DNA of 32,000 nucleotides from Candidatus Saccharimonadota bacterium (GTDB taxonomy: Bacteria; Patescibacteriota; Patescibacteriia; 2-12-FULL-60-25). Of this stretch, positions 1-32,000 are shown piece after piece (within the stretch, counting starts at the first letter, position 1; each line of letters starts with the position of its first letter). The notes beneath the pieces are model-generated. The model was not told the DNA's origin and did not search any database. It was given only the letters and a program-made list of their open reading frames with translations. The DNA lies in assembly GCA_963718585.1 (NCBI GenBank), contig OY970357.1, forward strand, positions 840,001 to 872,000. Direction: 5' to 3'. The position numbers and the translations under genes are program-made.

Positions 1-150
1 ACGCAACCGATACCGGATCCCCTCACTGCAATCGAAGAGGATCTGTCGGCCGTCGATGTCGATGAGGAATGCGGGGGGCTGCCGCGGCGTCGTCGTATGC
101 GACGTATCCGCGCAGACGCCCGTGCCGAGTGCGATGACTTCCAATGCCAT
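1..150 (-). CDS. MBL-fold hydrolase, RNase Z-like (first 50 codons only; gene runs off the left edge)
   Basis: Minus-strand ATG at 148-150. My translation is MALEVIALGTGVCADTSHTTTPRQPPAFLIDIDGRQILFDCSEGIRYRLR. It fits the LGTG...LFDCGEG N-terminal signature of RNase Z/metallo-beta-lactamase-fold enzymes. Too short to appear in the ORF track. Confidence 0.5.
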   Translation of the reverse strand, partial: MALEVIALGTGVCADTSHTTTPRQPPAFLIDIDGRQILFDCSEGIRYRLR

Positions 151-227
151 GGAAGTAGTATACAGGCCGGACACATACCCCGCATCTCAACATGCGCATA
201 TGAACATTCTGACGATCTTCGCGAGTT

Positions 228-256
228 AAAAAAAACCGGACACTGAATGTATCCGG
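228..256 (-). terminator. Rho-independent terminator candidate
   Basis: Minus strand: stem CCGGA/TCCGG (252-256 / 236-240) followed by a U8 run (A-run 228-235 on +). Lies downstream of the small ORF. Confidence 0.5.
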
Positions 257-286
257 GTGAAAAAAACCAGGAGAGGTCGCGAGACC

Positions 287-478
287 TCAATCCTTGGTCG
301 CTGACGACTCCGTCGCAGGCGTTTCGTCGGATGAACTGAGAAGCTCTTCCCAGTCTCTGAACGAGGCTATGACGCTTGGCCGGGCGACGCGGTCAGCCTC
401 CTTCTTGATCTGACGTAGGGCACGCCAGAACGCATCGTTCCTGGGTTTTGACCCTTCATCTCCCTCATGATCTTCCAT
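287..478 (-). CDS. small acidic hypothetical protein (63 aa)
   Basis: ORF-track ORF 287..559 trimmed to the internal ATG at 476-478, which follows AAGGAGAAGGAG (Shine-Dalgarno). No recognisable family. Confidence 0.4.
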   Translation of the reverse strand: MEDHEGDEGSKPRNDAFWRALRQIKKEADRVARPSVIASFRDWEELLSSSDETPATESSATKD

Positions 479-603
479 GCACTCCTTCTCCTTGCTTGGC
501 GGTCCAAATCGCCTCGCGAAAAAACGTCGCGTTCCCAAATAACGGTCAAAAAAGAGCAACCTTCAAAAAGAGACTAGCAGAAAACTCCTTAAAAGTCAAC
601 GGA

Positions 604-1053
604 TCATAACTCCTCTTTCCTCACCACCTTCCCATCTGCATCGAAGAAAAAGCGCCTGGAGACGGTCCCGCCGGCAAGCACGGCCGGTAACCATAACGGA
701 TCATCGTCCCACATGGCCGCATACGGAACAGCTTCCAACGGATACCACTGGGGACGCATCTCCTCGGTCTCTTCCGGTTCCCCCTCAAGCCCGCGTGCGA
801 CGAAGACCGTACACCGATTGTCCCATTCCGGGGTCTCCAAAAAGACGAACTCGATGACCCCGCGCGACTCGAGACCCGTCGGCGTGGCGCCCACCTCCTC
901 CTGCGTCTCACGGACGCACGCAGCTTCCGGCGTCTCCCCATCCTCCAACTTGCCACCTGGGCCGTTCCATTTCCCAGCGCCAAGCCCGCGCTTCTTCATC
1001 GCGAGCAGGACACGGCCATCGACGATCGGATAACAGAGGGTGGTCTGTTTCAT
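604..1053 (-). CDS. Nudix hydrolase (MutT-like)
   Basis: Nudix box GGKLEDGETPEAACVRETQEEVG (GX5EX7REUXEEXGU). Start trimmed to MKQTTLCYPIV (ATG 1051-1053), which overlaps the upstream stop in an ATGA junction. Confidence 0.85.
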   Translation of the reverse strand: MKQTTLCYPIVDGRVLLAMKKRGLGAGKWNGPGGKLEDGETPEAACVRETQEEVGATPTGLESRGVIEFVFLETPEWDNRCTVFVARGLEGEPEETEEMRPQWYPLEAVPYAAMWDDDPLWLPAVLAGGTVSRRFFFDADGKVVRKEEL

Positions 1054-1613
1054 ACGTGTTCTTCGCCCAATGCCGCCTCCAGGATCTCCGGGACCTCGAG
1101 CGCGCCTTCGACATGCATCAGATGTCCGGACCGCGCCGGGACGATGAGCTTGACGCCGAGCTGTTTCGCGAGCCATTCCCCTTCCTCGAACGGAACGAGC
1201 GGATCGCGATGCGCATGCACGACCGCCCAGGATCGCGCCTTCGGCTTGATCGCAGAAAGATCCAAGGGGTGAGGGAACCAGTCATGATGGAATTGTCCCG
1301 CCTTTTTCAGGATCGTCGAAAACGGACGGCCGAAACCGGAGACCAATACGACCCGTGTGAGCGGTGGCCCTTCGTAGTTCGCAAGCGTCCACAGGATCGC
1401 CGCGCATCCGAGCGAATGTCCGATCAGCACGGTCTCCGGACGGCCAAGGGCGCGCCGGATGGTATCGACCCAGACCGTCCGCTTGGGCAGCGCCGGATCC
1501 GGCATCTTCAACGCTTCCGTGGTCCACCCACGCGATCCCAGCTCACGCCGAAGCCACGGGAACCAAGCGTTCTCCGGCCAACCTTCCCACCCATGCACGA
1601 GGATCGCATGCAT
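1050..1613 (-). CDS. alpha/beta serine hydrolase, YdeN/RBBP9-like
   Basis: 187 aa. ILVHGW...WFPWL N-terminus and nucleophile elbow GHSLG, typical of the Ser_hydrolase (YdeN) family. 4-bp ATGA overlap with the Nudix gene. Confidence 0.8.
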   Translation of the reverse strand: MHAILVHGWEGWPENAWFPWLRRELGSRGWTTEALKMPDPALPKRTVWVDTIRRALGRPETVLIGHSLGCAAILWTLANYEGPPLTRVVLVSGFGRPFSTILKKAGQFHHDWFPHPLDLSAIKPKARSWAVVHAHRDPLVPFEEGEWLAKQLGVKLIVPARSGHLMHVEGALEVPEILEAALGEEHV

Positions 1614-1675
1614 GACGCCAGCGTAGCCGGAGGAACTCGAAAAAGAAATGCCCCGTACACGATGATCCAGCCGGG

Positions 1676-1749
1676 TGCGCGCGCAAGGACTCGAACCTTG
1701 GACCCCTTCGGTGTAAACGAAGTGCTCTAACCGACTGAGCTACGCGCGC
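1676..1749 (-). tRNA. tRNA-Val (anticodon UAC)
   Basis: Manual cloverleaf: GCGCGCG-TA-GCTC..GAGC-A-CTTCG-TTTACAC-CGAAG-GGGTC-CAAGG-TTCGAGT-CCTTG-CGCGCGC-A. CCA is not encoded. Confidence 0.85.
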
Positions 1750-1817
1750 GCGCCTGAATGGACCATCGTAACGGGATCTGCCGGCGAGTGTAGCAGAAGA
1801 GGGCTCCCTGTCCAGCC

Positions 1818-1846
1818 TTGACAAAACCATCGATCCGTCGTAGGTT
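1818..1846 (+). promoter_or_regulatory. sigma70-type promoter candidate (TTGACA-17-TAGGTT)
   Basis: TTGACA at 1818-1823, 17-nt spacer, TAGGTT at 1841-1846. About 40 nt upstream of the GTG start at 1886. Confidence 0.4.
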
Positions 1847-1885
1847 CGATCATCGGACGTTCTTTGACCAACAAGGAGGTTTCAT

Positions 1886-2221
1886 GTGATCCAAAGCATC
1901 CGACGCGTACGATATCGGGACATCGACGCCATCCTGATCCGAACGGTGAAGGATGATGTCCGCCGACGCCACAGCGGTGTCGAGCTCGAGGAGTGGCTCA
2001 ACGCCGCGAAGGAGACCGGGTTCGAACCGACGCTCGTCTTCGTCACCGGGAAGCACGGACCCGTGTGGCGGATCATCCTCATGGATGAGCTCCATAGCCG
2101 ATTTCCGACCGTCGCCGTGTACGACTCGCAGAAGTCCAGGTACAAGGTCATCCGTTCGACGAACGAGGCGTTCGCGCACGGGGATACGATCCATTCCCAC
2201 GAGATCCAACTGGACCAATGA
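1886..2221 (+). CDS. hypothetical protein (111 aa)
   Basis: GTG start preceded by AAGGAGG (1873-1879, 6-nt spacing). Coding-like composition. No family recognised. Confidence 0.6.
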   Translation: MIQSIRRVRYRDIDAILIRTVKDDVRRRHSGVELEEWLNAAKETGFEPTLVFVTGKHGPVWRIILMDELHSRFPTVAVYDSQKSRYKVIRSTNEAFAHGDTIHSHEIQLDQ

Positions 2222-2376
2222 CCGCCTCCCTTCTCCTCGAGTCGCTCATCAGCTCACTCATCGTCTCAGGGTATCTCGTCTTGGCCTGGGAAGCGGGGAT
2301 CATCGCCTTCGGGCTCATCCTCCTCGCCATAGTCACCGGGACCATCGCCGCGTTCATCCAGCGACCGACGGCCTAA
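2218..2376 (+). CDS. small hydrophobic membrane protein (52 aa)
   Basis: Not in the ORF track (<60 aa). ATG 2218-2220 overlaps the upstream TGA (ATGA). My translation is MTASLLLESLISSLIVSGYLVLAWEAGIIAFGLILLAIVTGTIAAFIQRPTA, with two predicted TM helices. A terminator follows directly. Confidence 0.5.
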   Translation: MTASLLLESLISSLIVSGYLVLAWEAGIIAFGLILLAIVTGTIAAFIQRPTA

Positions 2377-2386
2377 CCCTTTCAAA

Positions 2387-2409
2387 GCCGCGTTGACCGC
2401 GGCTTTTTT
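2387..2409 (+). terminator. Rho-independent terminator
   Basis: GCCGCG-ttgac-CGCGGC stem-loop followed by T6. Confidence 0.7.
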
Positions 2410-2437
2410 CTTACGGCAAACGTCGTATACTGCTGAC

Positions 2438-2791
2438 ATGATCCAGTGCAAACGCATCTATGAACCACGGAACGCCTCTGATGGATATCGGATCCTGGTG
2501 GACCGTGTTTGGCCGCGGGGGATGTCAAAACGACGAGCCCATCTTGACCTGTGGCTCAAGGATGTCGCCCCAAGTACCACGCTCCGAAAATGGTTCGGGC
2601 ACATACCAGAGAGATGGACGGAGTTCAAACACCGCTATACCTCTGAGCTGAAGGGGTCTGAAGCACTCAAAGAACTCCGTCAGCTTTGTCGTTCGCATAA
2701 AACGGTCACGCTGCTGTATGGCGCGAAAGACGAAGCGCACAATCAAGCCGTCGCGCTCCTTGGCGTTTTGAAGAGAGGGAGAAAGACGTGA
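2438..2791 (+). CDS. yeaO: DUF488 family protein, YeaO-like
   Basis: MIQCKRIYEPRNASDGYRILVDRVWPRGMSK...LWLKDVAPSTTLRKWF closely resembles E. coli YeaO. Start trimmed from the ORF-track 2393 to the ATG at 2438. Confidence 0.85.
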   Translation: MIQCKRIYEPRNASDGYRILVDRVWPRGMSKRRAHLDLWLKDVAPSTTLRKWFGHIPERWTEFKHRYTSELKGSEALKELRQLCRSHKTVTLLYGAKDEAHNQAVALLGVLKRGRKT

Positions 2792-2882
2792 GAACCCGTC
2801 GGTTCCCGGATCGCCTCGCGATCTCCCTCCGCCATACGTTCCCCTACACCCCTCCCGTTCTCGTCTCTCATAAATAAGGACC

Positions 2883-2911
2883 AAAAACAAACACCCCGAT
2901 GTGGGGTGTTT
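2883..2911 (-). terminator. terminator hairpin downstream of tRNA-Leu (usable in both directions)
   Basis: AAACACCCC-gatgt-GGGGTGTTT 9-bp stem. On the minus strand it is followed by a TTTGTTTTT-type U-rich tract. Confidence 0.6.
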
Positions 2912-2916
2912 GTATG

Positions 2917-3003
2917 TGGTGCGCAGGAGAGGACTCGAACCTCCACGGGATTGCTCCCGCCAGCACCTCAAGCTGGTGCGTATACCAATTCCGCCACCTG
3001 CGC
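2917..3003 (-). tRNA. tRNA-Leu (anticodon GAG), class II with long variable arm, CCA encoded
   Basis: Manual fold: GCGCAGG acceptor, anticodon stem CCAGC/GCTGG with loop TTGAGGT, variable arm CGGGAGCAATCCCG, T-arm GGAGG-TTCGAGT-CCTCT, 3' ACCA. Confidence 0.85.
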
Positions 3004-3123
3004 ATGCTCGCTTCCGCCGTCTTACGCTTCGTGTCCACATATGGCGTCCACTCGCGTCCCGACGACTCGCTGCGCTTTGCTCGCCAAAGGCTCGCAAGGG
3101 AAACAATGCAGCTTCAAAAAGGT

Positions 3124-3975
3124 TCACCAGCCATTCCGCGGCACGCGGTGTGCGGTCCGCATCGTGGCGGTCGGAAGCGTACCAGCACTCACGGCTTTTG
3201 GCAATCCCTGCGGGACCGAGGCCAACCGCCGGTTGCGACCGGTGATGATCCGGAGTTTTTTCGGCTCAATGCCAAGATGGAAACAGCGTCCATTCATCAC
3301 ATGGTTGTCCGCATAGATCTCGGTCGGGTCCGTCGAGATCAGCTCACCGGACCGCATCAGGACCCGCGTCGGCACCGGAGCCTTTTCACGCCGTCGAGAT
3401 GTTCCACCCTGCGGCGTGACGACCACCTCGAGCAATCCGTCTTTTGCATCCGCCGAGGGTCCAGCCTCTCCGGCAACACCAAGATTACGGATCGAAATGG
3501 TCCCCCCGTTCGACGGAGAGATCCGATACGCCCCATCAATGTCCACTGCCGCGATCGTTTGCGGCACGCGGACCTCGGTCAAAAAATACCGATCGTCGAG
3601 TTTCCCGACATCAAGCGTTTCGATGAGACGCGCGGCGAGGACATCACACGCGCCCAATCCGACCGGGATCCCGAGGGCCTGCGCCACCGTCGAAGGCTCT
3701 TCGATCGGCAGATAGCCGAGCGTGACGTCGAGATCCGGAAGGAACCACATGACCTTGTCGAGCGTCTGATCATTCCCGATCAGGACGACCGTCGAGACCC
3801 CCTGATGCGCCATGCTTTCGACGATATCCTTCGCACTCCGAAACAGTGCGAGTCGGGCACCACGGCCGACGAGATCAAGAGACGCAAGACGCGCTTCGAG
3901 ATCCGCAAGCAGACGCTCGTACTTCCGATCATTCAAAAAATCATCGTAGATGAACGCGTACGTGTGCCGCTGCAT
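3124..3975 (-). CDS. diacylglycerol/lipid kinase-like protein (DAGK_cat, YegS/LCB5 family), degenerate nucleotide-binding motif
   Basis: 283 aa with the overall YegS-like layout. The position of the conserved GGDGT motif reads GNDQT (VVLIGNDQTLDKV). Confidence 0.65.
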   Translation of the reverse strand: MQRHTYAFIYDDFLNDRKYERLLADLEARLASLDLVGRGARLALFRSAKDIVESMAHQGVSTVVLIGNDQTLDKVMWFLPDLDVTLGYLPIEEPSTVAQALGIPVGLGACDVLAARLIETLDVGKLDDRYFLTEVRVPQTIAAVDIDGAYRISPSNGGTISIRNLGVAGEAGPSADAKDGLLEVVVTPQGGTSRRREKAPVPTRVLMRSGELISTDPTEIYADNHVMNGRCFHLGIEPKKLRIITGRNRRLASVPQGLPKAVSAGTLPTATMRTAHRVPRNGW

Positions 3976-4016
3976 AGTTGTTGTCGCTCACCCGTCGCCC
4001 CACCGGGACGAACGTG

Positions 4017-4472
4017 TCACGCCTCAACCGGAGCTGTCACGGGCGCAGCCGTTTTGGACGCCGGCGCTTTGACCGGCTCCACCTTGACCTGGCCCACGGA
4101 CATCTTGCCGTTCAAGCTCGCGCCAGACTCGACCGTGATGGTCTCGCAAGAGATATCCCCCTTGATCTTGGCCGTCGACCGCAGCTCCAATCGTTTCTTC
4201 ACGGACACCGTCCCTTCGATGACACCGGCGATGACGGCCTCCTCCGCAGAGATCTCCGCCTTGAGCTTCGCGTCCGAACCCACGGTCAGGAGGGCGTTGG
4301 TCGAGACCTGCCCATTAACATCACCTTCGATGACGACGTCGCCCTGAGAGACGAAATTCCCCTCGACCTTGACACCACGGGCGATCACGGTCGCACCGGC
4401 GCCGGTGGATGCGCCGGGCGTGGACATCGGAGCGGCATCATAGCCCTCCGGACGTTTGGAAGATGTGAACAT
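4017..4472 (-). CDS. bactofilin (polymer-forming cytoskeletal protein, DUF583)
   Basis: Repetitive beta-helix pattern VIARGVKVEGNFVSQGDVVIEGDVNGQV...IKGDISCETITVESGASLNGKMSV, typical of bactofilins. Confidence 0.85.
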   Translation of the reverse strand: MFTSSKRPEGYDAAPMSTPGASTGAGATVIARGVKVEGNFVSQGDVVIEGDVNGQVSTNALLTVGSDAKLKAEISAEEAVIAGVIEGTVSVKKRLELRSTAKIKGDISCETITVESGASLNGKMSVGQVKVEPVKAPASKTAAPVTAPVEA

Positions 4473-4511
4473 ATCGCCGGTACCGTAGCCTCGCTGGCAT
4501 CCCCCGTCAAC

Positions 4512-6110
4512 TTACGAGGCCTCTCCGGGCGGCGTGGCGTCCGGCACGATCGGAAGATGGAAACGGAACACGCTCCCCTTCCCCGGTCCGTCACTTTCGA
4601 CCTCGACCCCGCCACCGGCCGCATGGACGAGCCGCTTTACGACGTACAACCCCAACCCTGTCCCATCAAGTGCACGAGCGTGCGCGGTCCGACCACGATG
4701 GAACTTGGCGAACAATTCATGGATATCCGCGTCGGTCATCCCTGCGCCCGTATCACGGACCTCGCAGACGAGCCGACCATCATCGACCAGGCAGGTCACA
4801 GAGACCCCTCCGTCATCCGTATATTTGATCGCGTTATCAACGAGATTGAACAGCGCGTTCCGGAACGCCTGACGGTCGATCCGGACCGACGCCGAGACCG
4901 ACGCCTCTGCCCGCGCCCCAAGTTCCAGATGCTTCCCATTCGCGAACATCTGCATCTCCTGGACCACGGTCGCCAGCTCAGCACGGACGTCCGTCGGTTG
5001 GGGACGGGTCGTGTATTGTCCGGTCTCGACGCGGGACATGTCCAAAAAAGTCTCTGCCAGGTCGAGCAACCGCGTTGCCTGATCCTGGATCTGGGCCGTC
5101 ATCTTTACGGCTTGTTCTGGTAACGCTCCAAAATCGCCTGACGAAAGCATGGACGCTCCAGAACGGATGGCCCCGAGCGGAGTTCGTAATTGATGCGAGA
5201 CCATATCCACGAAATCACTTTCTGCCTCTCCCAACTGACGCAGGCGATGATTCGCCTCTTCGAGCAACAGACGCTTCATCCGCTCTCCGCGCGCGGAACG
5301 GATCGCGATGAACCCGAACGTTCCCAGGGCGACGGATCCCAGGAGCGAGACCGTGAACTCCCGAGGATCATGCGCCACGAGCAACAAGATGATCGCGAAG
5401 GTGAGGAGGAAGACGAAGAATGCTTCCAGCGCACCGACGGATACATCCAAAAGGGACGCTCGCACGAAGGCCGCAAGGGAGATGATGCAGAACAAGCTCG
5501 TCAGGGCCGGGAGAAGCATGTCCCCCGGGATCGGGATCGTAATGACCTGAAGCGCAGCGGCCGTGAGGTATAAAGTCAGGATCACGATCCCGTACGCGGC
5601 ACGGCGGCGTTCAATGAGACGTGCATCGCCCGAAAAGACCGGATAGAGCTCGATGGCCGCAATGAGGAACGCGATGACATCAAGGAGAAAGAGGACACCG
5701 GCGGCGGCCATCAATACCGCTGCAGTATCGAAGGACCATCCGGCAAAGGCCACCAACGCGTGCGATGAGAGCCCGAAGAATGCGATCAGGCCGACGACAT
5801 ACGCCAAGATGACCGATCCGACGGTCCGGCGGTGGGAGATCCGCAGGGCGACGTGCAACGCGTAGGCCGGCGCCATGGCGACCGTGAACTCAAAGAGAAG
5901 CTTCCAGAGGAAGACCTGCGTCGGCGAGACAGCCGGGAATGACCGGATGAACCAGTCCGCCGCGGTCCAGAGGGACAACGAAAGCGCGATGAGCCCGAAC
6001 AACGTCCCACCGATGGACCGCCGACTCCGCGACCACGCGAGGAATCCGAGGAGCAGGGCCGCTGTGGCGGACCCGACAAGAAGGACGAGATCGAGAGGGA
6101 GGAGAGGCAT
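4512..6110 (-). CDS. sensor histidine kinase with polytopic membrane N-terminus
   Basis: About 8 hydrophobic segments. HisKA H-box SHQLRTPL. HATPase_c motifs NLVDNAIKYT, DTGAGM, GTGLGLYVVKRLV. No response regulator in the window. Confidence 0.85.
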   Translation of the reverse strand: MPLLPLDLVLLVGSATAALLLGFLAWSRSRRSIGGTLFGLIALSLSLWTAADWFIRSFPAVSPTQVFLWKLLFEFTVAMAPAYALHVALRISHRRTVGSVILAYVVGLIAFFGLSSHALVAFAGWSFDTAAVLMAAAGVLFLLDVIAFLIAAIELYPVFSGDARLIERRRAAYGIVILTLYLTAAALQVITIPIPGDMLLPALTSLFCIISLAAFVRASLLDVSVGALEAFFVFLLTFAIILLLVAHDPREFTVSLLGSVALGTFGFIAIRSARGERMKRLLLEEANHRLRQLGEAESDFVDMVSHQLRTPLGAIRSGASMLSSGDFGALPEQAVKMTAQIQDQATRLLDLAETFLDMSRVETGQYTTRPQPTDVRAELATVVQEMQMFANGKHLELGARAEASVSASVRIDRQAFRNALFNLVDNAIKYTDDGGVSVTCLVDDGRLVCEVRDTGAGMTDADIHELFAKFHRGRTAHARALDGTGLGLYVVKRLVHAAGGGVEVESDGPGKGSVFRFHLPIVPDATPPGEAS

Positions 6111-6121
6111 GGGGTTGAAGT

Positions 6122-6209
6122 CAGAAGCTAGAAGCTTGGGGTGATCGACTGTAACGCAGCGAGGGATCGTCTTACGCTAGCTTCTAGATTCTAGATTCTA
6201 GATTCTGAA
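6122..6209. repeat. inverted heptamer-repeat block AGAA(G/T)CT / TTCTAGA
   Basis: AGAAGCT x2 at 6123-6136. TTCTAGA x3 plus TTCTGAA at 6182-6209, preceded by AGCTTCT (6179-6185). The two arms can pair (9 bp + 4 bp). Confidence 0.6.
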
Positions 6210-6215
6210 TACGAG

Positions 6216-7982
6216 CTACATCTCGTCCGGCACGGGGATCCCGAGGAGTTCCGATCCATGGACAAGGGCGTGTCGCGCGAGCGCCGCGAGCGCGAGTCGT
6301 GCGGCGCGAACATCCGTCGGCGCATCGAGGACTGGCACATCGCGGTAGAATGCATTCACCTCCTGGGCGAGCGACAAGCACCATTGTGCCAAGGCGCTTG
6401 GCTTGGTCTCCACCGCGGCGCGGCGCACGACATCCGGAAATGCCGCGATCCGCAGGGCGAGCGCCCGTTCCGTGTCATGGACCAACCCATCGGCATCGAT
6501 CGTGTGATCGAACCCATCCGTCCACCCGGCCTTTTTCAGGATGCTATTGAGGCGCGTTGCCGCGTAGAGCACGTACGGACCCGTATCGCCGTCGAACGAG
6601 AGCGCCTTTTGGATGTCAAAGACGATCCGCTTGTTCGGATCTTGCTTGAGCATCGCGAATTTCATCCCCGCGATCGCGAGACACCACGAGATATGTGCGA
6701 CCTTTCCTTCGCTCCAATCCGGATGACGCTCGATCGTAGACGCCCGCGAGGCGGCCATGACCGCATCGCGAAACGTGAAGAATGTGACGATGTTCCCCTT
6801 CCGACTCGACATCGCTCCCTCCGGAAGGGTGACGAGCTCATAGCCAAGGAATCCGAAGGATTGCGCATACCCCATGCGCTTCAGCGCTTCGGCGAGTTGT
6901 CGGAAATTGAGCGCCTGCCGCATATCGACAAGGACGACGCTCTGCGTGAAATCCGGATACTCCTGCGCCTTGAGCTCGGCGAGCGCAAGGTCTTTGGCGG
7001 CATAAAGGAGTGATCCATCAGATTTCCGCAAAAGCATGACACCGAGCTTCTGTTCCTCCATGTCGATGATCAACGCACCCTGACTTTTGATCGCGATCTT
7101 CTTTTCCTCCAACTCCTGCAACAGTTCATGTGCGCGATCCACGCATTCAGAATCAAAATATTGTCGTTCGATCCGGACGCCAAGCTCGTCAAAGACGCCA
7201 TTGATCTCATCCATGCACCAACGTTTCGTCTCCCGCCACAAGGCCTCCCATGCCGGTTCGTGCTTTTCCAGTGCCGCGTGAACGAATGAAACATTTTCCT
7301 GCAGCGCGTCCTCTTCCTCAAGCGCACGTGTCGCCTGCGTATACACGTCACCAAGATACCGCGCGTTCCGGTCCTCTCCCGGGACGGCGTTCAAAAGCGC
7401 ATCGACATCGTCTTTCGCGAAAACGCGGACGTCGTACCCATGATCCGTCACCAGTTTCCAAAGGCACTTGGCCACATGCGTCCCGATGTCATTGATGTAG
7501 CTCACTGGGATCACGGTCGCACCCGCCCGTCGGAGCAGCGGGACGAGTGATGCCCCAAGAATGAGGTTTCGCAGATGCCCGACGTGGATCTCCTTATGCG
7601 TGTTCGGATTCGCGTATTCGAAAAGGGTCTTTTGACCTGCGAGCGCGTCCGTTTGTCCGAAGGCTTCCCCTTCTCGCGCGACCTCGGCCAACAAACGCGG
7701 GACGAGTGCCCCGACATGGATCCGAAAATTCAAATACGGACCGACCGGCGTCGCCGCCGCGATCGTGACATCCGTCCCTTCGAGTTTCTGCGCCAAGGCC
7801 ACTGCGACATCCGCCGGATTCGCTCCCATGACCTTCCCGAGCGCGAAACAACCGAAGGCAAGATCCCCATGCTCCGAAGATGGCGGAACCACAAGATCCT
7901 TTGGATCAACGGTCTGCTCCGCAACTTCGGAGAGGCGACGGGCGATATGGGCCCGGATGACGTCCCAGGTGGACTGCGTCAT
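6216..7982 (-). CDS. argS: arginine--tRNA ligase
   Basis: 588 aa. HIGH-type motif HVGHLRN, MSSRKG (KMSKS-like), C-terminal DALR anticodon-binding-like region ending in M. Confidence 0.95.
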   Translation of the reverse strand: MTQSTWDVIRAHIARRLSEVAEQTVDPKDLVVPPSSEHGDLAFGCFALGKVMGANPADVAVALAQKLEGTDVTIAAATPVGPYLNFRIHVGALVPRLLAEVAREGEAFGQTDALAGQKTLFEYANPNTHKEIHVGHLRNLILGASLVPLLRRAGATVIPVSYINDIGTHVAKCLWKLVTDHGYDVRVFAKDDVDALLNAVPGEDRNARYLGDVYTQATRALEEEDALQENVSFVHAALEKHEPAWEALWRETKRWCMDEINGVFDELGVRIERQYFDSECVDRAHELLQELEEKKIAIKSQGALIIDMEEQKLGVMLLRKSDGSLLYAAKDLALAELKAQEYPDFTQSVVLVDMRQALNFRQLAEALKRMGYAQSFGFLGYELVTLPEGAMSSRKGNIVTFFTFRDAVMAASRASTIERHPDWSEGKVAHISWCLAIAGMKFAMLKQDPNKRIVFDIQKALSFDGDTGPYVLYAATRLNSILKKAGWTDGFDHTIDADGLVHDTERALALRIAAFPDVVRRAAVETKPSALAQWCLSLAQEVNAFYRDVPVLDAPTDVRAARLALAALARHALVHGSELLGIPVPDEM

Positions 7983-9187
7983 ACAAGCTTCACGAAATGC
8001 CGCTTCCCTTTTTGGATGAGATCCCCCTTTGCGACGTCCGCCGACGGATCTTTGAGGACCTCCTCATTCACTCTCACGCCACCCTGTTCGATCTGCCGCC
8101 GCGCATCGGATTTCGATGAGACGAGTTTTGCATCCACCAATGCATCCACGAGCGTCATGCCCTTCGTCGCCTTCAATTCCGGCACCTCCTCCGGCGTTTC
8201 ATGTGCCTTATGCACCCGATCGAAATGCTCTGCGGCCTTCGATGCCGCCTTACCGCCGGTAAGCAGGGAAACGATCTCTTCCGCGAGCCGACGCTTGTAA
8301 CCGACCGGGTTTTCCCCGTCCGTGATCGCCGCGCGGATATCCGCGATCTCACCATCCGGCACGTCCGTGCACAATTCAAACCCCGGGATGATCATCCCGT
8401 CCTTCCAGCTCATGACCTTCCCATACATGTCCTCCGGCGTATCGAGCAATGACACCATATTGCCCTCGCTCTTCCCCATCTTGGTCCCCGTCGGATCCGT
8501 CAGAAGTTTCGTCGTCAACACGAATTTCTCCTTGTTCTTCATCTCTCGCAAGAGCGCGCGTCCGGCCAACATGTTGAAGGTCTGGTCATTCCCGCCAACT
8601 TCAAGATCCACATCCATCACGACCGAGTCATATCCCTGCATGAGCGGGTACAAGAACTCGTGAAGATACACGGGCTTCCCTTCTTTCATGCGACGTTCGA
8701 ACATGTCGCGTTCCGCCATCTGTTGGACCGTGAAGTGCGAGGCAAGTTCGACGACGTCGCCGAAGGACATCTTCGCGAGCCACGCGCTGTTGAATTTCAA
8801 CGAGGCCGCATTCGGTCCGTCGAAGGACAGGAAACGCGACGCCTGCTTCTTATACAACTTACAGTTCGCAAGCACATCATCACGAGTGAGTTGTTTGCGG
8901 ACCGCCGACTTATCCGTCGGGTCGCCGATCATGGCCGTGAAGTCGCCGATGAGGAGAAAGACCTCGTGTCCGAGGCGTTGCAACTCCGCGAGTTTCCGCA
9001 ACCAGATGACATGGCCGAGGTGCAGGGTCGGGCCCGTCGGATCCACACCCGTGTATACACGGATCCGTTGTCCGCTCTTTAAGAGCTCGTCTAATTTTTC
9101 CCGCGTCGGATATACATTCTCGACCGCCCGGGTGAGGAACTGCGCGATCGCCTTCGGATCTGTCGATGCCTTGGATTTCGTGGCCAT
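7979..9187 (-). CDS. tyrS: tyrosine--tRNA ligase
   Basis: 402 aa. GVDPTGPTLHLGH, GDFTAMIGDPTDK, KMGKSEGN, C-terminal S4-like RRQIEQGGVRVN. ATGA overlap with argS. Confidence 0.93.
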   Translation of the reverse strand: MATKSKASTDPKAIAQFLTRAVENVYPTREKLDELLKSGQRIRVYTGVDPTGPTLHLGHVIWLRKLAELQRLGHEVFLLIGDFTAMIGDPTDKSAVRKQLTRDDVLANCKLYKKQASRFLSFDGPNAASLKFNSAWLAKMSFGDVVELASHFTVQQMAERDMFERRMKEGKPVYLHEFLYPLMQGYDSVVMDVDLEVGGNDQTFNMLAGRALLREMKNKEKFVLTTKLLTDPTGTKMGKSEGNMVSLLDTPEDMYGKVMSWKDGMIIPGFELCTDVPDGEIADIRAAITDGENPVGYKRRLAEEIVSLLTGGKAASKAAEHFDRVHKAHETPEEVPELKATKGMTLVDALVDAKLVSSKSDARRQIEQGGVRVNEEVLKDPSADVAKGDLIQKGKRHFVKLV

Positions 9188-9229
9188 ATTTCGCGGTCAT
9201 CGTAGCGAAAACGGGGCTTTTCTGCAATG

Positions 9230-9255
9230 AAAAAAGCCCCGGGAGGATCCGGGGC
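9230..9255 (-). terminator. Rho-independent terminator after valS
   Basis: Minus strand: GCCCCGG-atcctc-CCGGGGC followed by U6. Confidence 0.7.
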
Positions 9256-9259
9256 TCTA

Positions 9260-12200
9260 TCACTTCAATCTTCCGACCCGCTCCTTCAACGCCGCGAGCT
9301 TGGCCTCGGCCTCGCCGTACTTCGCCTCCATGTCCTCGCGGACCTGACGCGGGGCCTTGGCGAGAAAATCGGGGTTCTTCAATTTGGCCGTGAGCGACGC
9401 GATATATGATTCCGTCGCATTCACCTCTTTTTCCAGTTTTGCCTTCTCCTTTTCAACGTCGATGGCTCCGACGAGGTTCAAGGCGACCATGCCACGCGAG
9501 GCCGGCAACGAGACCCAATCCGCCGGAACGGCGTCGACGAACTGCAGCGATGACGCGCGTATCAGTGCCGCCACGATATCAGCCTGATCCTTCAGGTCAT
9601 CCGCACCGGTCACGACCGCGTCGATCTCAACGGATGGTTCGATCCCGTTCTCCGCACGGAGGCGGCGCAACACGGTCACGACCTCACGAAGCGCTTCGAA
9701 CGTTCCATAGGCGTTCAATGCATCCGGGTCAGTAGAAATCTCAGACTGTGGCCACTTCGCGGTGATGAGCACTCCCTCAAACCCGGCCGTCTTCCAGATA
9801 TGTTCGGTCACGAACGGCATGAACGGATGCCACAACGCCAAGATCGTCTGCAAGATGTGACGAAGGATCGCCTCTTTCCCCTTTTCGATCTTCGCGATCT
9901 CCAGATACCAGTCCGCAAGATCACCCCAGGTGAAATCACGCAGCTCTTCCCCGGCCTGCGAGAATTCGTATCCTTCGAGCTTCTTGGTGACGGATCGGAC
10001 GACATCATTTAACCGCGTCAAGATCCACCGATCCGCCAGCGTCTTCGGTGTTGCGTCCGTCTCCGTCGCATCCCCGATCGTCATGAGGATGAACCGCGAG
10101 ATATTCCAGAGCTTGTTCACGAAGTTCCGTCCGCTCTCGATCTTCTCCGTGTAGTACTTCGAATCATTCCCTGGCGATACGCCGAGGATGAGACTCACGC
10201 GCAATGCATCGCAGCCGTACTCGTCAATGACCTCGATCGGATCGATCCCATTCCCCGATGACTTGGAGAATTTCTTTCCGTCTTTGTCACGCAGGATCCC
10301 GTGGATATACGCATCTTTGAATGGGATCTCGCCCAACGCATACGTCCCCATGAGGATCATACGCATGAGCCAGAGATACAGGATCTCATACCCCATCTGC
10401 ATCCAGCTTGTGGGATAGAAGGTCTCGAGATCCGTGTTCACGCGACCGTCATTGCCATACGCGCGCAACAGATAGCCGCCGTTCTTCGGATACGACTCGA
10501 GCCACTTCGCATCCGTGCCGTACGCGCCCATCGTACTGATGACATCGCCATGCGAAACGACGATCACCGTCTTGCCCATATGCGACTTCAGCAGATCATC
10601 CATGAACGCATCCGCTCGCGACTTCAACCCCGCATAGGACTCGACGGTGTCCATGGTCTTTCCCTCGATCCATTGCGCATACGGTCCGCGCGCGGCATTG
10701 AATTCCGCTTCGCTTCCGCCGCTGTATTTCCCAAGTCCGATCTCGTGCAACCTATCGTCAAACGAAAGTGGGAGTCCCAATTTCTCCGAAAGGATCTTCG
10801 CCGTTTCCTTTGCGCGTCGCACCGGCGACGAGATGATCTCGACCGGTCCCTCCTTTTTCAGATGCTCCGCAACCTCGGCGACCTGCTGGATCCCCACCTC
10901 GGTCAGTCCATTCTTCGGATTGTCGATCGCATCATCGATGAACCCCTCGGCGTTGGAATGCGCCTGCCCATGCCGCACGAAGAGCACGCGCGTAAGTGGC
11001 CAACCGAGCGTGGAGAATGGCCATGACCCGGAACTGAACCAGGTATCGAGCGTATCCGGGTCCTGTTCCCATCCTTCGCCCGGTGAGGTCTCCTGTACCC
11101 GGATGTCATCGCCCTTGTACCAGGCCGGGATCCGATGCCCCCACCACAGCTGACGCGACAGACACCAATCGCGGAGATTCTCCACGCGGTCGAGATAGAG
11201 TTTCGTGAACCGGTCCGGCGTGATCATGACCTTTTGTGGCGGATCGCCGCCGAGTCCCGTGGTCACAGCCTCGCGCATGAGGTCGCGCAGGCTCTTCCCG
11301 CGGTTCGGGATCATCTTCTTCATGTCGAGCCACCACTGCGTGAGCGGGATCGCTTCGATGATGTCGCCATACCGATCTGATGTCCCGACGTTCTGCGAGA
11401 TCTCCTCTTCTTTCTCCAACAAACCCTGATCGCGCAGCCACTTCACGAATTTCTCGCGTGCTTCCTCGACAGACCGTCCCGCGTATTCCGTACCGGCCTC
11501 TGTCGTCATCTTTCCATCTGTACCGATGACCGGGATGATACCTATCGGATCACCGGCCGCCTTCTGCTTTTCATACATCGCGAAATCCACGGCGCTGTGT
11601 GCCGGTGTCACGCCGAGCGCACCCGTACCGAAGGTCGGATCGACCTCTTCGTCCGCGATGACCTTGATCTCAAGCGGCTTTGCCGCACCGACATCGACCG
11701 TAAAGGTCTTACCGATGTAGTCCTTATATCGCGCATCTTTCGGATGCACGGCCACAGCCGTATCCCCAAGCTTGGTCTCAGGCCGCGTCGTTGCGATCGT
11801 GATGGGAAAATCTTTGGAGTATTTGAACGTATAGAGCTTGGACGGACGCTCCATATATACGATCTCATCGTCGGAGCAGGTAGACTGCCCTTTCACCGAC
11901 CAATTCACGACGCGGTATCCGCGATAGATGAGACCGTCCTCGTACATGCGTGTGAAGAGCGTGTTCACGGTCCGGCTCCGCGGCTCATCAAAGGTGTATG
12001 CCAACCGCGTCCAATCACAACTCGTCCCCACCTTGCGGATCTGCGAGAGGATCGTCGCCTTGCTCTGTTCCGCGAACGCGCGGATCTCTTCCAAGAGCTT
12101 TTCGCGACCGAGTTCCTGTCGGGGATTGGTCATTCCCTTTGCCATCAATAGTTTCTCGACCTTGGCCTGCGTCGCGATCGCCGCGTGATCCGTCCCCGGC

Positions 12201-12439
12201 ACGAGCAGCGTTTTGCGTCCACGCAACCGCTGGAACCGGACCATCGTATCCATGATCGCGTTTTCGAACGCGTGTCCCAAATGCAGGACACCGGTCACGT
12301 TCGGTGGCGGCATCATGACGCAGAACGGCTCCCCCTCTTCCGAAGGCTGGAAAGCGCCGGAGGCTTCCCATGCGCGATAGATATCATCTTCTACAGAGGA
12401 AGCGTCGTACGCTTTTGGCAGGTCATCAAAACGGGGCAT
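9260..12439 (-). CDS. valS: valine--tRNA ligase with an embedded histidine-phosphatase domain
   Basis: PPPNVTGVLHLGH (HIGH), CP1 editing motif TTRPETKLGDTAVAVHP, WFSSGSWPFSTLGWP, FYPTS, KFSKSSGN (KMSKS), C-terminal coiled coil. Start placed at MPRFDDLPKAYD (ATG 12437-12439). The ORF-track start at 12466 lies inside the predicted promoter spacer. Confidence 0.93.
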   Translation of the reverse strand: MPRFDDLPKAYDASSVEDDIYRAWEASGAFQPSEEGEPFCVMMPPPNVTGVLHLGHAFENAIMDTMVRFQRLRGRKTLLVPGTDHAAIATQAKVEKLLMAKGMTNPRQELGREKLLEEIRAFAEQSKATILSQIRKVGTSCDWTRLAYTFDEPRSRTVNTLFTRMYEDGLIYRGYRVVNWSVKGQSTCSDDEIVYMERPSKLYTFKYSKDFPITIATTRPETKLGDTAVAVHPKDARYKDYIGKTFTVDVGAAKPLEIKVIADEEVDPTFGTGALGVTPAHSAVDFAMYEKQKAAGDPIGIIPVIGTDGKMTTEAGTEYAGRSVEEAREKFVKWLRDQGLLEKEEEISQNVGTSDRYGDIIEAIPLTQWWLDMKKMIPNRGKSLRDLMREAVTTGLGGDPPQKVMITPDRFTKLYLDRVENLRDWCLSRQLWWGHRIPAWYKGDDIRVQETSPGEGWEQDPDTLDTWFSSGSWPFSTLGWPLTRVLFVRHGQAHSNAEGFIDDAIDNPKNGLTEVGIQQVAEVAEHLKKEGPVEIISSPVRRAKETAKILSEKLGLPLSFDDRLHEIGLGKYSGGSEAEFNAARGPYAQWIEGKTMDTVESYAGLKSRADAFMDDLLKSHMGKTVIVVSHGDVISTMGAYGTDAKWLESYPKNGGYLLRAYGNDGRVNTDLETFYPTSWMQMGYEILYLWLMRMILMGTYALGEIPFKDAYIHGILRDKDGKKFSKSSGNGIDPIEVIDEYGCDALRVSLILGVSPGNDSKYYTEKIESGRNFVNKLWNISRFILMTIGDATETDATPKTLADRWILTRLNDVVRSVTKKLEGYEFSQAGEELRDFTWGDLADWYLEIAKIEKGKEAILRHILQTILALWHPFMPFVTEHIWKTAGFEGVLITAKWPQSEISTDPDALNAYGTFEALREVVTVLRRLRAENGIEPSVEIDAVVTGADDLKDQADIVAALIRASSLQFVDAVPADWVSLPASRGMVALNLVGAIDVEKEKAKLEKEVNATESYIASLTAKLKNPDFLAKAPRQVREDMEAKYGEAEAKLAALKERVGRLK
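10427..10996 (-). other. in-frame histidine phosphatase (phosphoglycerate-mutase-like, His_Phos_1-type) domain inserted in the ValRS catalytic core
   Basis: ORF residues ~491-680: LTRVLFVRHGQAHSNAEG...SSPVRRAKETA...LHEIGLGKYSG...TVIVVSHGDVISTM. Carries the RHGxxxxN and SHG signature motifs. Lies between GWP and VNTDLETFYPTS, which are only ~8-10 residues apart in E. coli ValRS. Confidence 0.8.
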
Positions 12440-12450
12440 AAAGTACGTTG

Positions 12451-12479
12451 ATAGTACGTTGCGCATAGAATTGAGGCAA
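12451..12479 (-). promoter_or_regulatory. valS promoter candidate (TTGCCT-17-TACTAT), very short leader
   Basis: Minus strand: TTGCCT (12474-12479), 17-nt spacer, TACTAT (12451-12456), then 11 nt to the ATG at 12439. No SD. Confidence 0.35.
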
Positions 12480-12559
12480 CTGTCGGGATATCGGACGTTT
12501 TCGCGTGTTTTTGTAAATAAAAAACTTTACATCTCTTCGCTCTATAAAGCCAAAAACCC

Positions 12560-12588
12560 TTGACCTGTCGGGCATTCAAGGCTAAGCT
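12560..12588 (+). promoter_or_regulatory. promoter candidate (TTGACC-17-TAAGCT)
   Basis: TTGACC 12560-12565, 17-nt spacer, TAAGCT 12583-12588. 28 nt upstream of the ATG at 12617. Confidence 0.4.
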
Positions 12589-12616
12589 CACACATCCGAT
12601 TTTTGATGTCGGGACC

Positions 12617-13765
12617 ATGGCACTTACCGTCGAACAACAGACGACCGAGCTCATCACCCGCGCGAAGCGGATCCTCGTCGCCACGAAAGAACATGCCTCC
12701 GTCGACGCCCTTGCGGCCGTCGTCGCGCTTTTGACGTATCTCCGAAAACTCGACAAACAGGCAGACGGCGTGGTTCCGGGCTTCACTCCTGACCAGCTCC
12801 CAAAGTTTCTCGGAACAGCGGACGGCATCCGACCGCTCGCAGGTGCCATGCGTGCGTTCGAGCTCGCCCTCGATGTGACCAAGACCCCGATGGAAGAGAT
12901 CACGTATGATGTCCGCAATGGAAAACTCCTCGTCCATATCGTTCCGGAGACCGGCGAGTGGACGCCCGCAGACGTGAGCTTCCGCCATGGCGAAGATCGA
13001 TATGACCTCGTCATCGCCCTCGACTGCCCGGACCGCATCTCGCTCGGTCCCCTCTTTCGTGATCACGCGGATTTCCTATACCGCACACCCGTGATCAACA
13101 TCGACCGCGACCCGGGCAACGAACATTGGGGTCAGGTGAACCTTGTGGACCTCACGGCCGTGTCGACGAGCGAGATCTTGTACGGACTTTTCCAGCGATG
13201 GGATAAACATCAGATCGACGAATCGATCGCGACAGCGCTCCTCGCAGGTATGATCGCGAAGACCCAGTCGTTCCGGACGCAAAGCGTGACGCCGAAGACG
13301 CTTCAACATGCATCGGCACTCGTCGCCATGGGTGCCAAGCGCGAAGAGATCGTCCACGGACTCTGGCGCACGCGCTCGGTCGCCACGCTCCGACTCTGGG
13401 GGAAGGCGCTTTCGCGTCTTGAACAAGACCGTGAGCTCGGGATCGTTTGGGCCACGCTTTCCCGTCAGGATTTTGTGGACACGGGCGCGCACGAGAATGC
13501 GCTTGAAGGCGTCGTGGACGAACTCCTTTCCTACGCACCGGAAGCGAAGGTCGTGGTCTTGGTGCATGAGCAGGAAGGCAACGGTGGCGCATGCGTCACG
13601 ATCCACGCGGCCTCCTCACGAAATGCACAGGAGCTCGGGCGACCGTTCGGCGCCACGGGTTCACGTGAACGCGTGGACTTCTGTCTCACGCCCGGCCAAC
13701 CGCTCATCGAGGGCACGCAGATGGTCATCGACCGCCTCCGCCAGACCATCCAGGCGACGAAATAA
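12617..13765 (+). CDS. DHH/DHHA1 family phosphoesterase-like protein (NrnA-like) with degenerate catalytic motifs
   Basis: NrnA-like length and layout. The DHH motif position reads INIDRDPGNEHWG (DRD, not DHH). N-terminal DxD and C-terminal GGGH motifs are not evident. Start trimmed to MALTVEQQ. Confidence 0.7.
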   Translation: MALTVEQQTTELITRAKRILVATKEHASVDALAAVVALLTYLRKLDKQADGVVPGFTPDQLPKFLGTADGIRPLAGAMRAFELALDVTKTPMEEITYDVRNGKLLVHIVPETGEWTPADVSFRHGEDRYDLVIALDCPDRISLGPLFRDHADFLYRTPVINIDRDPGNEHWGQVNLVDLTAVSTSEILYGLFQRWDKHQIDESIATALLAGMIAKTQSFRTQSVTPKTLQHASALVAMGAKREEIVHGLWRTRSVATLRLWGKALSRLEQDRELGIVWATLSRQDFVDTGAHENALEGVVDELLSYAPEAKVVVLVHEQEGNGGACVTIHAASSRNAQELGRPFGATGSRERVDFCLTPGQPLIEGTQMVIDRLRQTIQATK

Positions 13766-13776
13766 TAAAAAATGTC

Positions 13777-13799
13777 ATCCCCCGGCTCGACCGGGGGAT
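13777..13799 (+). terminator. GC-rich hairpin after the DHH gene (weak U-tract)
   Basis: ATCCCCCGG-ctcga-CCGGGGGAT 9-bp stem, preceded by TGTC. Only a pyrimidine-rich tail follows. Confidence 0.45.
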
Positions 13800-13877
13800 C
13801 TTCCTATTGGGGTTAGATACGACCATTTCAAGCAGAAGATGTCTCGACCGTGCTCGACATGACATTCCTTATATTTT

Positions 13878-14388
13878 TTATAACCGCTGCCGCAACGCCT
13901 CTTCCAGGATCACCGCCGTCGCGACGGAGACGTTGAGACTCTGCACCATTCCGCGCATCGGGATCGTGATCATGCCATCCGCGAGACGGAGAAGGTCTTC
14001 CGACGCTCCCGCATGTTCGTTCCCGACCGCGATCGCGACCTTGCCTTTCAGATTCCACTCCCATTGCGGTTTCCCCTGTTCCGATAACGTCGCGACCAGG
14101 ACTTTGAACTTCCGACGATGTAGCGATCCGATGGTCTTGTAGACCGAATGCGACTCGTTTGATCGTCAGCCACTTCGCGGCAGATGCCGCGGCATTGGTC
14201 CGGAGCTCGCGCATCCGCGGCGCCTTGGTCGGATAGACAAGATGTACCTCACCGACGCCGACCGCATCGCAGGTCCGCAGGATCGCTCCGAGGTTATGCG
14301 GATCATCCACGGATTCAATGATCACAGCCAGCGATGCGAATCGCCGTCGCTTCAGATCCGAGATCCTCTTGGTCCGCTCCGGGGTCAT
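13878..14388 (-). pseudogene. trmH: SpoU/TrmH-family tRNA/rRNA 2'-O-methyltransferase interrupted by a +1 frame break near 14158-14160
   Basis: Frame A (part of ORF 13828..14616): MTPERTKRISDLKRRRFASLAVIIESVDDPHNLGAILRTCDAVGVGEVHLV...AAKWLTIK. Frame A+1 (my translation): YKTIGSLHRRKFKVLVATLSEQGKPQWEWNLKGKVAIAVGNEHAGASEDLLRLADGMITIPMRGMVQSLNVSVATAVILEEALRQRL*, stop at 13878-13880. Both halves align to TrmH. The junction is at ATCAAACGAG. Confidence 0.8.
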
Positions 14389-14447
14389 GGCCGCATGATA
14401 CCAAACGGGAGCCATTTGGCTCCCGTTATGATCTTTTCCAAGAAATC

Positions 14448-14738
14448 TTACTGCGTCGATGATGGCGCTTCTCCCTGCATGGCGTGATCTGGCGCCGGCT
14501 GCATCATATGTTCCGTTCCGGCGGATGACGGCTGCTTCAGTGCATCGGCACACTCTGTCTTGAGGCAGGTCGCGATGGTGTCCGCGTCCGACTTCTCTGC
14601 ACACGCATTCACACACGCCGCGCGAGGAGCCATGAGCGTCGACGGCGTGCTCGAAGTCATCGCTCCATTCGTCTGCCCTGCTGCGAGCTTATCCAACTGT
14701 GGCAACATGTGATCCAAACGCATCTCGATCCGCTTCAA
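14448..14738 (-). CDS. Cys-containing hypothetical ORF; possibly the displaced C-terminal half of the upstream membrane protein
   Basis: ORF-track ORF with a TTG start (first ATG at 14723). No signal peptide. CVNAC...CLKTEC cysteine pairs. Overlaps the upstream ORF by 50 nt in the +1 frame. Confidence 0.4.
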   Translation of the reverse strand: MKRIEMRLDHMLPQLDKLAAGQTNGAMTSSTPSTLMAPRAACVNACAEKSDADTIATCLKTECADALKQPSSAGTEHMMQPAPDHAMQGEAPSSTQ

Positions 14739-15051
14739 GCGCCAACAAGGTCAACAGCGTCGGATCGTTGGTCTGCTCCTGTGCATTCACCGCCGTGAAG
14801 GCGATGGCTGCCGTCAGCACCACAGCGAGTCCGGAAACGATGGCTGCCGTCCACACATGTGCCACGCCACGTGCGGCATGGACGATGTAATGGTTGTGCA
14901 TCGGCGAGGTCGGTCCGCAATACCGGACACGGCAGGTCGCCTTGCACCCGGAGTGCCCACAGGTGGAACCTCCGGTCGGCCCGGCGGGGATCGGCGAAGA
15001 GCCAGCCTTTTTGCGACGGACGGGTCGCTTCTTCGGAGTCGTTGTTGCCAT
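14689..15051 (-). CDS. membrane-anchored protein with N-terminal Cys4 cluster (zinc-ribbon-like)
   Basis: Trimmed to MATTTPKKRPVRRKK (ATG 15049-15051). Cys cluster CGHSGCKATCRVRYC, then TM helix VWTAAIVSGLAVVLTAAIAFTAV. Confidence 0.5.
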   Translation of the reverse strand: MATTTPKKRPVRRKKAGSSPIPAGPTGGSTCGHSGCKATCRVRYCGPTSPMHNHYIVHAARGVAHVWTAAIVSGLAVVLTAAIAFTAVNAQEQTNDPTLLTLLALEADRDAFGSHVATVG

Positions 15052-15095
15052 ACGGAAAAGAGGTGCAGTTAGGTATTGATTATGACGTTGACGAC

Positions 15096-15104
15096 AGTAT
15101 ACCA
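15096..15104 (-). promoter_or_regulatory. extended -10 promoter candidate (TGgTATACT)
   Basis: Minus strand: TGGTATACT, about 45 nt upstream of the ATG at 15051. TTGACA lies upstream, but with a 13-nt spacer. Confidence 0.35.
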
Positions 15105-15132
15105 CATCTTTTTCTGTCAAACACTCATCCGG

Positions 15133-15192
15133 CGCGATCGCAAAACATCCCGTGTGTGCGGGATGTTTTGAATGGTGGGCGCGAGAGGAGTC
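15133..15192. repeat. 60-bp perfect direct repeat, copy 1 (terminator hairpin plus orphan tRNA-Val 3' fragment)
   Basis: cgcgatcgcaaaacatcccgtgtgtgcgggatgttttgaatggtgggcgcgagaggagtc is identical to 15311-15370. Contains the last 20 nt of the tRNA (through CCA) but no 5' part. Confidence 0.9.
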
Positions 15193-15310
15193 TCACTGCT
15201 CGACCTCGCATTGCTCGGTCTGCGCTCGCGGGAACCTTCGGGTTCCCGCGGACCCTCCTCAACGTTCGGGAAACTCCCGTTTCCCGCCCCCTTCCCATTC
15301 GACTCCTCTT

Positions 15311-15370
15311 CGCGATCGCAAAACATCCCGTGTGTGCGGGATGTTTTGAATGGTGGGCGCGAGAGGAGTC
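15311..15370. repeat. 60-bp perfect direct repeat, copy 2 (overlaps the 3' end of the intact tRNA-Val-GAC and its terminator)
   Basis: Identical to 15133-15192; the copies start 178 bp apart. Confidence 0.9.
15320..15347 (-). terminator. terminator hairpin after tRNA-Val(GAC)
   Basis: AAAACATCCCG-tgtgtg-CGGGATGTTTT 11-bp stem with an A/U-rich base. A duplicate lies at 15142-15169. Confidence 0.6.
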
Positions 15371-15427
15371 GAACCTCTGACCTCCACAATGTCAATGTGG
15401 CGCTCTAACCAACTGAGCTACGCGCCC
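15351..15427 (-). tRNA. tRNA-Val (anticodon GAC), CCA encoded
   Basis: Manual cloverleaf: GGGCGCG-TA-GCTC..GAGC-G-CCACA-TTGACAT-TGTGG-AGGTC-AGAGG-TTCGACT-CCTCT-CGCGCCC-ACCA. Confidence 0.88.
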
Positions 15428-15447
15428 GAAGAAAAATGCGTGCGGGG

Positions 15448-15476
15448 AATGTACAAGATGACCGCGCAGATGTCAA
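15448..15476 (-). promoter_or_regulatory. tRNA-Val promoter candidate (TTGACA-17-TACATT)
   Basis: Minus strand: TTGACA (15471-15476), 17-nt spacer, TACATT (15448-15453). 20 nt upstream of the tRNA 5' end. Confidence 0.5.
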
Positions 15477-15490
15477 AGGTCCGTTCAAAG

Positions 15491-15517
15491 AAAAAACGCC
15501 CTCATGAGAGGGCGTTT
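15491..15517 (-). terminator. Rho-independent terminator after the 91-aa ORF
   Basis: Minus strand: CGCCCTC-tcat-GAGGGCG followed by U6 (A-run 15491-15496 on +). Confidence 0.7.
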
Positions 15518-15542
15518 GAGAGGACCGAGAACTTGTCCCGTT

Positions 15543-15818
15543 TCAGATAAAGAGCTTCTCGAGAACGTGATCCACTTCGTTCACGCCCTTCGGGATCTCC
15601 TGAACGGATGCATCGCGCTCGAAAAGCGGACGGACCACGTCGATCCACTGTGACGCTTCAAGATCAGAGCTAAAGGTCCGCACGGTCGGATAATGACCTG
15701 CGCGGATGCCGGCGAGGTCGCCACCGTACGTGCGCACGATCGCGTGTGCAGGCGTGAACAACACCTGTCCCGGAGCAAGTCCCTTGATCACCCGTTCCAT
15801 CGTCACGATCACCTCCAT
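15543..15818 (-). CDS. hypothetical protein (about 87-91 aa) between the 16S unit and tRNA-Val
   Basis: ORF-track ORF with GC3-rich coding-like codons. GGAGGTGA SD overlaps the first codons, so the GTG at 15806 or ATG at 15800 may be the true start. Has its own promoter and terminator. No family recognised. Confidence 0.55.
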   Translation of the reverse strand: MEVIVTMERVIKGLAPGQVLFTPAHAIVRTYGGDLAGIRAGHYPTVRTFSSDLEASQWIDVVRPLFERDASVQEIPKGVNEVDHVLEKLFI

Positions 15819-15838
15819 GGAAAGTCCGAACGGCCCCG

Positions 15839-15867
15839 ACCATACGGCGCGCCACGCGTCCGGTCAA
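15839..15867 (-). promoter_or_regulatory. promoter candidate (TTGACC-17-TATGGT)
   Basis: Minus strand: TTGACC (15862-15867), 17-nt spacer, TATGGT (15839-15844). Confidence 0.4.
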
Positions 15868-15877
15868 GACGAGATAC

Positions 15878-15900
15878 AAAAAACCCCGCCTTCCGCGGAG
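15878..15900 (-). terminator. terminator candidate ending the 16S transcription unit
   Basis: Minus strand: CTCCGC-ggaag-GCGGGG (one G-U pair) followed by U6. Lies just 3' of the processing-stem arm. Confidence 0.55.
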
Positions 15901-15917
15901 CATTTGCTTCGACATTT

Positions 15918-15933
15918 CAGAAGAGTGACCATC
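15918..15933 (-). promoter_or_regulatory. 16S trailer arm of the leader-trailer processing stem
   Basis: The 16-nt run 15918-15933 is the exact reverse complement of 17591-17606. A further CGACA/TGTCG 5-bp segment pairs across a small bulge. Confidence 0.7.
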
Positions 15934-16005
15934 CGAACCGAGAACGACCTTGGGAATTTTATCCTGATCCTCCGCCGAAGCGGATGACAGTTGATATCTC
16001 CCTAG

Positions 16006-17510
<1,505 letters not shown>

Positions 17511-17590
17511 AACCCTCGAGCCTGGTGGATCGAGGATCAATCAATATGATGCCTTCTCGTCCGAAGACGAGTCGGCTAGACCCGATTCAT

Positions 17591-17606
17591 GATGGTCACT
17601 CTTCTG
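17591..17606 (-). promoter_or_regulatory. 16S leader arm of the processing stem
   Basis: Complementary to 15918-15933 (see above). Classic RNase III-type stem bracketing the mature 16S. Confidence 0.7.
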
Positions 17607-17706
17607 TTGTCGAAGTGGCGGTCCGTTGCTCAGCGACACGAAACCACGCTCTTGGCGTGGATGTCTCGTTCGTCTGTGGAAGGCACCGAGGTTTGGACGT
17701 GCCGGA

Positions 17707-17735
17707 AGGTTACCTGAGCCCGACGACCGTGTCAA
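17707..17735 (-). promoter_or_regulatory. 16S promoter candidate (TTGACA-17-TAACCT) with upstream A-tract
   Basis: Minus strand: GGACAAAAAACAC-TTGACA (17730-17735), 17-nt spacer, TAACCT (17707-17712). About 190-nt leader. Confidence 0.45.
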
Positions 17736-17773
17736 GTGTTTTTTGTCCACTGGATCTGCCCGATTTTACAGAT

Positions 17774-17807
17774 AAAAAAAGCCCCGCCATTCGAGCACAG
17801 CGAGGCT
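17774..17807 (-). terminator. terminator after the lipoprotein gene
   Basis: Minus strand: AGCCTCGC...GCGGGGCT stem (one G-U pair, 12-nt loop) followed by U7. Confidence 0.6.
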
Positions 17808-17822
17808 TAGAAGAGGGGCCGA

Positions 17823-18524
17823 TCAGGGAGCGATGACCGTCTGCCACCCGCCCCAAAGGTTTTGGGTCGGATCGATGGGCATCGAGGTGTCGAAGTCGAG
17901 GCCGACGATCTCGAACAGGCCGATGAACTGATGCCCGATCAACGACCCCGGGACGATGTCGTGGGGCGCGATATCAGCCCGGAACTCGAACGTCGCCTCC
18001 GTATCCTGCTGCAGGACGAACGGTCCAATGAATGACGCGCGGATCTCGGGGGTTCCGTCGTAGGCCTGCGCCACCTGGAACCCGGTCGGCTGCAGGATGT
18101 TGACGTCGCCGCCCATGAACGATGGATTTTGGAAATTCCAGTCGTTCTGATCCACGCCGCAAGCGTTCGTGCAGAAGAAGGTCGGCGCATCGGCTCGGAT
18201 GGCGAAATCCATTTCCGTGATCGTGACATCGCCGCACGAGGCCATGAGGGTCACAGTCACGAACGGAACGCCTTCGGTCCCGGCCGCGACCGCTCCATCA
18301 GGCGGACCGATGACGTTGAAACGGAACGTCGGTCCGACGCAGTCCGAAGATGGCTGATCCGTCCCGCCGTCGTCGACGGGCGGAGACGATGCGATCCGGC
18401 ACGGAGGCGGCGCATCGGCACAGCTCGGAATGTTCTGATCGAGCTTTGTCCCCGAAGGATCGACCTGCCCGCCACATGCGACAGCAAGGCATCCGGTCAG
18501 GACACTGAGAACGAAACGGGTCAT
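17823..18524 (-). CDS. Cys-rich lipoprotein of unknown function (233 aa)
   Basis: Trimmed to MTRFVLSVLTGCLAVAC|GG (lipobox LAVAC), preceded by AAGGAGA SD 5 nt upstream. The mature part looks beta-rich. No family recognised. Confidence 0.7.
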   Translation of the reverse strand: MTRFVLSVLTGCLAVACGGQVDPSGTKLDQNIPSCADAPPPCRIASSPPVDDGGTDQPSSDCVGPTFRFNVIGPPDGAVAAGTEGVPFVTVTLMASCGDVTITEMDFAIRADAPTFFCTNACGVDQNDWNFQNPSFMGGDVNILQPTGFQVAQAYDGTPEIRASFIGPFVLQQDTEATFEFRADIAPHDIVPGSLIGHQFIGLFEIVGLDFDTSMPIDPTQNLWGGWQTVIAP

Positions 18525-18575
18525 CTGCTCTCCTTGAAAGAGGTGAAAAGTCCGACTTCCAGAAAGGAATAGCCG

Positions 18576-18604
18576 AACATACGCGAATCCGGTGTATTTG
18601 TCAA
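18576..18604 (-). promoter_or_regulatory. lipoprotein promoter (TTGACA-17-TATGTT)
   Basis: Minus strand: TTGACA (18599-18604), 17-nt spacer, TATGTT (18576-18581). Confidence 0.55.
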
Positions 18605-18627
18605 TCCAAAAACGCGCTCCGATCGAG

Positions 18628-18674
18628 ACGTGGGACAGTTGACAAAATAGCGATTTTCGCGTATAGTCCCACGT
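18628..18674. promoter_or_regulatory. perfect 9-bp inverted repeat ACGTGGGAC-N29-GTCCCACGT bracketing the paralog-A promoter (operator candidate)
   Basis: Arms at 18628-18636 and 18666-18674. The left arm abuts the -35 box and the right arm overlaps the -10 box and TSS. Confidence 0.5.
18639..18667 (+). promoter_or_regulatory. paralog-A promoter (TTGACA-17-TATAGT)
   Basis: TTGACA 18639-18644, 17-nt spacer, TATAGT 18662-18667. Confidence 0.55.
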
Positions 18675-18720
18675 TCTTTCCAAAACCGATCTTCGGCATC
18701 TCACACAACAAGGAGTCGCC

Positions 18721-19362
18721 GTGAGCTTCCATAACTCGCAACGAGCATTCCTCATGATCCAGGCACTCGACGTGGTCGAAGCCTGTCTCGCGAAGGAGAG
18801 CGTGGACGAACGCGATGCTGCCATCCTGGCAGGGATCCCCCACCTTGGCCTCCCACCGCTGACCATGGGTCAGAGGCGGCCACTCGCTCTCCGGAAATTC
18901 GACGCCCCTCCGGGCTCCTGGTCCCAGGTGGCCGAGCTCATGATCCGCAGCGCCGCGAGCAAACAAAACCGTTCCAACGGCCTCGTCCTCCACGTCCTGC
19001 GTGCCACGCGTCGCTCCCTCCGCCTCGCCTGCAAGGCAGAGGACATCGAAATTCCCCGTCCGCCGCTCTACACCGGCCGGGTCACTGGCCTCCTGAACAA
19101 TGCCGTGGACCAAAACGTGGACCATGGCGACGAGGAGACCGACGCCGCGTACGAGGCCTGCGCGTGGATGCTACGCTCCGTCATCCCTCAGGAGGCCGAA
19201 CGACGCGAATTGTCCCTTGAGGACATCGCCGACTTCAACAAAGAAGTGGTCGACTTCCTCGAGGAGGTCCTTACGGACGCCAAGATCCCGGACCCACGAA
19301 AGACCGCTCATTCGTGGTTCCTCAACTTCATGGATAGCGTGGCCGCTCAAAAAGCCGCCTGA
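18721..19362 (+). CDS. uncharacterised protein, paralog A (213 aa)
   Basis: GTG start with AAGGAG 5 nt upstream. Shares LG-PP, G(R/K)(R/K)P, AP(P/A)GSW, PPL..RV..LL and AC.WM motifs with the next gene. Confidence 0.7.
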   Translation: MSFHNSQRAFLMIQALDVVEACLAKESVDERDAAILAGIPHLGLPPLTMGQRRPLALRKFDAPPGSWSQVAELMIRSAASKQNRSNGLVLHVLRATRRSLRLACKAEDIEIPRPPLYTGRVTGLLNNAVDQNVDHGDEETDAAYEACAWMLRSVIPQEAERRELSLEDIADFNKEVVDFLEEVLTDAKIPDPRKTAHSWFLNFMDSVAAQKAA

Positions 19363-19376
19363 TCCCTCATTTCTCA

Positions 19377-19411
19377 GCCCCACCGTGACCGAACGGTGGG
19401 GCTTTTCTTTT
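19377..19411 (+). terminator. Rho-independent terminator
   Basis: GCCCCACCG-tgaccgaa-CGGTGGGGC 9-bp stem followed by TTTTCTTTT. Confidence 0.75.
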
Positions 19412-19501
19412 CGCTTGCTATAGCGAATTTATGTTAAATAAGCCATTTTCAATACTGTTTATTTTTGTTTAAATTAAGCGAATATTGTGTAAGTTTATGC
19501 C

Positions 19502-19530
19502 TTGACAAACTGGTCTATCTGTGCTATATT
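19502..19530 (+). promoter_or_regulatory. paralog-B promoter (TTGACA-17-TGcTATATT, extended -10) inside an AT-rich island
   Basis: TTGACA 19502-19507, 17-nt spacer ending in TGC, TATATT 19525-19530. Confidence 0.6.
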
Positions 19531-19626
19531 ATTTGGTCAAAAAGGCTGAGAACGCCCAAGTAGACCGGCCGCATCTGCGACCGTCGTACCCCACAATCAA
19601 ACCCGATTCCCACCAGGAGGTGGTCC

Positions 19627-20769
19627 ATGAACACGATCGCAATCGATTCGAAGAAGCTCGAGATCCTGAACGTCGCTCTCGCCGCCATCGAGACCTGCCA
19701 GAAGAACGGCAAGGTCACGGTCGACGAGCTCGGCCCCATCTCGAGCGCGATCGCGCTCGGGATCCAGCCTCCGTACGTGGCAAAGGGCCGTAAGCCCTTC
19801 ACGCGCAAGGACGTGTCCGCACCCGCGGGCAGCTGGCAGCACTTCGCTGACGCCCTGGCTCAGCTCGAGTCCCAGGAATGGGACCGCGCGGCTCTGCAGG
19901 CCTCCACCAAGGAGACCGAGGACCCCATGAAGAAGGAGCGCTTCCAGAAGCGCCTCGGCTTCATGAACTTCCTCATGAGCGCGGTCCGCGGAGCGGTCTT
20001 CTACGCCGTGAAGCTGGAGGAAGAGGCCGTCCGACAGGCAGAGCAGAAGGCAGCGCGTGAGGCCGAGAAGGCACGCAGGGCAGCTGCGCTCGCCGCACTC
20101 TCCGACGAGGAGCGCGCGGCGCGCAAGGCGGCGGCCGAGGCGCTTCGAGCCGAACAGTCTCGGCGCGATCAGGCTCGCAAGAGCTTGATGGCCGCGGCCG
20201 AGTTCAACAGCTCGGCCCCTGCCCCGGCACCCACGCGCGACGATCGTGGACGGACGGTGCGTCAGCACCCCCCGCTCACGCCTGATCGCGTACGTGACCT
20301 CCTCGACCGCAAGGAACGGGATCTCACGACGGGCAACCGCGGCAAAGGCGAGGCCCTCCGCGACGCCTGTCGTTGGATGGTCGGCCTGGTCCTGCGCGAG
20401 CAGAACCGCCTCGACGACGCGACCTTGCAGCAGTGCAAGGGCGAAGTCACCATCGCGGCGACGTCGGCCTTCATGATCGACAACGGCGGGAATATGGCCG
20501 AGGCCGAGCGGCAGGCGCAGTCGTTCCTCGACGACTGCGTCCGGTTCAACCGCAATAAGGCGAACCTGGCCAAGGGCAAGCCTTCGCGCAAACCCAAGGC
20601 CTCGAACACAAAGAGGGACAACGCGCCGGCAACGGAGCGAAGCCCCGAACCCGTGGTCCAAGCCAAGACCGATCCTGCCCCGGCCCCTGTCGAGCCGCCT
20701 GCGCCCGAGGCCAAGCCGCGCCGCGTCTCCAAGCCGGCACCTCCGCCGGCAACCTGCTACGTCTCGTAG
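19627..20769 (+). CDS. uncharacterised protein, paralog B (380 aa) with Ala/Arg/Glu coiled-coil insert and Pro/Lys-rich tail
   Basis: ATG preceded by AGGAGG (19613-19618). N- and C-terminal blocks are homologous to paralog A. aa ~129-185 read EEEAVRQAEQKAAREAEKARRAAALAALSDEERAARKAAAEALRAEQSRRDQARK. The tail reads KGKPSRKPKASNTKR...PAPEAKPRRVSKPAPPPATCYVS. Confidence 0.7.
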   Translation: MNTIAIDSKKLEILNVALAAIETCQKNGKVTVDELGPISSAIALGIQPPYVAKGRKPFTRKDVSAPAGSWQHFADALAQLESQEWDRAALQASTKETEDPMKKERFQKRLGFMNFLMSAVRGAVFYAVKLEEEAVRQAEQKAAREAEKARRAAALAALSDEERAARKAAAEALRAEQSRRDQARKSLMAAAEFNSSAPAPAPTRDDRGRTVRQHPPLTPDRVRDLLDRKERDLTTGNRGKGEALRDACRWMVGLVLREQNRLDDATLQQCKGEVTIAATSAFMIDNGGNMAEAERQAQSFLDDCVRFNRNKANLAKGKPSRKPKASNTKRDNAPATERSPEPVVQAKTDPAPAPVEPPAPEAKPRRVSKPAPPPATCYVS

Positions 20770-20968
20770 TAGCAACGCACCTTCGCCTCGTTCAACGAGG
20801 CCCCTCGCCAGCTGGGAACGCTGGTAACACTCTTCTCTCCCCGTTCGGAAATTCTTTCCGGACGGGGTGCGACTTCTCGGCATGAGCATCCACTCGTGCC
20901 CACAAGCCGCACCTCACAATACGATCTCGCCGGCCATATGCCGGCGTTGTCGTTTACCTGCGGATCCA

Positions 20969-20997
20969 TTGACAAAACCGACTTTTTTTGATATGTT
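20969..20997 (+). promoter_or_regulatory. promoter (TTGACA-17-TGaTATGTT, extended -10)
   Basis: TTGACA 20969-20974, 17-nt spacer, TATGTT 20992-20997. Predicted TSS near 21004. Confidence 0.5.
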
Positions 20998-21040
20998 CAG
21001 TTGTTCCGTATTACGCCAAAAGGCAAAGACGGAACGCCCT

Positions 21041-21158
21041 GGACCTTCACGTTTGGATGCAGCACGCGAAGCGAGCGAGCACGCGAGGAGGCGTACGGAG
21101 CGTACGTCGACGAGCGCGCGGAGATCGCGACAATGTGATGCGCCGAACGTGGAGGTCC
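21041..21158 (+). promoter_or_regulatory. structured 5' leader with long-range helix sequestering the SD of the epimerase gene
   Basis: 21041-21056 (GGACCTTCACGTTTGG) pairs with 21143-21158 (CCGAACGTGGAGGTCC): 16 bp including 2 G-U pairs. The GGAGG SD (21151-21155) lies in the 3' arm. The enclosed 86 nt are GC-rich, with a CGTACG-gag-CGTACG hairpin. Confidence 0.4.
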
Positions 21159-21165
21159 ACATCGT

Positions 21166-22125
21166 ATGAAAAAGCACATCCTCATCACCGGCGGTGCCGG
21201 CTTCATCGGATCGCATCTCACAGATGCGCTGGTTCAGCGTGGCTATGAGGTCACGGTCCTCGACAAAAAATCCCCCGCGGAAAGCCTGTACGTCCATCCG
21301 GACGCCGGCGTCCTCCGCATCGATCTGACACATCCCGAGGCCATGGCGCTCGTCAAAGCACTCGCCCCGGACGTGATCGTCCACCTGGCGGCAAATGCCA
21401 ACGTAGCCAAATCCGTCGCCGATCCGGCGATGGACGCGGAGATCAACTATCTCGCGACGGTCCGTCTCCTTGAGACGGCCAAGGACCTCGGTGTGGAGAA
21501 ATTCATCTTCACGTCGACCGGCGGTGCGCTCTCTTCTGAGCACACCGTCCTGCCGACACCCGAAGATCGTCCGGCTGAACCGCTCTCCCCGTATGCCCGC
21601 CACAAGCTGGCATCCGAGCAGATGGGTGCGTTCTACGCCAAGACGCACGGGTTGCCGTTCGTGGCGCTGCGCCCGGCCAACGTCTATGGTCCGCGCCAGT
21701 CGCCGACCCAGGGCGAGGCCAATGTCATCGCGACGTTCGCCGAACGGATGCAGAAGAACGAACAGACGGTCGTGAATGGCACCGGCCTCCTGACACGTGA
21801 TTACGTCTATATCGATGACGTGGTCCGCGCGATCGTCCTGGCGCTTGAGAACGAAGATACCCTTGGCATCTTCAACATCGGATCTGGAACGGAAACGACC
21901 GTTCTCGACATCCATCGCCTGGTCGCAAAAGCTTCCGGCTATCCGGCCGCACCGGTCCACGGACCCGCGGCCAAAGGCGAACCCCAGCGATCCTGCCTCG
22001 ACATCACCAAGGCCAACACCGTCCTCGGCTGGCGGCCGACCGTGAGGCTCGAAGACGGGATCGAACGGACGGTCGCTTGGGTCGGACGTGAGAATACGAA
22101 GCCTGTCGCGATCGAAGCCGCGTAA
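21166..22125 (+). CDS. NAD-dependent epimerase/dehydratase (UDP-glucose 4-epimerase-like SDR)
   Basis: ILITGGAGFIGSHL Rossmann motif and catalytic YARHK (YxxxK). 319 aa. Confidence 0.9.
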   Translation: MKKHILITGGAGFIGSHLTDALVQRGYEVTVLDKKSPAESLYVHPDAGVLRIDLTHPEAMALVKALAPDVIVHLAANANVAKSVADPAMDAEINYLATVRLLETAKDLGVEKFIFTSTGGALSSEHTVLPTPEDRPAEPLSPYARHKLASEQMGAFYAKTHGLPFVALRPANVYGPRQSPTQGEANVIATFAERMQKNEQTVVNGTGLLTRDYVYIDDVVRAIVLALENEDTLGIFNIGSGTETTVLDIHRLVAKASGYPAAPVHGPAAKGEPQRSCLDITKANTVLGWRPTVRLEDGIERTVAWVGRENTKPVAIEAA

Positions 22126-22138
22126 CACCGGTGAATAG

Positions 22139-22166
22139 CCCCGCCTCTCTATGAGGCGGGGTTTTT
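22139..22166 (+). terminator. Rho-independent terminator
   Basis: CCCCGCCTC-tctat-GAGGCGGGG 9-bp stem followed by T5. Confidence 0.8.
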
Positions 22167-22239
22167 CTATTCTCGGATGCTCTGCGGTGGAACACCAACG
22201 CCTCATTGAGGTCCTCAATGGGAAATTAATAACAAATAT

Positions 22240-22328
22240 GTCATTTCGAGCTTGTCGAGAAATCTTCGCATTGGAATCGTCAGGCTGAACATCCAACATG
22301 AAGATCTCTCCGCTCCGGTCGAGATGAC
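22240..22328. repeat. imperfect inverted repeat GTCATTTCGAGC ... GGTCGAGATGAC between convergent genes (REP/MITE-like)
   Basis: Arms at 22240-22251 and 22317-22328 match 10 of 12 positions. The TGTCAT-hairpin architecture resembles the element at 13773-13799. Confidence 0.35.
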
Positions 22329-22331
22329 GGG

Positions 22332-23141
22332 TTACTTTATTATTTTCCGCGTCAGCCTCGCCCAATCATCTGGCGAAAGATCCTCAGCTCGTGCTTTCGA
22401 AGCAATGTCGACATCTTCCAACAGCCGCGCGGCGAGCTTCAAATTCGATGAGAGCAGTTTCCGAGGATGCGCAAACCCCCTCTTCGCGATCTCCATGATC
22501 TTCACGGGATCGATCCCCCAACGCTCTTCCCGTTCCGGCCACGGCATGGGAGAGATGCGGATCACGGCAGATTCGACCTTCGGTGCGGGATAGAATGCGC
22601 TCGCAGGAACACGGCGCGTGATCCGAGCAGACGAAGCGGACAGCGCGACCATGAGTGAGAGTAGGGACATCTTGTGATCGCGCATGACGATGCGCTCCGC
22701 AACTTCCCTCTGAATCAATGCCACGAGCATCTCCGGCGGATGTGGTGCCCAAAGCGCCTTCCGTAATGCGAACGATGTGATGCCATATGGCAGGTTCGAG
22801 ACGAACTTCCATTCTTCATCTCCCATCGCCTCATGCCAATGCACGTCCGTCGCATCCCCTTTGATCAGGGTGAATGCCTCATTAGCGAACCGCTCATCAA
22901 GATACGCCTGGAACCGCCGATCCTTTTCAATGGCCGTCACGTCTGCCCCGGCATCCAACAAGGCATGCGTCAACACGCCAAGCCCAGGCCCGATCTCAAG
23001 CACGCGATCTCCGGAGCGGATATTCGCTTCTTCGACGATCGTTGCGAGGACCGGCTTATTGATCAAAAAATGCTGACCGAGTCGTTTGTTCGGTCCGGCG
23101 CCGATCCCGGCGAGTGTCTGTTTGATCTCGGTGGGCGTCAT
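22332..23141 (-). CDS. rsmA: 16S rRNA (adenine1518/1519-N6)-dimethyltransferase
   Basis: LGQHFLINKPVL, SAM motif VLEIGPGLGVLT, SNLPYGITS. Confidence 0.92.
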   Translation of the reverse strand: MTPTEIKQTLAGIGAGPNKRLGQHFLINKPVLATIVEEANIRSGDRVLEIGPGLGVLTHALLDAGADVTAIEKDRRFQAYLDERFANEAFTLIKGDATDVHWHEAMGDEEWKFVSNLPYGITSFALRKALWAPHPPEMLVALIQREVAERIVMRDHKMSLLSLMVALSASSARITRRVPASAFYPAPKVESAVIRISPMPWPEREERWGIDPVKIMEIAKRGFAHPRKLLSSNLKLAARLLEDVDIASKARAEDLSPDDWARLTRKIIK

Positions 23142-23740
23142 AGTCGGATCGCGCCTTCGCGAAGGATCTCCACACGACCGTTCGGCAGGACGCGGGCGAC
23201 CGTCGAGGGCTTCCGGCGGGGCAGCGCGCCCGCATCGATCAAAAGGTCGGGCTGGACCGCGAAGTCACGGAAGGCCCGGACCACCGCCCGACCCGAGGAT
23301 GCGGGGTTCTGACCGCTTCGATTCGCCGAGGTGGCGGCGATCGGATGTCCGAACGCGAGTACGATCCTCTTCGCGACCGCGTCCGGCGTCACGCGGATCC
23401 CGATGATCCGTTTCGGATTCACGCGCGATGGAAAGGTGATCCCATTTCTCAAATGGATGAGCAGGGTCAGCGGACCGGGCCAATACGATCGCGCGAGCTG
23501 ATGCTCGTCCGAGCTCATATCCGCAAGTTTCGACGCCTGAGCAAAGCTCCCTGCAATGAGTTGGAGCGGCTTGGTCTCCGCGCGTCCTTTGATCCGAAAG
23601 ATCTTCCGGATCGCCGCGGCATTCCATGGGTCACACGCTAATCCGTATACGGTCTCGGTCGGCAATGCGATCACGCCGCCGTGCTTCAGGACGCGGACAG
23701 CTTCACGGATCCCCGCGGCGTCTGGATGAACGATCTGCAT
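23138..23740 (-). CDS. tsaC: L-threonylcarbamoyladenylate synthase (YrdC/Sua5 family)
   Basis: GGVIALPTETVYGLACDPWN, IFRIKGR..KPL, SANRSG. ATGA overlap with rsmA. Confidence 0.9.
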   Translation of the reverse strand: MQIVHPDAAGIREAVRVLKHGGVIALPTETVYGLACDPWNAAAIRKIFRIKGRAETKPLQLIAGSFAQASKLADMSSDEHQLARSYWPGPLTLLIHLRNGITFPSRVNPKRIIGIRVTPDAVAKRIVLAFGHPIAATSANRSGQNPASSGRAVVRAFRDFAVQPDLLIDAGALPRRKPSTVARVLPNGRVEILREGAIRL

Positions 23741-23794
23741 GTCCGTATGCTAGTCGAAAAAAGCGGAGATGGCGAGCTATGGTATCCTCCCCTC

Positions 23795-24097
23795 ATGCAT
23801 CATTCCCTTTTTAAGAGACTATTCAGCCTCGGACAGCATAACCATCCGATCGACAAATTAGCGGAGGCGAACAGTCTCCTGACCAGCGTCGCCCTCTATC
23901 CGCAATTCTTCAAAGCGCTCGCAACGCATCAAACGACCGGGATCTCTCCCACGACCTACGCGATCATCCTCGTGAACAACATCGTCTGGATCGCCTATGG
24001 CATCCATCGGAAGACCCCACCACTCGTCCTCGCGTCCACCATGACGGTCATCGCAAGTTTCGGCATCCTCATCCTCATCGCCATCGGCATGGCATGA
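23795..24097 (+). CDS. SemiSWEET / PQ-loop 3-TM transporter (100 aa)
   Basis: Trimmed to MHHSLFKRLF. TM1 carries the PQ motif (SVALYPQFFKAL), followed by GISPTTY...NNIVWIAYGI...PPLVLAS, matching the PQ..K...G.S...W..YG...P SemiSWEET pattern. Confidence 0.72.
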   Translation: MHHSLFKRLFSLGQHNHPIDKLAEANSLLTSVALYPQFFKALATHQTTGISPTTYAIILVNNIVWIAYGIHRKTPPLVLASTMTVIASFGILILIAIGMA

Positions 24098-24101
24098 GAA
24101 A

Positions 24102-24119
24102 ACGACCCCTCAGGGTCGT
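24102..24119. terminator. bidirectional hairpin between convergent SemiSWEET and prfB
   Basis: ACGACCC-ctca-GGGTCGT with A-rich 5' and T-rich 3' flanks. Confidence 0.55.
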
Positions 24120-25241
24120 TTAGTCTTCCTTGTTCAACTCCGCGCGGAAATCGCCGGGTTTGATACCTTGACGAAGCTCCGCTTCCACGAACGGATCGAG
24201 CTCGCCGTCGAGCACACCATCCGTATCCGATGTTTCGACGCCGGTCCGCAGGTCCTTCACCATCCGGTACGGCTGGAGCACGTAGGAGCGGATCTGGCTT
24301 CCCCACTCCGCGCTGTGGAACTCCCCGCGAAGCTGCTGTTTCTCCTTCTGCAATTCTTCTTCCTTCAATTTCAGGAGCTTTGCCTTGAGGATGCGCATGG
24401 CCGTCTCCTTGTTCTGTGTCTGTGATCGCTCATTCTGACATGAGACCGTGATCTTCGTCGGGAGATGGACGATGCGCACCGCCGAATACGTCGTATTCAC
24501 GGACTGTCCGCCCTTGCCGCCGGACGTGAACGTATCGATGCGCAGATCTTCCGGTTTGATCTCGATGTCCACGGAGTCTTCGACCTCGGGAAGGACCTCG
24601 ACGAGGGCAAAAGACGTCTGGCGAAGTGAATCCGCATTGAACGGCGACAAGCGGACGAGTCGATGGACACCTGCTTCGCCTTTGAGGTGGCCGTACACAT
24701 GACGTCCCTCCACCATGAACGTTGCGGACTTGATCCCTGCCTCGGTGCCGCGGCTCTCATCAAGAAGCTTCACGGTCCATCCCTTCTTCTCGGCATAACG
24801 GAAGTACATGCGAAGGAGCATCTCGGCCCAATCCTGCGCATCCGTCCCGCCCGCACCCGCGTGGATCGAAAGGATGGCATTCGACGCATCGTGCGGACCG
24901 GAAAAGAGCATGTCGAACTCCTGTGCCTGATACTGCTTCTCCGCCTTGGCAAGACGGGTCTCCAACTCCTTCTGCATCTTCGGATCATCCAGCTCCGCGA
25001 ACTCCTGGATCTCCATGACCTCGATCCGCAGCTTTTCCCATTTCTCGAAATCCTTGGACAGGTCCGCAAGCTTTCGCGATTCTCGCTTCGCCCGTTCCGG
25101 TTCGCTCCAAAAATCCGGCGCGGCGGCCTCGGCCTCAAGGGCTTTGACCTCCTCGCGCATCGCATCGATATCCAAAACCCGCCATGCGTCTTCGATCTTG
25201 GCGCGCAGGTCAGTGATGCGTTCGAGGAGGTCGGTCTCCAT
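24120..25241 (-). CDS. prfB: peptide chain release factor 2, uninterrupted (no programmed +1 frameshift)
   Basis: RLSPFNA (SPF tripeptide anticodon motif), SGGKGGQSVNTT (GGQ). Start placed at METDLLERI (ATG 25239-25241). One continuous frame. Confidence 0.93.
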   Translation of the reverse strand: METDLLERITDLRAKIEDAWRVLDIDAMREEVKALEAEAAAPDFWSEPERAKRESRKLADLSKDFEKWEKLRIEVMEIQEFAELDDPKMQKELETRLAKAEKQYQAQEFDMLFSGPHDASNAILSIHAGAGGTDAQDWAEMLLRMYFRYAEKKGWTVKLLDESRGTEAGIKSATFMVEGRHVYGHLKGEAGVHRLVRLSPFNADSLRQTSFALVEVLPEVEDSVDIEIKPEDLRIDTFTSGGKGGQSVNTTYSAVRIVHLPTKITVSCQNERSQTQNKETAMRILKAKLLKLKEEELQKEKQQLRGEFHSAEWGSQIRSYVLQPYRMVKDLRTGVETSDTDGVLDGELDPFVEAELRQGIKPGDFRAELNKED

Positions 25242-25267
25242 GCGCGCGACAGTACCCGGAAATGAAC

Positions 25268-25296
25268 AAAAAAGCAATCCGCGCAGGGCGGATCGC
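25268..25296 (-). terminator. terminator candidate after the DUF4870 gene
   Basis: Minus strand: GCGATCCGC-cctgc-GCGGATTGC (one mismatch) followed by U6. Confidence 0.5.
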
Positions 25297-25321
25297 TTTT
25301 CGATTCTGACAGTCTTTTCTC

Positions 25322-25660
25322 TTAGATGTTGAAGTTCTTCCGCAGGGGCCCGATGAGCGGGATCTCCCAGAATTCACCGGACAACGCCTTGATGAAGGCC
25401 ATGAGGTCCGCAAGGAAGACGATGATCAACAGCAACCATCCGATGATCGGGAACCAGAAGACGAACGATCCGACGATCCAGACGATGAAGAGCACCAAGC
25501 CTTGTTTGGCATGCTCTTGGCAGAACTTGGATTCGCGTTTGGCGAGGAGCGGAATGAGGAAGAGGATGCCGATATAGCTCAATGCGGCGATCACCTTGTT
25601 ATCGTCGACGTCCTTCTTATCGAAGTGCGGGACGACTGTGGCGTTGATAGGTTCGGTCAT
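25322..25660 (-). CDS. DUF4870-like small membrane protein
   Basis: Trimmed to MTEPINATVV. ALSYIGILFLIPLLAKRESKFCQEHAKQGLVLF matches the YxGxLFLIPLL..K.S.F...HA.QGL pattern. Confidence 0.7.
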   Translation of the reverse strand: MTEPINATVVPHFDKKDVDDNKVIAALSYIGILFLIPLLAKRESKFCQEHAKQGLVLFIVWIVGSFVFWFPIIGWLLLIIVFLADLMAFIKALSGEFWEIPLIGPLRKNFNI

Positions 25661-25831
25661 AGGGGTAGAAGTTATTGCGAGAAGGATAGCAGGAGCTGAG
25701 TCAGGCCACAATACGGCCACCGAAGGCAAACAATGATACTCCGATCTGCGTCAAACGGATCAAGGCGTTGATCAGATCACATTCCCGGCGTCGGGAAGAC
25801 GTTCGTGTCCTGATTCGAGATCGGCGTCTTG

Positions 25832-26095
25832 CTATTGGATGGCGTCGGCGCAGGCGCGGGCGTGGGCTTCGGAGCTGGTGCTGGAGCGGGGGTCGGAGTC
25901 TGGAGCGGGTGCTGCCGCACTGTTTGCGCTCCCTTCATTGGTCGTCGTGGGTACGGTGGACGTTTGAGCAGGCTCTGCGGGCGCCGTCGTCGGGTGGATG
26001 CCGGTGCCGCTCACGAACCAAAAGAAGACCAGCACCAAGACGATCGCAGCTGCGACCTCTAAAGCATGTGCGCGGAGAAATGATTTGGGTTCCAT
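25832..26095 (-). CDS. small membrane-anchored Pro/Thr/Ala-rich protein (frame of the C-terminus uncertain)
   Basis: ORF-track ORF with TM helix VAAAIVLVLVFFWFV followed by a low-complexity tail. An alternative +1 frame gives a PAPAPAPKPTPAPAPTPSNSK... tail ending near 25785. Confidence 0.4.
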   Translation of the reverse strand: MEPKSFLRAHALEVAAAIVLVLVFFWFVSGTGIHPTTAPAEPAQTSTVPTTTNEGSANSAAAPAPDSDPRSSTSSEAHARACADAIQ

Positions 26096-26146
26096 AGGTC
26101 AAAAATACAATACACGAGTAGCTTCGATCTGTTACGTCCCGCATAA

Positions 26147-26167
26147 AAGGCCTCCATTCAGGAGGCC
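26147..26167 (-). terminator. terminator hairpin after groEL
   Basis: Minus strand: AGGCCTCC-tgaat-GGAGGCCT followed by UUU. Confidence 0.6.
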
Positions 26168-26176
26168 TTTCTTGGA

Positions 26177-28136
<1,960 letters not shown>

Positions 28137-28183
28137 AGGTTGGATCGAAAAAGAGTAATGAATGAGAGGAAAATACCGCCGAA

Positions 28184-28210
28184 CTAGCATTCTCAGTCGT
28201 CGAGTGCTAA
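28184..28210 (-). promoter_or_regulatory. CIRCE (HrcA operator) element, one degenerate arm
   Basis: Minus strand: TTAGCACTC-gacgactga-GAATGCTAG versus consensus TTAGCACTC-N9-GAGTGCTAA (2 mismatches in the second arm). Lies between the promoter and groES. Confidence 0.7.
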
Positions 28211-28226
28211 TGACGGTGCTGGCCAG

Positions 28227-28256
28227 AATATAACGCAGGCCGGCCGTCTCCGTCAA
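28227..28256 (-). promoter_or_regulatory. groESL promoter candidate (TTGACG-18-TATATT)
   Basis: Minus strand: TTGACG (28251-28256), TATATT (28227-28232). Confidence 0.5.
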
Positions 28257-28270
28257 GGTATGACCCATAT

Positions 28271-28299
28271 AAAAAAGCCCCGTCACATGAGGACGGGGC
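28271..28299 (-). terminator. Rho-independent terminator after the GGDEF gene
   Basis: Minus strand: GCCCCGTC-ctcatgt-GACGGGGC followed by U6. Confidence 0.8.
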
Positions 28300-28304
28300 T
28301 GAAG

Positions 28305-29345
28305 TCATGAATGAAGCGGCGGGAGCGGCGTGAGGACCGCGTCTGAACGCGGAAGCAGGTAGAGGCGATCCTTCCCCTTTTCCTTTGCGACTCGTTTCGC
28401 CCGCTCTGCGAGACGGATGATGTTCATGAGGAGCGCATGCGCTCCCGGAAGGACGACGACGCCGATGGAAGCCGTGACCCGCAGGGGTGGCTCCACGTTC
28501 GCGAAGAGCGAATGACGCACGAGGCGAACGTCATCGCAGATCCGTTCTGCCATGCCGCAAGCTTCGAACTCGCTCACCTCCTCGGCAAGGATGATGAATT
28601 CATCTCCGCCAAGGCGGACGATCGTATCCCCTTTGCGGATGGATCCCCGAAGGGTCTTTGCCGCGGCAACGAGGACATTGTCTCCGACGCTGAAACCCAG
28701 CTCGTCGTTCACGAGTTTGAAACGATCCAGGTCCACGAAGAGGGCGGCGAGTGAACCACCAGACGCCTTGACCCGCTCGAATGCGCCCGGAAGGTACGCA
28801 TCGAGAAACCAGCGGTTCGGAAGTCCGGTCAGTGGATCGTGATGCGCCATGTGCTTGAGTTCAGCCTCATGCGTCAGCTGTTCCGTCAGATTCCGACAGG
28901 TCCCGATGATCCGGACGACCACGTCGTCCACGATCACCGGCCGCAAGTTCAGGAGGACCGGGACCACCCCATCCGTCGTTTGGATGAATGCCTGGACGTC
29001 GGACAAACGCCCCTGCGCACTGAAGCGATCGAGAAGGCCATACCCATCAGGACGACCTTCACTGTTCGTGAACGCATCCATGATGCGCCTCCCCACGGCG
29101 ACCTCTGCCGGGACGTTCAAGAGGCCACGAGCCGCCTCGTTCATGAAGGTGGTCCGCATTCGGCAATCAGTGACGAATACGGCGTCCGTGATGCCGTTCA
29201 AGGCACGTTCGTACAGCCGGCACTGCTCCTCTAGCCAGGCTTGGGTCGCGGGTCCGTCGGATGATGATGGCGGCGTTGCCGGAAACCGCTCTCCACAGGG
29301 GTCCGGCAGATGCGACTGCGTCAAGAATTTCGGTCGATCGCTCAC
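28305..29345 (-). CDS. PAS-domain diguanylate cyclase (GGDEF)
   Basis: PAS-like ALNGITDAVFVTDCRMRTTFMNEAA. HHDPLTGLPNR, RLGGDEFIIL (intact GGDEF). GTG start. Confidence 0.88.
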   Translation of the reverse strand: MSDRPKFLTQSHLPDPCGERFPATPPSSSDGPATQAWLEEQCRLYERALNGITDAVFVTDCRMRTTFMNEAARGLLNVPAEVAVGRRIMDAFTNSEGRPDGYGLLDRFSAQGRLSDVQAFIQTTDGVVPVLLNLRPVIVDDVVVRIIGTCRNLTEQLTHEAELKHMAHHDPLTGLPNRWFLDAYLPGAFERVKASGGSLAALFVDLDRFKLVNDELGFSVGDNVLVAAAKTLRGSIRKGDTIVRLGGDEFIILAEEVSEFEACGMAERICDDVRLVRHSLFANVEPPLRVTASIGVVVLPGAHALLMNIIRLAERAKRVAKEKGKDRLYLLPRSDAVLTPLPPLHS

Positions 29346-29398
29346 GTCACCCTCGCTTTCATTCGGTTGAAAAGGTCAAAAAGAACAGAAGAGACACC

Positions 29399-30700
29399 CT
29401 AGGAGATATCGGCGTTCGTGTCAACCCGTCTGTCTTTCAACGCCACGAAGACCAAGATGGCCGCGAGGGCCTGGCCAGACCAGTAGGAAAAGAGAAGGTG
29501 ATCGAAGAGGAGGGGTGGAACGACCACAAGCAGATACGGGATCCCAGCAAAGACCAACCGCGGTCTCCAGCTCCATACGAGCCACATGAAAAAAAGGAGA
29601 CCAACGACGCCCAGATCCGCAAGCACGAGGAGCGGGACGTCATGCGGCGGCTCGAGCGGAGCCAGTGCGGGCGATCGCTGAATGCGGGATGCGAGATCGA
29701 CAAGCTCCGCATTCGGTCCGGCGCCAAAGAAAGGATGCAACATGAAGACAGACCAGCCGTCTGCCAGACTTTGTGCGCGCCTGTCGACAGATCTTGCCTC
29801 CAACCGTTGTGTCAGATCCACACGCGCGAAGATATGTGCGCGCTGGGAAACGACGGCGGCGCCACTGAAACAGACGACGCAGAGCAACCCGATCATCGCG
29901 AACTGCATCGAGATCTCGGAGCCGTCTTTTCTACGGGAGCGGAGCGATACGACCGCCCATGCGATCAACCCCATGGCCGCGCCAAGCCACGCACTGCGGG
30001 AATAGCTCGTGACGAGCACGGCACTGAAAGATCCCGTCGCAAGGCTCCACACAAGTGCTGCATACTTCGATCTCGCACGGGTGACACATTCCAACGCCGC
30101 GAGCATCCCCGCCGCCATCCATGCACCGAGGATGTTCGGATGCGGAAACCCACCATATGCGCGGAGGATCCGAACATCGTCATGCTGGACCACGGACGCC
30201 CCAAGGTCTTTTGCGGCATGCGCCGCCATCCCGAGCCATGTCGATCCCATGACTGTTCCCGTCAGGTATTGCCGCACCGCAAGGACCGCATGCGGAAGTA
30301 AACTCCCTGCAAACCAAGCAAGGACAGAGGTGCGAGAGACGTTCCGGCGCCACAGGGTCACGACGAACGCGCCGAGGAGGATCACCTGGATCCACCACTG
30401 CGCGGTCGCGACACGGGAGAGCGTCGTGACGAGCGTGAGGACGATGAGGAGCACGATCGGAAGGGCCGTCCGGACCTTCGGTATCTGGCGCTCAGCTTTC
30501 CACCCCGTGAGTATGGCGGCCAAAAGGACCATCCAGCTTGCATAGATCGCCCACCTCCCCTGTTCCCATGGCCACCCCGCAAGCGACGCGTCCGCGAACC
30601 ATCGCGTCTGCCAGGGGAGCACCAAAAGCGCGAGGCGCCACGAGACACCGAAGGCGCGTAGACGCCATGTATTCAGGGTGTGATGCTTCTCTTCTGACAT
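29399..30700 (-). CDS. O-antigen ligase/polymerase-like polytopic membrane protein (Wzy_C family)
   Basis: More than 10 hydrophobic segments and the central SYSRSAWLGAAMGL motif typical of O-antigen ligase-like proteins. Confidence 0.72.
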   Translation of the reverse strand: MSEEKHHTLNTWRLRAFGVSWRLALLVLPWQTRWFADASLAGWPWEQGRWAIYASWMVLLAAILTGWKAERQIPKVRTALPIVLLIVLTLVTTLSRVATAQWWIQVILLGAFVVTLWRRNVSRTSVLAWFAGSLLPHAVLAVRQYLTGTVMGSTWLGMAAHAAKDLGASVVQHDDVRILRAYGGFPHPNILGAWMAAGMLAALECVTRARSKYAALVWSLATGSFSAVLVTSYSRSAWLGAAMGLIAWAVVSLRSRRKDGSEISMQFAMIGLLCVVCFSGAAVVSQRAHIFARVDLTQRLEARSVDRRAQSLADGWSVFMLHPFFGAGPNAELVDLASRIQRSPALAPLEPPHDVPLLVLADLGVVGLLFFMWLVWSWRPRLVFAGIPYLLVVVPPLLFDHLLFSYWSGQALAAILVFVALKDRRVDTNADIS

Positions 30701-31596
30701 ATTCCTTCGTACGCACGCCGATATGCGTCCCGGTTGTCGGTCACATGGAACTTCAACGCCTGATCCGACACGATCACGGTCGTGTCCCGATCCATCCGTT
30801 CACGGATGGAGGGTGGAAACCACCGTCGCTGAAATGCACGGGCAAGCGGTTCGAAAATGGAAGTGGGAAGCCGGAAAATGGGAGACGGGATACGCAGATC
30901 CGGTGGAACGATCCATTTCAATGCGAACGGATGTCGCGCGCGGAGCGATGCATTCACCTCCCAAAGCTCCTCAGAGACCCCATCATCAAAGATAGGCAGT
31001 AGGGAAAGGAACCAATGACGAAAATACGGATCATGCGGGACCAGCTGATGCGAGGTGAGATCAAGCCCATCATCCGCAATGAAATAGGACAAGCAGACCG
31101 CATCCTGCTCATGTCCTGGGGACGGTGTCCATCGCAAAAGACGGAACGGCGCTCCCCCGAGGAGGCGGGTAGACCAGATCGTGCCCTTTTTCACGATGAC
31201 GAAAAAGTCGATATCTCCGCCGTCACGCGCATTCCCAAGCGCCGTCGTATTTGCCAACGCGACCATCCGGACCCCGCTCAAAGACGCGAGCCATCGTGCG
31301 ACGCGCCGAGCGCGCCGACGCTTGCGTGGCTGCAATGGATCCCGTCGTCGCATCTCCGCGACGATCCCTGCAAGGGTGTCGGGAAATCCGATGCGCCCTT
31401 CACGTTCTGCGAGCGTCGCATCGTCAAGGAGACCGTCCAGCTGAGCCTTCACGATATCAAAAGACGGAACAGGCAACAGGGAACGTCCTTCTCCCACGTC
31501 TGCGGAACCGATCAGCTCCGCCCGTGTCGGCGCATACGCCCACGCTTCGTGAAAACACGACGCACGAATGAGCGCGTCCCGTACATCAACGTTCAT
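30673..31596 (-). CDS. nucleotidyltransferase-fold protein (Pol-beta-like NTase), function unknown
   Basis: LGNARDGGDIDFFVIV fits the G(S/N)-x-D-x-D minimal NTase motif. 28-nt overlap with the ligase-like gene. Confidence 0.5.
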   Translation of the reverse strand: MNVDVRDALIRASCFHEAWAYAPTRAELIGSADVGEGRSLLPVPSFDIVKAQLDGLLDDATLAEREGRIGFPDTLAGIVAEMRRRDPLQPRKRRRARRVARWLASLSGVRMVALANTTALGNARDGGDIDFFVIVKKGTIWSTRLLGGAPFRLLRWTPSPGHEQDAVCLSYFIADDGLDLTSHQLVPHDPYFRHWFLSLLPIFDDGVSEELWEVNASLRARHPFALKWIVPPDLRIPSPIFRLPTSIFEPLARAFQRRWFPPSIRERMDRDTTVIVSDQALKFHVTDNRDAYRRAYEGICQKRSITP

Positions 31597-31898
31597 GACT
31601 CCGTCTGGCTCAGGTGCGCCGGCGGTGCGGCCATGCGCGGATTGGCCTTGGCCGCGGCCATTTCCCGCACCACGGCATCCACGACCACGACCTCCTGATC
31701 AGACATGGACACGATCTGAGACCATGAGATCATCGCCTCCTGATCCAGCAGGGCTGGAACCGCACCCGGGATCCGGACCCGGAATACCGTCAATTTTCCG
31801 GTATCACCATCCAAGTCGAAACTGACGACTTTCCCGACCGAAAACCCGGCTTCTGTTCGGACGGGCACACCGGCCATTTTCTTGCTGTTCACGATCAT
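31593..31898 (-). CDS. PRC-barrel domain protein (YlmC/YmxH-like)
   Basis: KKMAGVPVRTEAGFSVGKVVSFDLDGDTGKLTVFRV...ISWSQIVSMSDQEVVV is a PRC-barrel pattern. ATGA overlap with the downstream gene. Confidence 0.7.
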   Translation of the reverse strand: MIVNSKKMAGVPVRTEAGFSVGKVVSFDLDGDTGKLTVFRVRIPGAVPALLDQEAMISWSQIVSMSDQEVVVVDAVVREMAAAKANPRMAAPPAHLSQTES

Positions 31899-31922
31899 GA
31901 GGTCAGCGTAGCGCAGAGGCGG

Positions 31923-31957
31923 AAAAAAAAGGAGAGGTGGGTTCCCTCTCCTTTTTT
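31923..31957. terminator. bidirectional terminator hairpin
   Basis: A8-GGAGAGG-tgggttc-CCTCTCC-T6. Confidence 0.6.
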
Positions 31958-31964
31958 CGGTCTT

Positions 31965-32000
31965 TTATCCTTGAGATGGCGTCGGTGGCGCGATCTGTGG
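31965..32000 (-). CDS. 3' end of an unidentified minus-strand gene (last 11 codons plus stop)
   Basis: Open frame ...PQIAPPTPSQG* ending in TAA (31965-31967) directly before the terminator hairpin. Too short to identify. Confidence 0.2.
   Translation of the reverse strand, partial: PQIAPPTPSQG

Follow-up and report, generated by a model that had tools for sequence, protein, structure and literature searches.

The valS gene found in the window (the whole stretch of 32,000 nucleotides analysed) codes for a complete valyl-tRNA synthetase (ValRS) that carries a phosphatase domain inside its chain. This insert is a branch-1 histidine phosphatase (PF00300) and, as far as its residues tell, apparently an active one. 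The explanation that fits best is that of two enzymes in one polypeptide, the phosphatase being active and coupled to class Ia aminoacylation, a reading to which a probability of about 0.6 is given. The architecture of the protein and its recurrence are shown directly, as are the conserved catalytic residues, the predicted fold, and the surrounding genes; activity, coupling, and the candidate substrates are inferred.

The synthetase and the limits of the insert

The gene, its parts, and its neighbours in the window are the following (aa, amino acids).

9260..12466, minus strand: valS, an open reading frame of 1068 aa (coordinates including the stop codon), above the cutoff of the NCBIfam valS equivalogs
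12439, minus strand: probable true start of valS (M10), giving a 1059-aa product
10997..12466, minus strand: N-terminal part of ValRS (aa 1-490), aligning to residues 2-470 of 1GAX
12272..12283, minus strand: HLGH motif (aa 62-65), the HIGH-type signature in the N-terminal part
10442..10996, minus strand: inserted histidine-phosphatase domain (aa 491-675, 185 aa), PhoE/CobC/PspA-like
10970..10972, minus strand: codon of His499, the H of RHG, predicted phospho-accepting nucleophile
10550..10552, minus strand: codon of His639, the H of SHG, second catalytic histidine
9263..10441, minus strand: C-terminal part of ValRS (aa 676-1068), aligning to residues 474-855 of 1GAX
10259..10273, minus strand: KFSKS motif (aa 732-736), the KMSKS-type signature in the C-terminal part
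7979..9187, minus strand: tyrS, adjoining valS downstream in the same orientation
6216..7982, minus strand: argS, overlapping tyrS by 4 nt
12560..13765, plus strand: DHH-family gene, divergent from valS, a neighbour kept in carriers and non-carriers of the insert
604..1176: NUDIX gene, separate from valS

Profile searches with the NCBIfam valS models NF004349 (899 bits; cutoff 704) and TIGR00422 (824 bits; cutoff 612) identified the protein as ValRS, both profiles aligning in two stretches that are broken at profile position ~460-471. Besides the CP1 editing domain and CP2, the N-terminal part has a CP3 that is short and devoid of cysteines; it also contributes the Rossmann fold's first half and closes with the WFSSG helix, whose last residues are GWP. 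The C-terminal part, in which Pfam matches to Anticodon_1 and Val_tRNA-synt_C were retrieved, comprises the FYPTS strand, the GYEILYLW motif, KFSKS, the anticodon-binding domain, and a C-terminal coiled coil. In an alignment of 89 ValRS, carriers included, the signature residues H62/G64/H65 and K732/S734/K735/S736 are invariant, as are the editing-domain residues TRPET and GTG. The full-length protein matches the Thermus thermophilus ValRS (1GAX) with a sequence E-value of 8e-171 and a Foldseek TM-score of 0.84 (normalised to 1GAX), sharing with it the HIGH/KMSKS-type motifs, the CP1 editing and anticodon-binding domains, and the C-terminal coiled coil. It differs from 1GAX in the absence of the CP3 zinc knuckle cysteines and in 185 extra residues at a place where 1GAX runs from GWP470 straight to EDLKAFYP474. 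According to the alignment, homologue N-termini begin at MPRFDDLPKAYD, which matches a start at M10, so that translation probably starts there rather than at the beginning of the open reading frame.

The limits of the insert were set by alignment with insert-less relatives and with the T. thermophilus ValRS. The chain reads DTLDTWFSSGSWPFSTLGWP up to residue 490, continues as the insert from LTRVLFVRHGQAHSN through TVIVVSHGDVISTM to LRAYGNDGR (residue 675), and resumes as VNTDLETFYPTSWMQMGYEILYLW ahead of KFSKSSGN. The preliminary description, all of whose quoted motifs occur in the protein, had placed the insert at 10427-10996; its limit at 10996 holds, and 10427 has to be moved to 10442, five native residues (VNTDL) having been included. 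Similarly, KFSKS is located 57 residues after the insert instead of about 45. The length of about 870 aa expected upon removal of the insert agrees with the 883 aa obtained (874 aa counted from M10). An alignment with T. thermophilus ValRS, a structure prediction, and a survey of related genomes had been proposed as checks, and the first of these places the insertion between GWP490 and VNTD, corresponding to P470/E474. The loop concerned connects the GWP490 helix to the FYPTS strand and belongs to the second half of the Rossmann fold. By the topology of this fold, it would precede the N-terminal end of a strand with the nucleotide-binding motif GxD/E at its C-terminal end, so that the insert may face away from the pocket; its putative nearness to the ATP and tRNA 3'-end site is judged from the distance along the sequence only.

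The same junction was found in at least 17 GTDB species genomes of Uhrbacteria and Magasanikbacteria, and in about ten protein clusters that stem from independent datasets (NCBI, JGI, ENA, and Logan). Searches with the insert alone matched only short free-standing proteins and never the fused synthetases, so that an exhaustive search of representatives was used in their place. Because of this recurrence across independent assemblies, the insertion is not an assembly artefact. It is not a one-off either, and belongs to a larger, apparently undescribed pattern in class Ia synthetases. The insert is absent from 110 of the 120 best ValRS matches, indicating that ValRS function in sister lineages does without it. 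The gene order DHH-valS-tyrS-argS is common to carriers and insert-less relatives (including L020, L021, and several carrier loci).

An insert lying outside the mature ValRS, through an assembly chimera, a frameshifted gene pair, an intein, or an intron, is improbable in the extreme. Besides the recurrence of the junction, the open reading frame is continuous and the GC content of the insert is uniform with that of its surroundings. Among the Pfam matches of the protein there is no Hint domain, and the junctions (P/LTRV on the N side and DGR/VNTD on the C side) have neither Cys/Ser/Thr nor HN as splice residues, which rules out an intein, in line with the lack of intein hallmarks reported before. 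No intron or other RNA family of Rfam was found within valS, and a search for flanking direct or inverted repeats, as the signature of a mobile element or its target site, gave nothing convincing. One 10-nt repeat of 90% identity occurs near both junctions with a 17-nt offset and was judged to be due to chance. In addition, the whole chain is predicted to fold confidently. Indeed, both parts are confident in the full-length AlphaFold2 model (pLDDT 91, pTM 0.84), with pLDDT values of 90-98 over most of the insert; the input alignments left out one in which ValRS and free phosphatases were mixed, short sequences having been misaligned there.

The phosphatase domain

The Pfam match to His_Phos_1 (PF00300; E = 3.4e-35, 121.9 bits, cutoff 21.7) splits tRNA-synt_1 at aa 494-650, in agreement with the in-frame histidine-phosphatase domain of the preliminary description. 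The catalytic set, said there to be kept, is complete (R498, H499, R551, E575, and H639), and all five residues are present in 36 of the 38 ValRS-embedded and 55 of the 56 IleRS-embedded domains. The nucleophile position is occupied by histidine in every domain compared, namely 38/38 in ValRS, 56/56 in IleRS, and 193/193 free ones. Among the inserts of ten carriers, R8, H9, G10, N15, R61, E85, H149, and G150 (insert numbering) are invariant. The active site is thus conserved in spite of an insert identity among carriers of 34-75%. The two closest carriers share 75% identity in the insert and 74% in the body, both being equally conserved there; at larger distances the insert is 34-49% identical versus 57-60% for the body, indicating that the insert evolves faster.

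As for its family, the insert has its best sequence match in PhoE (1EBB; E = 3e-25), and its identity to the free-standing proteins found does not exceed 38%. A model of the isolated domain, with a confident alpha/beta fold, gave a Foldseek TM-score of 0.80 to PhoE and an E-value of 4e-13 to GpgP, the nearest folds being those of the metabolite phosphatases GpgP, PhoE, PSP, the riboflavin-pathway HFP, and CobC. The R-H-G/R/E/H set and the size of about 190-210 aa are those of PhoE/YhfR of Geobacillus stearothermophilus (1EBB, 1H2E), and PspA (4IJ5), GpgP (4PZ9), CobC (6E4B), and HFP (9MMH) resemble the insert in catalytic set and size too. Phosphatases of the PhoE type are free-standing, soluble enzymes acting on metabolites, whereas the domain described here is internal to a synthetase. 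Membership of CobC (83 bits; cutoff 162.9), PspA (72 bits; cutoff 350), GpmB (55 bits; cutoff 261), or SixA (33 bits; cutoff 74.5) was rejected, every curated cutoff being missed, so that the relation to these families is one of likeness. Also rejected was the idea of a cofactor-dependent phosphoglycerate mutase (dPGM) supplying a missing glycolytic step. The score against dPGM_arch is 97 bits (cutoff 225) and the bacterial dPGM models give 17-22 bits (cutoffs 305-366). Moreover, dPGMs have the motifs ERHYG and HGN, and the insert has E575-IGLGKYSG and SHGD instead.

On these grounds, the insert may be regarded as an autonomous phosphatase of 185 aa, with a PhoE/CobC/PspA-like scaffold, which would have been spliced at the DNA level into a surface loop of ValRS. 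In the proposed mechanism, His499 would attack a phosphomonoester or a terminal phosphate, the phosphate being held by Arg498, Arg551, and His639. Glu575 would protonate the leaving group, after which the phospho-histidine intermediate would be hydrolysed.

The CP1 editing domain is itself a catalytic domain accreted within the body of class Ia synthetases. To our knowledge, hydrolysis of phosphate esters via phospho-histidine is undescribed for any aminoacyl-tRNA synthetase. The NCBIfam model of IleRS with a GNAT domain (NF040702) likewise represents a foreign enzymatic domain nested in a class Ia body, and differs in that the window protein scores 124 bits against its cutoff of 1999. Recurrent matches of the insert (83 bits) were to the Rv2228c-type RNase H/acid phosphatase (NF005567), in which a CobC-like phosphatase is joined to a nucleic-acid enzyme; there, however, the fusion is C-terminal and the partner another enzyme, and the insert stays far below the cutoff of 326. 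A precedent for pairing is mycobacterial MutT1, which has an N-terminal Nudix domain and a C-terminal RHG histidine-phosphatase domain (PMC11784022). Here too, a histidine phosphatase is covalently joined to a nucleotide-handling enzyme, and a Nudix partner occurs in Patescibacteria relatives as well. In contrast, MutT1 is an end-to-end two-domain protein without a synthetase, its phosphatase domain is SixA-like, and the window ValRS has no Nudix domain according to Pfam, so that it is not a MutT1-like bifunctional enzyme.

The phosphatase clade in IleRS, ValRS and the argS-ileS neighbourhood

Among the 150 closest 50%-cluster representatives of the insert, 47 are IleRS and eight are ValRS. 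Every long protein in this set is an aminoacyl-tRNA synthetase, the fusion partners being exclusively IleRS or ValRS. The number of embedded copies per synthetase ranges from one to four, and about six loop positions are used in all. Of these, the main one in IleRS and a second one in ValRS lie within CP3, and one lies about 65 residues after KMSKS. No terminal fusions occur among these best 150 relatives, all embedded phosphatases being internal, in or adjoining the catalytic body. Some IleRS representatives start with the phosphatase domain; the one that was checked begins 84 nt from a contig end. On the basis of that case, such proteins are probably truncations, and the idea of a split IleRS was dropped.

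The closest free-standing relatives are encoded in a conserved argS-smallORF-HP-ileS-NUDIX cluster. Six relatives, drawn from as many sequence clusters, were examined; in every case the phosphatase gene follows directly on argS, and the five whose contig reaches far enough precede ileS. Pairwise identity among four of the relatives is 29-54%, and the GC content of four of the loci ranges from 36 to 56%. At one of these loci (L023), the gaps between neighbouring genes are only 2-4 nt. The insert and the free-standing clade have a C-terminal YPxxG hairpin in common. Further, NUDIX genes flank ileS in relatives, and one IleRS contains an inserted NUDIX domain. Since the clade recurs both within IleRS and ValRS and next to argS and ileS, a functional coupling to class Ia aminoacylation is suggested. 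Rather than an accident, the insert would be an inherited feature. Its source would be a clade of phosphatases specific to Patescibacteria, which stand free between the argS and ileS genes and members of which would have entered indel-prone loops of IleRS and ValRS repeatedly, in one to four copies.

The same distribution bears on an unlikely alternative, in which an ordinary metabolic phosphatase is lodged as a passenger in permissive IleRS and ValRS loops and kept for an unrelated activity or for co-expression. The presence of up to four copies in about six variable loops speaks against any strict geometric link with the active site and fits a tolerated passenger enzyme equally well. This alternative is also favoured by the lack of the insert in most sister ValRS, by the fold being nearest to metabolite phosphatases, and by the readiness with which these scaffolds accrete domains, as in the IleRS with NUDIX or GNAT domains. 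In addition, phosphoglycerate mutase is patchy in some lineages of the candidate phyla radiation (PMC7304191), but the domain is not a dPGM. Against a passenger, the position between argS and ileS is kept by free-standing relatives as divergent as those compared above, and no partner other than IleRS or ValRS was seen among the best 150 relatives. Finally, fusion driven by mere proximity should yield terminal fusions, of which there are none.

A further alternative, considerably less probable than a passenger, concerns phosphorylated proteins. The domain might act on the synthetase itself, for instance on a Ser in or near KMSKS, the target of HipA-like kinase toxins, or on a protein phosphorylated at histidine, for which the sensor kinase whose gene comes after argS is an example. 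Its superfamily includes the protein phosphatases SixA and the C-terminal domain of MutT1, the latter acting on sensor kinases (PMC12407098). The similarity of the insert to SixA is weak and below the cutoff. Along the sequence, most of the insertion sites are placed on the flanks of the KMSKS region, and in the window, as at locus L021, argS is followed by a HisKA/HATPase_c gene. This kinase gene is absent, however, at the insert-less locus L020 and at the carrier locus L016, so that the linkage is inconsistent and was dropped as a general rule. Nor is there any sign of kinase toxins in these genomes.

Proposed function and its meaning

Within the preferred reading of an active phosphatase coupled to aminoacylation, the leading guess for the substrate, a tentative one to which clearly less than even odds are given, is a compound of nucleotide type (AMP/NDP/p4A/PPi-like) that the synthetase reaction or editing yields as a product or by-product, and from which phosphate would be removed, maybe jointly with the NUDIX hydrolases encoded beside ileS. 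As Ap4A has no terminal phosphate, the histidine phosphatase itself cannot cleave it; a nucleotide-polyphosphate theme is nevertheless plausible, because NUDIX genes adjoin ileS in relatives.

Alternatively, following an idea of the preliminary description, the domain could heal tRNA ends in cis. It would take a 3'-phosphate, a 2'-phosphate, or a (pyro)phosphate off the CCA end of tRNA-Val ahead of charging; nuclease damage or tRNA-phosphorylating toxins could produce ends of this kind. This is improbable, somewhat more so than a passenger enzyme. It would accord with CP3 sites that directly follow the CP2-3 linker lining the tRNA A76 pocket, with insertions that are all internal and in or beside the catalytic body, and with a clade associated specifically with tRNA-charging enzymes. 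Yet, the nearest relatives in sequence and fold act on small molecules, and a spread over several sites, including the one beyond KMSKS, and two to four copies suggests no precise reach to A76. Its restriction to Ile and Val would be without obvious reason. Moreover, we know of no branch-1 histidine phosphatase that acts on RNA ends.

A broader hypothesis, slightly more doubtful than the leading guess on the substrate, is that Patescibacteria possess a dedicated partnership between IleRS/ValRS, linked to argS in operons, and a histidine phosphatase, often together with a Nudix hydrolase, adding a step of phosphate-ester hydrolysis to tRNA charging or its quality control. Such a step might, for example, strip damaged or toxin-modified tRNAs of a (pyro)phosphate at their CCA ends, or destroy adenylate-derived nucleotides where they arise. 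The linkage would be so tight that the phosphatase was repeatedly built into the core of the synthetase.

Few enzymes have been studied as much as the aminoacyl-tRNA synthetases, in which an acquired domain is usually a sign of new biology, editing and signalling being examples. The literature search retrieved no paper on a phosphatase nested in ValRS or, in many more lineages, in IleRS, nor on its free form between argS and ileS, which accords with the earlier statement that no ValRS of this architecture had been described. A conserved and, by its residues, apparently active phosphatase in the Rossmann fold of ValRS thus seems new to the literature searched. If it is coupled to aminoacylation, it would represent a new step of translation (tRNA-end repair, clearance of by-products, or regulation) in the candidate phyla radiation, which makes up a huge share of bacterial diversity and is poorly understood. 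If the partnership exists, tRNA charging or quality control in these bacteria would include a phosphate-ester hydrolysis that is absent from textbook translation. Even as a passenger, the insert would be an example of how reduced genomes fit enzymes into essential proteins, and the approximately six natural sites would mark class Ia loops that tolerate a folded domain of 185 aa, which may be of use in engineering.

The phosphatase domain of the valine–tRNA ligase

According to the preliminary description, made from the sequence alone, a histidine phosphatase domain lies in frame within valS. This was borne out by Pfam analysis, as tRNA-synt_1 was split by His_Phos_1 (PF00300; aa 494-650, E=3.4e-35), with Anticodon_1 and the C-terminal arm of ValRS further along. 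The ORF also passed both bacterial valS equivalog models (899 bits versus a cutoff of 704, and 824 versus 612), both matches consisting of two stretches with a break at profile position ~460-471. When the protein was aligned with relatives that lack the insert, and with Thermus thermophilus ValRS (1GAX), the insert proved to lie between GWP490 and VNTD, equivalent to P470 and E474 of 1GAX. The limits first assigned to it were otherwise correct but included five native residues at the C-side; all motifs quoted were found in the protein. The ValRS parts retained HLGH (62-65), KFSKS (732-736) and the editing-domain residues that are invariant across 89 ValRS.

The valS gene and its insert
9260..12466, minus strand: valS ORF, 1068 aa (1059 aa if the start is M10, where homologues begin)
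10442..10996, minus strand: phosphatase insert, aa 491-675

The insert is predicted to be an active phospho-histidine phosphatase. The catalytic residues, which had been thought to be kept, formed the complete set of branch-1 histidine phosphatases, namely R498 and H499 (RHG), N505, R551, E575 and H639 (SHG). An AlphaFold2 model of the full protein, based on an 89-sequence alignment, had a mean pLDDT of 91 (mostly 90-98 in the insert) and a pTM of 0.84, and its ValRS scaffold superposed on 1GAX (TM 0.84). Modelled alone, the insert had small-molecule phosphatases as nearest folds, namely PhoE (TM 0.80), GpgP, PspA-type phosphoserine phosphatase, the riboflavin-pathway HFP and CobC. Phosphoglycerate mutases carry the motif ERHYG where the insert reads EIGLGKYSG. 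Because of this difference, and because the insert scored below all curated equivalog cutoffs (dPGM, CobC, PspA, GpmB and SixA), it was assigned at superfamily level only.

Concerning its genuineness, GC content was uniform across the insert and its surroundings, and flanking repeats were not found. The earlier view that the insert is not an intein held, as the window ValRS contained neither a Hint domain (Pfam) nor splice-junction residues at either boundary. Together with the absence of Rfam families within valS and the recurrence across datasets, this led to rejection of the intein, intron and artefact readings.

Other features of the window
604..1176, minus strand: NUDIX hydrolase gene, ~8 kb away from valS
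1674..1749: second tRNA-Val (TAC)
2917..3003: tRNA-Leu
4512..6110, minus strand: HisKA/HATPase_c sensor kinase gene, co-oriented with argS and immediately downstream of it
15351..15427, minus strand: tRNA-Val(GAC), following the 16S rRNA gene
16006..17510, minus strand: complete 16S rRNA gene
28305..29345, minus strand: PAS-GGDEF diguanylate cyclase gene

The valS, tyrS, argS and kinase genes occupied one strand and tyrS and argS overlapped by 4 nt (7979..7982), which suggests that three class I synthetase genes form a single operon. The rRNA genes appear unlinked, as a 23S rRNA gene was absent throughout the 32-kb window. The signalling genes (sensor kinase and diguanylate cyclase) are notable for a small CPR-type genome.

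Recurrence and evolution of the insertion

The insertion recurs in related genomes, a survey of which had been suggested in the preliminary description. Among clusters formed at 90% identity (NCBI, JGI, ENA and Logan), ten had PF00300 inside ValRS. A degenerate DNA pattern for the junction (GWP-x-T-x-V-x-FVRHG) matched 17 species-representative genomes, which bear the titles Uhrbacteria, Magasanikbacteria or Patescibacteria. Among loci L002, L004, L009-L013, L016 and L017, several TPA MAGs are titled 'uncultured Gammaproteobacteria bacterium', probably a placeholder or mislabel; their ValRS clustered with those of Patescibacteria carriers in a neighbour-joining tree. Carriers and non-carriers shared the locus order DHH-valS-tyrS-argS, indicating that the carrier gene is the housekeeping valS. 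In one Magasanikiibacteriota MAG (L008), the cap region of the insert was shortened and THAAT replaced SHGD; the phosphatase domain there may be decaying or have been remodelled.

The distance-based (neighbour-joining) tree of ValRS bodies, for which non-carriers were drawn only from close to the window protein, separated the window clade (P0001, P0002, L014) from another clade of carriers (P0011, L001), each lying amid numerous Uhrbacteria ValRS that lack the insert. Unlike their bodies, the site-491 inserts were one another's nearest relatives; the window protein and its homologue P0005 shared 68% identity in the insert and only 60% in the body. Furthermore, P0005, P0007 and P0050 displayed mosaic identity with the window ValRS, the termini and insert surroundings being 70-87% identical and the catalytic core (aa ~300-390) only 34-47%, a pattern suggesting that divergent valS alleles have recombined at this shared syntenic locus. 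Taken together, these sequence comparisons fit a single origin for the insertion at site 491, with either recombination-driven spread or repeated precise loss thereafter. Insert and body were equally conserved at the closest distance (75% versus 74%), whereas at greater distances the insert diverged faster (34-49% versus 57-60%) with its active site unchanged.

Association with class Ia synthetases and possible function

A profile of ten inserts was searched against 1.84 billion cluster representatives, and the best 150 were kept.

Classes among the best 150 representatives only (lower bounds)
IleRS: at least 47; one phosphatase copy in 35, two in 12
ValRS: at least 8; one copy in 5, two in 2, four in 1
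Free-standing proteins: at least 95; 40 single-domain, 54 two-domain, 1 three-domain

As IleRS with one or two phosphatase domains (e.g. P0179, P0183, P0195, P0197, P0229, P0240, P0241 and P0261) made up 47 of the 150 closest representatives, phosphatase-bearing IleRS are commoner than the ValRS case. All long proteins among the best 150 were class Ia synthetases (13/13 examined with NCBIfam being IleRS), and every fusion was internal, none being terminal. ValRS with two to four phosphatase domains included P0234 (1329 aa), P0308 (1538 aa) and P0176 (1161 aa), in which some additional copies lacked the catalytic Glu or Arg. All five catalytic residues were intact in 36/38 ValRS-embedded, 55/56 IleRS-embedded and 184/193 free domains.

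Insertion sites among the best 150, all in variable surface loops
ValRS, ~385 (window numbering): after the editing domain, in the multi-copy P0234/P0308/P0176 set
ValRS, ~455-465: within the CP3 zinc knuckle (e.g. P0102)
ValRS, 491: window protein
IleRS, CP3 knuckle: dominant
IleRS, loop following the WFESG helix: homologous to site 491 of the window ValRS
IleRS, loop ~65 residues past KMSKH: after the KMSKS motif

CP3, which is structurally variable among IleRS, comes after the CP2-3 linker lining the tRNA A76 pocket (PMC7191050, PMC7955072). In the window ValRS, the GYE motif sits at the C-terminal end of a strand, and the insert loop comes before the opposite, N-terminal end of that strand; hence, the loop may occupy the far edge of the sheet, possibly away from the ATP/tRNA 3'-end site near which the preliminary description placed the insert. 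A rival reading, put forward there as one speculative role, is that the tethered phosphatase would heal a phosphorylated tRNA end. The many sites and copy numbers speak against precise channelling, and keep alive the reading of a passenger metabolic enzyme lodged in permissive loops.

The nearest free proteins, of ~188 aa and labelled Moranbacteria or Patescibacteria, showed no more than 38% identity with the insert and shared its C-terminal YPxxG hairpin. Six were examined, one per sequence cluster (L018/L019, L022, L023/L024, L025, L026/L027, L028/L029); four had pairwise identities of 29-54%, and four of their loci a GC content of 36-56%. The gene order in 6/6 loci was argS, a ~50-aa membrane ORF (RLPKKYR..WDEEL..VGS), the phosphatase, optionally 23S_rRNA_IVP and/or NUDIX, and then ileS, which was reached on 5/6 contigs; a NUDIX gene, then recO, often followed ileS. 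Intergenic gaps were 2-4 nt in L023. In L028, the IleRS (8066-11515; 1149 aa) contained an inserted NUDIX hydrolase domain (aa 327-452), so that here too a class Ia synthetase houses a foreign enzyme, and a separate NUDIX gene lay directly upstream.

Full-text literature searches on ValRS, IleRS and aminoacyl-tRNA synthetases with histidine phosphatases or phosphoglycerate mutases, or in CPR/Patescibacteria, turned up no description of this architecture, and source databases leave such proteins unnamed or list them as valine--tRNA ligase or histidine phosphatase family protein. Parallels include synthetases that harbour internal catalytic domains (CP1; the NCBIfam model of IleRS with GNAT), as well as MutT1 and Rv2228c, in which a histidine phosphatase is fused to a nucleotide or nucleic-acid enzyme. 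As the C-terminal domain of MutT1 shows protein phosphatase activity (PMC12407098), the insert could alternatively have such a role. Three independent associations, namely operon adjacency, IleRS insertion and ValRS insertion, argue for a functional link between the phosphatase and class Ia synthetases. Its leading putative substrate, with a probability of roughly one in three, is a product or by-product of nucleotide type that arises in aminoacylation or editing; this tentative choice draws on the recurrence of a NUDIX partner and on the precedent of MutT1 for pairing Nudix and RHG phosphatase domains (PMC11784022).

What the first reader, a model, noticed from the sequence alone, without database searches (positions are those of the whole stretch)
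18721..20769. Tandem pair of uncharacterised paralogs, each with a near-consensus promoter
The 213-aa and 380-aa products share collinear motifs:
- ..AL..(V/I)E(A/T)C..
- LG(L/I)..PP
- G(Q/K)R(R/K)P
- AP(P/A)GSW
- PPL..RV..LL
- (E/D)AC.WM(L/V)
- (D/S)FL(E/D)(E/D)

An F(L/M)NF(M/L)(D/M)S(V/A)V helix is present in both, but at the C-terminus of A and in the middle of B. The (E/D)(A/T)C context occurs twice per protein, which hints at an internal duplication.

B additionally carries a ~57-aa Ala/Arg/Glu coiled-coil stretch and a Lys/Pro-rich tail that looks like a basic nucleic-acid-binding tail. Neither protein has a signal peptide, and I recognise neither as a known family.

Both genes have strong SDs and TTGACA-17-TATAGT / TTGACA-17-TGcTATATT promoters, implying high expression. 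They sit beside a divergently transcribed Cys-rich lipoprotein next to the 16S unit. This is the only clearly accessory-looking block in the window and the best candidate for an undescribed module.
Basis: seen in the sequence. Interest (0 to 1): 0.65.

Follow-up and report, generated by a model that had tools for sequence, protein, structure and literature searches.

The report
Conserved unknown protein pair beside 16S
Two neighbouring, strongly promoted genes in a small Patescibacteria genome encode an old pair of related all-helical proteins from a tiny family with no known relatives or matching structure; the pair sits at a fixed spot next to the 16S rRNA gene, and its function is still unknown.

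Summary
ORF A (18721-19362, 213 aa) and ORF B (19627-20769, 380 aa) are real collinear paralogs: BLASTP E 8e-6, and profile-profile probability 99.7% (N domain) and 98.2% (C domain). Their promoters are the only two 11-of-12 consensus matches in the 32-kb window.

- **Undescribed family: yes.** Pfam, NCBIfam, PHROGs, PADLOC, PDB sequences, and Foldseek on confident AlphaFold models all found nothing. An exhaustive HMMER search of 1.84 billion representatives found only 19 other relatives.
- **Accessory block: no.** In every related contig with enough flanking sequence, the long form lies between a divergent 16S rRNA gene and convergent ksgA-tsaC-prfB.
- **Age of the pair.** The short-then-long tandem pair recurs in four other lineages, and the short forms form one clade (bootstrap 194/200). 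The duplication is therefore ancient.
- **Rejected details.** There is no internal duplication and no permuted helix, and the "coiled coil" looks like a charged single alpha-helix spacer.

No polar residue is conserved, so an enzyme is unlikely. My best guess (about 0.35) is an abundant nucleic-acid-associated architectural protein that binds through its basic disordered tail. The tailless, acidic short paralog would act as a partner or modulator.

The parts
16006..17510 (-). 16S rRNA gene, with no 23S gene anywhere in the window. This is the conserved upstream, divergently oriented neighbour of the family's locus.
   Evidence: Rfam SSU_rRNA_bacteria, 1439 bits. The same arrangement occurs in L004, L005, L012, L013 and L014.
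17823..18524 (-). Cys-rich lipoprotein gene (233 aa from MTRFVL...; 8 Cys, pI 4.1). It is a variable insert between the 16S gene and the pair.
   Evidence: ORF. The signal peptide with LTGC/AVAC lipobox is read directly from the sequence. There are no family hits. A homolog at 32% identity sits in the same place in L003 only.
18576..18604 (-). Promoter of the lipoprotein gene, TTGACA-17-TATGTT.
   Evidence: 10/12 match.
18639..18667 (+). Promoter of gene A, TTGACA-17-TATAGT.
   Evidence: 11/12 match. Equivalent promoters precede the short forms in L005, L007 and L008.
18710..18715 (+). Shine-Dalgarno site AAGGAG of gene A, 5 nt before the GTG start codon.
   Evidence: Sequence. It supports the GTG start over the database's ATG start at codon 12. 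Residues 1-11 align with other short forms and are modelled as helix.
18721..19362 (+). Gene A, the short paralog: 213 aa, pI 5.4, no tail. An N domain carries the APPGSW loop and a four-helix C domain packs against it in one compact all-alpha unit.
   Evidence: AlphaFold2 gives pLDDT 91.3 and pTM 0.72. It belongs to the short-form clade, bootstrap 194/200.
19376..19413 (+). Intrinsic terminator of gene A: an 11-bp stem followed by a T run.
   Evidence: Comparable hairpin-plus-T terminators follow the short forms in L005, L007, L008 and L011.
19420..19501 (+). AT-rich island upstream of B's -35 hexamer, in a genome of about 60% GC. It looks like an UP element.
   Evidence: Read directly from the sequence. 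Similar AT-rich stretches lie upstream of the long-form genes in L001-L004, L008 and L011.
19502..19530 (+). Promoter of gene B, TTGACA-17-TATATT with an extended -10 TG.
   Evidence: 11/12 match. 12 of 13 long-form loci have TTGACA-17-TGn-TAnnn(T/A).
19537..19626 (+). 5' leader of B, about 90 nt. It has a 5'-proximal GC hairpin (19544-19556), a second hairpin, and the Shine-Dalgarno site AGGAGG at 19615-19620.
   Evidence: The first ~35 nt are about 75% identical among the pair-type loci, although the proteins are only about 33-34% identical. The first hairpin is kept with different stem sequences in all 10 leaders folded.
19627..20007 (+). Gene B, N domain plus central helix (aa 1-127). It carries the family signature LGIxPP...GRKP...APAGSW(P/Q)HF.
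   Evidence: pLDDT 95-98. This is the most conserved part of the family.
20008..20208 (+). Gene B, Glu/Arg/Lys/Ala-rich helical spacer (aa 128-194).
   Evidence: It continues the 95-residue helix H100-194 in the model. It is 38% charged and 31% Ala, and only 23% of the best a/d positions are hydrophobic. The insert is 0-70 aa across the family.
20209..20280 (+). Gene B, disordered Pro/Ala-rich linker (aa 195-218).
   Evidence: pLDDT is below 50 for residues 199-212. Linker length is 10-32 aa in the long forms.
20281..20571 (+). Gene B, four-helix C domain (aa 219-315) with the motifs HPPLTPDRVRDLL and DACRWM.
   Evidence: hhalign of short-form against long-form C domains gives 98.2%.
20572..20769 (+). 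Gene B, disordered basic Pro/Lys/Ala-rich tail (aa 316-380). It ends in ...RRVSKPAPPPATCYVS, then the stop codon.
   Evidence: pLDDT is 42-51. The tail region in the family alignment (73 residues) has net charge +9 and pI 10.4. Tails are basic in 18 of 19 tailed homologs. The end motif is shared with P0006 and P0008.
22332..23141 (-). ksgA/rsmA (16S rRNA dimethyladenosine transferase), the conserved convergent downstream neighbour. In this window an epimerase gene (21166-22125) is inserted in between.
   Evidence: Pfam RrnaAD, E 4.7e-40. The same neighbour is found in L003, L004, L005, L013, L016, L017 and the P0003 contig.

Best explanation
**Shown**
- A and B are members of a very small protein family restricted to one Patescibacteria clade. 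It has a compact all-alpha architecture with no described relative.
- The family's gene occupies a fixed chromosomal slot, divergent from the 16S rRNA gene and convergent with ksgA-tsaC-prfB. It always has its own near-consensus extended -10 promoter, an 80-105 nt leader and a strong ribosome-binding site.
- In one subclade an ancient duplication produced a conserved two-gene arrangement of two separate transcription units. The first encodes a short, tailless, mostly acidic form (A). The second encodes a long basic form (B).
- B inserts a charged helical spacer between the N and C domains. It also adds a disordered basic Pro/Lys/Ala tail that ends in a short conserved peptide.

**Inferred**
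- Only Gly, Pro, Trp and Ala positions are invariant or nearly so, so the proteins are structural or binding proteins rather than enzymes.
- B is most likely an abundant architectural protein that attaches to nucleic acid through its basic tail. The target could be rRNA or ribosomal particles, or the nucleoid.
- The globular N and C domains and the terminal peptide would serve for self-association or for docking a partner.
- A keeps the globular module but lacks the spacer and tail. It would therefore act as a partner, cap or antagonist of B, in the way truncated paralogs modulate H-NS.
For: **Family and novelty**
- There are 19 further relatives among 1.84 billion representatives.
- Curated-library and PDB-sequence searches gave nothing significant.
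- The models are confident (pLDDT 91.3 and 84.9), yet the best Foldseek E-values are 0.81 against PDB and 0.49 against BFVD, with no TM-score (normalised by query length) above 0.37.

**Fixed locus**
- The 16S gene lies upstream in the window, L004, L005, L012, L013 and L014.
- ksgA lies downstream in seven related loci.

**Pair and purifying selection**
- The short-then-long pair occurs in L005, L007, L008 and L011.
- The short-form clade has bootstrap 194/200.
- dN/dS is 0.20 for the short form and 0.48 for the long form.

**Expression**
- These are the two best promoters in the window, and the promoter is conserved in relatives.
- The leaders carry a positionally conserved 5' hairpin.

**Non-enzymatic**
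- The invariant or near-invariant columns are G, P, P, G, W and A only.

**Nucleic-acid-binding tail**
- Long-form tails have net charge +2 to +10 and pI 9.7-11.7 in 18 of 19 homologs, despite no sequence conservation.
- The short forms have no tail, and three of four are acidic overall.

**Background**
- CPR genomes lack about half of the usual ribosome-biogenesis factors (PMC12641178).
Against: - No recognisable DNA- or RNA-binding fold was found.
- The family evolves fast: B is 30% identical to its L004 ortholog, while GroEL is 80% and KsgA 64% identical. The spacer length also varies widely. Neither is typical of core ribosomal components.
- Synteny at about 92% 16S identity could simply be inherited, without any functional link.
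- The tail contains many acidic and Pro residues. It could be just a flexible tether for the terminal peptide.
- There are no expression data and no test of an A-B interaction.
- The C-terminal peptide differs between subgroups (KAGL...KAANG against ...IYAS/CYVS), so any partner may differ too.
Confidence: 0.35

Rival explanations
1. The proteins form a protein-only cytoplasmic scaffold or cytoskeletal element, for example in division, polarity or attachment. The globular N and C modules would associate between molecules, the charged single alpha-helix would set spacing, and the basic tail plus terminal amphipathic peptide would anchor the assembly to the membrane or to a partner protein. A would cap or regulate the assembly.
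For: - The spacer is rich in Glu, Arg, Lys and Ala and has few core hydrophobic residues. It resembles an ER/K single alpha-helix ruler.
- In several long forms the linker (10-14 aa) is too short to fold back along a 45-56-residue helix. In those proteins the N and C domains cannot pack within one chain as they do in A.
- Many long forms end in G-x-h-x-x-x-L-x-K-A-G-L, with a hydrophobic moment of 0.26-0.46. That is close to 0.38 for a MinD membrane-targeting sequence recalled from memory.
- Fast evolution and variable length are typical of such scaffolds.
- The best weak matches are helical-repeat proteins.
Against: - B in this window, and its closest relatives P0006 and P0008, lack the amphipathic motif.
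- The hydrophobic moment is modest and the result is inconclusive.
- A conserved ...KAANG end after the helix is not expected for a plain membrane anchor.
- No division or cytoskeleton genes lie nearby.
Confidence: 0.22
2. The proteins act in transcription or rRNA synthesis. They would bind RNA polymerase or the rRNA promoter region, are expressed divergently from the rRNA promoter, and would regulate themselves through the conserved leader.
For: - In L005, L012, L013 and L014 the gene starts 400-600 bp from the 5' end of the divergent 16S gene.
- The start of the leader is more conserved than the protein.
- In L004 and L016 the 5' end of the leader pairs with the Shine-Dalgarno region.
Against: - No helix-turn-helix or other known DNA-binding or polymerase-binding domain was found. 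The TetR-family Foldseek matches are chance-level (E above 1, TM-score at most 0.33).
- In the window, L001-L004, L016 and L017, one or two surface-protein genes separate the gene from the 16S gene (L001 and L002 do not extend to a 16S gene). Direct promoter sharing is therefore not conserved.
- Leader structure z-scores are modest, from +0.3 to -3.0.
Confidence: 0.1
3. This is the first reader's view: an accessory or mobile module together with the lipoprotein, for example for defence, a toxin-antitoxin pair, or host interaction.
For: - Distribution is very narrow, and the sequences are orphan-like in word-index searches.
- The neighbouring surface and lipoprotein genes vary between genomes.
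Against: - Chromosomal position is fixed in all related loci that have enough flanking sequence.
- GC3 is native.
- There are no PADLOC or PHROG hits. Nothing was found in IMG/VR, phage or plasmid collections, nor in BFVD.
- There is no signal peptide.
- The lipoprotein is not a constant neighbour.
Confidence: 0.05
4. The proteins are an enzyme or a small-molecule-binding protein of unknown chemistry.
For: Nothing specific supports this. Cys occurs in the EAC/DAC contexts in A and B.
Against: - No polar or catalytic residue is conserved. Those Cys are not conserved across the family.
- The best weak structural and PDB-sequence matches are designed helical-repeat proteins, not enzymes sharing an active site.
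Confidence: 0.05

Closest known systems
No homologous family (Pfam-A, NCBIfam, PHROGs, PADLOC, PDB sequences, PDB and BFVD structures)
   Same: Nothing reaches significance. The best hits are designed helical-repeat proteins: hmmsearch E 0.017, and Foldseek probability 0.66 with TM-score 0.37.
   Different: Those matches reflect helical, Ala/Glu/Lys-rich composition rather than ancestry.
H-NS with its truncated or tailless modulators (H-NST, Hha); analogy only, from general knowledge
   Same: A full-length basic architectural protein is paired with a paralog or partner that keeps the association module but lacks the nucleic-acid-binding part.
   Different: There is no sequence or fold relation. 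The oligomerisation and DNA binding that define H-NS were not tested here. A and B are separate, strongly promoted transcription units at a housekeeping locus.
Nucleoid proteins with basic low-complexity tails (mycobacterial HupB/MDP1, chlamydial Hc1, AlgP); analogy only, from general knowledge
   Same: A folded domain is followed by a disordered, basic Pro/Ala/Lys-rich C-terminal tail, and high expression is expected.
   Different: There is no HU or H1 fold. The tail is not built of PAKK-type repeats, contains acidic residues, and ends in a distinct conserved peptide.
Proteins with a disordered linker plus a C-terminal docking peptide (FtsZ, SSB); analogy only, from general knowledge
   Same: A variable, unconserved linker ends in a short conserved terminal motif. 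Here it is G-x-h-x-x-x-L-x-K-A-G-L...KAANG in single-gene lineages, and R-R-V/I...T-V/C-x-I/Y-Y/V-A/S in pair lineages.
   Different: The globular parts are unrelated, and the partner of the peptide is unknown.
ER/K single alpha-helix spacers (as in myosin VI and X); analogy only, from general knowledge
   Same: The segment is highly charged, Ala-rich and poor in core hydrophobic residues. It is modelled as one straight helix and varies in length between orthologs.
   Different: Its stability as a monomeric helix was not tested. It may instead form a hairpin or an Ala-rich coiled coil.
Bacillus subtilis veg (small gene with a famously strong promoter lying near ksgA); recalled from memory
   Same: It is a strongly promoted gene of poorly understood function in the ksgA neighbourhood of a Gram-positive-type genome.
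   Different: No Pfam family, Veg's included, was returned for either protein at E up to 1. Size and architecture are entirely different. The parallel is probably coincidental.

Membership tests
Any curated protein family (Pfam-A, NCBIfam, PHROGs, PADLOC) | Profile match at or near the curated cut-off | tested here: not met
   Best hits have E of 0.03 or worse and lie far below the cut-offs. Pfam returned no family for more than one of the 21 members.
Any solved structure | Sequence-profile match, or a Foldseek match with E below 0.001 or TM-score above 0.5 | tested here: not met
   The best hmmsearch E against PDB sequences is 0.017. Foldseek E is 0.81 or worse against PDB and 0.49 or worse against BFVD, with query-normalised TM-score at most 0.37, although the models have pLDDT 85-91.
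   The best register has only 17-38% Leu/Ile/Val/Met/Phe/Trp/Tyr at a/d positions. The segments are 34-48% charged and 13-37% Ala.
Internally duplicated two-repeat protein | Detectable similarity between the N and C halves | tested here: not met
   Shuffle z-score is -0.4 for A. hhalign of N profile against C profile gives probability 0.3%.
Anti-phage defence or toxin-antitoxin module / mobile accessory gene | Match to known defence proteins; variable genomic location; presence on phages or plasmids; foreign composition | tested here: not met
   There are no PADLOC hits. The locus is fixed. Nothing was found in IMG/VR, phage or plasmid collections. GC3 is native.
Ribosomal protein or ribosome-biogenesis factor | Physical association with ribosomal particles | not testable with these tools
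   Only context is available: adjacency to the 16S gene and to ksgA, tsaC and prfB.
Ribosomal protein or ribosome-biogenesis factor | Slow evolution and broad conservation typical of core translation components | tested here: not met
   B is 30% identical to its ortholog, against 76-80% for RF2 and GroEL. Only 21 representatives exist in the whole library.
Nucleoid-associated protein | DNA binding and high abundance | not testable with these tools
   Support is indirect only: basic tails and conserved strong promoters.
C-terminal membrane-targeting amphipathic helix (MinD/FtsA type) | Terminal helix with a high hydrophobic moment, preceded by basic residues | tested here: inconclusive
   The hydrophobic moment is 0.26-0.46 in nine homologs. 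The motif is absent from B itself.
Bacterial lipoprotein (neighbouring gene 17823-18524) | N-terminal signal peptide with a lipobox Cys | tested here: met
   MTRFVLSVLTGCLAVACGG is read directly from the translation. The homolog in L003 has LFGAC.

The most novel reading that the evidence does not exclude
The family is a clade-specific component of the translation apparatus: a new ribosome-associated or 30S-assembly protein pair. It would be co-regulated with the adjacent 16S rRNA gene and would compensate for ribosome-biogenesis factors that Patescibacteria have lost. It would have a fold not yet seen in any solved structure.
Probability: 0.15. Interest if true: 0.8.

Novelty: categorically new. 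Interest (0 to 1): 0.5.

Why it matters
Patescibacteria make up a large share of bacterial diversity, and almost none have been cultured. Much of their biology is hidden in genes of unknown function.

This pair combines four unusual features:
- the strongest promoters in the region;
- a fixed position beside the 16S rRNA gene;
- an ancient, retained short/long duplication;
- a confidently predicted structure with no known counterpart.

That makes it a concrete and tractable candidate for a major, abundant cellular component of one clade, possibly tied to the ribosome or the nucleoid. Its very narrow distribution limits how general any result would be. The function proposed here is inference, not demonstration.

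Tried and rejected
**Searches that found little or nothing**
- Word-index homology searches with A, with B, and with a 19-sequence profile found almost nothing beyond self hits. Only the exhaustive HMMER search revealed the family.
- The first genome-collection scan, with the A+B profile, found nothing. A narrower alignment then found one genome and three metagenome loci.
- An exact look-up of B returned no contig.
- The IMG/VR scan and tblastn against phage and plasmid records were empty.
- Two literature searches gave no paper on this family. One gave background on ribosome-biogenesis factors missing in CPR bacteria.

**Alignments I did not use**
- A global MAFFT alignment of full A against full B misaligned the C domains. 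I used a version with the spacer removed instead.

**Hypotheses tested and rejected**
- The TetR-like Foldseek matches are chance-level.
- Internal duplication is rejected.
- A classical coiled coil is rejected.
- Fold-back of the linker along the spacer is not supported: length correlation is only 0.35 among long forms.
- No further paralogs lie in the window or in any fetched locus.

**Left inconclusive**
- Covariation in the leader RNA could not be established with five sequences. The 12-sequence alignment was out of register, and one of its rows had wrong coordinates.
Full report

In-frame GC3 is 0.77 for A and 0.85 for B, in line with GroEL (0.80) and the other housekeeping genes. Both are therefore native coding sequence, and the long antisense ORFs are by-products of high GC content.

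A public gene call starts A at the ATG of codon 12. I prefer the GTG start for three reasons. It has an AAGGAG Shine-Dalgarno site 5 nt upstream. Residues 1-11 align with other short forms. They are also modelled as helix.

The paralogy is significant and collinear:
- BLASTP gives E 8e-6 for the N-terminal 71 residues, plus a second ordered segment at E 0.004.
- Against residue shuffles, the N domains score z = 11.8 and the C domains z = 6.6.
- At profile level, short against long forms give 99.7% (N domain) and 98.2% (C domain).

The promoters TTGACA-17-TATAGT and TTGACA-17-TG-TATATT are confirmed. They are the only two 11/12 matches in the entire 32-kb window. They score above the sites upstream of tRNA-Val and of the GroEL gene. 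A clean terminator at 19376-19403 separates the genes.

**2. Details that did not survive**

- No internal duplication. N against C halves give z = -0.4 and hhalign probability 0.3%.
- No permuted helix. B's central FMNFLMSAV helix aligns with A's LVLHVLRATRRSL. Both models have the same order of helices: five, then four in A, and five, then four in B.
- A's C-terminal FLNFMDSVA is the last helix of the C domain. It aligns with B's SFLDDCVRF.
- The Cys in the EAC/DAC contexts are not conserved across the family.
- The Ala/Arg/Glu stretch has only 23% hydrophobic residues at its best heptad a/d positions, and the family range is 17-38%. It is highly charged and modelled as one straight 95-residue helix. 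It looks like an ER/K-type single alpha-helix spacer rather than a classical coiled coil.

**3. What family is it?**

Pfam, NCBIfam, PHROGs and PADLOC give nothing for A, B or the lipoprotein. PDB sequence searches are also empty. Word-index searches returned only the window's own proteins, on a 1,084,458-bp contig.

An exhaustive HMMER search used a profile of A plus B with the spacer removed. Against 1.84 billion representatives it found 19 further proteins of 235-438 aa, with E from 2e-31 to 5e-6. One of them is annotated 'hypothetical protein [Patescibacteria group bacterium]'.

The family alignment shows the following parts:
- an N domain with the signature LGIxPP...(G)RKP(L/F)...APxGSWPHF;
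- a central helix;
- an insert of 0-70 residues plus a Pro-rich linker;
- a four-helix C domain with the motifs HPxLTxERVxxLL and EAxxxAxRW/F;
- in the long forms, a disordered basic tail.

The only invariant or nearly invariant positions are Gly, Pro, Pro, Gly, Trp and Ala. This argues against an enzyme.

AlphaFold2 with this shallow alignment gives confident all-alpha models: A at pLDDT 91.3 and pTM 0.72, and B at pLDDT 84.9 with its domains at 95-98. Foldseek finds no analog in PDB or BFVD. The best E-values are 0.81 and 0.49, and query-normalised TM-scores are at most 0.37.

**4. Genomic context: core locus, not accessory**

The window is housekeeping DNA. In order it carries ValRS, a SpoU methylase, tRNA-Val, a lone 16S gene, the lipoprotein, A, B, an epimerase, KsgA, TsaC, a release factor and GroEL.

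Related loci show the same slot:

| Locus | Arrangement |
|---|---|
| L004 (Patescibacteria MAG Ess09-17, 1.24-Mb contig) | 16S, surface protein, long form, KsgA, TsaC, RF2, GroEL |
| L005 (272-kb contig) | ValRS ... SpoU ... 16S, short form, long form, KsgA, TsaC, RF |
| L012, L013, L014 | long form 570-600 bp from the 5' end of a divergent 16S gene |
| L003, L013, L016, L017, P0003 contig | KsgA convergent downstream |

Window and L004 share 92% 16S identity, 80% for GroEL, 64% for KsgA, but only 30% for B. The position is conserved while the sequence evolves fast.

Nothing similar occurs in IMG/VR, phage records or plasmids. No extra paralogs lie in the window or in any fetched locus.

The lipoprotein is not a constant neighbour. 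A true homolog is adjacent only in L003 (32% identity). L001 has an unrelated lipoprotein. L002, L004, L016 and L017 have an FN3-like membrane-anchored protein instead, and L003 has one as well, upstream of its lipoprotein. Several loci have nothing between the gene and the 16S.

**5. The pair is old and conserved**

A short form followed by a long form occurs in four further lineages. Each gene has its own promoter, and a terminator lies between them. The loci are L005, L007, L008/L009 and L011.

The four short forms make one clade with bootstrap 194/200. The duplication therefore predates these lineages. Both genes are under purifying selection between L008 and L011, with dN/dS of 0.20 and 0.48.

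Short forms lack the insert and tail, and three of four are acidic (pI 5.4-5.7). Four of the five short forms whose C-termini were seen end in -AA. Long forms are basic (pI about 9-9.8), with tails of net charge +2 to +10 in 18 of 19 homologs.

Single-gene lineages mostly end in G-x-h-x-x-x-L-x-K-A-G-L...KAANG(D). The long forms known or likely to be paired (B, P0006, P0008) end in R-R-V/I...T-V/C-x-(I)-Y-A/V-S.

**6. Expression architecture**

Twelve of 13 long-form loci have TTGACA-17-TGn-TAnnn(T/A). All short-form loci examined have a comparable promoter.

Most long-form promoters are preceded by AT-rich DNA. All are followed by a 77-105 nt leader, 144 nt in L013, and a GGAGG-type ribosome-binding site.

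All ten leaders folded have a small GC hairpin starting 7-22 nt from the inferred 5' end, with different stem sequences, and then a second hairpin. Overall z-scores are modest, from +0.3 to -3.0. Among pair-type loci the first ~35 nt of the leader are better conserved than the protein. Five sequences are too few to prove covariation.

High expression is thus a well-supported inference, not a measurement.

**7. How it most likely works**

Shown: a non-catalytic, cytoplasmic, all-alpha module. In long forms its two halves are separated by a charged helical spacer. Long forms also add a basic disordered tail with a terminal peptide.

Inferred: the long form is an abundant architectural protein that binds nucleic acid through the tail. 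The target could be rRNA or ribosomes, as the fixed 16S/ksgA/tsaC/prfB neighbourhood and the paucity of assembly factors in CPR bacteria suggest (PMC12641178). It could equally be the nucleoid. The tailless short form would act as partner or antagonist. I give this 0.35.

A protein-only scaffold with intermolecular N-to-C contacts is the main rival, at 0.22. It is favoured by linkers that are too short to fold back along the spacer in several members. A transcription-linked role gets 0.10, and accessory or enzymatic readings about 0.05 each.

**8. Comparison with known systems, and verdict**

There is no homology to any described family or solved fold, so membership in any known family fails wherever it was tested. 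All resemblances are analogies of architecture:
- H-NS with its truncated modulators;
- basic-tailed nucleoid proteins;
- linker-plus-terminal-peptide proteins such as FtsZ and SSB;
- ER/K helices.

As a protein family it is new. Its kind of function is unknown. Interest is moderate. The locus is striking and experimentally tractable, but the family is confined to a narrow clade, and lineage-specific hypothetical proteins are common in these genomes.

Noticed in passing
window 9260-12466 (-); also L005 1-2938 (-): The valyl-tRNA synthetase carries a complete histidine-phosphatase domain (Pfam His_Phos_1, E 3e-35) inserted at residues 494-650, inside the catalytic core. The related contig L005 has the same fusion.
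   Followed up: partly
window 16006-17510 (-) and 15351-15427 (-): The 16S rRNA gene stands alone. Its 3' neighbour, about 580 bp away, is a tRNA-Val(GAC) preceded by its own promoter-like site and terminator-like hairpin, and there is no 23S or 5S gene in the 32-kb window. L004 and L005 likewise show only a 16S gene and a nearby tRNA gene.
   Followed up: partly
window 19537-19626; L001-L005, L007, L008, L012, L016 leaders: The long-form genes have an 80-105 nt 5' leader. A small GC hairpin sits at a conserved position near the 5' end, with stem sequences that differ between loci (GGC/GCC, GCC/GGC, AGCC/GGCT, GCCT/AGGC, GGCG/CGCC and others). In pair-type loci the first ~35 nt are more conserved than the protein. 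In L004 and L016 the 5' end pairs with the Shine-Dalgarno region. This could be an mRNA-stabilising or regulatory element.
   Followed up: partly
window 17823-18524 (-); L003 857-1621 (-); L004 8914-9750; L002 1538-2374; L003 69-668; L016 6932-7771: The gap between the 16S gene and the family's gene is a hot spot for different secreted proteins. These are a Cys-rich lipoprotein (window, L003), an unrelated lipoprotein (L001), or an FN3-like protein with a C-terminal membrane anchor (L002, L003, L004, L016, L017). None matches a curated family.
   Followed up: partly
C-termini of A (window 19351-19359), P0012, P0021 and the L011 short form: Four of the five short-form C-termini seen end in Ala-Ala (QKAA, DQAA, VHAA, AHAA). 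This is reminiscent of ssrA-like ClpXP recognition ends, so the short paralog might be proteolytically unstable.
   Followed up: no
window 12391-13765: Several overlapping ORFs of 170-400 aa lie on both strands between ValRS and the SpoU methylase. The two tested had no Pfam match, so the true gene content here is unresolved.
   Followed up: no
window 20969-20997 and 21166-22125 (+): An NAD-dependent epimerase gene with its own 10/12 extended -10 promoter is inserted between B and ksgA. In L003 and L013 epimerase genes lie on the far side of ksgA, so their position is variable.
   Followed up: partly
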